From the IMG/VR virus record IMGVR_UViG_3300012940_000037, positions 1 through 46,909 of that record: a stretch of 46,909 nucleotides of DNA; one strand, given 5' to 3'. Below the pieces are notes generated by a model. It worked only from the letters and a program-made list of their open reading frames with translations. It was not told the origin of the DNA and made no database searches. The first letter of the stretch is position 1, and every line of letters begins with the position of its first letter. A program made the translations under genes and the position numbers. This DNA comes from a virus (taxonomy: Duplodnaviria > Caudoviricetes). Positions 1 to 46,909 of this stretch are shown here, piece after piece.

Positions 1-123
1 ACCAGCGGCGATGCTCGTTGGCAAAGGGGTTCCCGGAGCGCTAGCGGAGGGGTTCCCACGGCAGCTTTACGGGCTGCACAGGTCGATACAGAACGCATGG
101 CGAACCATGATCAACTAACCTCG
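1..123. repeat. Terminal direct repeat, copy 1 (circular assembly overlap or phage DTR)
   Basis: 1-123 is identical to 46787-46909. Confidence 0.95.
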
Positions 124-412
124 GGATTGTGGGGGTCAATCGGGGGGGCGCACAAGCAAGTGAACGCTTGCAAAGCAGCCAACATACCGCTTGGTACGGA
201 GTGTCAACCAAAGTTGACGCATGCCGGCGCAGACGCCGGCGATTGGGCGCTGTGCGCCATGGTGGCACCCCACTTGACCTGCATAGATACCACGTGATGC
301 GATCCAACACCATAGGATCGGCCACCAGGGCGCCCCAAGAGGCGCCCCATCGTTGACCAGGGCAAACGTCGGAGCGTGCTCGCTTCGTCGCTCGCAGTCA
401 CCACGTTTGACC

Positions 413-431
413 CCGGCGTTTTAAACGCCGG
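413..431. promoter_or_regulatory. Near-perfect palindrome in the terminal non-coding region
   Basis: CCGGCGTTT-T-AAACGCCGG; function unknown. Confidence 0.4.
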
Positions 432-500
432 CTCGACTCTCCTCATACTATCCACCCCCGAATCTGTGTAGATTTTGCTAGAATGTCGTTCTGTTTGATG

Positions 501-516
501 GTAACAATTTGGTTAC
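501..516. promoter_or_regulatory. GTAAC-N6-GTTAC site (GlnR/MtrA-type GTnAC-N6-GTnAC box)
   Basis: GTAAC AATTTG GTTAC; a similar site occurs at 28757-28772. Confidence 0.35.
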
Positions 517-645
517 TGGCCCCAGGTGAAAGGGGGTATATCAAATCGTTACCTTTGTTGTGCGAGGAGAAGCGCGTTTCCTCGTACATTCTTCTTATAG
601 AGGGGTTTTAAAGAAAGGGGAGGGGCGGAACGCCCGAAGCCCCTC

Positions 646-678
646 CCCGAACATGGCCGGCCTTCTGAGGGCCGGCCC
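646..678 (+). repeat. 33-bp direct repeat, copy 1, within hairpin cluster R1 (about 560-900)
   Basis: CCCGAACATGGCCGGCCTTCTGAGGGCCGGCCC is identical to 28401-28433. Confidence 0.9.
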
Positions 679-918
679 GAACGAACGAGGGCAGAGGGCT
701 CTAAAGCCCGTCGCCCTCATGTAGAGAGAAGACCTCGAAAGAAAAGGGCTCCGCCCATATGGAGCGGAGCCCGATTCAGAGGGAAAGGGTAAGGCTGCAA
801 CAAGCCCCGTAGACAGTGCCTTACCCTTCCCCTCGTCCTTGGCGGGCTTCTAGCCCGCATATGGCAGCGGTCACTTGTTCTGGACCGCTGCCCTTTCTGG
901 CGCATGCGCGCGAGAAAG

Positions 919-1107
919 TCAAAAGCGGGTCATCCTCGCTACGATTTCCCGGATCGCCTCGGTAGCGGCCAGAGGTACGACACGAGAGGTTACGCGCTTG
1001 TGCTCCAGGTCGATCACGGCAATGGTGCCGTAGTCCTCTAGCCTGTACTCATCAGCGCTCAATGCGCTGATGAGGTTGTCGATACCCTCTTTCACGGCAG
1101 GCGTCAT
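919..1107 (-). CDS. Hypothetical protein (MTPAVKEG..., 62 aa)
   Basis: AGGAGG RBS upstream of the ATG at 1107; globular-looking sequence. Confidence 0.6.
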   Translation of the reverse strand: MTPAVKEGIDNLISALSADEYRLEDYGTIAVIDLEHKRVTSRVVPLAATEAIREIVARMTRF

Positions 1108-1174
1108 GCCTGGCCTCCTAACCTTCTCGGGAAGTGGGTCCACAAGTTCACCCTGTCATCGCCGGTTAATGCCT

Positions 1175-1384
1175 TCACAGCGTGCCCCCGAGGACGCTGC
1201 GGCGGAACTGGACGTGGAGAGCTCGAATTGTGCCTTGCATGCCGCGCTCGAAGGCGCGGCGCAGAGTTGAGTCAGGACGCAGGACCAGGGCCGCGGCGTC
1301 ACGTAGCGCCTGCGGCGGCCGGCGTCGGGTGAAGAGCATGGGGTGCCGCCCACAGCGGCACGGGATGACGACGACTTCATACAT
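1175..1384 (-). CDS. Hypothetical protein (MYEVVVIPCRCG..., 69 aa)
   Basis: GGAGGG RBS upstream of the ATG at 1384. Confidence 0.5.
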   Translation of the reverse strand: MYEVVVIPCRCGRHPMLFTRRRPPQALRDAAALVLRPDSTLRRAFERGMQGTIRALHVQFRRSVLGGTL

Positions 1385-1704
1385 CTTTGCCCTCCTTCCT
1401 GTGGAAGGGGAGGACGCGACGCCCCCAACCCCCGAGACCCGCCGCGCCCTCCCCGGTGCGGCAGGCGATCCCTTGCGCCGGCCGCGTGCGGTCGCCGACA
1501 GCGCAGAGAGATTGACGAGCGACCGCGATAGAGAGGGCGCCGTACACGCCAATGACCGGCGCCCTCAGCCTGTGGGGGTGCAGGTGCGAGTCGGGAGCGA
1601 TTCCGGCTCGAACCTTGCGTGAGCAGTCACAATGTAGCACCAGGGGCAGGTTTCGGCCTAGCCGCAAATGTTGCGTTTTGGCTACGGGAACACGGGAATG
1701 TGTT

Positions 1705-1977
1705 TCAGTCCAAAACGTCCCCATTTGTCGGGATCACGACGCTTCCCTTGGCGGGCAACGTGACGATGAGCCGCCGCTCTCTGAGCAGGGCGAACGCCTG
1801 CCGGATCGTGTTGCGGCCTACGCGGAAGTAGTGCTGTAGCTCAACCTCGCTCAAGACTGTCTTCGCAGGCCAGCGGCCATCTTTGATCCTGGCTTCGCAC
1901 CATGCCGCTATCTGCTGGTAGCGGTAGACGGTCGGGTCCCAATCTTCGTCGTCCCATGGCGGCTCGTTCGTCAGCAT
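1705..1977 (-). CDS. GntR-family winged-helix transcriptional regulator (HTH domain only)
   Basis: YQQIA..I..G.WP...LSE.EL...F.V.R.T.RQA...L...LI...KGS matches the GntR pattern. Confidence 0.85.
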   Translation of the reverse strand: MLTNEPPWDDEDWDPTVYRYQQIAAWCEARIKDGRWPAKTVLSEVELQHYFRVGRNTIRQAFALLRERRLIVTLPAKGSVVIPTNGDVLD

Positions 1978-2045
1978 GGGCGGACCCTAAAGGGCCTGTG
2001 ACCTGCGGTCATAGACCGGACGGTAACTGGCTGTGTCGGCATAGC

Positions 2046-2065
2046 CCTATACAGGACGGTATAGG
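2046..2065. promoter_or_regulatory. Inverted repeat between the divergent GntR and 2083 genes; candidate operator
   Basis: CCTATAC-AGGACG-GTATAGG. Confidence 0.4.
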
Positions 2066-2082
2066 TCACGTACCCTTGTGGT

Positions 2083-2370
2083 ATGGAAGCCGTCTCGAAC
2101 GATGGCGGGCCGTCGCTCGCCCTGCCGATAGGCAAAACGGAACTGACTCGCCGCCACCTGATAGCGGCGCGCAGGCGAGGGTTTCGGCCCGATCTCCTCA
2201 ACGTCCACGAGGATTCGCTAGGGCTTCAGGGGTACCTGGAGCTGGCGCACGCGGCCGGCCTCCTGGAGGACCGGCTACCCGAGGCACACAGCCCGGTACC
2301 GGCGATGCGCCGTGTCTGGGTCGTGCCCGATATGGGCTTTGTCGAGCTGGTGACGGGCGACCATGGCTGA
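2083..2370 (+). CDS. Hypothetical protein
   Basis: ORF overlaps the start of the next ORF, suggesting coupling. Confidence 0.55.
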   Translation: MEAVSNDGGPSLALPIGKTELTRRHLIAARRRGFRPDLLNVHEDSLGLQGYLELAHAAGLLEDRLPEAHSPVPAMRRVWVVPDMGFVELVTGDHG

Positions 2371-2587
2371 TCCTGCCCCGCGGCCCAACTACCACTTGCG
2401 CGAGGTGGATGGGCTGATATGGGTGTACGCCGATGGCGTGCGACACAGCCGGTACGGGGTGAGGATGCCGGAGAACGGTCGCGGCCGGCGAGCCTTGGAG
2501 GCTGTTCCGGATCTGCTCAACAAGAAAAAGCTGCCGTTCTCTGTGCAGATGGACGCGTTCTCTTTCTATCTTCACTTCCTCTGGTGA
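2363..2587 (+). CDS. Hypothetical protein
   Basis: Overlaps the upstream stop; followed by a terminator-like hairpin. Confidence 0.55.
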   Translation: MADPAPRPNYHLREVDGLIWVYADGVRHSRYGVRMPENGRGRRALEAVPDLLNKKKLPFSVQMDAFSFYLHFLW

Positions 2588-2705
2588 CCCTTTGACCCTC
2601 CCCCGTGGGCGGCGTAGGGGCGGCCCCTGTCATCCCTGCCTGGATGACTGCTCCTTTGAGCCGTGCTCCCGCTCGCGGGGGAGCCTCAACCTCGTACACT
2701 CATGA

Positions 2706-2746
2706 CAGAAGCCCCGCCTTCCACGAGAAAGCGGGGCTTCTGCTTT
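2706..2746 (+). terminator. Intrinsic terminator-like hairpin
   Basis: CAGAAGCCCCGC ... GCGGGGCTTCTG followed by CTTT. Confidence 0.55.
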
Positions 2747-2899
2747 GGCCAGACAGCGAGGGTGCATGCGGGGTAGGCAATTCCGCTCGTCTGGCCCGGC
2801 GACGCCCGTACGAAGCCGTCCGCTACATGTGAAGGGGACGCCGAGTGAAGATCCCCCAGCTTCGGGCTTCGCGAGGCATGACTAAACATACACTGATCT

Positions 2900-4756
2900 T
2901 TGAGTAGAAGTAAAGCTCCGCACCGCCCTAGCATTGCTGAGGCCAAAGAGATCGTCCTGGGGGCGATCCGCCAGGGTCGTACGGTCGATTGGGCGATGAC
3001 CTCCGTGGGTCGTCATCCGAGGACGTACGAGGACTGGCGTAAGAAGGACGCCTCGTTCCGCGACCAGGTTGACCTGATCCGGGCACGCCGTACGAACGGC
3101 GTGGACATGCCGGCGCTCTCCTTCGAGGAGTTCCGCCGCGACTACTTGGGGTCGCAGACGTTCGGCCATCAGTCGAACATGATCGCTGTCGTGGAGGGGC
3201 GGGAACCGCCCTGGCTGCACCCGAGCATGATCTACGAGCCTCGCTCGCGTCAGCACATCCTGATCAACGTTCCCCCAGATCATGCCAAAACGGTCACGCT
3301 GACCATTGACTATGTTACGTACCTGATCGTGACGAACCCGAACGAGCGGGTTGTTCTTGTGTCGAAGACGCAGGAACTAGCGAAGCAGATGCTTTGGGCT
3401 ATCAAGCAGCGTCTAACTCACCCAAAGTACGCCCGCATGCAACGGGACTTCGGGCCGGCCGAAGGCTTCAATTCTGAGGACGCCATCTGGCAGGCGGACA
3501 GGATCTATTTCCCTTCGTCCATTCGTGACCCTGAGGAGAAAGACCCGACCGTCCAGGCCATCGGTATCGGTGGCCAGATTTACGGCGTTCGCTCGACCAA
3601 GATTTTTCTTGATGACGCGGTGCTTCTGAGCAACGCGCATTTGCACGAGAGCCAGCGGCGCTGGCTGACGCAGGAAGTCATCACCCGCCTTGGTGACACG
3701 GGGCAGCTCGTTGTCGTGGGCACGAGGGTTGACCCGATCGACCTCTATTCGGAGCTGCGTAATCCGGACAACTATCCGGACGAGGAAGAGCCTCCCTGGA
3801 CTTACCTCGGCATGCCGGCCGTCCTCGAATACGCGGACGACTCTAAGGATTGGGTGACGCTCTGGCCGCGCTCTGATCAGCGCTGGCCCAACAGTGAGGA
3901 CCAGGCCGACGAAGACGGCCTCTATCCTCGCTGGTCTGGTCCTAAGCTCGCCAAGCGCAGGGCGCTTGTCGGCCCGCGGATCTGGTCGCTCGTCTATATG
4001 CAGATGGACGTGCCGTCAGATTCGATTTTCCAGCCGGCAGACATCAAGGCGTGCACCAACGGTAACCGTACGGTGGGTGTGCTTTCCTCGTCCAACCCGC
4101 ATCACCGCGACAGCGGGATGCAGGGTTTGTACGTCATTTGCAGCATGGACCCCGCCATGGCCGGCGAGACTGCGACGATCGCGTATGCGGTTGATCCGAA
4201 GGACCTGAAACGGTACGTGCTCGAAGCTCACCGCATGCGGGCGCCGAGCCCGCAAGCGATCCGCGACATCATCCAGCACTGGACGGACAAATACCAGCCG
4301 TCATGCTGGATCGTGGAGAAGAACGCCTTCCAGCTCTTCCTCACTCGTGACGAGCAGATCCGGCAGTACCTCGCTAATCGAGGCGTCAGCCTGGTCGAGC
4401 ATTACTCGTCAAACAATAAGCTTGATCCTGACTTCGGTGTCGCTTCCCTCGCCCCGCTCTTCACAGAGCGGATGATTGAACTGCCTTCTAGTCACAATTC
4501 CGAGGGCGTCAAAGCCCTCGTTGAGCAGCTCATCACGTGGCGCCCTGGCGCCAAAGGCAAAGATCTCGTTCAAGACCTGCCGATGGCCTTGTGGTTCGCC
4601 GAGATCAAAGCTCGTGAAGTGGTCGCGTCGCGCACCGCGCGAGCGAACTCCCACGCAAATTCAAAGTACGTTCCGAGATACCGGCGCGGAGCGCAGCAGG
4701 TTGTTCGGATTGACGATTGGCTTCGTAGCCAGAATGAAGTAACCCTTGCCTCGTGA
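2900..4756 (+). CDS. terL: Terminase large subunit with an N-terminal HTH-like extension
   Basis: Deviant Walker A (PPDHAKT), Walker B (KIFLDD), coupling motif VVVGTR, nuclease motifs SMDPA, IVEKNAFQ and QDLPMALWF; precedes the portal. Confidence 0.9.
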   Translation: MSRSKAPHRPSIAEAKEIVLGAIRQGRTVDWAMTSVGRHPRTYEDWRKKDASFRDQVDLIRARRTNGVDMPALSFEEFRRDYLGSQTFGHQSNMIAVVEGREPPWLHPSMIYEPRSRQHILINVPPDHAKTVTLTIDYVTYLIVTNPNERVVLVSKTQELAKQMLWAIKQRLTHPKYARMQRDFGPAEGFNSEDAIWQADRIYFPSSIRDPEEKDPTVQAIGIGGQIYGVRSTKIFLDDAVLLSNAHLHESQRRWLTQEVITRLGDTGQLVVVGTRVDPIDLYSELRNPDNYPDEEEPPWTYLGMPAVLEYADDSKDWVTLWPRSDQRWPNSEDQADEDGLYPRWSGPKLAKRRALVGPRIWSLVYMQMDVPSDSIFQPADIKACTNGNRTVGVLSSSNPHHRDSGMQGLYVICSMDPAMAGETATIAYAVDPKDLKRYVLEAHRMRAPSPQAIRDIIQHWTDKYQPSCWIVEKNAFQLFLTRDEQIRQYLANRGVSLVEHYSSNNKLDPDFGVASLAPLFTERMIELPSSHNSEGVKALVEQLITWRPGAKGKDLVQDLPMALWFAEIKAREVVASRTARANSHANSKYVPRYRRGAQQVVRIDDWLRSQNEVTLAS

Positions 4757-6542
4757 TATGAAGTTCATCGCGGCCAAGGTGCGCGAGCTGCGCACGAACG
4801 CCGCCGAGCGCGACCGCGCAATGTCGGACATTTACGAGGTTCGTAACGGCAACATCGACGCGGTATATCCTCAGATGTTCAACGAGGATTTCCCGAAGCC
4901 GATCATCTCGAACTTCATCGACATCGCAGCCAGAGATGTCGCCGAGAGCCTGGCCCCGCTGCCTTCCTTCAACGCGTCCGCGACCAACATGGTTTCGGAC
5001 CGGGCGCGGGAGCGCGCCGATAAGCTGACCAAGGGCGTAGCCTACTATCTGCAACACTCCAGGCTCCAGAAGCAGATGTATAACGGCGCGGACTATTACG
5101 CGTCGTACGGCATGATGCCCATCATCATCGAGCCTGACTTCGACGCGAAGTGCCCGCGCTTCCTGATTCAGGACCCGCGCAACACCTACCCCGAGATTGA
5201 CCGTTTCGGGCGTGTCCGCTCGTACACGAAGGTTTTCAGAAAGAGCATCGCTGACCTGTGCGCGGAATACCCCGAGCACGCGGATAGGATTCCCGGCGCC
5301 GGGGAGACGCCGTACTCTCAAACGCTTATCGAAGTCGTCTTGTATATGGACGACTCGACAACAAACATGTTCCTCCCTGACCGGCACGACCTTCTGTTGT
5401 CGGAGGTGAGGAATCCGCTAGGGCGATGCCCTGTCGTAATCGCGCAAAGACCAGGACTGGTCTTGGCTCGCGGACAATTCGATGACGTTTTGTGGACGCA
5501 GGTTGCGCGCAACAGATTCGCGAACCTGGCCATGGCCGCCGCCGAAATGGCGACCGAGGCACCCCTAGCAGTACCGTACGACGTCCAAGAGGTCTCTTTC
5601 GGCCCTCATGCAATGATCAGGTCGCAGACTCCGGAGAAAATCCGGAGGGTCGCGACCGAGCTTCCGCAAGCGGCCTTCATTGAAGGCCAGATGCTCGACG
5701 CGGAGTTGAGGACTGGCGCCCGCTATCCTGAGTCGCGTACCGGAAATATGGACGCGTCGATCATTACCGGGCAGGGCGTTCGAGCCCTGCAAGGCGGATT
5801 CGACAACCAGATCAGGGCGGCTCAAGATGTGCTCGCGGACGCGTTCCGCGAGGCGGTCTCGATCGCGCTCATGATGCATGAGCGCTACTGGCCTGACGAG
5901 GAACAGAGCATCGCCGGCAACGCCGATGGCGTGCCGTACGAGGTCAAGTTCAAGCCGTCCAGGGACATCAACGGCGCCTATCGCTCGATTGACGTTTCCT
6001 ACGGCTTTGCCGTGGGGCTGGACCCTAACCGGTCCCTCGTCTTCATCCTGCAAATGCTGGGTGCTCGCCTGATCTCCAAGGATCTGGCGCGCAGGCAATT
6101 CCCGTTCAACGTGAACGTCACGGAAGAGGCTGCGAGGATCGAAATCGAAGACCTTCGAGACTCGCTGGTCCAGTCAATGGCCGGCTACGCGACAACCCTC
6201 CCGATGATGGCGCAAGCGGGCATGGACCCCGGCGAAGCCGTAGGCCGAATCGCAGCCGTCATCAAGGGCAGGCAAAAAGGTAAGGCATTGGAAGATGTGG
6301 TCTCGGAAGCATTCGCGCCTCCGGAGCCCCCGCCCGGATCTGAACTCATGCCTGGTGTTGAGCCCGCCATGGGCGGCGCTCCCGGCATGCCGGGCGGGGG
6401 AGGGCCTTTTGGCGCCCCGGCGCCCGGTCAGGCGCAGATGGGTCCTGGCGGTCGCCCCGACCTTTTGACAATGCTGGCCGGGTTGAATAGCGGGGGCGGG
6501 CCGACGACGAATGTGAACGTAAAGCGGGCGCTGCCCGCGTAA
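4746..6542 (+). CDS. Portal protein
   Basis: 598 aa directly after the terminase; NFID..ARD, LGRCPV and GQFDD motifs; Pro/Gly-rich tail typical of podovirus-like portals. Confidence 0.8.
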   Translation: MPRDMKFIAAKVRELRTNAAERDRAMSDIYEVRNGNIDAVYPQMFNEDFPKPIISNFIDIAARDVAESLAPLPSFNASATNMVSDRARERADKLTKGVAYYLQHSRLQKQMYNGADYYASYGMMPIIIEPDFDAKCPRFLIQDPRNTYPEIDRFGRVRSYTKVFRKSIADLCAEYPEHADRIPGAGETPYSQTLIEVVLYMDDSTTNMFLPDRHDLLLSEVRNPLGRCPVVIAQRPGLVLARGQFDDVLWTQVARNRFANLAMAAAEMATEAPLAVPYDVQEVSFGPHAMIRSQTPEKIRRVATELPQAAFIEGQMLDAELRTGARYPESRTGNMDASIITGQGVRALQGGFDNQIRAAQDVLADAFREAVSIALMMHERYWPDEEQSIAGNADGVPYEVKFKPSRDINGAYRSIDVSYGFAVGLDPNRSLVFILQMLGARLISKDLARRQFPFNVNVTEEAARIEIEDLRDSLVQSMAGYATTLPMMAQAGMDPGEAVGRIAAVIKGRQKGKALEDVVSEAFAPPEPPPGSELMPGVEPAMGGAPGMPGGGGPFGAPAPGQAQMGPGGRPDLLTMLAGLNSGGGPTTNVNVKRALPA

Positions 6543-6553
6543 GGAGTGAAGCC

Positions 6554-6718
6554 ATGGCCTGGCTGAAGTACACGAAGGCGATCGTTGCCGGCGTTGCCGC
6601 CGTTCTGATCGTTGTTTCTGGCGCCATGACGGGCGCACCCGTCAGCACCGAGGCGATTATCGCTGTCCTCGGCGCGCTGGGCGTCTTCGCCCTGCCGAAC
6701 AAGGAGGCGACGGCGTGA
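6554..6718 (+). CDS. Small two-TM holin-like protein (54 aa; not in the ORF track)
   Basis: AAGGAG RBS; MAWLKYTKAIVAGVAAVLIVVSGAMTGAPVSTEAIIAVLGALGVFALPNKEATA; KAIVA...LGV..vPN pattern of actinophage holins. Confidence 0.7.
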   Translation: MAWLKYTKAIVAGVAAVLIVVSGAMTGAPVSTEAIIAVLGALGVFALPNKEATA

Positions 6719-6945
6719 GCCAGTATCCGAGCGTCGGCCGCTTCGTCCATTACGTGTCCTATGGGACACCGCGAGGCGAATACAAGAGTGAATGCCGAGC
6801 CGCGGTCGTGACCGCGGTCAAGGACGCAGAACTAGGCGTCGTCAGCCTGTGCGTCATGAACCCGGATGGGCTTTTCTTCAACAAGGAAGTGAAGCTCGAC
6901 AACTCCCACCCTGGTGGCTCGTGGCATTGGCCCGAGCTGGTCTAA
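6715..6945 (+). CDS. Hypothetical protein, actinophage-type (PSVGR.VHYVS.GTP.GEY...CRAA)
   Basis: AGGAGG RBS and GTGA overlap. Confidence 0.75.
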   Translation: MSQYPSVGRFVHYVSYGTPRGEYKSECRAAVVTAVKDAELGVVSLCVMNPDGLFFNKEVKLDNSHPGGSWHWPELV

Positions 6946-6976
6946 GGAAATCGATATGCACAAGGGAACCTGTCAC

Positions 6977-7162
6977 ATGCCTAAGCCCGCCCGTAACCCG
7001 ATGAAGGGCGGTCACGCCAGCGCCTACGAGGCTCCGCCTCGCACGAGCGGCATGCCGCGGCGCACCACGAGCGCCGGCGTCGCGAAGACCGTCAATGTCA
7101 GCGAGGTCAAGCCCGGTCAGGGCACTCGCGCCGATGGCCAGAAGGTCAGGCGAGTCGCGTAG
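6977..7162 (+). CDS. Small basic hypothetical protein
   Basis: Fills the gap within the operon; AAGGGA RBS. Confidence 0.5.
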   Translation: MPKPARNPMKGGHASAYEAPPRTSGMPRRTTSAGVAKTVNVSEVKPGQGTRADGQKVRRVA

Positions 7163-7165
7163 CCG

Positions 7166-7648
7166 ATGGCTGACAAGCGTGGCGGATACCAGCGCCCTAG
7201 GCGCCCTGCCCCTGCCTCTGGTCCTGGTGCTCTGAGTCGTCGCACCGATAGCCAGCCGACGCGGCGCATCCCTGATGCGCAGTACGGCGAGCAGTCCGCC
7301 ATGCAGTCCATTCAGGCGGGCGCGCCGATGGAGGGCAACGCCCTTGGCCCTGGCGGTGGCGGCGCTCCGCCGATGATGTCGCCTGGTGCCGGCGGTGGCC
7401 CTCCGGTTGACGTGGTGCCCTTCGGGGCACCGTCCAGCCGATCCGACGAACCGATCACGTCCGGTATCGACATGGGTGCCGGCCCCGGTAGCGCCTCTCT
7501 CGGCATGCTCGACGAGCAGACGCTTCAAGAGCGAGCCGACAAGGAAAGCCTGATCCGCTATCTACCCGTGTTCGAGTTCCTGGCTAACCGTCCGGGAGCC
7601 TCCGCTTCGCTCCGCAGTCTCGTTCGTACCTTGAAGGCGTCTCTTTGA
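7166..7648 (+). CDS. Hypothetical virion-module protein (RGGY.RP..PAP.SGPGALS.RTD)
   Basis: Tight packing in the structural operon. Confidence 0.75.
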   Translation: MADKRGGYQRPRRPAPASGPGALSRRTDSQPTRRIPDAQYGEQSAMQSIQAGAPMEGNALGPGGGGAPPMMSPGAGGGPPVDVVPFGAPSSRSDEPITSGIDMGAGPGSASLGMLDEQTLQERADKESLIRYLPVFEFLANRPGASASLRSLVRTLKASL

Positions 7649-10600
7649 GCTGGCTTGACCGCTTCTCCGTCGCTTCCGCGGCCTTCGGCTCCGCCTGGGG
7701 CGCAGCCCTTGACCTAGCGACGAGTCCCTTCGATGACGATGAAGAGTCGTTCACGGAGATCGTTTCGAACATCGGCAAGCTTGGCCTGTCGAGCATCAAC
7801 GCGGTCGCGCAGGTGGGGCTAGGTGTCGGCGGTGGCCTGCTAGAGGGCGCCTCGTGGCTTTCCGAGAATGTCGTGCTGGAACCGCTGTCTACAGCGGTGA
7901 CCGCGACGAGTCTCGCCGATTCGGACACCTGGCTTCAGCAAAACGGGTTGAACCGCTGGAACGCCTTGTTCGATTCACGCACCTGGTCTAAGGCGCGCGG
8001 CGTCGCGGACGTTCGTTCGTTCGGTCAGTCTGTTGTCGCCATGTTCGTTACCGATGACGTTGTTGCGGAAGAACAGGAATTCGAGCGGCTCAAAGACTCG
8101 TTCGTCTTCAACGCAGTCAGCGGCACGATCGATGCCGCCGCTAACATTTTCTTGGACCCTACGATCGTGGGCGGCAAAGTGGTTGCCGCCGGCAAGGCTG
8201 TCAAACGGGGTTTCGGCGCCGGCCACCGGGCCGGCGACCCTTGGCTGCAACGACAGATCGCCAAGCGGACTAACATCGGCGTTGGCGATATCGACCCATG
8301 GGACTACGCGCAGAGCAAAGCGGTTGACGACTTCCTGGATTGGGCGCAGAACAAGACCGGACGCCAGATCGCCAATCACGAGGCTGTCAAAAAGAGCGCT
8401 TACCCGTCTGTGATCGCCGGTCTTCTCCAGGAGACCGATAAAGAGACCGGTCGGCTCATCATCGCTCACGCCTACGGCTCGCCGAAGGCTTTCGAAGAGC
8501 TTGCCAAGCGCCGTGACGATCTGGCGTTCCGCCTCGCCCGCGCAGACAATCAAGTCAACTTCGCTCTTCAGTACGAGGTGTCGCGGTCATGGCGTGACAG
8601 GTTGCCGGTTCCGCCTATTCGGCGCGTCACGAAGCCGAAGGAGCCCGAACCCGAGCAGCTTCCCCTTTTCGACATTGGGGCTTTCCCCGAAGGGAAGGTC
8701 GGCGAGAAGGCGAAGAGCGGAGGCGTTGACGAGCCCGAGGGCCTGGAGCCCGCCGCGGGTTTTGGTGGCCTTCCTGCCGGCAAGCAGTTCGCCTATCCCA
8801 GCATCGTCGGCAACCTGCCGAAAACGGTCAAGGGCCAGTACTTCATCGCGCCGAAGACTGCCGCCGAGGGCGGCCCATACTGGATGAAGGGGCCAGTTGA
8901 TGCCGACAGCATCAAAGAAATGGTCCCGTACTTCAACTCCCGGGCGAAAGCGAAAGCCTTCCGGGAATGGGAGCAGCTTTCGATTCCTGGCCTGCCGGCC
9001 AAGGACGAGCAGTGGAAGGCCGCTAAGTCGTGGCGTCAGCACAATACGACGCTAGGTCAAACGGTTGATGATTGGGACGAGTCCATGAGCATGCGCGTCA
9101 TGCCGTGGGATCGCCAGGCGACCAAATGGTTTTTGTCGTATCAGCGGGAGCTGTCGCAGAAGTACGGCAAAGAACTCGACTTGCTGAACGCTGCCGTTGG
9201 TAGCGGCGGCGAGAGCCGCGGCGTATGGAACGCCATGATCGGCCAGGTGATCGAGCCTGGGAACAGACAACTAATGAAGGCCGATCGGACGCTCGCCTAC
9301 GATTGGGAAACCCGTTCCGGTGTCGCCGAGAGGATTATCCAGCCGAAGGGCTTCGGCCTCCCGGTGCGGGTGATTCAGGCGGTGCCGTGGCACGTGGCCC
9401 GCGCTTTCACGGAGAAGCGCCCGCCTTCGTGGATTGACCCGAACCGAGGCGACTCTCACGCGGCTTTCGCCGCGTACCTGAACAGCGCTGACATTATCGA
9501 CCCGCACGAGAAGGACCAGCTTCTACGCCGTTACATGGCTGCGTTCGACCCGACCGACAAAAAGGAACTACTCGTTCGTGTCGAGGCTACGGCTATCCGC
9601 AACATGGCGACCAAGTATGGTCTTTCCGAGGAGGCTGCGGCGGCTATAGCGCAGCGTTCTATCAGCGAGCGGAACAGCGTGGTTCAGCAGTTGCGTAAGC
9701 AACAGCCGAACCGGTACGCGGCTGATGTGGCGGTGACGAAGGAGCGCTTCCCGTGGGAAGACTATCCGATCGATGATGACCTGATTCCGGTCACGGCCCC
9801 GATCCTGGAGACGCAGGAAGTCAACTCTATCCCGCTGATGGATCTTCAACGGTATGAGCGCGTGTTGAAGGCTAACGCGAAGACGCTGCGGGCTTTCGAC
9901 CGCGGCGCGGCGAACATCGGCGAATTCATGGACCGCGCCTATGACGTGTTCAACCCGTTGTGGTCCTTCTCCGTCTTGATGCGTTTCGGGTACACGATCC
10001 GGACGCTGACCGATGACATGCTGCGCATTTGGGCGTCTCTCGGCGCGATGAGCATCATGGGCAATGTCCATGCCGGCTTGAAGAACATGCTGACCGAAGA
10101 CGGCCAGTCCTGGCGGACCTTTGACCCGTCGAAGGGCGCGCTCGGCCAGCGTGCACGCAACATCCGTACCGGCCTCGCTCGCTCGTATCTGGGTGCCGCT
10201 GCCGCGGCCAGCCCTAAGGACGTGGCGAAGGTGCTGCGTGCCGAGGTTGATCGGATGGGGCGTGACATCGAATCCGTCCGGAAGATCACCGATCTCGGTT
10301 GGACGTACCGAGGCAGGAAGTTCGAAGCCCCTTATGGGGGCAGGGCCGGCGTCTACCGGCAGGTAGTTGGCGCCACCCATGAGGCCATCGCCAGAACGTC
10401 AGCACAGATCATCGAGCAGCTTCGCAGCGACTACGCGCATTGGGACGTGGTCAACCCTGGCGATGCGAACCATCTCGATTCGTGGGTGTACGCGGTCAAC
10501 AACCAGATCGCACAGAGCGCCATCGGCAAGAGGTTCCTTGAAGGCTGGACGGGTGAGCAGGTAGAGCGCTGGCTTCGCACGTCGGCGGAGGGCCACGCTG

Positions 10601-12642
10601 TTCGGAAGAAGATCGGCACTGCCGGCCGCGACCCTGAGCGGCTCGCCGGCACAGTGCAAGCCGTAGTCGATCAGTATGTTCCGATCCTTCGTGACGCTGA
10701 CGATCCGATGCTTCTCCGCCGCCTGGCGCTCGAAGGCAAGCTCGACGCGAAGACGCTAGAGCAGGTGTTCCCCAACCCCGTTGATCGACCTCAAGTTCAC
10801 GGGCCGACGATCGACGACAACCTTTACATGGGTCCGTTGACGAAGTTCCGCGACTCGATCGTCTCGACTGGTTTCAAGTGGCTGTCGCAGATCCCGTCAG
10901 ACAAGCTCATGCGTCACCCCACGTTCCGCACGCTCTACCAGGACAGCATTCGCCGGCAGTACGACAACCTTCGTCGCCTCCGCGACGATGACCTGATCAC
11001 GGGCGATGACCTGAAGGCGATGGAGCACACGGCGCGCGAGTCCGCGCTGAAGGGCGTGCAAGACCTGCTCTATGACGTGTCCACGAAGTCGAACGCCGCG
11101 CACATGGCGCGGTTCGTAACGAGCTTTTTCAGCGCGTGGGAAGACAGCATCAGCAAATGGAGCCGGCTTGCCATGGACAAGCCGCAGTTGCTCTTCATCG
11201 GGACGAAGATCTACGAAGCCCCGAATGAGATGAACTTCGGGATGACGACCGACCCGGACGGCAACAGGGTCCCGCGGGTTCAGGTCGTGGATGAAGACGG
11301 GAACGTTGTCAAGCCTGAAGACTCTACGGTTGACGGCAACGAACGCATCGTTCTCCGCCTCCCTGAGTGGGCTAAGAAAGTCATCCCCGGCGCCGAGGAT
11401 CTCGGCCCGCTGCCGATTCCGAAAGAATCGCTCAACCTCATTTTGCAGGGCAATCCGTGGTGGCTGCCGGGCGCCGGCCCATTGGTGCAGGTGCCTATCG
11501 GCGCCATCGCCAAGGACCAGCCGACCATCAAGGAAGTGTACGAGTGGGCGACACCGTACGGTGCGCCCGATATTGCCGATGTGATGCTGCCGGGATGGTT
11601 GAAGCAATCCCTGAAGGCGAACGCCGGCCTCGACGATCCCACGTATGCGAACCAGTACACGCAAATCCTTCTCACGGAGGAGTACCGGATTCGGAAGGGT
11701 GAGCGTACTCGACCCGGACCCGTCCAGTTTGAGAAGGAGATCAGGGCGCGCACTGACGCCGCCTTCAAGGTCCGCTCTTACGTGCGGTTCTTCGCGCCGT
11801 TCACGGCAGATTTTCAGAGCCCGTATCAGTTCTATATCGACCAGTACAGGAAACTTGCGGAGGCGCACGGCGACGAAGCCGACGAGCGTTTCTACGAGGT
11901 TTACGGCGACGACCTGTACCTGTTCACTACAGCGCTGAGCAAGAGCAACACCGGTATCCGCGCGACGGATACCGCCTATCTGGCTACAAAGAAATACGCT
12001 GACCTGATCGCAGCCAACCCGGAGTATGGGGCTCTCATCATCGGCCCTGACCTGAATAAGGGTGGCTTCAATCAGTACGTTCACGAGGCGCAGTTCTCTC
12101 AGATTGTTCAGCCTGGTACGGGCTTGACCTCGCGTGAGCATCGCACGCCTTTGCAGGCGCTCGCGGACAATGACCGCAAGCTGGGCTGGATGAAGTTTCA
12201 GCGCTATATGGGCATCGTGACGAACATGGAAACGTCAGGCCGGTACTCGCGTGACCAGATCGCCGCCGCTCGGCGGGCGATCGTGGAGTTCATCGGCGAG
12301 GACAACGAAGCCTGGCTTGATGATTACCAGAACACGGATAGGGCGAAGATTCCGAACCGTATCGCCTTTTTCGAAGATCTGGTGAGAGAGCCAAAGCTGA
12401 TCAATGATCCGATGCGGACTGACCTTCGCGTGCTGGCCGAATATCTGGCGGTGCGGCGCAGCTACGTGGATCACTTGGCCGCGCTCAAAAAGGCCGGCCG
12501 CGCTAGCACGCTGACCGCTCGTGAGAATGCTGGGCTGGCGGATCAGTGGAGGCGCATACAGGATGCTTTTGCTGGATCGGATACCAGGTTCGGGGATCTC
12601 TTCTGGCGGTATCTTTCGCACGATGAATTGCAGGTAGCCTAA
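7645..12642 (+). CDS. Very large (1665 aa) putative internal virion/ejection protein
   Basis: Size and position; helical-looking; no tape-measure context. Confidence 0.65.
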   Translation: MSWLDRFSVASAAFGSAWGAALDLATSPFDDDEESFTEIVSNIGKLGLSSINAVAQVGLGVGGGLLEGASWLSENVVLEPLSTAVTATSLADSDTWLQQNGLNRWNALFDSRTWSKARGVADVRSFGQSVVAMFVTDDVVAEEQEFERLKDSFVFNAVSGTIDAAANIFLDPTIVGGKVVAAGKAVKRGFGAGHRAGDPWLQRQIAKRTNIGVGDIDPWDYAQSKAVDDFLDWAQNKTGRQIANHEAVKKSAYPSVIAGLLQETDKETGRLIIAHAYGSPKAFEELAKRRDDLAFRLARADNQVNFALQYEVSRSWRDRLPVPPIRRVTKPKEPEPEQLPLFDIGAFPEGKVGEKAKSGGVDEPEGLEPAAGFGGLPAGKQFAYPSIVGNLPKTVKGQYFIAPKTAAEGGPYWMKGPVDADSIKEMVPYFNSRAKAKAFREWEQLSIPGLPAKDEQWKAAKSWRQHNTTLGQTVDDWDESMSMRVMPWDRQATKWFLSYQRELSQKYGKELDLLNAAVGSGGESRGVWNAMIGQVIEPGNRQLMKADRTLAYDWETRSGVAERIIQPKGFGLPVRVIQAVPWHVARAFTEKRPPSWIDPNRGDSHAAFAAYLNSADIIDPHEKDQLLRRYMAAFDPTDKKELLVRVEATAIRNMATKYGLSEEAAAAIAQRSISERNSVVQQLRKQQPNRYAADVAVTKERFPWEDYPIDDDLIPVTAPILETQEVNSIPLMDLQRYERVLKANAKTLRAFDRGAANIGEFMDRAYDVFNPLWSFSVLMRFGYTIRTLTDDMLRIWASLGAMSIMGNVHAGLKNMLTEDGQSWRTFDPSKGALGQRARNIRTGLARSYLGAAAAASPKDVAKVLRAEVDRMGRDIESVRKITDLGWTYRGRKFEAPYGGRAGVYRQVVGATHEAIARTSAQIIEQLRSDYAHWDVVNPGDANHLDSWVYAVNNQIAQSAIGKRFLEGWTGEQVERWLRTSAEGHAVRKKIGTAGRDPERLAGTVQAVVDQYVPILRDADDPMLLRRLALEGKLDAKTLEQVFPNPVDRPQVHGPTIDDNLYMGPLTKFRDSIVSTGFKWLSQIPSDKLMRHPTFRTLYQDSIRRQYDNLRRLRDDDLITGDDLKAMEHTARESALKGVQDLLYDVSTKSNAAHMARFVTSFFSAWEDSISKWSRLAMDKPQLLFIGTKIYEAPNEMNFGMTTDPDGNRVPRVQVVDEDGNVVKPEDSTVDGNERIVLRLPEWAKKVIPGAEDLGPLPIPKESLNLILQGNPWWLPGAGPLVQVPIGAIAKDQPTIKEVYEWATPYGAPDIADVMLPGWLKQSLKANAGLDDPTYANQYTQILLTEEYRIRKGERTRPGPVQFEKEIRARTDAAFKVRSYVRFFAPFTADFQSPYQFYIDQYRKLAEAHGDEADERFYEVYGDDLYLFTTALSKSNTGIRATDTAYLATKKYADLIAANPEYGALIIGPDLNKGGFNQYVHEAQFSQIVQPGTGLTSREHRTPLQALADNDRKLGWMKFQRYMGIVTNMETSGRYSRDQIAAARRAIVEFIGEDNEAWLDDYQNTDRAKIPNRIAFFEDLVREPKLINDPMRTDLRVLAEYLAVRRSYVDHLAALKKAGRASTLTARENAGLADQWRRIQDAFAGSDTRFGDLFWRYLSHDELQVA

Positions 12643-13643
12643 TGGCTGACGATTGGTGGAGTGACTTCCTGGCTCGGCTCTTCGGGGCTGAGTCCGCATG
12701 GGCGCAGTCCGCGCAGGCGCGCGGCAGGGCCGGCATGGATCTAGGGGCTCGGATCAACGCTGAGTTGCAGCGTCAGGAGTCGATTGCTTCGACTGCTGCC
12801 AGTCCGACGCCTACGCCGCAGGCGACTGGACAGCAGCAGCAACAGCAGCGCAATCCGAACGCTCGTGACGATGAGGCCGCGGCCGCGCGCGCCCGCGATA
12901 GCGCGCTCGGCGTGCCGGCGATGAGTGACCTGTATGGGACCGTGCCGCAAGGCAAGGTCTACATGGGCAACAAGCGCGTCATGCGCGGCCAGAACCTACA
13001 GAACTCGCCTGTTCTGGAGGATATCGGCGAGGTGATCGCGCAGGTTAACGAGTGGTCGCCTAAGAAAATCAAAAAATTCAATGAGCTTGCGATCGATGCC
13101 GGCTACCTGAAGGAGCCGACGAAGAATCTCGACGAGATTGAACGCATCTGGTCTGCGCTGGCTATCCGCTCGGCGAAGATGTGGGAACGCCAAATCGGCT
13201 TGACGCCGTGGCAGATCCTTGAACGGTACGGCGCCCGCGGAACGGGCGACGACGCCGGCCGCGCTAGCGGCCCGGTGACGACGACGACCGTCAACCGCAC
13301 GATCAACCTGACGAGCCCTCGTGATGCGAATGCTCTGGTTGACGCTGCCCTTCAGCAGCGCCTAGGTCGGTCTCCTACCGACAAGGAAAAGAAAGATTTC
13401 TTGGCCGCGCTTCGCGAGGCCGAGAAGAAAGAGCCCTCGATCACGAAGACGACGACCACGACGACCGGCAGCGGCACAGAGAGCGTGTCTTCTACGTCGA
13501 ACACGGAAACGTCTGGTGGCGTGGACACGAGCAACTTCGCCCGTGAGTGGGCGCTGCAACACAATAAAGACGAGGCGGGCAGCTATCAAGCGCTGGCGTA
13601 TTACATGCCTCTCTTCTATCAAGCACTTGAAAGTCCTGTCTGA
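12642..13643 (+). CDS. Putative internal virion protein
   Basis: TAATG coupling; Thr-rich segments. Confidence 0.65.
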   Translation: MADDWWSDFLARLFGAESAWAQSAQARGRAGMDLGARINAELQRQESIASTAASPTPTPQATGQQQQQQRNPNARDDEAAAARARDSALGVPAMSDLYGTVPQGKVYMGNKRVMRGQNLQNSPVLEDIGEVIAQVNEWSPKKIKKFNELAIDAGYLKEPTKNLDEIERIWSALAIRSAKMWERQIGLTPWQILERYGARGTGDDAGRASGPVTTTTVNRTINLTSPRDANALVDAALQQRLGRSPTDKEKKDFLAALREAEKKEPSITKTTTTTTGSGTESVSSTSNTETSGGVDTSNFAREWALQHNKDEAGSYQALAYYMPLFYQALESPV

Positions 13644-14278
13644 TGCCGTGGCCACCTACTGAGGCCACCGATTTTCAAATCCCTATCGAGTGGCAGCTTA
13701 GCGCCGGCTCGACGCCAGGGCTCGAATCCGATCAGCTTGTTGGCACTGAGTCAACGTCTCTTCTCGACGCATCGACGGGCGCCATGGCGCCCAATGCACT
13801 GAATGTCTACGACAATCCGCTTGACATTCTGGAGCAGATCGAGCAGCAGCAGAAGGCGCAGCGCCAGGCACTCGCCCCTGAAGGTGCCGAGGGTAAGCGA
13901 CAGCAGGTTATCGAGCTGGCGAAGCAGAAGCTCGGAATGAACTATGTGTGGGGTGGCGAGTCCGACGCGGAGGGCGGCTACGACTGTAGCGGCCTTCTCT
14001 GGTGGGCTTTCAAGGAAGCCGGCATTTCCATGCCTCGTGTGAGCATGGCGCAAGCGGAGCGCGGCAAGCGCGTCCCGATCAGTGAGCTGAAGCCGGGCGA
14101 CCTGGTGGCATGGGAGAACAACCCCGCGCAGAGGGGCGCCGATCATATCGCCCTCTATCTAGGGGATGGCCAGATTCTTGAGGCGCCTCGCACCGGCTTG
14201 AAGGTTCGTATTCGTAAGCTCTCGTCGGCTGAGCTGCAAAACCTGTCCCGTACGTGGGGCGTTAAGCTGGATTACTAG
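13643..14278 (+). CDS. NlpC/P60 peptidoglycan endopeptidase (probably virion-associated)
   Basis: YVWGG..GYDCSGL, LKPGDLV, HIALYLGDG..LEAP. Confidence 0.9.
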   Translation: MPWPPTEATDFQIPIEWQLSAGSTPGLESDQLVGTESTSLLDASTGAMAPNALNVYDNPLDILEQIEQQQKAQRQALAPEGAEGKRQQVIELAKQKLGMNYVWGGESDAEGGYDCSGLLWWAFKEAGISMPRVSMAQAERGKRVPISELKPGDLVAWENNPAQRGADHIALYLGDGQILEAPRTGLKVRIRKLSSAELQNLSRTWGVKLDY

Positions 14279-15141
14279 TGGCAAAGACACAACAACAGTG
14301 GGCCGACTATTACGGCTGGGCGCTGTCGCTTCTGAAGTCCGACAAGTCTCTTTGGGATCTTTTTCAGAAGGCGATCAAGGGCAATTGGACTGCCCAAAAG
14401 TTTGTCTCTGAGCTGAAGAAAACTTCGTGGTATCAGAAAAATTCGGAGCAGGCTCGCAAGACGCTCGCCCTGAAGCACACTGACCCTGAAGAGTGGCGGG
14501 CTCGTGTTCGCACGATCTTCCAGGAGATTCAGGGCTTGGCCGGCCAGATGGGCGTGCGTAACGTCAACTGGCAAGTCTATTGGGACATGGCCGAGGACGC
14601 TCTGATGTTCGGCTGGTCGAACGCGAAGCTGAAGCAGGAGATCGCCAAGCATCTTTCCAGCAAGGGCGGCACTTACGGCGGTGACGCCGAGAACGCCCGT
14701 CAGCAACTTGAACAGTACGCGTTCAGCATGGGCATCAAGCTTGATTCTGGCGTGATGCACGGCTGGTTGAAAGGCATCATCAACGGCACCAGGACCCTTG
14801 ACGACTACAAGGGCTGGATCATGAAGCAAGCCATGAGCGCCTTCCCGGCGCTGGCTGAACAGATCAAGGGTGGCCTGTCTGTCCGCGATATCGCGGACCC
14901 GTACATGTCGGCGATGGGCCGCATTTTGGAGATCAACGCCGAACAGCTCTCCCTCGACGACCCGATTATCCGGGGCGCTTTGACGATGACCGGCCAGGAC
15001 GGGAAGCAGGCGTTGAAGCCGCTGTGGCAGTTCGAGAATGAGCTTCGCAAAGATCCGAGATGGTTGAAGACGAACAACGCGAGGCAGTCTTTGAATAGCA
15101 CGGCCCGGACGATCGGCCAAATGTTCGGGGTGAGCATCTAA
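14278..15141 (+). CDS. Putative internal virion protein
   Basis: Coupled ORF; LRKDPRW motif. Confidence 0.65.
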   Translation: MAKTQQQWADYYGWALSLLKSDKSLWDLFQKAIKGNWTAQKFVSELKKTSWYQKNSEQARKTLALKHTDPEEWRARVRTIFQEIQGLAGQMGVRNVNWQVYWDMAEDALMFGWSNAKLKQEIAKHLSSKGGTYGGDAENARQQLEQYAFSMGIKLDSGVMHGWLKGIINGTRTLDDYKGWIMKQAMSAFPALAEQIKGGLSVRDIADPYMSAMGRILEINAEQLSLDDPIIRGALTMTGQDGKQALKPLWQFENELRKDPRWLKTNNARQSLNSTARTIGQMFGVSI

Positions 15142-16280
15142 TGCCGTACGTATTCAATCCTTACACTTACTCGTACGTCTACTATCCCGAAGGCAGCCCG
15201 CCTCCGAAGTTCGACATGAGCGGCGAGGAATACATCCCTGGCTTTGCCGAGTCTTACGCACAGTCCAACCCGAACAGCCCGTACGCGCAGGCGACTGAGG
15301 GCATGGTGTCGGGCGACTACGGCAGCAACACAGGCACCATCTTCGGGCAGACGAACCCGCCGATCGTTTCGGTTCATGGCGGCCCGTCCTACGATGAGTC
15401 GGTTTTCGGGTCGAGCGCTGCGGCGCCCAGCGCGACGAGCACGCCCGCTGCGGGCGATGTCAACAACGAGCAGCGGAACGCTTACGAGTACCTGTCGCGA
15501 ACCCTGGAGGGTTGGGGTCTCGGCACTCTTGCCCCGAAGATTCTGGAGTATATCCAGCAAGGGTACGACGCTGACACGATCATGCTGATGATCCAGGATA
15601 CTCCGGAGTATCAGCAGCGTTTCGCCGGCAACGAGCTTCGGAAGAAGGCCGGCCTGCCGGTCCTGAATCCCGCCGAATACCTGGCGTTGGAGCGCCAGTA
15701 TCGTCAGATCATGTCGGCTGCCGGCTTGCCTGAGGGCTTCTATGACAGCTATGACGACTTCACGGGTTGGATCAGCGGCGACGTGTCGCCGGCTGAGATC
15801 CAAGAGCGCGTTTCGCTCGCGTCAACGGCCCTGTATTCGAGCGACAGCTACTATCTCCAGACTTTGAAGAGCTACGGCCTCGGAGATGGTGACCTGGTCG
15901 CCTACATGCTGGATCAAAACAAGGCTCTACCCCTTCTGCAAAAGCAGGTGAGGGCTGCGCAGGTGGGCGCCGAGGCGGCGCGCAACTCGCTCGGTATCAC
16001 GCAGGCGAGGGCGGAATACTTCGCCGATCTGGGAGTTTCGGGCGAGCAGGCTCGCGGGGCTTACCAGACGATCGGGGAAAATCTGCCGGCCGCGGAGCGG
16101 CTTGGCTCGCTCTATGGCGAGTCGTTCGGCCAACAGGATTTGGAAGACGAACTTCTCGGCGGTAGCGGTTTGGCTTCCGCCAAGCGGAAGCGCTTGACGA
16201 CCAAAGAGGTTTCCCGGTTCTCCGGAAGGTCCGGAGTGGGTGACAAGGCGATGGCTCGACGGAGCCGCGCCGAATACTAA
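15141..16280 (+). CDS. Putative internal virion protein
   Basis: YQQRFAGN..R.KAGL..L.PAEYL..E motif; last gene before the scaffold region. Confidence 0.7.
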   Translation: MPYVFNPYTYSYVYYPEGSPPPKFDMSGEEYIPGFAESYAQSNPNSPYAQATEGMVSGDYGSNTGTIFGQTNPPIVSVHGGPSYDESVFGSSAAAPSATSTPAAGDVNNEQRNAYEYLSRTLEGWGLGTLAPKILEYIQQGYDADTIMLMIQDTPEYQQRFAGNELRKKAGLPVLNPAEYLALERQYRQIMSAAGLPEGFYDSYDDFTGWISGDVSPAEIQERVSLASTALYSSDSYYLQTLKSYGLGDGDLVAYMLDQNKALPLLQKQVRAAQVGAEAARNSLGITQARAEYFADLGVSGEQARGAYQTIGENLPAAERLGSLYGESFGQQDLEDELLGGSGLASAKRKRLTTKEVSRFSGRSGVGDKAMARRSRAEY

Positions 16281-16296
16281 TTGAGGGTATTGATCA

Positions 16297-16602
16297 ATGT
16301 CTCATGTTTCTAGTGTTAACGAGCTGTCGGGCAATCTGACCGCGGCTGATGTCTTTGCGAGCGTGCCGTCTGGCTCTAATCAGCGGATGGGTACGGCGAC
16401 TCTGGTCGCCGGCACGGCGACCGTGAACAACAGCCTTGTCACTGACGACAGCGTGATCCTTCTGACCGATCAGGACGGCGGGGGCACCGAGGGCTTCCTT
16501 GTGGTGTCGGCCCGGACTGCGGGCACGAGCTTCACGATCACCAGTTCCAGCAACACGCATACCGGCAAGGTCGGGTGGCTGATCTTGGAGCCTGCCGCCT
16601 AG
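16297..16602 (+). CDS. Small beta-rich structural protein
   Basis: GTATLVAGTATV..GTSFTITSS; GAGGG RBS. Confidence 0.65.
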   Translation: MSHVSSVNELSGNLTAADVFASVPSGSNQRMGTATLVAGTATVNNSLVTDDSVILLTDQDGGGTEGFLVVSARTAGTSFTITSSSNTHTGKVGWLILEPAA

Positions 16603-16638
16603 CAGCTACACCACCCCTTCCCTTGTGGTCGGGGTCTC

Positions 16639-16710
16639 GTGTCCTTAGCTCAAGAGGTAGAGCGCCGGCGTGAAGTGTCGGGGGTCCGGGTTCGAGTCCT
16701 GGGGGACGCA
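16639..16710 (+). tRNA. tRNA-Phe(GAA), non-canonical anticodon loop
   Basis: Cloverleaf: GTGTCCT/GGGACGC, GCTC/GAGC, CCGGC-GTGAAGT-GTCGG, CCGGG-TTCGAGT-CCTGG; no encoded CCA. Confidence 0.75.
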
Positions 16711-16741
16711 CGGAGCGGGGACCTTGGTTCCCGCTACCCAG

Positions 16742-16815
16742 AGCGGGTTAGAGCAGTCTGGTAGCTTGCCGGCCTCATAAGCCGGAGGTCGCGGGTTCGA
16801 ATCCCGCACCCGCTA
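16742..16815 (+). tRNA. tRNA-Met(CAT), initiator-like
   Basis: AGCGGGT/ACCCGCT, GAGC/GCTT (A11-U24), CCGGC-CTCATAA-GCCGG, GCGGG-TTCGAAT-CCCGC. Confidence 0.9.
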
Positions 16816-16989
16816 CAAGGTAAGAGTGCCACGCGTGATAACGACAGCGTTCGGCGGAACGCTTGGGTCCGCATACTCGTCTCGGCTCATGACAGCCGAG
16901 ACGTCATACAAGCACTCTTGCCCCGTTATGAAAGCTTCGGCTTCGGGGTCGTGCTTGCTTAGCGCTTCGATCAGTTGAGCGATCTTCAT
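16813..16989 (-). CDS. Hypothetical protein (MKIAQLIEALSKHDPEAE..., 58 aa), antisense within the tRNA cluster
   Basis: The MK..QLIE.L...DP.A N-terminus is common in small phage proteins. Confidence 0.55.
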   Translation of the reverse strand: MKIAQLIEALSKHDPEAEAFITGQECLYDVSAVMSRDEYADPSVPPNAVVITRGTLTL

Positions 16990-17006
16990 AGTGAAAGAGT
17001 ACACCT

Positions 17007-17077
17007 TCCCTGTTCGTCCAACGGCAGGACGCGCGGCTTTGGACCGCGTAATGGGAGTTCGAATCTCTCGCAGGGAG
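17007..17077 (+). tRNA. tRNA-Gln(TTG)
   Basis: TCCCTGT/GCAGGGA, GTCC/GGAC, CGCGG-CTTTGGA-CCGCG, GGGAG-TTCGAAT-CTCTC. Confidence 0.9.
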
Positions 17078-17080
17078 CCC

Positions 17081-17171
17081 CATGAAGGGATCGACCGGCC
17101 CGCCTTCGTGAGTACCTAAGTCCGGTAGCAGGAGCCATCCAATGACGCCCCATCGGCGGATGTGGCCTGCG
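17081..17171 (+). ncRNA. Putative pseudoknot-plus-hairpin leader upstream of the scaffold gene
   Basis: CATGAAGG/CCTTCGTG stem; loop ACCGG pairs with downstream CCGGT; then GCAG-GCCA-TCC/GGA-TGGC-CTGC. Confidence 0.55.
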
Positions 17172-17201
17172 CTTTTCATAGTAACGATATTGGGAGTATT
17201 T

Positions 17202-17759
17202 GTGTCTGAGTACGACGCTTGGGATTACCAGGACGAAGACGACGAGCAGCCTATCGATCCTCGCTCGCTGCCTAAGCAGCTCCGAAAGGTGATTCGCGAC
17301 GCCAAGGCGGAAGCTAAGCAAGCGAAGGAAGAGGCAGATAAGCTCCGCCAGGAGCACCGGGAGTTTGTCGTCGGCAATGTCTTGAAGGCGAAGGGCGTAC
17401 CCGAAAAGGTCGCAAAGCTTGTTCCGGCTGACGTTACGTCCGCCGAGGCGATCGAGACGTGGCTTTCTGACTATGGGGATGTGTTCACCCCTTCCTCGTC
17501 TACGCCTGCACCGCAGGCGACTGGTGGGGAGCAGGCGCAGGATGCGCCGGCTAGTCAGGGACAGCAGTTCATCGAGAACGCTGCCACGTCGAACGGTGGT
17601 CTTACCGCCGAAGAGGTCGCTAATACACAGCGCATGCAGCAAGCCGTTTCGACGGCGCAGCCGTTCGGCGGTCGAGCTGAAGAGCTGATGGCGAAGCTGA
17701 ACGACCCTGACCTGACAGAAGAGCAGCTTCACGCCCTCATTAAGAAGGGCGGGCTCTGA
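17202..17759 (+). CDS. Capsid scaffolding protein
   Basis: GGGAG RBS before the GTG at 17202; acidic N-terminus, coiled coil, directly before the capsid gene. Confidence 0.75.
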   Translation: MSEYDAWDYQDEDDEQPIDPRSLPKQLRKVIRDAKAEAKQAKEEADKLRQEHREFVVGNVLKAKGVPEKVAKLVPADVTSAEAIETWLSDYGDVFTPSSSTPAPQATGGEQAQDAPASQGQQFIENAATSNGGLTAEEVANTQRMQQAVSTAQPFGGRAEELMAKLNDPDLTEEQLHALIKKGGL

Positions 17760-17796
17760 TGATTCCCCCATGCGGAGATAGGGCTCCGCCGTAACT

Positions 17797-18765
17797 ATGT
17801 CTAACGTTTATACTTCTACTGATCCGAGTTCTCTCGGTACTAGTCTCATCCAGACCGCGTATGACCGGTTTGTTCGGTTCGCGCTGCGGTCCACGCCTAT
17901 GTTCCGCATGATTGCGGACAGTTCTCCGGCTCAACAGGCTATGCCTGGCAGCTCGGTCGTTATGCAGTTCTATAACGACCTTTCGCCGCAGACTGCGGAG
18001 CTTTCCGAGACGATCGATCCGGATGCCGTTGGTGTGCCGTCTACGAGCAGCGTCACCATTACTCTTCGCGAGTATGGCAATGTTGTTCTGAAGACTCGGA
18101 AGCTTCAGCTCTTCTCGCTGTCTGACGTTGATTCCGGTATCGCCAACATTCTCGCCTACAACATGCGGGATTCGCTGGACGAGATTGTCAGGCCGACCCT
18201 GGTTGGTGGCACCAATCAGGTCCGCATGAACAATGGTGCCCTGAAGTCTAACCTTCTGGCCGGCGCCAACGCCGGCACTGTCGGTGGGATCAAGGCTACC
18301 GACATCTTCAACTCGAAGATGGTTCGTTTCGCGGTCGCGAAGCTCCGCGGCGGCAAGGTCATTCCTCGACAGGGCGACCTTTACGCATGCATGCTTCACC
18401 CTGACCAGTCGCACGACCTTCGGGCCGAGACTGGCGGCGCTGCGTGGCGCGACCCGCACAACCTTGGCGGCCCTGACTCGATCTGGCAGGGCAACATCGG
18501 TATCTACGAGGGCGCTTACTTCGTTGAGTCTCCTCGTATCTACACCAATACCGATGGCGAAGGTTCGGCTACCGTTTACCGGTCGCTGTTCTTCGGTCGC
18601 GAGGCGCTTGCCGAAGCGGTCGCCGAAGAGCCGCACACCGTCATCGGTAACGTCACTGACAAGCTGATGAGGATGCGCCCGGTCGGCTGGTACGGCGTTC
18701 TCGGCTGGTCTCGCTTCCGCGAGGCCGCTCTGATCCGTGGCGAGTCGGCTAGCTCCATCAGCTAA
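17797..18765 (+). CDS. Major capsid protein
   Basis: 322 aa; LSET.DP, EYGN, HPD..DLR.E, G.IG.YEG..F.E, DKL.R..P.GWYG..GW motifs of N4-gp56-like capsids. Confidence 0.9.
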   Translation: MSNVYTSTDPSSLGTSLIQTAYDRFVRFALRSTPMFRMIADSSPAQQAMPGSSVVMQFYNDLSPQTAELSETIDPDAVGVPSTSSVTITLREYGNVVLKTRKLQLFSLSDVDSGIANILAYNMRDSLDEIVRPTLVGGTNQVRMNNGALKSNLLAGANAGTVGGIKATDIFNSKMVRFAVAKLRGGKVIPRQGDLYACMLHPDQSHDLRAETGGAAWRDPHNLGGPDSIWQGNIGIYEGAYFVESPRIYTNTDGEGSATVYRSLFFGREALAEAVAEEPHTVIGNVTDKLMRMRPVGWYGVLGWSRFREAALIRGESASSIS

Positions 18766-18776
18766 ACGCGATTCTA

Positions 18777-18798
18777 AGGGCTCGGGAAACCGAGCCCT
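18777..18798 (+). terminator. GNRA-capped hairpin after the capsid gene (terminator or stabiliser); a second long hairpin lies at 18824-18875
   Basis: AGGGCTCGG-GAAA-CCGAGCCCT. Confidence 0.55.
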
Positions 18799-18885
18799 AC
18801 CCTTCTCTACCCCCACGACCTAAAAGGCCGTCAGATTCTTTCCCCTTCAGCGGGGAGAGGCTATCTGGCGGCCTTCGGTATCTTC

Positions 18886-19296
18886 ATGGCTAATGCACTG
18901 TACGACTCCGCTCGCGAGAGCTTCCTATCAGGCAACCTCGATTGGCTGACAGACAACATCAAGGTTGTGCTCGTGGAGGGCTACACGCCCGACACCGCGA
19001 CGCACGACTTCCTTGACGATGTGACCGGCGCGGGCGGCACGCTCGTCGCCACGAGCGCGAACCTTTCCAACAAGACGGCAACCGATGGCGTCGCGGATGC
19101 CGACGATGTCACTTTCACCGAGGTCGCCGCGGGCGACCCGTGTGACCATCTCGTCATTTACAAGGACACGGGCACCGCTGGAACGTCGAACCTTATCGCT
19201 GTCATCGACACCGCTACCGGCCTGCCACTGACGCCTAACGGCGGTGACGTTACTGTTCAGTGGGATTCGGGCGAGAACAAGATTTTCGCACTGTAA
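18886..19296 (+). CDS. Structural protein (MANALYD...PNGGD.TV.W family)
   Basis: Family typically precedes fibre genes. Confidence 0.7.
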   Translation: MANALYDSARESFLSGNLDWLTDNIKVVLVEGYTPDTATHDFLDDVTGAGGTLVATSANLSNKTATDGVADADDVTFTEVAAGDPCDHLVIYKDTGTAGTSNLIAVIDTATGLPLTPNGGDVTVQWDSGENKIFAL

Positions 19297-19302
19297 CACC
19301 TG

Positions 19303-20667
19303 ATGGCCACTTATAGCGCCAGCTCGTCGGCTTCTAGTCAGACCTCTCCCTATAATATCGCCAGACCTTCGGGTGTTGTTGAAGGCACCTACATGGTTGC
19401 CGCTATCAATAATGACGCGGGCAACAACGGGTCTGGCATTGGCATCTCTGGCGGTTCGACCTGGAACAGTCTTACGTCTGGATTGGGCGGGGACCAAACC
19501 GGCTATCGGCTTTTCTGGAAAATTGCCGGCCCGTCCGAGCCGGCCAACTATTCGGTCACCTACAATACCGCCAGTAGCGCCTACTCAACCGCCCATATCG
19601 TCACCAGTAATGACGCTGGGACAGAGGCGCCCGTCTGGCAGGTGACCACTACTAGCGGTAGTGGCACGTCCGGTCCTACGCCTGGCATTACTCCTCCGGA
19701 CGCTACGGCGCTGGAAATCCGCTTCATCCTGGCGGCGAATAGCAGCAGTGCGGCGCGGACGTGGACGCCGCCAACGGGCCTTGAGGAGAGGACAGACCGT
19801 CAAGAAAGCGGCTGGGTCACCGGCTCGTCCGCGACGAGGACCCTTGCCAGTAGTTCGGCTACCTCCTCCCTGAATTTCACGTGTAGCGGCTCGGTCGTTG
19901 ACAGGGTTGGCATCACGGTCGGTGTGCCGTCTGGGGCTTTTGATCAGGACATTCTTCCGTCCGGCATCGCGACGGGCGAGGCATTCGGGAGTCCGAACGT
20001 CGTAGCCGTCATCGGCCCTACGGGTATCGCCTCTGGCGAGGCGTTCGGCGGACTGATCATCAGCACGCCGCAACCTCAGACGATCGAGGCCGAAGGCGTC
20101 GCATCGGGCGAAGCGTTCGGCACCCTGACGACGCGCCTCTATCTCGGTCCTTCGGGGATCGCGTCGACGACCGTCTTTGGCACGCCGCGCCTGGCGGCGC
20201 TGATCGGACCTGTAGGCATCGCCTCGGGTGAGGCGTTCGGTAGCACGAATGTTGCGATCGAGCAGTTCGTGACCCCTTCGGGTATCGCCTCGGCAGAGGC
20301 GTTCGGGGCTGCGGTGCTCGACATCGGCTATCCGCAGACGATCGAAGTTGTGGGCATCGAGTCTCGCGAGGTCGTAGAGGACCCGCACGTTCGCAACCTG
20401 CATCGCCTGCTACTCGTCAACCCGTCGATCCAAGAGACGCCGGCCGCGTGGGACCGGCTTCACGTGAGGTTCGGTATCCATCGCGGCATCACGATCATCA
20501 AGGACGCTGACGGCGTCTGGTCGAGCGTGCGCTATCCAGCGCAAACCGAGATCGAGGCAGCGCAGAAGGTCTTTCTCGGCGGCCGCCGGCATGACATCAC
20601 CCCGGACGAGGCGGACGAACTGACAGACGCCGGCTACGGCTCATACATCACCTTGGAACCCGCATGA
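19303..20667 (+). CDS. Fibre/decoration protein with seven GIASGEAFG-type repeats
   Basis: Ser/Thr/Gly-rich N-domain, tandem repeats, compact C-terminal domain. Confidence 0.7.
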   Translation: MATYSASSSASSQTSPYNIARPSGVVEGTYMVAAINNDAGNNGSGIGISGGSTWNSLTSGLGGDQTGYRLFWKIAGPSEPANYSVTYNTASSAYSTAHIVTSNDAGTEAPVWQVTTTSGSGTSGPTPGITPPDATALEIRFILAANSSSAARTWTPPTGLEERTDRQESGWVTGSSATRTLASSSATSSLNFTCSGSVVDRVGITVGVPSGAFDQDILPSGIATGEAFGSPNVVAVIGPTGIASGEAFGGLIISTPQPQTIEAEGVASGEAFGTLTTRLYLGPSGIASTTVFGTPRLAALIGPVGIASGEAFGSTNVAIEQFVTPSGIASAEAFGAAVLDIGYPQTIEVVGIESREVVEDPHVRNLHRLLLVNPSIQETPAAWDRLHVRFGIHRGITIIKDADGVWSSVRYPAQTEIEAAQKVFLGGRRHDITPDEADELTDAGYGSYITLEPA

Positions 20668-20936
20668 CCTGTATCGCTGCCTGCGCTACGCAGGATCACG
20701 CCTCGTGGGGCGCCTGCCGGCGCGCCCACGGGATCAAGGTCGGCTATTGCCGATCGGCCACGAATCCGAACCACGACTACACCGCGGACAAGCGCTGGAA
20801 CGCTGAGCTTGACCTTTATGCCAGCGCCCGCAAGCAGGGCATCCAGCCGGACAGCACGCAGACACGCCAGATCCGTCACGCCCTAGACGAATCCGATCGG
20901 GTCGGCAAGCCCTACGGGGTGCGCGATGACTCTTGA
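20664..20936 (+). CDS. Hypothetical protein (C..C.TQDH.SWG.C.R)
   Basis: ATGA overlap. Confidence 0.7.
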   Translation: MTCIAACATQDHASWGACRRAHGIKVGYCRSATNPNHDYTADKRWNAELDLYASARKQGIQPDSTQTRQIRHALDESDRVGKPYGVRDDS

Positions 20937-21174
20937 CCTACAAGGCCAGCTTAATCGGCTGGCCGGTACTTCTGGCCTCGGCGCGGCGGGCGCCGCGAAC
21001 GCGTGGGCCGGCACGACCGGCCTCGAAGTTGTGGGCGCGCTGAACGAGAAGGCTCGTGCCGATCTTGACGAGTGGCCTCACGATCAGGACCTACAAGGCG
21101 TGTGTAACGCCCTGGCAGGCACGACCGGACTGGCGCCTCCGGGCGCCCTGGCGACTATCCCGGACCCCGAATGA
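20926..21174 (+). CDS. Hypothetical structural protein
   Basis: GAANAWAGTTGL..VGALN and CN.LAGTTGL internal repeat. Confidence 0.7.
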   Translation: MTLDLQGQLNRLAGTSGLGAAGAANAWAGTTGLEVVGALNEKARADLDEWPHDQDLQGVCNALAGTTGLAPPGALATIPDPE

Positions 21175-22067
21175 GCACTCTCTCTCAAATGACGGATAGG
21201 GTTATTTCCTATCTTCAAGGCTTTAGCCGCGACCAGGACGAGAAGACTTGGATTCTCGGCGACATCGCAGACGACGATTTGACGTTCCGCGTGAATGACC
21301 CGAAGTTCATCAGCGCGGGCATGTGCGAGATCGGCGATGAACTGCTATGGGTCGCTCGTGTCGATAACTCGTCGGGCGATGTGACGGTCGCGCCTTTCGG
21401 GCGCGGCTATCAGGGAACAACCGCGGCCGCGCACTCCGCCAATGACTGCATCATCAACAGCCCGAAGTTTCCAAGGCGACAAGTTCAGCAGGCTATCAAC
21501 GACACTATTCGTGGCGTCTATCCGGACCTGTACGTTGTCGGCAATCACGAGTTTGACTATGTGGCGGCGCGAACTACGTTCGAGCTTCCCGAGGACGTTG
21601 ACACGGTTCGCCATGTGACTACGCAGACGATCGGCCCGACGAAGCGATGGGCGACGCTGGTCCGCTGGCGTTTCAACCCGCAGGCCGATCCTGACAGTTT
21701 CGATTCCGGTAAGAGCCTCGACATTTACCAGGAGCCGATCGCAGGCCAAGCCGTACGGGTCACCTACACGAAGCCCCCCAGTGCTTTCACGGACGACGAC
21801 ACGGAGTTTGCGACGGCAACCGGCCTGGCGGCCACGTCGGAAGATTGCATCGTCTACGGCGCATGCTTCCGCCTCGTCGGTCTTATGGAGGCGCCGCGCC
21901 TCCAAATCAACGCGATTGAACAGCAGCTCCGCTCTCAACAGGTTCCGCCCGGCTCGTCTCAGCACGCGGCCCGGCATTTCCTTCAGATGTATCAGCTCGC
22001 TTTGATGAGCGAGCGTGAGCGGCTGAACCGGCTCAATCCTTCAACCTCGCATCTCGGATACATTTAA
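21171..22067 (+). CDS. Putative tail tubular/adaptor protein
   Basis: EIGDEL.WV, GRGY.GT.A..H; position before the fibre and nozzle genes. Confidence 0.6.
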   Translation: MSTLSQMTDRVISYLQGFSRDQDEKTWILGDIADDDLTFRVNDPKFISAGMCEIGDELLWVARVDNSSGDVTVAPFGRGYQGTTAAAHSANDCIINSPKFPRRQVQQAINDTIRGVYPDLYVVGNHEFDYVAARTTFELPEDVDTVRHVTTQTIGPTKRWATLVRWRFNPQADPDSFDSGKSLDIYQEPIAGQAVRVTYTKPPSAFTDDDTEFATATGLAATSEDCIVYGACFRLVGLMEAPRLQINAIEQQLRSQQVPPGSSQHAARHFLQMYQLALMSERERLNRLNPSTSHLGYI

Positions 22068-23077
22068 TGGCACGCAATTTTTCTAACGTCGCCGAAGAGA
22101 CGACCCTATCGAGCGGTATCAACAGCTCTGACACGTCTATCACTGTCGGCTCGAATACCGGCTATCCGTCCGTGCCTTACACGATCATCATTGATCCCGG
22201 TCTGGCTACGGAGGAGGTTTGCGAGGTGACCGCGGTTGCGGGCACCACGTGGACTATCACGCGGGGCGTGGACGGCACGCCGGCCAGCTCGCACGACTCC
22301 GGAGCGACGGTCGTCCACGGCTATTCGGCCCGCGACCTGCGTGACGTGCAAGACCACATCGCAGACAGCACAGGCGTCCATGGCCTGGGCGCCTCATCTT
22401 CGGTCGTCGGCACGACCGACACGCAAACGCTGACGAACAAGACGCTCACGAGCCCGACAATTTCGGGCGGCACGATCACCGGTGTCACGTTCGGGTCTGG
22501 CCTCACGTTCCAAAGCCCGACGCTGGTCACTCCTACTATCGCGAGTTTCGTGAATGCCACGCACGATCATAGCGACGACGCCAACGGCGGCACGCTCGAC
22601 GGCGGCGGTGGCGGGGGAGCTACAGGGCTCGCCTATAAGCGGTCTTCCGCGTCGTCAACCGAAGTGAGTATTTCCAGCGTGGGCGACAACGGAGCACAGG
22701 CGGTCTCTTTCGGGACGCTCGATCATAATGTGGGCGGGAATAACACGTGGGCGGCCAACACTGGCAGCACGCGAATCACTTTGCCGACTGACGTTGATGA
22801 CGCCGTATGGCATGTCTCGGCAAGTGTCACGGTCAGCGTGGAGAGCGAGTTTGACGCCCATTACATCAACATCGTTCACCAGGATGAGGGCATTCTAGCG
22901 AGTTCGGGTGACGCTGTCGCGCTGGGCGCGACCAGCGTGCAACGGCGCTACGCGTGTAGCGCGGATTTCCAGGCGAACAGCGGACGGTGGGTGGAGGTCC
23001 GTATTGCTAGCGATGAGGAGTCGCCTAGCACCGTTCAACTTGAGGATCGGCAGATCTCGATTCACCGGGTGGCGTAA
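22067..23077 (+). CDS. Putative tail fibre/spike protein
   Basis: TITRG.DGT.A..H.SGA.V.H and TQTLTNKTLTSPTI motifs. Confidence 0.7.
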   Translation: MARNFSNVAEETTLSSGINSSDTSITVGSNTGYPSVPYTIIIDPGLATEEVCEVTAVAGTTWTITRGVDGTPASSHDSGATVVHGYSARDLRDVQDHIADSTGVHGLGASSSVVGTTDTQTLTNKTLTSPTISGGTITGVTFGSGLTFQSPTLVTPTIASFVNATHDHSDDANGGTLDGGGGGGATGLAYKRSSASSTEVSISSVGDNGAQAVSFGTLDHNVGGNNTWAANTGSTRITLPTDVDDAVWHVSASVTVSVESEFDAHYINIVHQDEGILASSGDAVALGATSVQRRYACSADFQANSGRWVEVRIASDEESPSTVQLEDRQISIHRVA

Positions 23078-24969
23078 TGCCTAGGCCGCAAAGTGCTATC
23101 ACGGGCACTCTGCCGACGCCACTCTTCCGGGTGGCGTCCAGCGCGAACCCTTTCCAGGACTTCTACAACACTTTCGATTACGCCATTGGTGGCGTGCCTT
23201 TCAGGGCGGACACAAGTCCGGAGAATCCTCTCGTGCGCAGCAGCGCACAATTCCGGAAAGACCAATTCGATAATGGCCTTGAGCCGGGCGAGCAATCCCT
23301 GTCCGGGTGGTGGCTGCGTTCTCAGTCGTCTTGGCATCTCGGCGCCGGGATCGTGAATTCAGACGTTCGTCTCGATGAGTCGGCGGAATTCCGGTATTCC
23401 GATTCGGAGGGCGTTGACCCGTGGGACGAAGGGCAGATGCGACTTCTGCACAAGATGACCAACGTCGCCGAGGGGGGAAGCTCTGTGCTGGCTGTGGGTG
23501 TCGTGGGCTTGGTTGATGGCGTGCTGTACGCCGATGGCGACGCCCTATACCTGGTGGATTCCGATAGTGCCGACGAGATCGATTGGGGCGGCGACTCCAC
23601 GATTCTCAGCATCACGACCGATGGGGCGAACTGGTATGCCGCCTCCGCGGACGGCATCTATTCCGGGCCGCTGACGGGCACCACGGACGGCTCGAAGCTG
23701 TGGACGATCAGCGCCGCGACTGCGGTCATCCGCTGGTGTAAGGGGCGCCTCGTGGCCGCGGTGAACAACGCCCTGTATGAACTGGTGCCCACGGGGGGCA
23801 GCGCACCCCATGGCCTGCCTACGGCTACGTACACGCATCCTGTGACCTCGTGGCAATGGACGGGTATCTCTGAAGGTCCCGAGGCGATCTACGCCATCGG
23901 GTATGGCGGTGTCGAGTCGTTCATTCTGAAGCTCGCGCTGACCACGGCCGGCGCTCTGCCGACGCTGACCGTTGCCACGGTCGCGGCGGAGCTGCCGCGC
24001 GGGGAGCTGGGTACAGCCCTCTATACGTACGTCGGCAAGTTCTTGTGTGTCGGCACGTCCAAGGGGGTGCGTATCGCTGTCGCGACCGTGGGGGGCGATA
24101 TCGAGTACGGTCCTCTGATTCCGACGCCTGCCGAGGTCAAGGATTTTGTGGCCATCGACCACTTCGTGTACGCCGGTTTCACGGGCGGCTTTTCTGATGA
24201 AACATCGGGCGCTTTGAGAATCGACCTGGCTGCCCCGTTGGGCTCGGGTCGCTACCCGTACGCGAAGGATGCGATGGTTCACGAGGCCGGCGAGGTCACG
24301 GGCGTGACCACGTTCGGCCGGCAAGAACGGCTCGTGCTCGCGGTCGCGGGCGAGGGTTTGTTCGTGCAGTCCACGACGGACTATGAGCAAAACGGCTGGT
24401 TCGAGACTGGCCGCATTCGGCACAACACTTTGTGGCCTAAGTTGTTCAAGCGTTTCCGGATCAAGGCCGATCTTGACGGGCCTATCGCTATCGCGAGTGT
24501 GGACGACAACGGCAACAGGACTCTTCTCGCTTCCGTCTCGTCTGCTGCGCAGCAGGACGAGGATTTGCCCATCAATGTGCCGACGACCCCGCAAGAATTT
24601 ATTCAGCTTCGATTCACACTTTCGGCGCCTTCGGGCGACGCCACGAAGACGCCTGTTCTTCGCGGGTATCAGGTGAAGTCTCTGCCGGGCGGCCCGAGGC
24701 CGCGCCGGTACATCATTCCTCTCCGCTGCTATGACAGTGAGTTGGATCTGAACGGCGTGAGAATGGGCTATCCGGGGTTCGCTCTTGAGCGGCTTCAGGA
24801 GATGGAAGCGCTCGACAGCGCCGGCGAAGTGGTCCTCTTCGAGGACCTGGCGGCCGGCACCGCCGAGCCCGTGACCATTGAGCAGATTGAGTTTCGGCAG
24901 CAAGTCCCGCCGCAGTCGCGGGAGTCGTGGGGTGGCGTGCTGACGGTTGAACTACGGACGTTGAACTAG
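23077..24969 (+). CDS. Putative tail tubular B/nozzle protein
   Basis: FDYAIGG.PF, KDQFD...EPGEQSL.GWWLRSQSSWH.GAG; beta-rich, 630 aa. Confidence 0.65.
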   Translation: MPRPQSAITGTLPTPLFRVASSANPFQDFYNTFDYAIGGVPFRADTSPENPLVRSSAQFRKDQFDNGLEPGEQSLSGWWLRSQSSWHLGAGIVNSDVRLDESAEFRYSDSEGVDPWDEGQMRLLHKMTNVAEGGSSVLAVGVVGLVDGVLYADGDALYLVDSDSADEIDWGGDSTILSITTDGANWYAASADGIYSGPLTGTTDGSKLWTISAATAVIRWCKGRLVAAVNNALYELVPTGGSAPHGLPTATYTHPVTSWQWTGISEGPEAIYAIGYGGVESFILKLALTTAGALPTLTVATVAAELPRGELGTALYTYVGKFLCVGTSKGVRIAVATVGGDIEYGPLIPTPAEVKDFVAIDHFVYAGFTGGFSDETSGALRIDLAAPLGSGRYPYAKDAMVHEAGEVTGVTTFGRQERLVLAVAGEGLFVQSTTDYEQNGWFETGRIRHNTLWPKLFKRFRIKADLDGPIAIASVDDNGNRTLLASVSSAAQQDEDLPINVPTTPQEFIQLRFTLSAPSGDATKTPVLRGYQVKSLPGGPRPRRYIIPLRCYDSELDLNGVRMGYPGFALERLQEMEALDSAGEVVLFEDLAAGTAEPVTIEQIEFRQQVPPQSRESWGGVLTVELRTLN

Positions 24970-25349
24970 TGGTTACTGAAATCACGGTCGCGGTTGCGAC
25001 CGCTCTCATTATCGGATTGGGGACGCTGGCTTACCGCGCCATCATGCGCGGTATCAAAGCCTATATGCGTGATGAGGTTCGCTCTCATCTGGTCCCGAAT
25101 GGGGGCGGCAGCCTCGCTGACCGCCTGACCAAAGTTGAAGAGTTGGTAAGCAAGCTTACCGAGCAGGCGGAGGAAACCGGATGTCTGCCTGGCTGCCCAC
25201 GGCTGAACGCATACCCGCCTACAGGGACGCCGGCGTTCTGGCAATGGATGCCCCACGATGCCTATGGATCGCAAGCGGGCTGGGCGGAGAGTACTCCGCA
25301 CGCCTCACCGCCGAATATTCCAATGCCTACCTTTGCCCCCCCCACCTGA
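24969..25349 (+). CDS. Single-TM lysis-region membrane protein (PNGG.SL.D motif)
   Basis: N-terminal TM helix; the 3' part overlaps the next gene by 169 nt. Confidence 0.65.
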   Translation: MVTEITVAVATALIIGLGTLAYRAIMRGIKAYMRDEVRSHLVPNGGGSLADRLTKVEELVSKLTEQAEETGCLPGCPRLNAYPPTGTPAFWQWMPHDAYGSQAGWAESTPHASPPNIPMPTFAPPT

Positions 25350-25669
25350 TTTACGACCCTCGCAACGACGAAGTGATTCAGATGGTGCCCGCGGACAGGC
25401 GGGCGACGTGGGTTGCGTCGGAAGGCATTCAGGTTGTGGTGTGCGAGACGACGCAGGAATGCCCATTCCCGCCGAAGGGGGAAGAATTTGAGAGCCTTTC
25501 AGGGCTGGCGGGTGTCCTAGGTTGGCTCCGAGATTTGGGCGTCCCAGATTTTTGCCCTCTCGGCCCTGCCGTGCCGAGCATGCCGAAGGCAGCCGGGAAG
25601 GCTGCCGGCCACTACAGCAGCGAAGGAAAGATTGATGTCGGTCGTTTGGTCCGATCCCGAATTCCCTGA
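25181..25669 (+). CDS. Degenerate amidase-like protein
   Basis: GGAGG RBS; W.P.A.R, PHL.YDP, QM.P...RA, IQ and W.R..GVP pattern, lacking the Zn ligands. Confidence 0.55.
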   Translation: MSAWLPTAERIPAYRDAGVLAMDAPRCLWIASGLGGEYSARLTAEYSNAYLCPPHLIYDPRNDEVIQMVPADRRATWVASEGIQVVVCETTQECPFPPKGEEFESLSGLAGVLGWLRDLGVPDFCPLGPAVPSMPKAAGKAAGHYSSEGKIDVGRLVRSRIP

Positions 25670-25739
25670 CGAACTGCCGCCCGAGGCGGACGTTCCCGAG
25701 GGCACTGACGAAGAGGTTGACGACGATGGCGAAGAGTAA
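25635..25739 (+). CDS. Tiny acidic peptide (34 aa, MSVVWSDPEFPDELPPEADVPEGTDEEVDDDGEE)
   Basis: GAAGGA RBS; fills the gap and overlaps the endolysin start. Confidence 0.4.
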   Translation: MSVVWSDPEFPDELPPEADVPEGTDEEVDDDGEE

Positions 25740-26340
25740 GGCGCAGCTCGTCACGTCGATCGGGGAAAAGCTGGTCGCCCACTACGGGCGACCGAACAAG
25801 TTCATCACCTGGTGGTGTGAACCGCGCGGGCTCAAGGGCTCATGGCTGACGGCTCCGTGGTGCGCCATGTTCGCGAGCTACCTCTACAGCTCTGCCGGCC
25901 TGGCAAAGGAGGCAGGGCAGTTCGCTTACTGCCCCTCGTGGGTCAACTGGCTCAAGGCTCGCAAGCGGTGGGGCTCGACCCCGCGCGTGGGCGCGCTGGT
26001 CTTCTACTCGTGGAAGGCGAACGGCGTAGCCGACCATGTGGGCATCGTGACCGCGGTCGGCAGCAAGACGATTAAGAGCCTCGAAGGCAACACCACGAAG
26101 GGCGGCGCCAAGAATTGGGTAGCCGTGCAGACGCGCAAGCGCGACAAGACGATCCTTGGTTATGGCTATGTCGATAACCCGGTTAAGGAACGCCTCTATA
26201 CCGTCCGCAAGGGCGACAGCCTGGCCAAGATCGCGGCGCTGTATGACACCACGTGGCAGAAGCTCTATGCGGCGAACAAGGCTGCCGTGGGAAGCAAGCC
26301 TAGCCTTATCAAGCCTGGCCTAGTCCTGCGGATACCCTAG
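25726..26340 (+). CDS. Endolysin, CHAP domain plus C-terminal LysM
   Basis: WCAMF, PRVGALVFY, DHVGIV, EGNT; YTVRKGDSL..IA...W..LY.AN...I.PG.VL.IP. Confidence 0.9.
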   Translation: MAKSKAQLVTSIGEKLVAHYGRPNKFITWWCEPRGLKGSWLTAPWCAMFASYLYSSAGLAKEAGQFAYCPSWVNWLKARKRWGSTPRVGALVFYSWKANGVADHVGIVTAVGSKTIKSLEGNTTKGGAKNWVAVQTRKRDKTILGYGYVDNPVKERLYTVRKGDSLAKIAALYDTTWQKLYAANKAAVGSKPSLIKPGLVLRIP

Positions 26341-26634
26341 CCCGTTCCGGGCCAGCCACAGGTCAACCGCTTCGCGGCGCTGTTCGTCCTGGCGGATTTG
26401 CACGAGATGTTTATGGGCTTCCGCCACTAGCGCCGCATCCCAGCACTGCGGGTGCTGCGTGATGTGCTCGGCGACGGCCACGGTCGCGGCCGGCGACTTG
26501 TCCTCTGACAGCTCGTACGCGACCGCCCTTAGGTGGTCGCACGGATCGATCCGCTTGCCTCCGTCTGCACCGTTCGCGCAGGCGGTTGCACATAGCAGTG
26601 CAGATATCGCGAGTAGTGCTCTGGACCGCACCAT
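26320..26634 (-). CDS. Putative lipoprotein (possible superinfection exclusion)
   Basis: Signal peptide with lipobox ATAC; GGGAGA RBS; co-oriented downstream of the integrase. Confidence 0.6.
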   Translation of the reverse strand: MVRSRALLAISALLCATACANGADGGKRIDPCDHLRAVAYELSEDKSPAATVAVAEHITQHPQCWDAALVAEAHKHLVQIRQDEQRREAVDLWLARNGLGYPQD

Positions 26635-26755
26635 TCTCCCCTTGTCTCAGGTGTCCCCATGCGCTAGCGTAAATGCGGATAACGTACCGTAACGGTGCGT
26701 TGTCGTGCATCAGTCCAGGAAAATGGATTGATGGGAGGGGACAAGTAGAGACAGT

Positions 26756-26857
26756 GGAGCCCCCGCGCGGCCGTCGCAGGGGCTCCGTGAACCATACGTA
26801 CCCGCAGACGGGCGGCATCGTCACGCCCGCCGTTGGGCTCGCTCACGCAAGGTTCAC
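26756..26857 (-). ncRNA. Putative antisense regulatory RNA in the integrase 3' UTR
   Basis: Basal stem 26857-26845/26799-26787 with a GAGCGA bulge, inner 8-bp stem and adjacent 12-bp hairpin; G-U pairs favour the minus strand; complementary to ten start-associated motifs. Confidence 0.6.
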
Positions 26858-26860
26858 CAT

Positions 26861-28051
26861 CTATGCTAGCGCCCTCCGCCCGCGAGCGAAAGCCGCGAAG
26901 TCCACTACCTGTGCCGACACAGCGTCAGAATGGTCAGTGACCTCCGGTTCGCTCGTGGGCTCTTTTGCTGTCTCCGGGGCCGCTGCGAGCGCGGCCAGCT
27001 CGGGAATCTTCTCCATGGCGTTCGCGGTCAGCTCCGGTGTGGCGTTCGCCCACGATGCGTAACGATCATAATCCTCATGGTCGTTGACATAGATGCGCGT
27101 CGTCTTCACGTCCTCGTGATCGAGCGCGATCTGTGTCAGCTCCCACGCGTCCCCGCGGTTCTGGTCGCTGGCTGCCTGCTTGCGCTGGTTCGCAAAGGTC
27201 TTGCGAAGGATATGCCAGCCGTCGCCGGCGCCGCGCCAGAGGCCGGCGCGTTGCAGTAAGGGGCGGATCACCTTGTCCGGGTTGGTCATGATGAAGTTGG
27301 GCGCCAGGATCGTCGGGCGCGTGTGCCCCTTGCGGGCGTAGCCGGTCGCAGTGAGCGCAGGGAACACGATCCAATTCGCGTGTGGCTCGTCCACGCCGAG
27401 TTCTTTGGCGTAGGCGTCGCGCCAGGCTTCGAGCACCGCGCGCAGGCGCGGGGTCAACGGCATCTGTTTGCCGAGCTTGCGACCCTTGTTGTTGTTCCAC
27501 TCGATGAAGCCTTCCTCCCATCGGATGTCGGCCCACACGAGCGGTTCTTGACCGGTCTTGTCTCCCACCACTTCGCCGATGCGGCGTCCGGTGAGGCGCA
27601 TGAAGAGCAGTAGGTAATAGTTGCGCAGGTGGGTCTTCCGGGCGACGGGCAGGAGTGTCACAAACTCCTCGTCGGTCAAGCGCCGGTCGCGCTTGGCCTT
27701 GGCGGTGTGCCGCCGCGGCGGCAGCTCTTCGGCATAGTTCACGTCGGGGGCGAGATGCCCCCGCTTCATCAACCACTTGATGATGTGACGCAGGTTCGAC
27801 TTGCGTTGCTCGTAGGCGCTGGGGGCCTTGGCCGCCACGTAGTCGCGGAAGAACCCTTCCACGGTCGCCATGGTGATGTCGGTTGTCAGTGCCTCGCGGT
27901 CCAGGCCGCGGGCTTCCTCGATGTAGCGGGCGAGCGTGCGGTAGACGACGCCGTAGTTCTCGACCGTACCGAGAGCGAGGTTCCGTAGGCCGATGAGGTC
28001 TTTCTCGTGGATCTTGAATGCTTCACGGAGCGTGATCGGGGTGAGGTCCAT
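26861..28051 (-). CDS. int: Tyrosine recombinase/integrase
   Basis: TGRRIGE (Arg), HILRKTF (HxxR), LDHEDVKTTRIY (His, Tyr). Confidence 0.92.
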   Translation of the reverse strand: MDLTPITLREAFKIHEKDLIGLRNLALGTVENYGVVYRTLARYIEEARGLDREALTTDITMATVEGFFRDYVAAKAPSAYEQRKSNLRHIIKWLMKRGHLAPDVNYAEELPPRRHTAKAKRDRRLTDEEFVTLLPVARKTHLRNYYLLLFMRLTGRRIGEVVGDKTGQEPLVWADIRWEEGFIEWNNNKGRKLGKQMPLTPRLRAVLEAWRDAYAKELGVDEPHANWIVFPALTATGYARKGHTRPTILAPNFIMTNPDKVIRPLLQRAGLWRGAGDGWHILRKTFANQRKQAASDQNRGDAWELTQIALDHEDVKTTRIYVNDHEDYDRYASWANATPELTANAMEKIPELAALAAAPETAKEPTSEPEVTDHSDAVSAQVVDFAAFARGRRALA

Positions 28052-28060
28052 TGCGTGAGC
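28051..28060 (-). promoter_or_regulatory. Start-associated motif GCTCACGCAA overlapping the int ATG
   Basis: GGAAGCTCACGCAATG. Confidence 0.75.
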
Positions 28061-28400
28061 TTCCTGGGTGTTTGGTTACTCTCTGTATACCCAAGCCACG
28101 AACGGAATAATCTTGGACGATTGGGAGTCACATCTTATCCCGTAGCCTTGGCCTGTTGGGCACAAAACCTTAAGACTCTTTGACGGATCTCGTCAACAGG
28201 TTCGCCCTATCACGGCGAACCTAGTCTTGGCTAGAGGACGAAAGGGGATCTTCGGGCCGGCTTCGCCGGATCGGGGCGAGGGGAGAGTTAGTCACTCTGA
28301 GCAGCCATGATGTAACGTTATGTAGTCGTGATGTTTAGCCCGCTTTGAGGCGGGCACATGATCTTTAGATCTTCTCTCTTATAGGCGCCCTTCGAGGGCG

Positions 28401-28433
28401 CCCGAACATGGCCGGCCTTCTGAGGGCCGGCCC
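28401..28433 (+). repeat. 33-bp direct repeat, copy 2, within hairpin cluster R2 (about 28195-28600)
   Basis: Identical to 646-678. Confidence 0.9.
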
Positions 28434-28613
28434 ATCGATCGATCGAATGATGGGCAGCCCCGGAAGGCTGCCAGATCGAACAATGATCGATGGCTTAAGG
28501 ACAATTGGCGGAGCCCCGAAGGGCTCCGCCCTTTTTGTTGTGTCCGAAAGACCTTCATGCCCTATCTCTCCCCTCGTCAAACGCGCGAAGCGCGACAAGT
28601 TAATCTCCTCGTG

Positions 28614-28629
28614 TGTGACCTACGTCACA
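28614..28629. promoter_or_regulatory. CRP/GlxR-type binding site
   Basis: Perfect TGTGA-CCTACG-TCACA. Confidence 0.6.
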
Positions 28630-28683
28630 CTACTAGTCAGTAGGAAGATCTTGACATTTAGGTCTGGACATCACGGGAATTAC

Positions 28684-28713
28684 TTGCAATCCCACAGGTC
28701 ACAGGCATACAGT
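28684..28713 (+). promoter_or_regulatory. Putative housekeeping-sigma promoter for the replication operon
   Basis: TTGCAA-N18-TACAGT. Confidence 0.5.
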
Positions 28714-28836
28714 CTCTTTACTCGCTTCGGGGGAAGCACTTCGATCCTGACGGAGGGTAACGAAACCGTCACGCAGGGTTATAGGTGTCTCGTCGTGGGT
28801 AAAACCTCGGTAAATCGCTCATCGGGGGTATCCCAT

Positions 28837-29745
28837 ATGCCAGCACTGACGCTTGAGCGTCTCTCATATTCGACGTTGGCCAAGCTCGACGCTTGTCCAA
28901 GCAAGCTCTACCTGAGTAAGGGCACGCCCTACAAGGGGCTGCCCTCGTGGGCCAGCGTCGGCGGTAGGGCGTTTCACAAGCTCGCGGAGGACTACGATCG
29001 CGCCGGCTGTCCCGAGTGGAGGCCGCTCGAATGGGCGACGATCGCTAGGACGATCTTCGCCGATGAGATCACGAGCGAGATCGACAAGACCGCGGTCCCC
29101 TCCGAGGAGTGGCGCATCTCCGGTCGCGCCTCGAAGGCGTGGCCGAACCGCGAAGACCGCGCATGGTGGGAGCACCACTTGCCCGAGATGGGCAAGGCGT
29201 ACGCCGCCTGGCGGGCGGCACACCCCGAGCTGGCCATCTGGGTGACCCCAGATGGCGAAGAGGCGATAGAGCTAGAGATCAAGGTTGCAGTCCCCGGTGT
29301 GCGGACTCCCTTTCTCGCGTTCATTGACAGGATCTTCACGGACGCCTACGCGGCCGGCTCGCTCGTGATCTGCGACCTCAAGTCGGGTTCGATGCCGGTA
29401 GAGGATCTGTCGCAGCTCATCTCTTACGCTTCGCTGATCGAGATTCGCTATGGCGTGCGCCCTCCTCGGGGCGCCATTTACGGCGCCCGCAAGGGCATCC
29501 TTCAGCCGATCACGAAGGATGGCCCATTGATGCCCTCGCTCGCTCACGTGTCCACGGACACATGGGTGAAGGGCGTGCAGGCGCGCGAGCGCATCATTGG
29601 TCTCGGGGAGTTCCCGGCAAAGCCGGGCCGGCACTGCGGCTGGTGTGACGTGCGAGACGCCTGCACGTGGGCGGCCGGCCGCGAGGCCTGGCGTTATGAT
29701 CCCCAGCACCCCGCTTACCGCGGTGACCTCGCCCTGGCTGTCTAG
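28837..29745 (+). CDS. PD-(D/E)XK Cas4/RecB-like exonuclease
   Basis: LSYS.L....CP, FIDRI, DLKSG, QL..Y, C.WC.V...C; real start probably 28837. Confidence 0.85.
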   Translation: MPALTLERLSYSTLAKLDACPSKLYLSKGTPYKGLPSWASVGGRAFHKLAEDYDRAGCPEWRPLEWATIARTIFADEITSEIDKTAVPSEEWRISGRASKAWPNREDRAWWEHHLPEMGKAYAAWRAAHPELAIWVTPDGEEAIELEIKVAVPGVRTPFLAFIDRIFTDAYAAGSLVICDLKSGSMPVEDLSQLISYASLIEIRYGVRPPRGAIYGARKGILQPITKDGPLMPSLAHVSTDTWVKGVQARERIIGLGEFPAKPGRHCGWCDVRDACTWAAGREAWRYDPQHPAYRGDLALAV

Positions 29746-29948
29746 CCGAGAATGCCCCTTCCGAGTAAAGGGGCGAGAATCTCAGCCACTTTCACAGGCT
29801 TAGGGTAGTTCGGGTATACCCCGACGCTTCCAGCGTCTCAGATTTCAGCTAGAAACACTAAAGGGACGGCTCAACTTTCCAGGGTCCCGCCGTCCCTCTA
29901 GTGGTCAACTCGGGAGCATGCTCCCTCGTTTCAACAGGAGAATATCAC

Positions 29949-30377
29949 TTGGACGGCTTCGGAATCCAGGTAAGTTTCAAGACACCGAATGACACGTTGG
30001 TCAACGTGAGGGGTAGCGACCCCACAGAGTTCGATCTTCACCTGGCACACGCCGTCGAGAGGGTCGAGCAGATCCACGCCGCCGAGGCGGCCTTCAAAGG
30101 GCTGGCTCCGCAGGACCTTCAGCAGGCCGCGGCCACCGTCCAGGCTGTCATGCCTGGCACGCAGGTTGTCTCCCCGCCGGCACCGCAGGTGCCCCCGCAG
30201 GGGGGCTATCAGCTAACGCACTGTGGACGTTGCATGCAGAGCCCCGTGTGCAAGACATGCCAGATGCCCGCACAGATCGTGCCGAGGTCCATCAAGGACG
30301 GCCAGTACTACATCCATGACTGCCCTAGCGGCTCGCGAGATCACAAGGGCTCATGGTGCAACGTACCTAAGAACTGA
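29949..30377 (+). CDS. Hypothetical protein with a C-terminal Cys cluster
   Basis: AGGAG RBS before TTG; lies between the exonuclease and helicase. Confidence 0.7.
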   Translation: MDGFGIQVSFKTPNDTLVNVRGSDPTEFDLHLAHAVERVEQIHAAEAAFKGLAPQDLQQAAATVQAVMPGTQVVSPPAPQVPPQGGYQLTHCGRCMQSPVCKTCQMPAQIVPRSIKDGQYYIHDCPSGSRDHKGSWCNVPKN

Positions 30378-30379
30378 GC

Positions 30380-31216
30380 TTGCTCTCACTCCATCGTTCC
30401 CTTGATGGAGACCTGTCGGCCGGCGAAGCCCTGCCGGCCGTCTATCAGGCGCTAGAAGATCACGACATCCGCTTTCACCGGTCCACGGTCGCTATGACCG
30501 CGGGCCGGCCTGGCGGCGGTAAAAGCATCTTCGCGCTTGATCATGCCATCAAGGCGCGCGTCCCCACGTTGTATATCAGTTGCGACATGTCGCGCTTCCA
30601 ATTGGCAGCCCGCGCGGCTGCCGCTCTGACAGGCGACAGCATCGCACACGTCAAAGAGGCTCTGAGTTCTGATGGACGAGAAAAATACAGGGCCGCCCTG
30701 AAGGGCGCCGATCACCTTTTCCTCGCTCTGGAGAAACGCCCCGACATGGCGGCTCTAGAGGATGTCCTCAACGCTTTTCACGAGCGTTGGGGAATCCCGC
30801 CCTATCTGGTTGTGGTGGATAACCTCATCAATCTTTACAGCGATGCCGGTGACGAATGGGCCGGCCTCCGCGAGATGAGCCACGTCATGGACTACTTCGC
30901 CCACGAGCTGGGCGCGTGCGTCCATGTGCTGCACCACATCAATCTCAGCGATTCGCTGGATAGGCCAGGCGGGATGAATGCCGTCAAGGGGAAGGTTGTC
31001 GAGCTGCCCTCGCTCATTCTGAGCGTCGCAAAAACAGACGAGGAATTTCGCTTCGCAGCGGTTAAGAACCGAGAAGGGCGGGAAGACCCTATGGCACAGA
31101 GTTACGGACGGTTGAGGCTCGATCCTCAAACCCTGACTCTCTCCGATCTGACACCCCAATGGCCTTACGGCCCGGCTCCTAACGCCCCTACGGGTAACTG
31201 GTCGCTGGCCGCATGA
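30380..31216 (+). CDS. DnaB-like helicase (C-terminal ATPase domain only)
   Basis: Walker A GRPGGGKS, Walker B VVVDNL, LHH, VKNR.G. Confidence 0.85.
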   Translation: MLSLHRSLDGDLSAGEALPAVYQALEDHDIRFHRSTVAMTAGRPGGGKSIFALDHAIKARVPTLYISCDMSRFQLAARAAAALTGDSIAHVKEALSSDGREKYRAALKGADHLFLALEKRPDMAALEDVLNAFHERWGIPPYLVVVDNLINLYSDAGDEWAGLREMSHVMDYFAHELGACVHVLHHINLSDSLDRPGGMNAVKGKVVELPSLILSVAKTDEEFRFAAVKNREGREDPMAQSYGRLRLDPQTLTLSDLTPQWPYGPAPNAPTGNWSLAA

Positions 31217-31464
31217 GGGTCACATGTGGTGGTTGCTCGAAAGAATGGGGCGGCCTCCGTGCCGCGCATTGCTCCCGCTGCCATCGAACGTTTTCCTCGG
31301 TCAATGCCTTCGACATTCACCAGGTGTGGACGAAGAAACCTTTCGTGTGCAACGAGCCTGCCGCTTGCGGCATGGTCTACGACAAAGACAAAGACCTCTA
31401 CCGCTTCATGAACCCCGACGAGGAGAAAGATGCGAACGGGACCGTTCACTCTCCGGCTAGATGA
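31213..31464 (+). CDS. Zinc-binding protein (FDxHR-like)
   Basis: CGGC..W.G...HC.RCH.TFS...FDIH. Confidence 0.7.
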   Translation: MRVTCGGCSKEWGGLRAAHCSRCHRTFSSVNAFDIHQVWTKKPFVCNEPAACGMVYDKDKDLYRFMNPDEEKDANGTVHSPAR

Positions 31465-31774
31465 AAACAACCTGACCGACCTTTATCTTGTTCGGCCGGA
31501 TGGCGACGAGCTTCTCATAGCCGGCATGGTTGTTGACGACAAGGAATACGGCAACGCCGTTGTAGAGGTTATTAACGCTGCGATCGGCTGGGCCGATGCT
31601 CGCTATCGGCAGATAGAGGCAGAACAGGAGAAGGCCATGATCTGTAGCCATTGCGCGGACAAGGATCACGACAAGTGTAAGGGATGCACCTGTCAGCATC
31701 GCCCGTTGACGCTGATCCTGAAGCCTGAAGGCATCGACAGCGGCGAAGCCGTTGGGGACATCGGTGGGCAGTAG
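31430..31774 (+). CDS. Hypothetical protein with C..C..H..C..C.C.H
   Basis: GAGGAG RBS. Confidence 0.6.
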   Translation: MRTGPFTLRLDENNLTDLYLVRPDGDELLIAGMVVDDKEYGNAVVEVINAAIGWADARYRQIEAEQEKAMICSHCADKDHDKCKGCTCQHRPLTLILKPEGIDSGEAVGDIGGQ

Positions 31775-32135
31775 GGCCTACAACAAAGCGAAAGGCGCCA
31801 AAGCCGAGAACGACGTCGCAGGTTATCTGCGTGATCACGGTTATCCAGACGCAGACAGGCGAATCCGTAACGGTCGCAACGACCGTGGTGATATAGGCGG
31901 CGTTCCTTACGTCGTCATTGAGGTGAAGAACACTGCCAGCTATGCCGGCGAACTGGCCGGCTGGTTGGCCGAAGCCGAGACGGAGCGCCGCAACGCCGGC
32001 GCTGATGTGGGGCTGGTATGGCACAAGCGCAAAGGGACACAGGACCCTGGCCAATGGTACGTGACCATGACGGGCGAGACAGCAGCGCTGTTCATGCGGG
32101 CGCTCAGCAACTATTTGAACCCGAACTCTCCCTAG
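31764..32135 (+). CDS. Holliday junction resolvase (PD-(D/E)XK, Hjc-like)
   Basis: KAKG..AE..V..YL, D.GDI, IEVKN, E..NA, KR.G. Confidence 0.8.
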   Translation: MGSRAYNKAKGAKAENDVAGYLRDHGYPDADRRIRNGRNDRGDIGGVPYVVIEVKNTASYAGELAGWLAEAETERRNAGADVGLVWHKRKGTQDPGQWYVTMTGETAALFMRALSNYLNPNSP

Positions 32136-32152
32136 CCCTGGACGAATCCAAG

Positions 32153-32440
32153 ATGCCACCGAACGCGAAGAAACTCCTCCGCATAGCGGAAGAGGAAGGC
32201 TGGCAAATAGGTGTCGTCTCGCTCGTCGCTCGCATCAACCGGCCCGACGCGCAACCGTTCTATGCGAGCTGGCACTTCAAACACGGCAAGTGGGCTTTCC
32301 ACGAGTGCAGGGCTCTTAGCCCGATAGGTCACGGCCTGGTGAAGCTGAACATTCGCGATGCGTTCATCTACTTGCAAGACCCGACAGTGATATATCCCGA
32401 AGATCCGGAGGAGAACGAGGATGGCCAAGGCCACGGTTGA
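32153..32440 (+). CDS. Hypothetical protein (start uncertain)
   Basis: Fills the operon gap. Confidence 0.55.
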   Translation: MPPNAKKLLRIAEEEGWQIGVVSLVARINRPDAQPFYASWHFKHGKWAFHECRALSPIGHGLVKLNIRDAFIYLQDPTVIYPEDPEENEDGQGHG

Positions 32441-32693
32441 CACTGTTACTAAGACCGTCTCCAAGGAAGTCGCCGAGAAGGTTTACGTCCTGACCCTCAC
32501 GGAGGATGAGGCGATGTCGCTTCGCGCCCTCACGGGCGTTGGTCGTGCCGGCGACGGCATCGAGCCGACCTATTGGAAGCATACCGACGACATTTACAAC
32601 ACGCTTAGGCGCGCAGGCGTGCCGGCCGTCTGGTCGCACGAGCGATTCACCTTCAGCAGTGCCGGGTTTCAGGGCAAGCGAATCAGCAACTAG
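32421..32693 (+). CDS. Hypothetical protein, paralog of 32714-32980
   Basis: Shared TKTV.KEV.EKVY.L.LTE.EA. Confidence 0.75.
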   Translation: MAKATVDTVTKTVSKEVAEKVYVLTLTEDEAMSLRALTGVGRAGDGIEPTYWKHTDDIYNTLRRAGVPAVWSHERFTFSSAGFQGKRISN

Positions 32694-32713
32694 GCGAACG
32701 GAGAAAACGAATC

Positions 32714-32980
32714 ATGGCTACTGCTGTTGCCAAGGTCGAGACGAAGACCGTCGAGAAGGAAGTTCGGGAGAAGGTTTACAAGCTGGAGCTGACCGAGCTA
32801 GAGGCGAAGGTTCTGCTGTACCTCCTGGGTCAGGTGGCCGGCGATCGGCTCACGAGCTACCGGCGAGAGACGAGCAACATTTTCGCCGCTATGCGTGTCG
32901 CTGGTGTGCCCTGGCACTATGCGACGGAATACGTGACTGGCACCGTGTCGGCTGCCGCCCTGAAGGCGGAAGACGCGTGA
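32714..32980 (+). CDS. Hypothetical protein, paralog of 32421-32693
   Basis: Shared TKTV.KEV.EKVY.L.LTE.EA. Confidence 0.75.
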   Translation: MATAVAKVETKTVEKEVREKVYKLELTELEAKVLLYLLGQVAGDRLTSYRRETSNIFAAMRVAGVPWHYATEYVTGTVSAAALKAEDA

Positions 32981-33390
32981 ACCTGGTCGAGATCTTCGAG
33001 AAGTCGAAGGCGTTCCTCGAAGCGAACGCCTGGGGCCAGACGGCAGACAGGCAAGAGGACTCCGAAGCGCCTGACGGCTTCAAGTATTGCGCGCAGGGCG
33101 CCATGGTTTACGGCGCCTTCGGCGCTGTCGGCTACTGCACAACTAACGCCCACTACCACGAGGGCGATTGCGAGCCTGACGAGGACGGCGACTGCTGGCG
33201 CGGTCCTTCCGGTGAGCGGGATAAGTCTTTCAAGGCGGCTCGCGAATTCCTGGACGATCTGACGCAGAAGATCAGCGACCGGCCTTACGCCGGCCTCACC
33301 TGGTACAACGACGACCTTTGCCGAACGAAGGAAGACATGATAGCGGTCTTCGATAAGGCGATCGAGAAGGCACGAGAGGGCACGGCATGA
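32977..33390 (+). CDS. Hypothetical protein (W.Q..C..GA..WYND...RT...I..FD.A; DUF6197-like)
   Basis: GTGA overlap; motif common in actinophages. Confidence 0.65.
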   Translation: MNLVEIFEKSKAFLEANAWGQTADRQEDSEAPDGFKYCAQGAMVYGAFGAVGYCTTNAHYHEGDCEPDEDGDCWRGPSGERDKSFKAAREFLDDLTQKISDRPYAGLTWYNDDLCRTKEDMIAVFDKAIEKAREGTA

Positions 33391-33746
33391 AAACCTACAA
33401 CCTCGGCGCCGGCCATCTGCATTACCGGCGAGCCGGAGAGGACTGCTTCTGCGCCCTCGGCATCTACGCCAAGGAAAAGGGTTACTCCGTCGAAGAGATC
33501 GACCTCAAACGGTACATGATTTTCGAGGACCTCAAGCACTTCAAGGACATCCAAAAGATGGCCGAGATCCTTACAAGTGGCGAAACCGGCGATGCGATTA
33601 AGGCTGTCTTCTGCGCCAATGACGACTATGACAGCGCTCGCGCCGCTTACACAACTCCGCCCGAGAAGATCAAGGAAGCGCTTTCGGCTGTGGGGATCAA
33701 TGTCGAACTGAACGACTGGCGTATGGGGCGGCCCAATGACGGATGA
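33387..33746 (+). CDS. Hypothetical protein
   Basis: ATGA overlap; FCALG..AND. Confidence 0.65.
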   Translation: MKTYNLGAGHLHYRRAGEDCFCALGIYAKEKGYSVEEIDLKRYMIFEDLKHFKDIQKMAEILTSGETGDAIKAVFCANDDYDSARAAYTTPPEKIKEALSAVGINVELNDWRMGRPNDG

Positions 33747-33924
33747 GGGCGTACACCGCTACATCGCGCTAAAGAAGGCTGTTCTCGCCAACATGCGACG
33801 GATTCAAAACGAGTTGGCGCGCATGGACGCCTTGACATCGGAAGGCCGAAGCTTCGCTCTTCGGCGGATTCAGGTCATCCTTGACGACCCGTTCGCATCC
33901 AATGGACCTACGGCCAGTCCTTGA
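33736..33924 (+). CDS. Hypothetical protein
   Basis: Coupled small ORF. Confidence 0.5.
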   Translation: MTDEGVHRYIALKKAVLANMRRIQNELARMDALTSEGRSFALRRIQVILDDPFASNGPTASP

Positions 33925-34327
33925 CGCCTACGACGTTGAGTATCGGGGATCGGGCAACCATGTCATCAGGTGCCCTTTCCCCGATCATGACGAGCGTAAC
34001 GCGAGCTTTAGCGTAGATCCCTCTAGGGGGATCTGGTTCTGTCACTCGTGCCCATCGGAGCCGCAAGGCGGCGGGGTGTTCGACTTCATCCAACGCATGG
34101 AGGGCTGTTCTCGTGCAGAAGCTAAGCGACGAGCAGTTGACCTCGTTGGAGGAGTCATCTCGCGAGTACGAGATGACTCTGATGGAGAGTCCGGAAGCTC
34201 TCTCCTACCTGGCTGGGCGAGGGCTAAGCACGGCTTGCGTGGACAGGTTTCGTCTCGGCGTGGTGCCGGCAGAGCCGGCGCCCGAACATCGAACCGTCGC
34301 AGGCCGTCTCTCGATCCCCACGCTTAA
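33902..34327 (+). CDS. DNA primase zinc-binding (CHC2) subunit
   Basis: CPFPDH.E..ASF.V....W.CHSC...G.VFDFI..MEG. Confidence 0.8.
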   Translation: MDLRPVLDAYDVEYRGSGNHVIRCPFPDHDERNASFSVDPSRGIWFCHSCPSEPQGGGVFDFIQRMEGCSRAEAKRRAVDLVGGVISRVRDDSDGESGSSLLPGWARAKHGLRGQVSSRRGAGRAGARTSNRRRPSLDPHA

Positions 34328-34799
34328 GCGCGTGGGGGTGACGGGATTCAAGTTCCGGTGCATTCGCCCCGAGTGTCTCGGGGCCGGCGAGGACGAAGAA
34401 CGGCACGAAGGTCACGGCAAGTATCAGACGTTCGAGAAGCAATCGCTGTTCAATGTGTCGGCCTTGGACAATGACCGCGGCTGGGTCGCCCTCACAGAGG
34501 GCGAGATAGACGCCATGACACTGGATGGCGAGTGCGACATTCCAGCCGTGGGTGTTGTCGGCGTGAAGGCGTGGAAGGCGCACTATGGGCGACTCCTCAA
34601 AGACTTTTCGCGGATATGGGTTTTTCAGGACCGCGACCCTTCAGGAGTCGGCGAGAAGTTCGGGGAGTTCGTGTGTGAGCAGTTCCCGCAGGCGGTCCCT
34701 GTCGAGCTGCCCGAAGTCGAGCCGGGGAGAAAGAGTGACGTGAATAGGGTGTTCCGCGCCAGAGGGCGCGACTATATCAAAGGCCTGATAGGGCTATGA
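34113..34799 (+). CDS. DNA primase TOPRIM subunit
   Basis: YL..RG, GRL.IP, KFR, KY, TEGE.DA, D.D..G, DVN; own GGAGGG RBS. Confidence 0.85.
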   Translation: MQKLSDEQLTSLEESSREYEMTLMESPEALSYLAGRGLSTACVDRFRLGVVPAEPAPEHRTVAGRLSIPTLKRVGVTGFKFRCIRPECLGAGEDEERHEGHGKYQTFEKQSLFNVSALDNDRGWVALTEGEIDAMTLDGECDIPAVGVVGVKAWKAHYGRLLKDFSRIWVFQDRDPSGVGEKFGEFVCEQFPQAVPVELPEVEPGRKSDVNRVFRARGRDYIKGLIGL

Positions 34800-34990
34800 A
34801 AAACGTGGTGATGCAAGATTCCGTTTGGCACGTCAGCGCCGAAGACGCAGCAGGCAATCAGTCCTTCAGCCGCTACTACAGTTCCCGCGAATGGGCGGCC
34901 CGGAAGGTTTTCCAACTCAAGCGGCACAAGCACGTGTCCAACGTCGGTTTCAAAGTTCTACGAGGAGAATGGGAAGACTGCGATGTCTGA
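34796..34990 (+). CDS. Hypothetical protein
   Basis: ATGA overlap. Confidence 0.55.
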   Translation: MKNVVMQDSVWHVSAEDAAGNQSFSRYYSSREWAARKVFQLKRHKHVSNVGFKVLRGEWEDCDV

Positions 34991-35228
34991 CAAGAGCATC
35001 TATCTCAATCAGGGCGGCGACTTCGGGTTCACTGTCAGCAAGGTGATCCTCCCCGATGGTTCCGAGCGGTTCTCGGTCGGGTTCAGGGGTTCCGTCATCA
35101 CGCACGAGCGCCCATGGGCTGAGGCGTCCGCCGCGGTTGAGAAGTTCCGCGACGAACTGGAAACCGCCTTCGAGGCGCTCGTGCAGATCAGCACCCTGAA
35201 GCCCATCGGCGTTCACGAGGAGAGCTAG
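34983..35228 (+). CDS. Hypothetical protein
   Basis: Coupled ORF. Confidence 0.6.
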   Translation: MSDKSIYLNQGGDFGFTVSKVILPDGSERFSVGFRGSVITHERPWAEASAAVEKFRDELETAFEALVQISTLKPIGVHEES

Positions 35229-35231
35229 CCC

Positions 35232-35462
35232 ATGGCGCTCGCCTGGGTGGCCTGCATCGCGTTCGGGCTGGTCGCCGGCATCCTCGCCGGCGGCTGGTCG
35301 GCGAACGCCTTCAGCAAGAGAACCCGCCAGATCAGGCGGGAGTCGCGCGATCTGTTCCTGTGGCTCGACAGCCTTCACAAACGCTGCATCGAGGCGCGCG
35401 ACGTCGAGCCGTTCGCCGGCTGGATGGCCGACGAGATCACCAAGCAACTCACGAAGGACTGA
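35232..35462 (+). CDS. Single-TM hypothetical protein
   Basis: GAGGAG RBS; hydrophobic N-terminus. Confidence 0.6.
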   Translation: MALAWVACIAFGLVAGILAGGWSANAFSKRTRQIRRESRDLFLWLDSLHKRCIEARDVEPFAGWMADEITKQLTKD

Positions 35463-35464
35463 AC

Positions 35465-36298
35465 ATGCGGAAGTGGGTCACGGGCGCTCTTGTCGCCCTC
35501 GGCATTGTCCTGACGACAGGATGTTCTATCACCACACCGGAGCCCGACCAGGTGGGCGTCGTCTACGACGCCGGGCCGCTGTCGGACACGTCCTTTCAGA
35601 ACTGCATCAAGCCTGGCAGTCGCGACATCAGTGGCCCGGCCGACCAGGCTTACGTGTACCCGGCTGGACAGCGAACCTACGAGTTCGCCGAGAAGCCCGG
35701 CGCCGAGGCGGCTCCCATCACGGTTGTGACGAAGGACAACCTAGAGATGCAGGTTGCCGGCGTCGCCACGTTCACCCTGTCCGCGGATTGCAAGGCTCTT
35801 CAGCAGTTCCACGAGCGTCTAGGGCTCAAGTTCAAGGCGTACGAGGACGCCGGCTGGAACCGTCTCCTGAGCATCTACGTGGGGCAGCCGCTCGATCGTG
35901 CTATGGACGCGGCCAGTAAGGAGTTCGATTGGAAGGCGCTCTTCAACGATCCCGCGGCTAAGCAGCGGTGGGAAGAGCGCGTCAAGGAGCTGATCCCCGG
36001 ATTCATTCAAGAGCAGGGCGGAGCCTCGTTCTTCACCGGTTTCAATGTGACTCTTCAGCAGCCGCTTCCGCCGCAGGGTGTTCGTGACGCGCTGGCCGCT
36101 GCGCAGCAGGCGGCCGAAGAGAACAACGCGCAGAAGGCGAAGAACGAGCGCGCTCGTACAGAACTGGAATCCATCAAGGAATTGGTGGAGGTTCTCGGGC
36201 CGGACGGTTATGTGAAGTTGAAGGCTGTGCAGTCTGGTCAGGCGACGATCGTCATTTCTGACGACGGCAAAATCAATGTGACTCCGAAGGGGCGTTAA
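35465..36298 (+). CDS. SPFH/Band-7 domain lipoprotein
   Basis: Lipobox TTGC; YP..QRTY.F, VVTKD..M.V, C-terminal coiled coil. Confidence 0.75.
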   Translation: MRKWVTGALVALGIVLTTGCSITTPEPDQVGVVYDAGPLSDTSFQNCIKPGSRDISGPADQAYVYPAGQRTYEFAEKPGAEAAPITVVTKDNLEMQVAGVATFTLSADCKALQQFHERLGLKFKAYEDAGWNRLLSIYVGQPLDRAMDAASKEFDWKALFNDPAAKQRWEERVKELIPGFIQEQGGASFFTGFNVTLQQPLPPQGVRDALAAAQQAAEENNAQKAKNERARTELESIKELVEVLGPDGYVKLKAVQSGQATIVISDDGKINVTPKGR

Positions 36299-36561
36299 TG
36301 GCTAAGGGTGCCCTCATCGACGCGCAGCTAGCGCGTGAACTTGCCGGGCTAAGTCCCGGCGATGAGTTGGCCGGCTGGGTAGTCATCAGTAACGACATGG
36401 TATGCGAGGGCGTATGGACGAGCAATCACAGGCTCGTCATCGCGGAGGAGAACAGCCGCACATTCGAATGCCTGTATGACCGTTCGCGGACGAACCCTCA
36501 AGAGCTGTGCCCGATGGATTGCACAGAGCAAGTCGCGTTCAAGGAGGTTTACGATGACTGA
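36298..36561 (+). CDS. Hypothetical protein
   Basis: TAATG coupling. Confidence 0.6.
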   Translation: MAKGALIDAQLARELAGLSPGDELAGWVVISNDMVCEGVWTSNHRLVIAEENSRTFECLYDRSRTNPQELCPMDCTEQVAFKEVYDD

Positions 36562-37207
36562 TGTCGAGTTTCGCGCGTGGCCCAAGACGCCACGCCTGTT
36601 CAAAGACGTGACGATTACCGAGAAGATCGACGGCACCAACGGCGCCATTCACGTCACCGAAGATGGTGATGTGGTCGCGCAGTCGCGGAAGCGACTCCTG
36701 TCTCTGGACGCTGACAATTTCGGGTTTGCCCGCTGGGTCTACGATCACAGTGACACCCTCCGAAATATCCTTGGTGTTGGGACGCACTTCGGCGAATGGT
36801 GGGGCCATGGAATCAACAGGGGATACGGCTGCGAGCAGGGAGAGCGATACTTCAGCCTGTTCAATGTCAACAAGTGGGGGCATTTGCGCTATTCTTCCCC
36901 GCTGGATTCCCTTTCCTGCGTGCCCGTACTGTGGACGGGGGAAATGGATACCGCGGCTGTGCTGGATGTAGCCGAGAAGCTTCAGATCAACGGTTCGCAG
37001 GCGAAGCCTGGCTTCATGCGCCCGGAGGGCGTGTGCCTCTTCCATAGCGCGTCGAACAGCATCTACAAGTATCCGTTCGATAAGGACGACAAGCCGGCGC
37101 CCATAGCTAAGGCCGATTACTGGGAAGTGGAGATGGCGCCCGATCCGCTGCCGAGGCCGAAGACCTTCAAGGACAAGGTCAAGGAAATGTTTTGGCTGAT
37201 GGCGTGA
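36554..37207 (+). CDS. RNA ligase (nucleotidyltransferase, Rnl2-like)
   Basis: Motif I TEKIDGTN, SR.R, DNFGFA.W, FGEWWG.GI, F.LFN, VPVL, EGV. Confidence 0.85.
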   Translation: MTDVEFRAWPKTPRLFKDVTITEKIDGTNGAIHVTEDGDVVAQSRKRLLSLDADNFGFARWVYDHSDTLRNILGVGTHFGEWWGHGINRGYGCEQGERYFSLFNVNKWGHLRYSSPLDSLSCVPVLWTGEMDTAAVLDVAEKLQINGSQAKPGFMRPEGVCLFHSASNSIYKYPFDKDDKPAPIAKADYWEVEMAPDPLPRPKTFKDKVKEMFWLMA

Positions 37208-37407
37208 GCTACGAATCACGCGAGGCGCTCGCCGGCAAGATCTCATGGGAGGGCGGCCTATGGGAGTGGGCGACCGGCTACGGGTTCAACCCTAGCGACA
37301 TGCCTGACGAGGAAACAACCGAGGCCGCGGTTCACTTCAGGGCACATCTTGATATCGCCGGCTTCTACGCTCCCCGATTTCTGCGACTGCTACCGGATGT
37401 GGAGTGA
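37204..37407 (+). CDS. Hypothetical protein
   Basis: GTGA overlap; KI.WEGG. Confidence 0.6.
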   Translation: MSYESREALAGKISWEGGLWEWATGYGFNPSDMPDEETTEAAVHFRAHLDIAGFYAPRFLRLLPDVE

Positions 37408-37420
37408 ATAAGCGTTGGCG

Positions 37421-37552
37421 ATGATGCTCGGGCGAGCGGCTTACTGGCGGTTCCCCTGCAAGTGCTGTTACCCGCTCGCCTGGCATCCCCTCTACAAGAG
37501 GACGCGTAAGCGTCGAGAAGAACGAGCGTGGCGTAAATATGACATGGAATAG
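37421..37552 (+). CDS. Small basic protein (MMLGRAAYWRFPCKCC..., 43 aa)
   Basis: Fills the gap; MLG..CC..KR.E.R.WR pattern. Confidence 0.45.
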   Translation: MMLGRAAYWRFPCKCCYPLAWHPLYKRTRKRREERAWRKYDME

Positions 37553-37561
37553 CAAACAGCC

Positions 37562-38581
37562 GTGATCATCGGCTCACTCTGCACAGGCTATGGCGGGCTA
37601 GAGATGGGGCTCCGCGTGGTGTTCCCCTTCGCCCGCCTGGCCTGGGTGGCAGACAACGACCGGGCCGCGTCGATCCTGTTGGCGGCGCGCTATCCAGGCG
37701 TGCCGAACCTGGGAGACATCACCGCGGTTGACTGGTCAACCGTCGAGCGGGTTGACCTCCTGGCGGCCGGCATCCCATGCCAGCCGCACAGCTACGCAGG
37801 GAAGGGGAAAGGGAGTGACGACGAAAGAGACCTTGTCGAGCACTTCATTCGAGCCGTTCGCGAGCTACGGCCGCGGTTCGTCCTCCTGGAGAACGTACCC
37901 GGCTTCAAACGATGGGGACTCCCCAGAGTTCTCGGGGCGCTGGCCGAGATGGGGTTTCATGCGCGATGGCATAGCGTACGAGCTTCCGAGGCCGGCGCAT
38001 CTCACCGAAGAGAACGCGTCTTCGTCCTCGCGTGTTCTCCCGACGCCCGTAGCGAGAGACTTCAAGGGGCGCGGGATGAAGGGGCAGCTCGGGACGACGT
38101 TGTTGCCTACGCCCAGAACGACGGACGCGAACGGGGCTGGCCTGCACGGCTCCGGCGGCCTGGACCTGCGGACGGTGGTGAAGTACCTCCCGACGCCGGT
38201 GGCTTCGATGAGCAGCGGGCAGCCGGACAACGGACACCAGTCGGGCAAGTCGCTGATAGCGATGGGGTCTCATGGGGCGTTTACGGTCCAGCCGTCAGAC
38301 GGCAAGAGCGCATCTTCGGGCGCCTAGCGCCCGAGCCTACCGAGATCGGCCCTAAGGGGAACGTGCGCCTGGCGGCGCGCTTCCCTGAATGGATGATGGG
38401 CGTTCCTGATGGTCATGTGACCGATTTCGGTTTCTCCCGCAAAGACACGTTCAGATTGATCGGTAATGGTGTTGTGCCGCTGCAAGCGGCTTTGGCAGTG
38501 AGGGGTTTGATCGATGAAGAAAGTAAAAGTAACTGTGATGCTGGCAGGTGGCCTGCCGATGGCGTTCCTTGCCTCGTTTGA
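37562..38581 (+). CDS. DNA cytosine-5 methyltransferase
   Basis: Motif I SLCTGYGG, IV PCQ, VI ENV, VIII RERVF, X GNGVVP. Confidence 0.9.
   Translation: MIIGSLCTGYGGLEMGLRVVFPFARLAWVADNDRAASILLAARYPGVPNLGDITAVDWSTVERVDLLAAGIPCQPHSYAGKGKGSDDERDLVEHFIRAVRELRPRFVLLENVPGFKRWGLPRVLGALAEMGFHARWHSVRASEAGASHRRERVFVLACSPDARSERLQGARDEGAARDDVVAYAQNDGRERGWPARLRRPGPADGGEVPPDAGGFDEQRAAGQRTPVGQVADSDGVSWGVYGPAVRRQERIFGRLAPEPTEIGPKGNVRLAARFPEWMMGVPDGHVTDFGFSRKDTFRLIGNGVVPLQAALAVRGLIDEESKSNCDAGRWPADGVPCLV
37728..38327 (+). CDS. Overprinted +1-frame ORF inside the methyltransferase, with LPTP repeats
   Basis: WPRWG.MR.G..YELP followed by three LPTP repeats. Confidence 0.5.
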   Translation: MTGQPSSGLTSWRPASHASRTATQGRGKGVTTKETLSSTSFEPFASYGRGSSSWRTYPASNDGDSPEFSGRWPRWGFMRDGIAYELPRPAHLTEENASSSSRVLPTPVARDFKGRGMKGQLGTTLLPTPRTTDANGAGLHGSGGLDLRTVVKYLPTPVASMSSGQPDNGHQSGKSLIAMGSHGAFTVQPSDGKSASSGA

Positions 38582-38753
38582 GCAGGTGGGATATTTCCGC
38601 GAGGCTGTGAGAAAGAAACTCCTTTACACCTTCGAGGATACGGCTATCGCCTGTGATCACGTGATGGCTTACTACGTTGAGGATGCTCCGAAGGATGCTC
38701 CGGAGGATGACGAGGAGACGAAGGAAGCCGGAGAGGACGATTGCAACACGTAG
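38514..38753 (+). CDS. Hypothetical protein
   Basis: GAGGGG RBS. Confidence 0.6.
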   Translation: MKKVKVTVMLAGGLPMAFLASFEQVGYFREAVRKKLLYTFEDTAIACDHVMAYYVEDAPKDAPEDDEETKEAGEDDCNT

Positions 38754-38789
38754 CCGTTTAAAGGCTGAGTAATCGGGCATTAACTGTGT

Positions 38790-39605
38790 GTGACTGAGAA
38801 GACCGTTCTGATTGTGTCGGATATACAAGCGCCGCTCCACGACGGGGCGGCGCTCGACAATGTCATAGCCTTCGCGCGTGACCTGAAGCCTGACCGCCTC
38901 GTGAACGTGGGCGACGATTGGGACGCCCACGAGATAAGTCAATGGAGCCGCGGAAAGGCCGGCGAGTACGCCGGCACATTGCAGGCTGGCCTTGATGCCG
39001 TCGCCTCCATCCATGCGCGCTTCCGCGAAGCGGTGGGCGACATCCTCTATGACGTGTCTCGCTCGAATCATGGGGATCGTCTGCGCAAGTACCTCGCGCA
39101 GTACGCGCCGGCCCTGTCGGGCCTGCGCAGCCTCGACATCGAAGAGCTTGCCGGCTACAAGGCGGCCGGCATCCTCTACCACTCAAAGCCTTTCGAGATC
39201 GCTCCCGGATGGGTGTGCGCCCATGGTGACGAGGGCAGCCTTAGCCAGATCGCCGGCCGTACAGCCTCGCTGCTGTCGGCTAAGTGGGGTGTGTCCGTCG
39301 TGTGCGGTCACACGCACCGCGCCGGCCTGGTCCCCACGTCGAGCGGCTTCGCCGGCAAGGTGACCTCTACCCGTTGGGGGTTCGAGGTCGGGCATCTCAT
39401 GGACGTGTCGCAGGCGAGCTATCTGAAGGGCGGTTCGTGCGACTGGCAGCAGGCGTTCGGCCTGCTACGTGTTCGCGGCGATCGTGTGCATCCGGAGTTG
39501 ATCCCGATCAACGATGACGGCTCGTTCTGCGTTGATGGCCAGTGGTACCCGCGGGCGGAGCCTGACTTCTCTGCCTTCTATGAGCTGATGGGAGTGACGG
39601 CATGA
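38790..39605 (+). CDS. Calcineurin-like metallophosphoesterase
   Basis: SD.Q.P.HD, VGD..D, SNH, HGD, GHTHR. Confidence 0.85.
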   Translation: MTEKTVLIVSDIQAPLHDGAALDNVIAFARDLKPDRLVNVGDDWDAHEISQWSRGKAGEYAGTLQAGLDAVASIHARFREAVGDILYDVSRSNHGDRLRKYLAQYAPALSGLRSLDIEELAGYKAAGILYHSKPFEIAPGWVCAHGDEGSLSQIAGRTASLLSAKWGVSVVCGHTHRAGLVPTSSGFAGKVTSTRWGFEVGHLMDVSQASYLKGGSCDWQQAFGLLRVRGDRVHPELIPINDDGSFCVDGQWYPRAEPDFSAFYELMGVTA

Positions 39606-39669
39606 ACGCCTATCGGACGTATCAGCGGTTGAGCCAGCTCAACCCTTGGAAAGATTGCGCCCCCACAGC

Positions 39670-40383
39670 ATGAACGACGAAGAGCTGTTGACCTACAGCC
39701 GGCAGATCGCCGGCATCCTCTGGCGTCGCTGGCCGACGCTCGACCCTGACGACATCGCCTCTGAGATCTGCCTCTACATCCTGTCCACGCCCAGCGTCCT
39801 GGCCGAATGGCACGACTACATGGAGGGCAGCTACGAGGACGAAGAGGCGGAGAAGTACGCCTCTCGGCGTATGAGGATGATCGCGCGCCGCGCGGGCGCC
39901 CGGTATTGCCGGCGAGAGATCGCCGCGCAGCTCGGATACAAGCCCGAAGACGAGGCCTTCTACAGCATTCGTCAGCTCGGGGAGCTGGTCGAGCACTACT
40001 ACAGCCAAGGAATCACCGAGCGTCCGCCCGTGGGGCGAGGGGAGAGTGTGACGCGCTCTGTCTCTGATCCCGCCGCGGGCGGCGGCTGGCTCGTGTCGCT
40101 CCTGGACGTGGATCGCGGCCTACGCGAGATGCCCCAGAAGTACCGGGCGCGGTTGAAATTCCGCTTCAAGGATCTAGGCCAGTACAGCAACAAAGAGATC
40201 GTGGCCATGGTCGGCAACCTCGCGGTCGCGCCAGGCAAGCGGAAGAGGATTGAGAAGCATCTCGGCGACACCGAGAAGTCGATCTCTACGCGCGTGCAGC
40301 GCGCTCTTCGCAGGCTGCAAGAGGTGTTGGGCGGGGCGAGCCCGTACGTCCCCGATGGAGAGCCGGCCACGGCCGCGGCATGA
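39670..40383 (+). CDS. Sigma-factor-like DNA-binding protein
   Basis: DD.A.E, YC.RE.A...GY..EDE.FY, L.DV.RGL..MP, C-terminal HTH (R..RAL.RL...LGG). Confidence 0.65.
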   Translation: MNDEELLTYSRQIAGILWRRWPTLDPDDIASEICLYILSTPSVLAEWHDYMEGSYEDEEAEKYASRRMRMIARRAGARYCRREIAAQLGYKPEDEAFYSIRQLGELVEHYYSQGITERPPVGRGESVTRSVSDPAAGGGWLVSLLDVDRGLREMPQKYRARLKFRFKDLGQYSNKEIVAMVGNLAVAPGKRKRIEKHLGDTEKSISTRVQRALRRLQEVLGGASPYVPDGEPATAAA

Positions 40384-40385
40384 CG

Positions 40386-40411
40386 AAGCCCCCCTCGCAT
40401 GAGGGGGGCTT
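40386..40411. terminator. Bidirectional terminator hairpin between convergent operons
   Basis: AAGCCCCCCTC-GCAT-GAGGGGGGCTT. Confidence 0.75.
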
Positions 40412-40421
40412 GCTTGTCGGG

Positions 40422-40730
40422 TCAGTCCACCAGGAAATCGGTCAGGCGATAGACGGGAATGCCAACGGCCAGGGCTGTTGCCATCTCGGCGCGGGCGCCT
40501 AGCGACATCTCCCATCCTGGCAGGAGGATCAACGCGTCTGCCTGTGTCGCTATCCATTGGAGGACGTTGCCGATCGCCGGCCGCAGGTCGTGAGGGTCAA
40601 AGCCTGGCTCTGGTTCTGCCGGGCATCTGACCTCGTGGCCTCGCTCTCGAAGAGTCTTCGCCGCTTCGAGGAATGCGGGGAAGTTCATCTCTGGCCGGCC
40701 TCTCATCGGGCCGGCGATGTAGAGCTTCAC
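40422..40730 (-). CDS. DUF4406 / nucleoside deoxyribosyltransferase-like protein
   Basis: LYIAGPM.G....NFPAF, GH.V..PA, LPGWE.S.GA.AE. Confidence 0.8.
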   Translation of the reverse strand: MKLYIAGPMRGRPEMNFPAFLEAAKTLRERGHEVRCPAEPEPGFDPHDLRPAIGNVLQWIATQADALILLPGWEMSLGARAEMATALAVGIPVYRLTDFLVD

Positions 40731-41125
40731 CCGTCCTCGCTTTCTCGGCGCCTGAACGCTTCGATGTAGCGCGCTTCGAGCGGGGTCCAAATGATCTCGT
40801 CGTTGCAGCCGGCTTCCGCCCACATCTTGAGTAGCTCGTCAGCCCCCAGGCTTGTGCCTCCGTAGTAGCACTCGCCATCGCCATAGAGAGGACACTGACT
40901 CATCGGCTCTTGCGCAACTCGCCGCGGCACTGGCGAGTGATAGCCGATGTCGACCCCTGTGAGGCGCACCCCGTCCACCATCACGCCGAGAGAGTAGCCC
41001 TCGATCATGTCGGCCGGCAGCGGGAGGGGCATCGCCACGAGCTGTACGGCGCCCTCTGGCCCGATGAGATACCAGCGCGGCCAGCCGCTTTCGCTGATCT
41101 CGTGGCGGCGCTCGAATTCTGTCAT
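40727..41125 (-). CDS. Hypothetical protein (D.GYHSP.P, C..CYY.GT.L.A)
   Basis: ATGA overlap. Confidence 0.7.
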   Translation of the reverse strand: MTEFERRHEISESGWPRWYLIGPEGAVQLVAMPLPLPADMIEGYSLGVMVDGVRLTGVDIGYHSPVPRRVAQEPMSQCPLYGDGECYYGGTSLGADELLKMWAEAGCNDEIIWTPLEARYIEAFRRRESEDG

Positions 41126-41331
41126 TTCCGCCACCCCCCAAAAACGAGGATGGCGTTCCTGACCAGGAGGGTTGTGCACCCCCACACGTACGCCAAGGCG
41201 AAGGTCGCCAGGCCAGTGGCCCACAGGGGCCACTTGAACCCCTGTGCGAGGGCGATGATGCAGCCCCATCCAACGATGGCGTATCCGCTGGTGATGATGT
41301 TGATTATTCTGATCTTGGTGCGGTCTGTCAC
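41122..41331 (-). CDS. Two-TM membrane protein
   Basis: Two hydrophobic segments. Confidence 0.6.
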   Translation of the reverse strand: MTDRTKIRIINIITSGYAIVGWGCIIALAQGFKWPLWATGLATFALAYVWGCTTLLVRNAILVFGGWRK

Positions 41332-41846
41332 AGGTAACCGCCGATCTCGGGTTCATGGGCTTCCGCCGCCGCGAGAAGACCACGCACGCCAGGAAACGCC
41401 GCCTCGAAGTCCTCCGCGAGCATTTCCGCGAGCCTGCCTAGATTGTGGCTGCAATCGCCAGCGTCCATGCAGCATTCAGCCACGCCGAAGGCGGAATTGC
41501 CGATCCGGATTCCCGACACGCTGGGTTCGAGCGACAGGTAGTGGTCGCACGCTCCGGCGGTTTGGGGCAAGGCTTCCCGCAACTTTCGGAGCGATGTCAC
41601 GACGACACTGTGCGCGTCCTCTATGCGGCCGGTCGGGTTAGTGGCGTGTATTTGGATTTCCTCCCTGTGAAGCCCTGCCACTACCACGGCGTGAAAATGG
41701 TGCTTGTGGTCGCGGTGAAGCTCCAGCGCGGCGCGCCCGGCTTCGACTGCCGCCCTGTATTCGGGGTCGACCGCCCTGCGCCACTTCTCACAACGTGGGC
41801 AGAGGCACCCGCACTCGTGGTCGCGGATGTCGGGCGACAGGTTCAC
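41328..41846 (-). CDS. Hypothetical protein with Cys clusters
   Basis: GGAGG RBS; GTGA overlap. Confidence 0.6.
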   Translation of the reverse strand: MNLSPDIRDHECGCLCPRCEKWRRAVDPEYRAAVEAGRAALELHRDHKHHFHAVVVAGLHREEIQIHATNPTGRIEDAHSVVVTSLRKLREALPQTAGACDHYLSLEPSVSGIRIGNSAFGVAECCMDAGDCSHNLGRLAEMLAEDFEAAFPGVRGLLAAAEAHEPEIGGYL

Positions 41847-41980
41847 GTCGCCTCCCGGGTCTCCCGCTCGACCAGCGTCCAGCGGCGCTCCCACTCCGTG
41901 CAGTGCGGGCACGTGCAGGTCTTGATGTGATTGCGAATGGCGGCCCATAGAGCCCGCCTCCCCATCTGTTTCGGGTCCAT
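41843..41980 (-). CDS. Small Cys-cluster protein (MDPKQMG...CTCPHC)
   Basis: AAGGA RBS and start-associated motif. Confidence 0.6.
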   Translation of the reverse strand: MDPKQMGRRALWAAIRNHIKTCTCPHCTEWERRWTLVERETREAT

Positions 41981-42021
41981 GCGTGAGCGGTCCTTTCCTC
42001 GCCCGCGGAGCGAACGCGGGC

Positions 42022-42642
42022 TTATTCCAGGTCGCGCCATTTCTGGCGCTGATAGAACTCCTCCCATTCGGCGAAGATCTTCGGTGTCAAAACCTCGTGC
42101 TGGCCGCGCCCTTGCGCGGTCAACCAGTTCCGGGCTTTGCGTACGCGTTCCGGCTTGTCATCTCGCGGTGTGGGCGCCCATGGCGCCCAATCGTCGGGGG
42201 TGGACACAGGGACAACCGTCAACGCCGGCCGGCTGAAACTCGAATCTGAGGCGTCGGAGGGCGCCTCCGGCACTTGGTTACCCTCCGGCTCTGAAAGTGG
42301 CTCAAATTCTTCCCCCTTCGGTGAAATGGGGGCATCCTGCGGCTCACTCTCGGGCTCGCTCGCGCTCTCCGTGGGTGGCGAGACAGGAACGTCAGGCACG
42401 GCCTTCAAGCGACGCTCCCTCTTCGGGAGCGTCGCCAGGACCTTGCTCTTGCTGGCTGGCCTGGCGGCCCGAACGAACGGAGCCATCGCCTCGCGGAACG
42501 CGGCAGCGTTCTCGTCGGACAGGTCAATGATGAGCGCCTGGCCATCGAAGGCGAAGGCCATCTCTTCCAGCTCTTCGGGGAGATGCGTCTCCCCCGTGAG
42601 GTCGTCAAAAAACGCCTCGCCTCTGTACTTTCTGCAACCCAT
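42022..42642 (-). CDS. lsr2: Lsr2-like protein with a divergent C-terminal domain
   Basis: DDL.G, F.FDG....IDLS.ENA..FREA.APFV..AR dimerisation domain. Confidence 0.8.
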   Translation of the reverse strand: MGCRKYRGEAFFDDLTGETHLPEELEEMAFAFDGQALIIDLSDENAAAFREAMAPFVRAARPASKSKVLATLPKRERRLKAVPDVPVSPPTESASEPESEPQDAPISPKGEEFEPLSEPEGNQVPEAPSDASDSSFSRPALTVVPVSTPDDWAPWAPTPRDDKPERVRKARNWLTAQGRGQHEVLTPKIFAEWEEFYQRQKWRDLE

Positions 42643-42699
42643 GAAATCAACCTTGCGTGAGCGATTCTGCGAAGCGATGCATAGACCAGAGCGAATGAT

Positions 42700-42909
42700 C
42701 TACTTGAAATCCTTCCGCGGAAGCCTCTCATCGAGACACCACAGACGGACCTTCGTCAAGGGGTATTCCATGCGAACGCGCCCTCTACGGACGCCTTCGC
42801 GCCCCTCGGGGAAGCCACTACGCTTGACCCATCGTCCCACAACTTTCTTGTCTACCCCCATCACTTTGGCTATCTCGGTTATGGTCATCCATTCCTGTTC
42901 CTCCTCCAT
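42700..42909 (-). CDS. HTH DNA-binding protein (AlpA/excisionase-like)
   Basis: MTITEIAKVMGV.K..V.RW....GFP. Confidence 0.7.
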   Translation of the reverse strand: MEEEQEWMTITEIAKVMGVDKKVVGRWVKRSGFPEGREGVRRGRVRMEYPLTKVRLWCLDERLPRKDFK

Positions 42910-42980
42910 GCTCCCTCTCCGATCAACAGCGATGAACGCTCACGGCCCGGAGGCCGCGAGCGAACAATGTCGTTGATCGG

Positions 42981-43202
42981 CTAGATAACCGACTCTTCCG
43001 CGAACATCCGGTAGCCGTCAGCTATCGCTAGGTTCGCGTCGATGCCGGCAAACTTAGCGTAGTGGAAGATGTCGGCGAGGAGACCCGATAGCAAATCGAA
43101 CGTGCCGAGCTGCAACGTGTCGCCCGCCACCCCCTTCATACGCCTGTACTCGGCGAGCACCTCGCCGATACGGTCTGTGCCCATGTCCTTCGCGTCCTTC
43201 AT
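42981..43202 (-). CDS. Hypothetical protein (LL.D..HYA...G.D)
   Basis: Start-associated motif and AAGGA RBS. Confidence 0.7.
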   Translation of the reverse strand: MKDAKDMGTDRIGEVLAEYRRMKGVAGDTLQLGTFDLLSGLLADIFHYAKFAGIDANLAIADGYRMFAEESVI

Positions 43203-43314
43203 GATCGATTCCTTGCGTGAGCGAGTTGTTACATGGTGTTGCGAAGGACCACGGGCGATCGCACCTGTAGCACATCTCCCAGAAGAGTGGGCGCCGGCGC
43301 CTGGTCCTCCGCCG

Positions 43315-43521
43315 TCACAGGGTGACGTCCCAGCCCAGCCCGGCGAAGACCGCCGCCAACGACTCCCTAGGCACGCGACGATGCCCGCCAGGCGTTAGAA
43401 CCACACGACCGAGCTGGCCTTCTTTCATCCACCGGAGGATGGTGTTCTGGTTGAAGCCTGTCGCCTCTGCGATCTGTCCAGCCGACAGGACGGGGGGGTA
43501 TCCCCTGAGATCAAGATCCAT
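43315..43521 (-). CDS. Excisionase-like HTH_17 protein
   Basis: LS..QIA...G....TI.RW...G.L....TPGGHRR. Confidence 0.8.
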   Translation of the reverse strand: MDLDLRGYPPVLSAGQIAEATGFNQNTILRWMKEGQLGRVVLTPGGHRRVPRESLAAVFAGLGWDVTL

Positions 43522-43658
43522 GATCGATCCTTGCGTGAGCTATGCAGGGAGCGAACCTGCAAAGGGTGATCGCTCTGAACGGCGCTCGCGTTACCACGCG
43601 AGCGCCAGACACAGCGGTCAGTCACGCCTCCTGGTCGTCGCGGCCGCTACCTGGTTGA

Positions 43659-44270
43659 TCACGGGAGCCGCTTGACGGACAGGACGGCCGCGCGCAGCTT
43701 GACACCCTCGGGGATGTCCATGGAGAAGTCTTCCGCGATGCTGTACTTCGTGCCGTGCAGCTCGAAGCTGTTTGTCACGACCTCGCGGCCGGCCGCGGTC
43801 ACGCGGTAGCGCACCTGATAGCTGTCATCGGACGGAAGCGCGTCCGTGACGAGTCGCACCTCCACCTCGTAGTTGACGTTGCAGCCGGCCGAACCGAAGC
43901 ACTTGCGTCGCGTCTCGATCACGTCGAGACGAAGGTCTTTCTTCGTGAGCCGGCGCACGGGCGTAGGCGAGGGGGAAGGGGAGGACGGCTTGCGCGTGGT
44001 CGCGCTGGCAGTAGGAGACTCCGACACGGACATGACGGCAGACGTGGGCACGTCGGGCCGGCCGATCACTGCGAACGTCATGACGGACGAGTAAAGACTG
44101 AGCGCCACGATGGCCGCTGTCTTCCCGTGAGATGTCGCCTTAGGCGCGCGGTGCGCCGAGGTCATCGCCTGCGGGAGTGGAGGCGGGGGCATCAGCGGTT
44201 GCTGACCGGTGTGGAGCCTGTAGACGGGCTCCTGTGGCGCCCCGTGAGGGCGCTTGCTGTGGTCACCCAT
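43659..44270 (-). CDS. Membrane-anchored protein (KCFGSAGCNV)
   Basis: TM helix, Pro/Ser linker, CFGSAGC motif seen in actinophage membrane proteins. Confidence 0.7.
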   Translation of the reverse strand: MGDHSKRPHGAPQEPVYRLHTGQQPLMPPPPLPQAMTSAHRAPKATSHGKTAAIVALSLYSSVMTFAVIGRPDVPTSAVMSVSESPTASATTRKPSSPSPSPTPVRRLTKKDLRLDVIETRRKCFGSAGCNVNYEVEVRLVTDALPSDDSYQVRYRVTAAGREVVTNSFELHGTKYSIAEDFSMDIPEGVKLRAAVLSVKRLP

Positions 44271-44299
44271 TGGTCAAATCCTTTGCGTGAGCGATGTGA

Positions 44300-44491
44300 T
44301 CATGCCGGCGTGTCGCCGGCCTGGTTCCGTCTCTCAATGAGCGAATCGAGAGCCCTGCCGAGTACGGTAGGCGCAGCGAGCGAGATTACGCCGAGGAGGA
44401 AAGCCTTCTCGTTCTCGTTCGGCGCCAGGATCGTAAGGCGTCGGTTGACGCGCGACACCTTGTTTTCGTGCTTGTCTACGTCGCTGATCAT
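44300..44491 (-). CDS. Hypothetical protein
   Basis: GGAAGGG RBS. Confidence 0.55.
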   Translation of the reverse strand: MISDVDKHENKVSRVNRRLTILAPNENEKAFLLGVISLAAPTVLGRALDSLIERRNQAGDTPA

Positions 44492-44612
44492 ATATCCCTT
44501 CCTGTCGCCTGATCACTCCATGGAGCGCACTCCGGCGAGAGAACGAAGTTCTCACACTGAGCAGGTATCGCTACGTCGATACCTGCACCCGAAGTGCGCT
44601 CGGATGCAATGA

Positions 44613-44891
44613 TCAGGCGAGACCGAGTCGGCGCATGACGCGCTTTTCTTGCTCCGGGAATCGACACAGCGAACACGTGAAGTGTTCGGGGCACGTGCCA
44701 TTGTCGAGCCTCATGTGCTCTTTGGCGTGGGCGCCCGTGCTGAGTTCGTAGCCAGACATGCCCCATGCGACTAAGGCGTGACCCTCCCATTCCAGGTCGA
44801 TGGGGGAGACGTACGTCTCTTGAACGATGATGGCGTGCGCCCCTTGCGTGACATCGGGAGTCTTACAGAACACTCTGATTCCGCGTTCCAT
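44613..44891 (-). CDS. Hypothetical protein (MERGIRVFC...)
   Basis: GAAAGGG RBS. Confidence 0.6.
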   Translation of the reverse strand: MERGIRVFCKTPDVTQGAHAIIVQETYVSPIDLEWEGHALVAWGMSGYELSTGAHAKEHMRLDNGTCPEHFTCSLCRFPEQEKRVMRRLGLA

Positions 44892-44982
44892 GACGTGACC
44901 CTTTCTGTTTGAGCCTAAAACCGTGGCTGATCTCATTAACGGGCCGGCGCACTCCCCGAAGTGCGCTTGCCCTATGACAAGA

Positions 44983-45123
44983 TCAGTCACACTGCGGGCT
45001 GTTCTCAGTGCAGCCCTCTTCCGTACACCAGTCGCAAAGATTCGCGACGCGAATGTCATTGACCATGATGTGCTCGCCGCAGCATGCGCAGTCAGTGACA
45101 CCAGAGTGAGTAATGACCTTCAT
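44983..45123 (-). CDS. Small Cys-rich protein (MKVITHSG..CACCG..CDWC)
   Basis: GAAAGG RBS plus start-associated motif. Confidence 0.6.
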   Translation of the reverse strand: MKVITHSGVTDCACCGEHIMVNDIRVANLCDWCTEEGCTENSPQCD

Positions 45124-45218
45124 CGCGTGAGCCTTTCTGTGGCGGGAATCTGAGCATTGATTCCACTCCGGGGCCGGCGCCGCGTTTCCCGAAACGCGGC
45201 GCATGCCCTAGGGCAGGA

Positions 45219-45407
45219 TCAAACCCAACCGACGATTTCCAGGTCCCGAACCAGGTCCGCCATTTCGCTACGCATGCGAATGGCGTCGAACTTGTTACTG
45301 GCGAACAGGTCGCCGGCGCGCTGGTAAGCGGACATCATGCGAGCGTGCAGCGCGTCCGCCTCTTCGGTCGTGAGGACATTGAACATGGGGTTCCGGAGAT
45401 ACAGCAT
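45219..45407 (-). CDS. Hypothetical protein
   Basis: GAAAGGG RBS plus start-associated motif. Confidence 0.65.
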   Translation of the reverse strand: MLYLRNPMFNVLTTEEADALHARMMSAYQRAGDLFASNKFDAIRMRSEMADLVRDLEIVGWV

Positions 45408-45509
45408 CGTGATCCCTTTCCATTGCGTGAGCGATATCCGACCGATCTCCGCACCTCCCCTCTCGCGGGGAAGACGAGAGGGGAAGCACAGGCTACGATC
45501 GGCTAGCGC

Positions 45510-45821
45510 CTAGTAGTTCTCGCGGCGCGCGCCGCCGCGCGGCCCCAGAATGAAACGGAAGTTGGGGTAAGGGTCCTCGACCTCGCGGGGGTCGTACGTG
45601 TAAACGTCCATGCTGGTCTTCTCGTCAACAGCGGGAAACCGCGTGCCGTTGTTCTCGCGGTCCACAAAGTACGTGGGGAGAGGCCAACCCCCGGACGTTT
45701 CCGCGCGGGCGCGGAACGTCTCGCGTGCCCGAGCGATCGTGTCGAACTTCTCCAGGTCGCCGTTCTCGATAGAACCGGGCGAATAGGAGCTACCGCCATG
45801 CCAGAGAGCGAAGACAGCCAT
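45510..45821 (-). CDS. Hypothetical protein (W.GG..Y..LE.F..YP....GPRGG)
   Basis: Motif seen in actinophage early proteins; start-associated motif. Confidence 0.7.
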   Translation of the reverse strand: MAVFALWHGGSSYSPGSIENGDLEKFDTIARARETFRARAETSGGWPLPTYFVDRENNGTRFPAVDEKTSMDVYTYDPREVEDPYPNFRFILGPRGGARRENY

Positions 45822-45928
45822 GATGGCATCCTTTGCGTGAGCGATTCGCGTGGAATGGACAAGTGAGGCTGAGCGCTAGCCGCACCATTGGGCGGCCGGC
45901 CTCTGGGCCGGCAACCCTCCTGGCGCTT

Positions 45929-46171
45929 CTAGATGCCCTCGATACCGAGAGTCTCCGCGATGCTGGAGAACAGGCTCTCTGCGCGGTCGCGCATGTCCTC
46001 GGGGATGTCGCCGAGAGAGACGAATCCGACCGACGTGGAGAGAATCCAGATCAGAGCTTCCGTGTCGCCCTGGTTCGCTGTCATGTAAAACTCGCGGTTC
46101 CCCTTGTTCGCGTCGATCATGGCGCGAACCATCTCGGGAGTACCCATCGTGAACGATGCAGTGTGAGCCAT
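45929..46171 (-). CDS. Hypothetical protein
   Basis: GAAAGG RBS plus start-associated motif. Confidence 0.65.
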   Translation of the reverse strand: MAHTASFTMGTPEMVRAMIDANKGNREFYMTANQGDTEALIWILSTSVGFVSLGDIPEDMRDRAESLFSSIAETLGIEGI

Positions 46172-46264
46172 TGCGTGAGCCTTTCTGGACTGGAGATCAG
46201 AGCGATTGATCTCACTAATGGGCCTGCATCCCTGCCCCCGCGGGATACTTGCCCAATGGCAAGG

Positions 46265-46444
46265 TCAAACACGGCCGCGCCTGACAAGGGCGCTCACGGG
46301 CGCCCATTGCATCAGCCTGGTCTTGGGTGACGAATCGTTGTCGCCTGGATAGAGCAACGCCCATTTCTCTGGGGTGTCAAGGCGGATAACCACGTAAGGG
46401 TTGTCCTGGTAGGTGACGAGATCACCCTTTTTGATTATGGACAT
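46265..46444 (-). CDS. Hypothetical SH3-like small protein (MSIIKKGDLV...)
   Basis: GAAGGG RBS. Confidence 0.55.
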   Translation of the reverse strand: MSIIKKGDLVTYQDNPYVVIRLDTPEKWALLYPGDNDSSPKTRLMQWAPVSALVRRGRV

Positions 46445-46452
46445 CGGTTCCG

Positions 46453-46677
46453 CTATCCCTTCGCGCTGTAGGATGGAAGGGGAAGCCGAGCATCCCAACC
46501 TTCACCAGGCAACCGGCCTAGCCAATCGGCTAGCTGCTGAGCGGCTTCCCGGCCGTCAATTGTTTCGAGAACGTCTTTCCGCGGGTCTGTCTCGATTGCG
46601 TCTTCCCAATCTTCCACCATGTCGGCAACCCTGGCAACGAGTGCCATTGCGAGAGCTTGCTTTTGTGCTCGGTTCAC
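46453..46677 (-). CDS. First gene of the leftward early operon, hypothetical
   Basis: GAAAGG RBS; AA.QLA.WL..LPG..WD. Confidence 0.65.
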   Translation of the reverse strand: MNRAQKQALAMALVARVADMVEDWEDAIETDPRKDVLETIDGREAAQQLADWLGRLPGEGWDARLPLPSYSAKG

Positions 46678-46712
46678 GATCGCTTACCTTTCTCGCTTTG
46701 CTGTGTACCTCC

Positions 46713-46741
46713 ATCATGGGGACACTTAGCGATCATGTCAA
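46713..46741 (-). promoter_or_regulatory. Leftward early promoter (SigA/HrdB type)
   Basis: TTGACA-N17-CATGAT on the minus strand. Confidence 0.65.
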
Positions 46742-46786
46742 GACCCAAACTCAAGATTTTTTGAGAGCCGGCACAAAGAGCCGGCG

Positions 46787-46909
46787 ACCAGCGGCGATGC
46801 TCGTTGGCAAAGGGGTTCCCGGAGCGCTAGCGGAGGGGTTCCCACGGCAGCTTTACGGGCTGCACAGGTCGATACAGAACGCATGGCGAACCATGATCAA
46901 CTAACCTCG
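46787..46909. repeat. Terminal direct repeat, copy 2
   Basis: Identical to 1-123. Confidence 0.95.

Follow-up and report, generated by a model that had tools for sequence, protein, structure and literature searches.

A likely antisense RNA gene at the stop codon of a phage integrase, with a seed complementary to the starts of the early genes

Does the folded element directly behind the integrase gene of this phage encode an antisense RNA, and if so, which genes would it silence and to what end? The stretch analysed (the window) is a complete virus record of 46,909 bp with direct terminal repeats, its terminase and capsid are closest, among named phages, to those of Streptomyces cluster BF podoviruses (~45% terminase and 48–54% capsid identity), and we infer an actinomycete host. 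Named phage genomes gave no DNA match to 24–30 kb and no integrase match, and a scan of bacterial genomes gave only integrases of 25–38% identity. Small leftward genes, which we call early from their position and by analogy, occupy 46.7–40.4 kb, downstream of a sigma-70-type site (46741-46713). The features around the integrase stop and at the head of these genes are as follows.

26861..28051 (minus strand): tyrosine integrase, 396 aa (PHROG 1 and PF00589)
26863..26868 (minus strand): predicted −10 box TAGCAT in the last integrase codons (CTA GCA TAG), ending 5 nt before the first RNA stem; putative in function
26756..26857 (minus strand): predicted small RNA, ~102 nt, with a basal stem carrying the 5' seed arm, a 6-nt bulge, a variable inner hairpin and a terminal hairpin
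26839..26854 (minus strand): seed arm, with the core GCGUGAGC at 26848-26841 and the free bulge GAGCGA at 26844-26839
26756..26786 (minus strand): terminal 12-bp hairpin, predicted terminator
46713..46741 (minus strand): sigma-70-type promoter-like site at the head of the leftward early genes, without a motif copy

The earlier note had drawn a minus-strand structure beginning 3 nt beyond the integrase stop (26863-26861), and all of its parts are present: the 13-position basal stem, the 6-nt bulge GAGCGA, the 4-bp and 8-bp stems and the 12-bp hairpin (26786-26756). Over 26750-26865 the minus strand folds at −65.3 kcal/mol (z −4.81, 0 of 200 shuffles as good), the plus strand at only −51.2 kcal/mol (z −1.92, 10 of 200 shuffles), which favours the minus strand as had been argued; for 26756..26857 itself the z-score is −5.2 on the integrase strand and −1.6 on the other. 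No U-tract follows the terminal hairpin in the window, whereas one is present in G001, G003, L020 and G015. Opening the whole seed 8-mer in the window RNA would cost 8 kcal/mol, and in the lowest-energy fold of G003 the seed is sequestered. Runs X2, X3 and X9 contain strain variants (two substitutions and a deletion), every one of them within the inner hairpin; one changes a G-U pair to G-C yet folds slightly less well (−63.1 vs. −65.3 kcal/mol), and therefore counts as neutral evidence. The one metatranscriptome run gave 3 contigs, none covering the RNA locus. Significant matches in an Rfam 15 search of the window, L048, L020 and L057 were to tRNAs only, and a pattern scan with the 17-nt seed arm of the window gave no match. 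The element as an attP or tRNA-like core was considered and rejected, with no tRNA match and no junction in 8 runs; the provirus G015, moreover, ends at the integrase start, on the other side of the gene.

The ten sites complementary to the seed arm that are listed in the earlier note all exist, with the places and lengths it gave, every one at the start of an early gene or of the integrase, and an eleventh match that it did not list (15 nt at 1610-1624, minus strand) is taken up below.

28051..28060 (minus strand): target motif at the integrase start, 10 nt, overlapping the A of the AUG
41980..41989 (minus strand): target motif, 10 nt, between the Shine-Dalgarno sequence (SD) and AUG
42649..42664 (minus strand): target motif, 16 nt, before an Lsr2-like gene
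43211..43225 (minus strand): target motif, 15 nt, before gene 43202
43529..43540 (minus strand): target motif, 12 nt, before an HTH_17/Xis-like gene
44283..44294 (minus strand): target motif, 12 nt
45125..45132 (minus strand): target motif, 8 nt, between SD and AUG
45423..45434 (minus strand): target motif, 12 nt
45833..45844 (minus strand): target motif, 12 nt
46171..46180 (minus strand): target motif, 10 nt, between SD and AUG

The core GCTCACGC is present in 9 copies on the minus strand of 41.9–46.3 kb, against 0.19 expected, and GCTCACGCA has 9 of its 11 copies at starts and every copy on the minus strand. Sites take one of two positions: in the SD–AUG gap, 0–5 nt ahead of the start codon, or just upstream of the SD, 11–14 nt ahead of that codon. 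The expectation that the listed sites would rank top by duplex energy was borne out for nine of them, which take ranks 1–9 among 71 start regions (five control starts lay a few bases off frame), while the tenth falls to rank 12. With opening costs included, net binding energies are −5.5 to −11.9 kcal/mol for the ten targets and 0 to −2.7 kcal/mol for six control starts; with only 3 sites, a G-U wobble test on one-mismatch cores was without power.

Many targets have a second potential contact close by, in hairpin loops reading UCGCUC or GCUC, which the earlier note had remarked on and which are real at 6 of 9 early sites in the window.

46200..46207 (minus strand): second-site hairpin loop AAUCGCUC
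45158-45151, 44345-44338, 43555-43549, 42696-42688 and 42015-42007: similar loops

Across four genomes, 23 of 46 motif sites have a hairpin upstream whose loop contains GCUC and whose stem varies, compared with 0.7 ± 0.9 in shuffles (n = 200), the genomes being few and related and the sites not all independent. Pairing between bulge and loop is the best accessible site at 46171. Such loop sites were not evident in G004, G015 and G016. Judged from sequence, GCUC loops held in stems of variable sequence favour a signature that acts at the RNA level.

The arrangement recurs in relatives. A start-site pattern scan found 11 stretches, and 7 unrelated records were dropped. The same motif occurs in G001 (integrase 82% identical), G002 (41%) and G005, with 17 of 19, 16 of 17 and 13 of 15 copies on one strand, respectively. 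One reverse copy stands behind the integrase, followed by a hairpin with a U-tract, in each of G001, L020 (integrase 51%) and G003, the last of which we take to be the missing part of G002 because the two share a sample number and complement each other in gene content; the early region is missing from L020, and the integrase region from the sequence of G005. The core GCGUGAGC is kept in G001, G003 and L020, and the stems around the seed differ in sequence while their pairing is kept in the window, G001 and L020. RNAs of five loci fold better on the integrase strand (z −3.6 to −7.2 vs. −1.6 to −4.9). A MAFFT alignment of the four GCGUGAGC RNAs aligned only the seed and the terminator. Even within this group the base after the core changes in concert, being A in the targets and copies of G000 (9/10) and G001 (13/16), and G in the targets of G002 (14/14) and in the G003 copy.

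In more distant relatives the seed itself is replaced, and its targets with it. All six integrase-bearing genome sets in which both parts are visible have one reverse copy of their own start motif downstream of the integrase, and these six hold four different seeds, each matching its own group only; seed and motif have thus changed together, in four different seed–target pairs, a co-variation that the earlier note had proposed to test in relatives. G004 (integrase 28%) is without GCTCACGC repeats and has a wholly different motif, CGAGAGAGGAGA, in 4 exact copies that are all at starts (0.01 expected per strand), with near-copies at several more; its sole exact reverse copy lies 32 nt past the box and is partly paired, with 6 free nt at its end. 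For G015 and G016 the expected features were set down before their sequences were examined. The complete provirus G015 showed all of them, that is the box, a seed (GCGCUGUGUGC), a U-tailed terminator and the complement at 3 starts; the opposite strand of its RNA gives a score just as good (z −7.2 against −5.3). G016 showed part of them, with GACACACAC at 8 starts on the integrase strand and one reverse copy after the integrase, in the apical loop of a long stem 270 nt past the stop, not right behind the box. Consecutive hairpins (z −6.4, integrase strand) run up to this seed-bearing stem in G016 (L097, 330 nt past the integrase stop) and may be one larger RNA or several. Complements of 10 nt in start regions number 14, 14, 9, 7, 4 and 10 within the own genome, against 0–3 between seed groups and 0–4 in three integrase-less relatives, counts that overlapping pieces can raise slightly. 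G006, WRightOn and Immanuel3, which have no integrase match or annotation, have SD-like repeats at most and no reverse copy among their top motifs.

We consider it likely that 26857-26756 (minus strand) is an independent small RNA gene, the product of which would repress translation of nine early genes and the integrase in trans. The central proposal of the earlier note, an antisense RNA on the integrase strand facing many ribosome-binding regions, stands as a prediction backed by conservation, co-change of seed and targets, strand asymmetry and loop sites. Transcription would start from the −10 box built into the last integrase codons, and the free bulge GAGCGA would nucleate on a GCUC hairpin loop or on a linear site. 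The target would then invade the weak 5' arm with its U-U and G-U pairs, and the resulting duplex would block 30S loading on nearly all genes in the leftward early operon, possibly with polar effects. Changes of seed would define specificity groups if the RNA serves prophage quiescence.

The likeness to the P4 CI and P1/P7 c4 RNAs, which the earlier note invoked, holds for the predicted way of working, whereas the defining features of both are lacking here. In the available excerpts of PMC12197685, c4 is described as a structured phage RNA whose single-stranded parts pair around the ribosome-binding site and block translation, and whose sequence differences underlie heteroimmunity; like c4, the window RNA has a single-stranded segment complementary to a ribosome-binding region, its seed being partly paired. 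The same excerpts give c4 one target, the ant mRNA (antirepressor), and an action via a protein repressor, whereas the window seed matches about ten genes. No Rfam 15 match to a c4-type covariance model was found at E ≤ 5 in the window, nor any in L048, L020 and L057, and no antirepressor family among the ORFs scanned; the targets are the integrase, the Lsr2-like and HTH_17 genes, and genes of no known function. P4 CI, according to excerpts of PMC4825925, silences lytic functions by pairing with two target sites, which echoes the loop-plus-linear pairs here, and is processed out of the very leader that it regulates, in which it causes premature termination at seqA/seqC, the sites on either side of it. 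In contrast, a separate promoter is predicted for the window RNA, whose sites overlap the starts of translation and lie 1.2 kb (integrase start) and 15–19 kb away, with none flanking the RNA.

By description, the nearest match is to the start-associated sequences (SAS) found in cluster K mycobacteriophages and in Microbacterium phages of cluster EF. The excerpted text of PMC3203893 and PMC11373665 presents them as an asymmetric motif that recurs, in a single orientation, where non-structural genes begin, all of which is true of the window motif. SAS (GGGATAGGAGCCC) occupies the Shine-Dalgarno position, while the window motif is unrelated in sequence and sits either ahead of the SD or in the gap from SD to AUG. 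In four K1 phages one SAS copy is reversed and stands away from any start (Pope et al. 2011, PMC3203893, in part), and SAS function is called unknown or unclear in passages of papers from 2011 to 2025 (PMC3203893; PMC11373665; PMC12699233; PMC7302621). The reverse copy is behind the integrase here, and in Adephagia and Anaya it occupies a 10-nt hairpin loop in the gap between the last genes of the early region; on the mRNA strand this copy, CCUCCUAUCC, forms the loop of a ~20-bp hairpin with compensatory changes between the two phages.

L071:33683-33695 (Adephagia 58682-58694): reverse SAS copy
L072:34871-34883 (Anaya 59870-59882): reverse SAS copy

Among 12 cluster K phages examined the anti-SAS loop is exact in 5, variant in 1 (Amohnition) and absent in 6, and the design of an RNA plus a start motif therefore holds in part, for some cluster K mycobacteriophages. 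LUZ100 was considered as an instance of the same system and rejected on the excerpts of PMC10134795. Our search of the literature, mostly open-access texts, found no description of a multi-target antisense RNA for start-associated motifs.

As to purpose, the earlier note had reasoned from the lack of a recognisable repressor. A search for XRE-type domains was negative in the window, G001, G002 and G015 (no HTH_3 match in G015), but the window does encode a GntR-family regulator, so that the absence of any repressor was put too strongly.

1705..1977 (minus strand): GntR-family regulator, PF00392 above the cut-off; possible protein partner or rival repressor

GntR is found in 5 of 7 genomes, in G015 and G016 by profile search despite no tblastn hit, and the RNA need not therefore be the only repressor; G004 has a small Cro-like protein and, without GntR, still has the seed–target pair. 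The purpose we favour is lysogeny maintenance or immunity to phages with the same seed, alongside GntR and not replacing it, and we give this an even chance. The complete provirus G015 retains both the RNA and its targets, and as its record ends at the integrase start and inside the exonuclease gene (ends which look trimmed to genes), attP likely lies upstream of the integrase and the RNA stays in the prophage.

It is possible, if rather less probable, that the RNA pairs as described but mainly times lytic growth, building up once a cell is infected and shutting off the early genes and the integrase, with little role in immunity, and the two roles can coexist. Cluster K phages have a protein repressor and yet carry SAS motifs, with the anti-SAS loop of 5 of 12 phages placed where late transcription of Adephagia reportedly starts; a host-type −10 box would, moreover, fire from the onset of infection, and GntR could provide the immunity. 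A function mainly in lytic timing sits less well with the position of the RNA: it always lies behind the integrase, provirus G015 retains it, and none of the 3 integrase-less relatives has an equivalent.

A broader reading of the lysogeny and immunity role is offered tentatively, at somewhat short of an even chance for its parts jointly: a temperate podovirus-like clade with an RNA repressor of re-tunable seed, in which one small RNA at the integrase stop matches nearly every early gene start. Seed switching would create immunity groups, by analogy with repressor–operator divergence in lambdoid phages, a GntR-linked transcript beginning with the sense motif would act as an induction decoy, and the SAS motifs of some cluster K mycobacteriophages would, again by analogy, be explained alike.

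Less easily accommodated is the view that a protein repressor binds the motif as an asymmetric site in double-stranded DNA, of the stoperator or operator type, with the integrase-side copy facing the rightward late transcript and the surrounding hairpins being terminators. Cluster A stoperators, as portrayed in excerpts of PMC6550527, have many asymmetric, transcription-oriented copies which diverge between related phages along with the repressor, as the copies do here, so that co-change of all copies is expected of a DNA site too. The same excerpts describe protein DNA sites numbering 20–30 per genome, in both arms and including promoter operators, whereas the window motif is confined to the ribosome-binding regions of one operon and the integrase, the early promoter (46741-46713) having no copy and the late arm no intergenic ones. 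The motif also keeps to the ribosome footprint, in either of two positions, and in G004 contains the Shine-Dalgarno sequence itself, the GCUC loops in variable stems are an RNA feature, and G004 has the pair but no GntR. GntR proteins habitually bind palindromes, which an asymmetric 8–12-mer would not fit. Near gntR, in 4 of 5 genomes examined, the motif lies 6–13 nt after a −10-like box, at a putative +1, which is a position expected of an operator. On balance we judge a DNA site unlikely.

1587..1636 (minus strand): motif copy away from gene starts, 15 nt at 1624-1610, right after a −10-like TACATT (1636-1631) and followed by a UCGCUC-loop hairpin

Sense copies at the putative transcription start next to gntR are at 1587-1636(-) in the window, 24014(+) in G005, 10900(-) in G002 and 15165(+) in G015, with no annotated-type gene start directly downstream in the window, G005 and G015; the copy could be a candidate leader target, decoy RNA or operator. 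The divergent intergenic region at gntR (1985-2070) holds repeated GGACGGTA boxes and a CTATAC...GTATAG inverted repeat, possible operators which are partly kept in G005.

Where the earlier note took the RNA to be the co-transcribed 3' UTR of the integrase, our analysis points instead to a promoter of its own. A TANNNT box overlaps the integrase stop or lies ≤10 nt from it at 7 of 7 loci, reading TAGGAT over the stop in G004 and, 3 nt past the stop, TAGCCT in G015 and TAATAT in G016, and in five loci the stem starts 5–7 nt after it. An Ala-Leu-(Ala/Gly/Pro) C-terminus is found in 15 of 19 integrase homologues, and in those with DNA the codons at these ends are CTA-NNA-T(stop), giving TAGCAT, TAGCAT, TACCAT and TAGGAT. 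Such codons are rare in the window genome (CTA is 5% of Leu codons, NNA codons 6–7%) and, unlike the box codons, codon (synonymous) identity at conserved residues is only 44–48% between distant integrases. No −35 element matched and the promoter scan was empty at this locus, hence the promoter remains a prediction; the conserved −10-like box at or near the stop makes the RNA likely a gene of its own, not merely the integrase 3' UTR. We find it improbable that the element is only the 3' end of the integrase mRNA, pairing in cis with the integrase start or released as a processed 3' UTR piece without a promoter. The element does start 3 nt after the stop, the G001 copy matches its own integrase start across 13 nt, and a −35 match is missing, as such a piece would have it, but the start motif of the integrase, present in G001 and G002, is degenerate in L020 and absent from G004 and G016, the rare-codon TANNNT box stands 5–7 nt ahead of the first stem in five loci, and nine other targets would be left to explain.

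The loop-plus-linear site pairs resemble CsrA-type targets, which would suit a motif that an RNA-binding protein recognises on early mRNAs, or that enhances their translation, with the reverse copy incidental. We regard this reading as very improbable. In its favour, the excerpted text of Pope et al. (PMC3203893) leaves room for either a protein or an RNA partner of SAS; against it, the reverse copy lies behind the integrase in 6 of 6 genome sets with four different motifs, and the chance of the 12-mer in the short interval behind the integrase is ~3e-5 in the window and ~2e-5 in G004.

The trans-acting RNA that we favour would differ in reach from c4 and CI, the known phage immunity RNAs, which act on one transcript each. 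If true, a single RNA silencing a purpose-built regulon of about ten genes would be a new phage developmental switch, and the four natural seed–target pairs would offer a ready set of orthogonal repressors of translation in actinomycetes. What SAS does in cluster K becomes directly testable, as the anti-SAS loop of Adephagia and Anaya is mutable in cultured phages.

Several further elements of the window were noted. A predicted small lipoprotein-like gene (26320-26634, minus strand), a possible superinfection-exclusion gene, lies directly 3' of the RNA, and similar small genes are at the same place in G001, L020, G003 and G016. Upstream of the integrase the block TAAACATCAC...ATAAC (28300-28345) is conserved in four phages (window, L002, L003 and L020) and is a candidate attP core or promoter element. 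A short GC-rich palindromic element near the left end (about 655-680) is repeated at the exonuclease start (28401-28433). Matches to a C5 DNA methyltransferase fall in two overlapping frames (37562-38581 and 37728-38327), suggesting a frameshift or a split gene. Three tRNA genes (16639-16815 and 17007-17077) stand ahead of the capsid module, where cluster BF phages have tRNA arrays.
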